The notes below the pieces were generated by a model. That model was not told the DNA's origin. It did not search any database and saw nothing but the letters and a program-made list of their open reading frames with translations. Below, piece by piece: positions 1 to 11,186 of a stretch of DNA of 11,186 nt (position 1 is its first letter; every line of letters begins with the position of its first letter). Origin of the DNA: a virus (taxonomy: Duplodnaviria; Heunggongvirae; Uroviricota; Caudoviricetes); the IMG/VR virus record IMGVR_UViG_2671180603_000013, positions 1 through 11,186 of that record; one strand, written 5' to 3'. Both the position numbers and the translations under genes were made by a program.

Positions 1-7533: not shown

Positions 7534-7547
7534 CACTTATTTTCCCT

Positions 7548-7573
7548 GGCTCGCTTTTGCGGGCCTTTTTTTT
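7548..7573 (+). terminator. intrinsic terminator after tRNA cluster 2
   Basis: Stem GGCTCGC/GCGGGCC (one G-U pair), TTTT loop, followed by eight T. Confidence 0.6.
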
Positions 7574-7580
7574 AAATGTC

Positions 7581-7795
7581 TCACAATTCAGACGGTTGAC
7601 AGTTGTCTGTTTTGCGGGGAGTTTGTTAAAAGAAACTGGCATGGTGAATCCCCCTGTGCGGAGGGGCAATCAGCGAGTAGGTATATGGGATAATCGCGGA
7701 TTCAGGTGCTGGTACTGAATTCACCGGGAGGCACCCGGCATCATGCAATGGCACATAGCGCCACTCTCCAGCCCTCTCCGGAGGGGCTTTTCTGT
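7581..7795 (+). ncRNA. RNA-like cassette B (near-identical to cassette A)
   Basis: Same 5' motif (CTCACAATTCAG, TTGACA 7596-7601), same core, terminator 7770-7794. Confidence 0.4.
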
Positions 7796-7982
7796 GCCGG
7801 ATACATCACAGTTTCTGGAACCTTAGGTACTACAGTATCAGTCAGGGTGCTATATTTTCAGATGTGATGAAAGCCTGTCAGCAGGCAGGGCGTATCGGAA
7901 ATGACCCAGTAGAGAAAACGTTGACTCAGATACCGGTGCTGAGTTACCGGGAAACCGGCATCACATGACCGCTATCCTTCCA

Positions 7983-8010
7983 GGCCCATCCGCTCCGGTG
8001 GGCCTTTTTA
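7983..8010 (+). terminator. intrinsic terminator in the spacer between cassettes B and C
   Basis: GGCCCA...TGGGCC stem followed by TTTTTA. Confidence 0.5.
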
Positions 8011-8046
8011 CTGCAGAAAACAGGTTCCCCGTTAAATGCTATGTTG

Positions 8047-8280
8047 CTCACAATTCAGTAAGTTGACAGTTGCCTGTCAGACTGGGCATTTGTTAAAAAA
8101 ATTTCGCATGGTGAATCCCCCTGAGCGGAGGGGCGACTGGTGACGGTATAATCTCTGATTATCAAAACGAGAATGACGCGGGTTTAGTGGCACCGGGCTG
8201 AACTCACCGGGAGGCACCCGGCACCATGTGCATGATGATACAGATACGCGGCTTTAGCCCCTCTCCGGAGGGGTTTTCTT
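8047..8280 (+). ncRNA. RNA-like cassette C (diverged paralog of A and B)
   Basis: Conserved 5' motif (CTCACAATTCAG, TTGACA 8064-8069), conserved GCATGGTGAATCCCCCTG and CACCGGGAGGCACCCGGCACCATG blocks, diverged middle containing TGnTATAAT, terminator 8255-8279. Confidence 0.4.
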
Positions 8281-8285
8281 GTGGG

Positions 8286-8314
8286 CAAAAAAAGCCCGCG
8301 CTGGGAGACGCGGG
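8286..8314 (-). terminator. minus-strand intrinsic-terminator-like hairpin
   Basis: A7 run, then perfect 7 bp stem GCCCGCG/CGCGGGC with 8 nt loop; on the minus strand this reads hairpin followed by T7. Confidence 0.35.
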
Positions 8315-8508
8315 CGGCAAGGAATAAACAATAAAACGTGAAGTAATATTTCAGCTGGCGAATAATACCCCATAGTAATCACTCTGCGCAACTGCGCGGT
8401 CTTTTTCGAATTGCGGGCTGTCGTCTCTCTTCTGCCATTGTCCTGTAACTTCCGGACTTCAGCCCGCTCCTTATTTTACTCACAATATTATCCCGGCCGG
8501 GAGGATTC

Positions 8509-10362
8509 ATGGCATTTAAACACTATGACGTGGTCAGGGCGGCATCGCCGTCAGACCTTGCGAAACGACTGACACAAAAACTGAAGGAGGGCTGGCAGCC
8601 GTTTGGTAGTCCGGTGGCCATAACCCCTTATACCCTGATGCAGGCGATTGCAGCAGAAGGTGATGTGGTCGTCAGTGGTGCAACTGAGCCGGAGTGGTAC
8701 TACGTCATCGTACTGGCCGGGCAATCCAATGCCATGGCTTACGGTGAAGGTCTTCCGCTTCCGGATTCATACGATGCGCCCCATCCGCGCATTAAGCAAC
8801 TGGCCCGTCGTAACACAGTGACTCCCGGTGGTGAAGTATGCGTATTTAACGACATCATTCCTGCTGACCATTGTCTGCATGATGTTCAGGATATGAGTAC
8901 GATTAACCATCCCCGGGCTGACCTGAGCAAAGGGCAGTACGGCTGTGTCGGACAGGGCTTACATATTGCCAAAAAACTGCTTCCGTATATCCCTAATAAT
9001 GCGGGGATCCTGCTGGTACCATGCTGTCGTGGTGGTTCGGCATTCACCCAGGGCACGGAGGGGACATTCAGCGAGTCCACGGGGGCCAGTCAGGATTCGG
9101 CTCGCTGGGGAGTGGGTAAGCCGTTATATCAGGATCTGCTTTTCCGCACGAAGGCAGCATTGCAGAAAAACCCGAAAAACGTTTTGCTGGCGATATGCTG
9201 GATGCAGGGGGAATTCGATATGACGAATGCCAGTTACGCCCAGCAGCCAGCAGCATTTCTTGCAATGGTACAGCAGTTCCGTGCTGACCTTGCCGGGCTG
9301 GCGGCGCAGTGTCACGGTGGAAGTCCGGCATCAGTCCCCTGGATTTGTGGCGACACGACATACGCGTGGAAACAAGAACACGGTACGCAATATGAAGTGG
9401 TATATGGTGCATATAAAGGTAAAGAATCCCAGCAGATTTATTTTGTTCCCTTTATGACCGATGGTAGCGGAGTTAATACACCGACAAACAACCCGTCAGA
9501 AGATCCTGATATTGCCGGGTCTGGTTATTACGGTTCGGCATCCCGAACGAACAAAAACTGGGTATCATCAAATCGCCCGACGCATTTCAGCTCATGGGCG
9601 CGTCGTGGCATTATTCCCGATCGTATGGCAACTGCTATTCTGAACGTAGCCGGTCGCACCTTAGCCTTCATTAGTGGTAAGGCACCGGAAATCAAACCCT
9701 CGCCCGGCGGCGACACGCCATCGGGGCCGTCTGAAGATGCATCCATACGCACAATCTCCCTGTTGCCGACAGCCGGAGACGCTGCTGCGCAGGGCTGGAG
9801 CATTAAGAATGGCGGAGTTCAGTTGTCAGATGGTGTATTTAAGATCACCAAGCAGAGCAATAAAGCCTGGTCCCTGACGCGCCCGGTGGATGACGCAGTC
9901 TCCCTGCTGACACGGGGTGGCAGACTGAGCTGTAAGTTTCGACTGTCAGGCGCACTGACCACCAACCAGTTCGGTCTGGGAATTTATCTGTATACCGATG
10001 TAGCGTTACCTGACGTCGTGGCGATGACCGGGACTGGTAACCCGTTCCTGATGTCGTTCTTCACCCAGACCACAGACGGCAAACTGAATCTGATGCATCA
10101 CAAGAAAGCAGGAAACACAAAGTTGGGCGAGTTCGGGAATTACAGTAACGACTGGCTGACGCTGGAGCTGGTGTTCACCGCCGGCAGTGCCACGGTTACT
10201 CCGAAACTGAATGGAGTGGCTGGCCCGGCATTCCAGGTCATAAAAGACAGTCTGACACTGGGGCTGAATGCGCTGACGCTGACGGATATTACCAAAAATG
10301 CAGCGTATGGCGTTGAGATAGAAAGTCTGGTGCTGGAGATAAATGCACCGGCATCATCATAA
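8509..10362 (+). CDS. prophage sialate O-acetylesterase, NanS-p type (N-terminal DUF1737-like segment plus SGNH/SASA esterase domain)
   Basis: 617 aa. GQSN esterase motif (VLAGQSNAMAYGE) near residue 70; large C-terminal domain. Ribosome-binding site GGGAGGA just upstream. Recalled as the conserved gene downstream of stx in Stx phages. Confidence 0.85.
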   Translation: MAFKHYDVVRAASPSDLAKRLTQKLKEGWQPFGSPVAITPYTLMQAIAAEGDVVVSGATEPEWYYVIVLAGQSNAMAYGEGLPLPDSYDAPHPRIKQLARRNTVTPGGEVCVFNDIIPADHCLHDVQDMSTINHPRADLSKGQYGCVGQGLHIAKKLLPYIPNNAGILLVPCCRGGSAFTQGTEGTFSESTGASQDSARWGVGKPLYQDLLFRTKAALQKNPKNVLLAICWMQGEFDMTNASYAQQPAAFLAMVQQFRADLAGLAAQCHGGSPASVPWICGDTTYAWKQEHGTQYEVVYGAYKGKESQQIYFVPFMTDGSGVNTPTNNPSEDPDIAGSGYYGSASRTNKNWVSSNRPTHFSSWARRGIIPDRMATAILNVAGRTLAFISGKAPEIKPSPGGDTPSGPSEDASIRTISLLPTAGDAAAQGWSIKNGGVQLSDGVFKITKQSNKAWSLTRPVDDAVSLLTRGGRLSCKFRLSGALTTNQFGLGIYLYTDVALPDVVAMTGTGNPFLMSFFTQTTDGKLNLMHHKKAGNTKLGEFGNYSNDWLTLELVFTAGSATVTPKLNGVAGPAFQVIKDSLTLGLNALTLTDITKNAAYGVEIESLVLEINAPASS

Positions 10363-10512
10363 AAAGTGAGCCAGCCAAATGGAAGGTATCGTTAAACTCA
10401 CCGGTAGTGTCAGTGGGTCGTCTGAGATGCCTGCATGAGTTATCAGAGCCATCAGTACTTAACTGGTGGCTTTTTTTATTGTTGTCAGCTTCCGGATAAC
10501 GGGAGACGGGGT

Positions 10513-10728
10513 ATGTACCAGATGGAAAAAATCACAACAGGTGTGTCATACACCACGTCAGCGGTGGGAACGGGCTACTGGTTCCTGCAGTTGCTGGACA
10601 GGGTTTCCCCGTCTCAGTGGGCGGCAATAGGCGTGCTGGGGAGTCTGCTGTTTGGGCTGCTGACATATCTGACTAACCTGTATTTCAAAATCAGAGAGGA
10701 CCGTCGTAAGGCTGCACGGGGAGAGTAA
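10513..10728 (+). CDS. class II holin / pinholin (phage 21 S-like), dual-start motif
   Basis: 71 aa, [10 protein letters not shown]...[50 protein letters not shown]. Two start codons three codons apart (antiholin/holin arrangement); GGAGACGGGG ribosome-binding site. Closely resembles my recollection of S21. Confidence 0.85.
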
Positions 10729-10732
10729 TTCA

Positions 10733-11047
10733 ATGACTCAAAACTATGAACTGATTGTGAAAGGGATCCGCAATTTTGAGAATAAAGTTACGGTAACTTT
10801 AGCGTTACGGGACAAAAAACGCTTTGACGGTGAAATTTTTGACCTGGACATCTCGCTGGACCGTGTTGAAGGTGCCGCGCTGGAGTTTTATGAGGCAGCA
10901 GCCAGAAGGAGCATCAGACAGGTCTTCCTGGATGTTGCTGCCGGGTTATGTGAAGGGGACGAGCTGTTGCCAGAAACGCGCCCCTGTTCAGAGGCGCGGT
11001 ATACCATAAAAATTAACAGTTCTGATAACTCGATTACGGGTTGTTAG
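10733..11047 (+). CDS. small protein between holin and endolysin (YdfR / DUF1327-like)
   Basis: 104 aa, tightly packed after the holin stop. Size and position match ydfR of the Qin prophage (recalled, not verified by alignment). Confidence 0.55.
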   Translation: MTQNYELIVKGIRNFENKVTVTLALRDKKRFDGEIFDLDISLDRVEGAALEFYEAAARRSIRQVFLDVAAGLCEGDELLPETRPCSEARYTIKINSSDNSITGC

Positions 11048-11102
11048 CTTTTTGCAGTTGGCTTTCCAGTATCTTTCATTGGTAGCATCCTGATAAATAT
11101 CC

Positions 11103-11186
11103 ATGAGCGCAAAAATCAAATACGGCCTGTCAGCTGCTGTTCTGGCGCTGATTGCAAAATGGCATCTGAATCGATCGCAGTTTGGC
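11103..11186 (+). CDS. 5' end of probable endolysin (runs off the window)
   Basis: MSAKIKYGLSAAVLALIA matches the N-terminus I recall for lambdoid prophage lysozymes (RrrQ-like); sequence then diverges (KWHLNRSQFG). No clear ribosome-binding site. Confidence 0.4.
   Translation, partial: MSAKIKYGLSAAVLALIAKWHLNRSQFG

Follow-up and report, generated by a model that had tools for sequence, protein, structure and literature searches.

In Shiga toxin (Stx) phages the gene of a NanS-p-type esterase follows stx, as is seen for orf3 of phage 86 (92% identity) and for yjhS of Stx1a phages (85%), both directly 3' of stx. The question raised by the window studied here (a whole virus record from a draft assembly, 11,186 nucleotides) is what such a gene does at positions 8509-10362 of a locus in which a first-pass annotation saw no stx, and whether "retained", the word which that annotation chose for it, is appropriate. 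From sequence comparison we consider it highly probable that 8509-10362 is a functional nanS-p in the late region of a non-Shiga-toxigenic E. coli lambdoid prophage, that the slot in front of it is filled with STnc100 sRNA cassettes, and that the doubled layout of the window is the product of scaffolding. The features on which the argument relies are collected in Table 1.

Table 1. Features of the window, in order of position.
Feature	Position	Strand	Evidence and remarks
Scaffold gap	2232		separates piece 1 from piece 2
Q antiterminator, 284 aa (piece 2)	3329..4183	+	Pfam PF03589, E=7e-55
tRNA pair CAT, Arg-TCT (piece 2)	4286..4538	+	tRNA scan
STnc100 cassette #1 (piece 2)	5235..5424	+	Rfam, 132.4 bits
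iraM-like anti-adaptor gene, PmrD family (piece 2)	5450..5785	-	73% aa identity to EH1910 iraM
Second nanS-p copy, first 42 nt	6045..6086	+	truncated where piece 2 stops
Scaffold gap	6087		lies between piece 2 and piece 3, which bears nanS-p
N6/N4 DNA methyltransferase, 352 aa	6185..7243	+	Pfam PF01555, E=8e-42; first gene of the nanS-p-bearing piece
tRNA triplet CAT, Arg-TCG, Arg-TCT	7284..7533	+	ARAGORN, Rfam, RefSeq annotation of homologous loci
Terminator-like hairpin and T-run after the last tRNA	7548..7573	+	terminator scan; left slot edge
STnc100 cassette #2	7610..7799	+	Rfam RF02076, 123.6 bits; in stx2AB position
Degenerate STnc100-like cassette	7838..8011	+	Rfam, 30.1 bits, E=1.7e-4, under gathering score
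STnc100 cassette #3	8077..8286	+	Rfam, 161 bits; right slot edge
nanS-p, sialate 9-O-acetylesterase of prophage (predicted)	8509..10362	+	intact ORF, ATG start, 617 aa
DUF1737 N-terminal domain	8515..8658	+	aa 3-50, Pfam PF08410, E=1.3e-15
SGNH type II / SASA catalytic domain	8683..9645	+	aa 59-379, 3PT5 alignment; Gln72-Ser73 (GQSN), His359 (RPTH)
C-terminal lectin-like jelly-roll domain	9769..10347	+	aa 421-613, 6YP6 match
Class II (P21-type) holin S, start of lysis cassette	10513..10728	+	Pfam PF04971, E=2e-32, gene call, RefSeq relatives
YdfR/DUF1327 family gene	10733..11047	+	Pfam PF07041, E=5e-39

The gene is preceded by an SD-like GGAGG 5 nt 5' of its ATG, and its product is identical in at least four draft assemblies. 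The GQSN motif occupies residues 71-74 in the ORF list, and the Pfam matches to DUF1737, SASA (aa 66-262, E=1.4e-12, 48.2 bits, the cut-off being 24.8) and DUF6645 (PF20350, aa 467-577, E=3.4e-19) all exceed the curated cut-offs. In the PDB sequence search, NanS/YjhS (3PT5) matched aa 59-379 with E=4.3e-122 and the NanS-p C-terminal domain (6YP6) matched aa 421-613 with E=4.3e-30, so the first-pass assignment of an esterase with GQSN that aligns with the SASA/SGNH family is borne out. Gln72, Ser73 and His359 align with Gln18, Ser19 and His301 of NanS, the residues whose roles have been described (PMC9063846), and the Ser-His spacing in the chain is recorded as 282 residues, the same as that of Ser19/His301. 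It can be seen that the dyad has the form found in NanS-p proteins, i.e., the Ser of GQSN and the His of RxxH (RPTH in block IV) with an oxyanion-hole Gln and no catalytic Asp. The catalytic domain is under purifying selection (dN/dS 0.15-0.19 against Stx-phage alleles). The C-terminal domain is a variant distinct from the 933W/phi24B type, and three of its four proposed sugar-binding positions are aromatic (F488, Y493, F518), the fourth being L584. With a NanS-homologous SASA/SGNH type II domain, DUF1737 and a C-terminal extension around it, and a place in a lambdoid late region 3' of the Q/tRNA/stx slot and 5' of holin S, 8509-10362 is, by homology, a typical, intact prophage NanS-p-type sialic-acid de-acetylating esterase.

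The Ser73/His359 dyad, with Gln72 in the oxyanion hole like Gln18 of NanS, is predicted to strip the 9-O-acetyl group from Neu5,9Ac2, either on mucin or released from it, while the lectin-like domain would probably provide glycan targeting and the product Neu5Ac could feed surviving lysogens. NanS-p proteins of both Stx and non-Stx prophages are known to be active Neu5,9Ac2 esterases that give a growth advantage (PMC10462455, PMC8065619), and nanS-p and stx2a are co-induced in phage-inducing conditions (PMC10462455). The predicted order of the late region is (Q-hyp)-DNA methylase-tRNA Ile/Arg/Arg-slot-nanS-p-holin-lysis genes, where nanS-p would share the pR' transcript of the late and lysis genes, Q antitermination allowing the terminators of the tRNAs and sRNAs to be read through. 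In a simple scan no nanS-p-specific promoter turned up, and promoter-like sites were no more frequent than in shuffled sequence. Since the Q of this nanS-p lies outside the contiguous piece, its dependence on Q is one that we infer from collinear complete genomes.

The first domain of the protein, DUF1737, may tether it to the capsid, and this opens another reading of the gene, namely that nanS-p is mainly a virion structural gene, encoding a capsid decoration protein with a self-processed esterase and not metabolic or lysogenic-conversion cargo, in which case its presence without stx would reflect phage morphogenesis or mucus adherence. A preprint with cryo-EM and proteomics of phi24B (bioRxiv 10.64898/2026.04.10.717836) places gp84 on the capsid, which it decorates via DUF1737, this domain binding the capsid hexons before the esterase is released proteolytically; the DUF1737 of the window is 95% identical to that of Stx2a-phage NanS-p, and the gene stands in a late operon beside lysis genes. 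However, capsid binding is known only for phi24B, a T=9 podovirus, while in APEC O18 the prophage with the collinear locus has, beyond its lysis genes, a terminase, portal and head-tail-joining gene set of its own, and the SSP-type linker motif of gp84 is absent, as no "SSP" occurs in the 617-aa protein. A capsid role is also compatible with the esterase and growth-advantage role seen experimentally for other alleles (PMC8065619). As the principal function of the gene we regard it as possible but rather unlikely, and the predicted esterase of a late region remains our preferred reading.

How much of the surrounding layout belongs to this gene depends on the nature of the record. The window is the whole draft-assembly record, and the public copy of it (L004) differs only at 2232 and 6087, which are N there and A in the window; therefore, three pieces have been scaffolded together to make the window. 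Piece 1 breaks off inside a Q gene after 207 nt of it, and piece 2 (2233-6086) has IS-derived sequence over roughly its first 350 nt and closes within a second, different nanS-p copy. The 6045-6086 segment has four mismatches to 8508-8549 (90.5%, self-BLAST); the copy that starts there is preceded by Q, the tRNA pair, cassette #1 and the iraM-like gene, and it runs on in a sibling assembly (L005), where it is interrupted by an IS. The first-pass annotation had described a framework of Q, tRNA and nanS-p with RNA-like cassettes, a methyltransferase and an AT-rich gene in between. All of these are present (the window has five tRNAs overall), but their reading as one locus crosses the gap at 6087: Q (91% aa identical to that of Stx2a phage EH1910) is on a different piece from the intact nanS-p, as are the AT-rich gene and cassette #1, and only the methylase, three tRNAs and the further STnc100 cassettes are contiguous with it (6088 onward). 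Because of the N at 6087, the space from Q to nanS-p is not proven to be a single contiguous stretch. The AT-rich gene (GC 0.32-0.35) is the iraM-like one, identified by its likeness to EH1910 iraM, by the 98.9% nucleotide identity of the segment around it to the AF39 locus and by the RefSeq name of the homologue there, "anti-adapter protein IraM"; a Pfam scan of this ORF gave nothing at E<=0.01, though PF11183 is recorded for the product. On piece 3, the methylase is 94% aa identical to that of EH1910, the CAT tRNA of the triplet is tRNA-Ile according to the annotation of RefSeq relatives, and the holin starts 150 nt 3' of nanS-p.

If the window were nevertheless a true contiguous locus, it would mean that the late-regulatory module of one prophage had been duplicated in tandem or had recombined, giving the order RusA-Q' / RusA-Q-tRNAs-sRNA-iraM-nanS-p' / methylase-tRNAs-sRNAs-nanS-p, with a double cargo slot made by illegitimate recombination. 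The scaffolder did place the three pieces next to one another, separated by one N each time, the same record is present in two samples, a few bases of possible microhomology exist at 6087, and tandem lambdoid prophages occur, e.g., in the 89-kb Stx2_EH1910 record. However, the two points at which the module restarts are exactly those at which the public record has its only N, neither junction was found among 5,426 complete E. coli genomes, sibling drafts order the same modules differently and also at N gaps, and the ends of piece 2 (IS-derived sequence and a multi-copy gene) are typical spots for contig breaks. It seems very unlikely, then, that the record is contiguous, and the 6086/6088 junction, considered as a real illegitimate recombination with microhomology, was dropped since the public N are exactly at 2232 and 6087. 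The doubled Q-tRNA-sRNA layout probably comes from scaffolding of pieces from two or three similar prophage regions, and neither the double locus nor a "truncated nanS-p fused to methylase" is probably real. The case has cautionary value, as gap characters replaced by bases give an apparent double Q-tRNA-sRNA-nanS-p locus.

Within piece 3, the slot can be delimited by comparison with Stx2a phages, in which stx2AB has the terminator behind the last tRNA-Arg on one side and the STnc100 cassette on the other. On the left, 7541-7574 matches positions 4629-4662 of an Stx2a-phage locus (L002) at 91% and homology ends beyond it; this tRNA terminator is common to Stx2a phages, where the stx2 promoter region then follows. 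On the right, 8048-8277 is 87% identical to 5999-6233 of the same locus, and since STnc100 lies immediately 3' of stxB in three Stx phages (L002, L008 and L009), cassette #3 is, judging by sequence and position, the orthologue of that copy. Between these shared flanks the site of stx2AB is occupied by tandem STnc100 sRNA cassettes, 473 nt of different, organised sequence, which agrees with the earlier proposal of a stx-less form of the same slot. Three cassettes of the window pass the gathering threshold of RF02076 (47 bits) and the one at 7838-8011 fails it, although the terminator scan gave the latter its own hairpin at 7982-8005. Neither of the anti-sRNAs AsxR and AgvB was detected in the window; in phage 86 and a Stx1a phage they lie on the minus strand directly after STnc100. 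The minus strand of 8287-8375 gave a weak OmrA-B-like match (25 bits, E=0.025), which was not counted as evidence.

The absence of stx, as first noted, is confirmed by tBLASTN of Stx2A/B (from two phages) and Stx1A/B on the window, where the best match reached 27.3 bits (E=0.006), while the positive control gave 659 and 186 bits. This best match, of Stx2A to 8277-8113 on the minus strand inside cassette #3, contains three gaps and a stop codon, and its score was reached by 4 of 300 shuffled queries; it was rejected as chance. At the nucleotide level the window matches Stx phages in the slot flanks only, no stx remnant or deletion scar was found in the slot at either level, and the stxA and stxB that mark a Stx-converting prophage between Q/tRNAs and nanS-p are not there.

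The distribution of the locus bears on the same point. Positions 6088-10984 form one collinear match of 98.2% over 4.9 kb to the closed chromosome of APEC O18 (NZ_CP006830.1), in which DUF968-RusA-Q-hyp lie upstream and lysozyme, Rz, terminase and portal downstream. The interval from the tRNAs to nanS-p is found at full length and 99.2-99.3% identity in 352 complete E. coli genomes, mainly of extraintestinal lineages, and closed genomes with the stx-less arrangement include APEC O18, ATCC 11775 and ST131. With matches in 2,393 of the 5,426 complete genomes, nanS-p is far commoner than stx. That the locus is a decayed Stx prophage, with stx deleted and the esterase left over, is very unlikely: both slot flanks are homologous to those of Stx2a phages and Stx2 phage 86 carries the nearest phage allele, but no stx fragment exists at the protein or nucleotide level, organised STnc100 cassettes fill the slot in place of a scar, and the identical slot sequence is fixed in those 352 genomes. 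The word "retained", implying loss of stx, is not supported. Since nanS-p is much more widespread than stx and no remnant or scar is found, stx seems to occupy the slot only occasionally and nanS-p has the look of a standard late gene; in our reading nanS-p would be a module that phages of this group commonly carry, and stx would be one among several alternatives for filling the slot.

To hypothesize further, the interval from the tRNA-Arg terminator to the STnc100 start (TCACAATTCAG...TTGACAGTTG), which has a sharp boundary, might serve as a defined site of cassette exchange, a proposal which we put forward with considerable doubt. Its alternative occupants would be a stx operon, a DUF3927/small-ORF module or extra STnc100 cassettes (about 1.3, 0.64 and 0.47 kb, respectively), and the repeated heads of the sRNA cassettes could serve as recombination substrate. 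If this were true, the slot would by default carry regulatory sRNA arrays, and the same mechanism would have brought in the toxin operons.

As a discovery the locus carries little weight. The stx-less layout is already known from hundreds of sequenced non-toxigenic E. coli, its exact arrangement is in closed RefSeq genomes, and NanS-p of stx-less prophages has been described and assayed (PMC10462455, PMC8065619); hence, as a model for studying how the slot exchanges its contents, the use proposed for it at first, it adds little. What it does offer is a clean picture of the slot, with the tRNA terminator on the left and STnc100 on the right, which in toxin phages surround stx and in non-toxigenic prophages surround sRNA cassettes or small ORFs.

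Among named systems, chromosomal NanS (YjhS, 3PT5) has a homologous catalytic domain, in which the dyad of Ser and His is kept together with the GQSN Gln, but no DUF1737 or lectin-like domain, and it belongs to the chromosomal nan regulon and not to a prophage late region (PMC10462455). NanS-p of the 933W type in Stx2a phages (z1466/L0105; vb_24B_21/gp84 of phi24B; yjhS of Stx2_EH1910) has the same three domains and the same place between the stx slot and S; identity to the window protein is 95% in DUF1737, 74% in the catalytic domain and 36% in the C-terminal region, which is of a different type and is the one that was crystallised. These phages carry stx2AB, with iraM between the sRNA and nanS-p, whereas the copy at 8509-10362 has no iraM upstream. 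The closest phage alleles are directly 3' of stx2B or stx1B, i.e., yjhS of Stx1a phages and orf3 of Stx2 phage 86 (YP_794050.1, "NanS-p sequence 20" in PMC10462455). The identity of the latter is 94% in the catalytic domain and 96% in the C-terminal region, with the unusual RPTH of block IV shared and a class II holin next in both; however, its nanS-p comes after stx2A-stx2B-STnc100-AsxR, the protein is annotated with 631 aa, and identity falls to 64% in DUF1737, a sign of domain-level mosaicism. APEC O18, ATCC 11775, NU14 and other ExPEC have the same order as piece 3, methylase-tRNA Ile/Arg/Arg-(about 975 nt with STnc100 and no CDS)-esterase-holin-YdfR, without stx. In ATCC 11775 and many other relatives what is left of the esterase is a truncated DUF1737 pseudogene, while the copy at 8509-10362 is intact. 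In APEC O18 the SASA family carbohydrate esterase WP_000874516.1 has 617 aa with three differences from the protein studied here, and between the two loci there is essentially no difference.

Shiga-toxin genes are absent from the locus, as the first-pass annotation had proposed. A six-frame tBLASTN of the window, with Stx2A/B from two phages and Stx1A/B as queries, gave 27.3 bits (E = 0.006) at best, which is chance level (4 of 300 shuffled queries equalled or beat it), and the same queries gave 659 and 186 bits on the control phage. This minus-strand match falls within an sRNA cassette, is broken by three gaps and a stop codon, and was rejected. The ORF list holds no frame long enough for StxA between the tRNAs and nanS-p. 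At the nucleotide level no stx was found, the matches being limited to the two flanks of the stx2 region: a 34-nt stretch with a terminator hairpin that follows the last tRNA (window 7541-7574) and the STnc100-type element found downstream of stx2B (window 8048-8277, 87%). The proposed equivalence of this interval to the stx cargo slot of Stx phages holds. What lacks support is the wording that the esterase was "retained", which implies loss of stx: the locus shows no scar of stx, and nanS-p has a far wider distribution than the toxin genes.

By exact-protein look-up, the window corresponds to record CXDK01000149.1 (11,186 bp) in its entirety, part of draft assembly GCA_001252175.1, and the public copy differs from it only at 2232 and 6087 (N in the record, A in the window), which coincide exactly with both restarts of the gene order. 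At 2232 a Q gene is cut after 69 codons; next come some 350 nt derived from an IS, the end (3') of a gene for a replicative helicase and then ORF85-RusA-Q; at 6087 a nanS-p frame is cut after 42 nt and followed by sequence upstream of the methylase gene. Among 5,426 complete E. coli genomes, none contains sequence across either junction, and sibling draft assemblies have the same modules in other orders, again joined at N gaps. For these reasons, we read the window as three assembly pieces joined at 2232 and 6087. Of the Q/tRNA/nanS-p framework in the first-pass annotation, linkage to nanS-p at 8509-10362 is therefore established only for three features of piece 3: methylase, tRNA triplet and STnc100 cassettes. 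Q, the tRNA pair and RNA-like cassette that come first in the window, and iraM (the AT-rich gene) lie on the other side of the scaffold gap at 6087. The composite Q-to-nanS-p context thus appears to be largely a scaffolding product.

Features of the window and of the NanS-p protein
Feature	Position	Strand	Description
Piece 1	1-2231		Rem-NinE-DUF968-RusA-Q'
Piece 2	2233-6086		IS remnant-ORF85-RusA-Q-tRNAx2-DUF3927-STnc100-iraM(-)-nanS-p'
Piece 3	6088-11186		methylase-tRNAx3-STnc100 cassettes-nanS-p-holin-YdfR
STnc100 (RF02076)	5235-5424, 7610-7799, 8077-8286		Rfam 124-161 bits (gathering score 47)
Degenerate fourth STnc100	7838-8011		Rfam 30 bits, E=1.7e-4 (gathering score 47)
nanS-p	8509-10362	+	ATG at 8509, end at 10362 with the stop included, 617 aa (ORF list)
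DUF1737	aa 3-50 of NanS-p		Pfam, above curated cut-off
SASA sialate acetylesterase domain	aa 66-262 of NanS-p		Pfam, above curated cut-off
DUF6645	aa 467-577 of NanS-p		Pfam, above curated cut-off

The joins create apparently truncated genes (Q', 2026-2253; nanS-p', 6045-6086) and an apparently duplicated RusA-Q module. Over its 42 nt, nanS-p' has four mismatches to the beginning of the complete gene and therefore belongs to a second copy, which continues in L005, a sibling assembly, where it is cut by an IS (IS3-family transposase, L005 4849-5837). The start of piece 2 (2233-2581) matches IS-associated DNA in many genomes and plasmids at 97-99%, annotated as IS2-family and IS21 istB neighbourhoods, and is probably an IS end that caused the contig break. 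In L005 and its sibling L006, the identical NanS-p sits inside differently ordered module strings with an N gap at each module junction; the assemblies show that the strain group has several lambdoid late regions too similar to be told apart with short reads.

In piece 2, which is contiguous, the tRNAs directly follow the Q gene (window 4184-4285 versus 5166-6693 of the AF39-type sequence L001), and a neat 1.5-kb block (a 65-aa hypothetical gene and the DNA methylase) is missing relative to AF39/ST131-type loci; the stretch from Q to the tRNAs can thus be with or without the methylase, which acts as an optional cassette. The tRNA-to-STnc100 gap of this piece is filled by a 117-aa ORF with no Pfam match (4649-5002) and a 43-aa DUF3927 ORF (5038-5169), in a segment 98.9% identical in nucleotides in AF39. 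ARAGORN calls the tRNAs at 4286-4361 and 7284-7359 Met (anticodon CAT), and homologous RefSeq loci annotate tRNA-Ile; presumably these are lysidine-type ileZ-like genes, as are the tRNAs upstream of stx in 933W.

Piece 3 (6088-10984) has one collinear 4.9-kb match (98.2%) to the closed APEC O18 chromosome, where DUF968-RusA-Q-hyp precede the methylase, lysozyme, Rz, terminase and portal genes come afterwards, 3 of the 617 esterase residues are different and stx is absent from the annotation. The interval 7440-8560 (tRNAs through nanS-p start) occurs at full length in 352 complete genomes, with 99.2-99.3% identity. UPEC NU14 and ATCC 11775, the type strain of E. coli, are among them, and in several nanS-p is reduced to a DUF1737 pseudogene. 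Matches to nanS-p-like DNA are present in 2,393 of the 5,426 complete genomes, and near full length in 1,392, at up to 13 places per genome. Prophages other than Stx prophages are already known to carry nanS-p, and the esterases encoded by those alleles are active on Neu5,9Ac2 and favour growth (PMC10462455, PMC8065619). The stx-less configuration at this slot is already sequenced, annotated and published.

The ORF list matched the first-pass boundaries of nanS-p exactly, and the assignment to the SASA/SGNH family was confirmed by the Pfam domain and by a PDB sequence search, in which aa 59-379 match E. coli NanS/YjhS (3PT5, E=4.3e-122) and aa 421-613 match the crystal structure 6YP6 (E=4.3e-30), a phage NanS-p C-terminal domain. 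The GQSN motif occupies residues 71-74, and Gln72, Ser73 and His359 align in 3PT5 to Gln18, Ser19 and His301 of NanS, the first an oxyanion contributor and the other two the Ser-His dyad (PMC9063846). Block IV reads RPTH, a variant on record for NanS-p of the Stx2-converting phage 86. Four aromatic residues of the phi24B C-domain have been proposed as carbohydrate-binding; three of the four positions are aromatic here (F488, Y493, F518), the fourth being Leu584. Purifying selection acts on the gene, with a catalytic-domain dN/dS of 0.15-0.19 against three Stx-phage alleles. The identical protein was seen in four or more draft assemblies (exact-protein look-up).

The locus thus encodes an esterase whose three domains are intact and whose catalytic dyad is conserved; its gene lies in the late region and immediately precedes the holin. 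Judging from collinear genomes and work on other alleles, nanS-p would be transcribed from pR' under Q antitermination, the transcript reading through terminators on either side of the tRNAs and of the sRNA cassettes; this stretch is enriched in terminator-like sites (20 versus 7.1 +/- 2.6 in shuffles). The gene would be co-induced with the lysis genes (PMC10462455, other alleles), and its product, like other alleles, would de-O-acetylate Neu5,9Ac2 from mucin, leaving Neu5Ac open to catabolism. A second role on the capsid is possible by analogy with phi24B gp84, which attaches there through DUF1737 (bioRxiv 10.64898/2026.04.10.717836).

Where Stx2 phages have stx2AB, the STnc100 copies that precede nanS-p are arrayed in tandem. 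Each strong copy in the window begins at one sharp boundary (TCACAATTCAG...TTGAC) and closes in a GC-rich hairpin (CCCCTCTCCGGAGGGG). Since an STnc100 element directly follows stxB in three Stx phages, a conserved frame emerges, namely tRNAs, terminator, a variable part, STnc100, a second variable part and nanS-p. The first variable part upstream of this nanS-p is 473 nt, made up of another STnc100 cassette and the degenerate one. Loci of the AF39/ST131 type have 0.64 kb containing a DUF3927 ORF in its place, with iraM positioned after the sRNA and before nanS-p. Prophage sRNAs that have been described in association with esterase genes and Stx-type phages include STnc100 and the related PasD (bioRxiv 10.64898/2026.05.13.724894). 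A strong minus-strand terminator hairpin runs from 8315 to 8294 (GCCCGCG...CGCGGGC plus T7), and 8287-8375 (minus strand) has a weak OmrA-B-like Rfam match (25 bits, E=0.025). Because minus-strand anti-sRNAs occupy this position after STnc100 in Stx phages (AsxR in phage 86, AgvB in a Stx1a phage), the minus strand of 8287-8375 could encode an undescribed antisense sRNA.

That nanS-p is the gene following stx in Stx phages agrees with the order in Stx2_EH1910 (rusA-Q-hyp-DNA methylase-tRNA Met/Arg/Arg-stx2A-stx2B-iraM(-)-yjhS(nanS-p)-...-holin) and with the closest phage alleles, all downstream of stx: orf3 of phage 86 (92% aa, 95.7% nt identity; ~0.5 kb after stx2B), yjhS of Stx1a phages (85% aa; directly after stx1B) and the 933W/EH1910-type allele (61% aa; after stx2AB and iraM). 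Identity to the 933W type is low overall because the C-terminal region is of a different type (36%); DUF1737 has its nearest counterparts in the AF39 and 933W-type alleles (95% aa) and is only 64% identical to phage 86, to which the catalytic and C-terminal parts are closest (94-96%). These alignments point to domain-level mosaicism of nanS-p.
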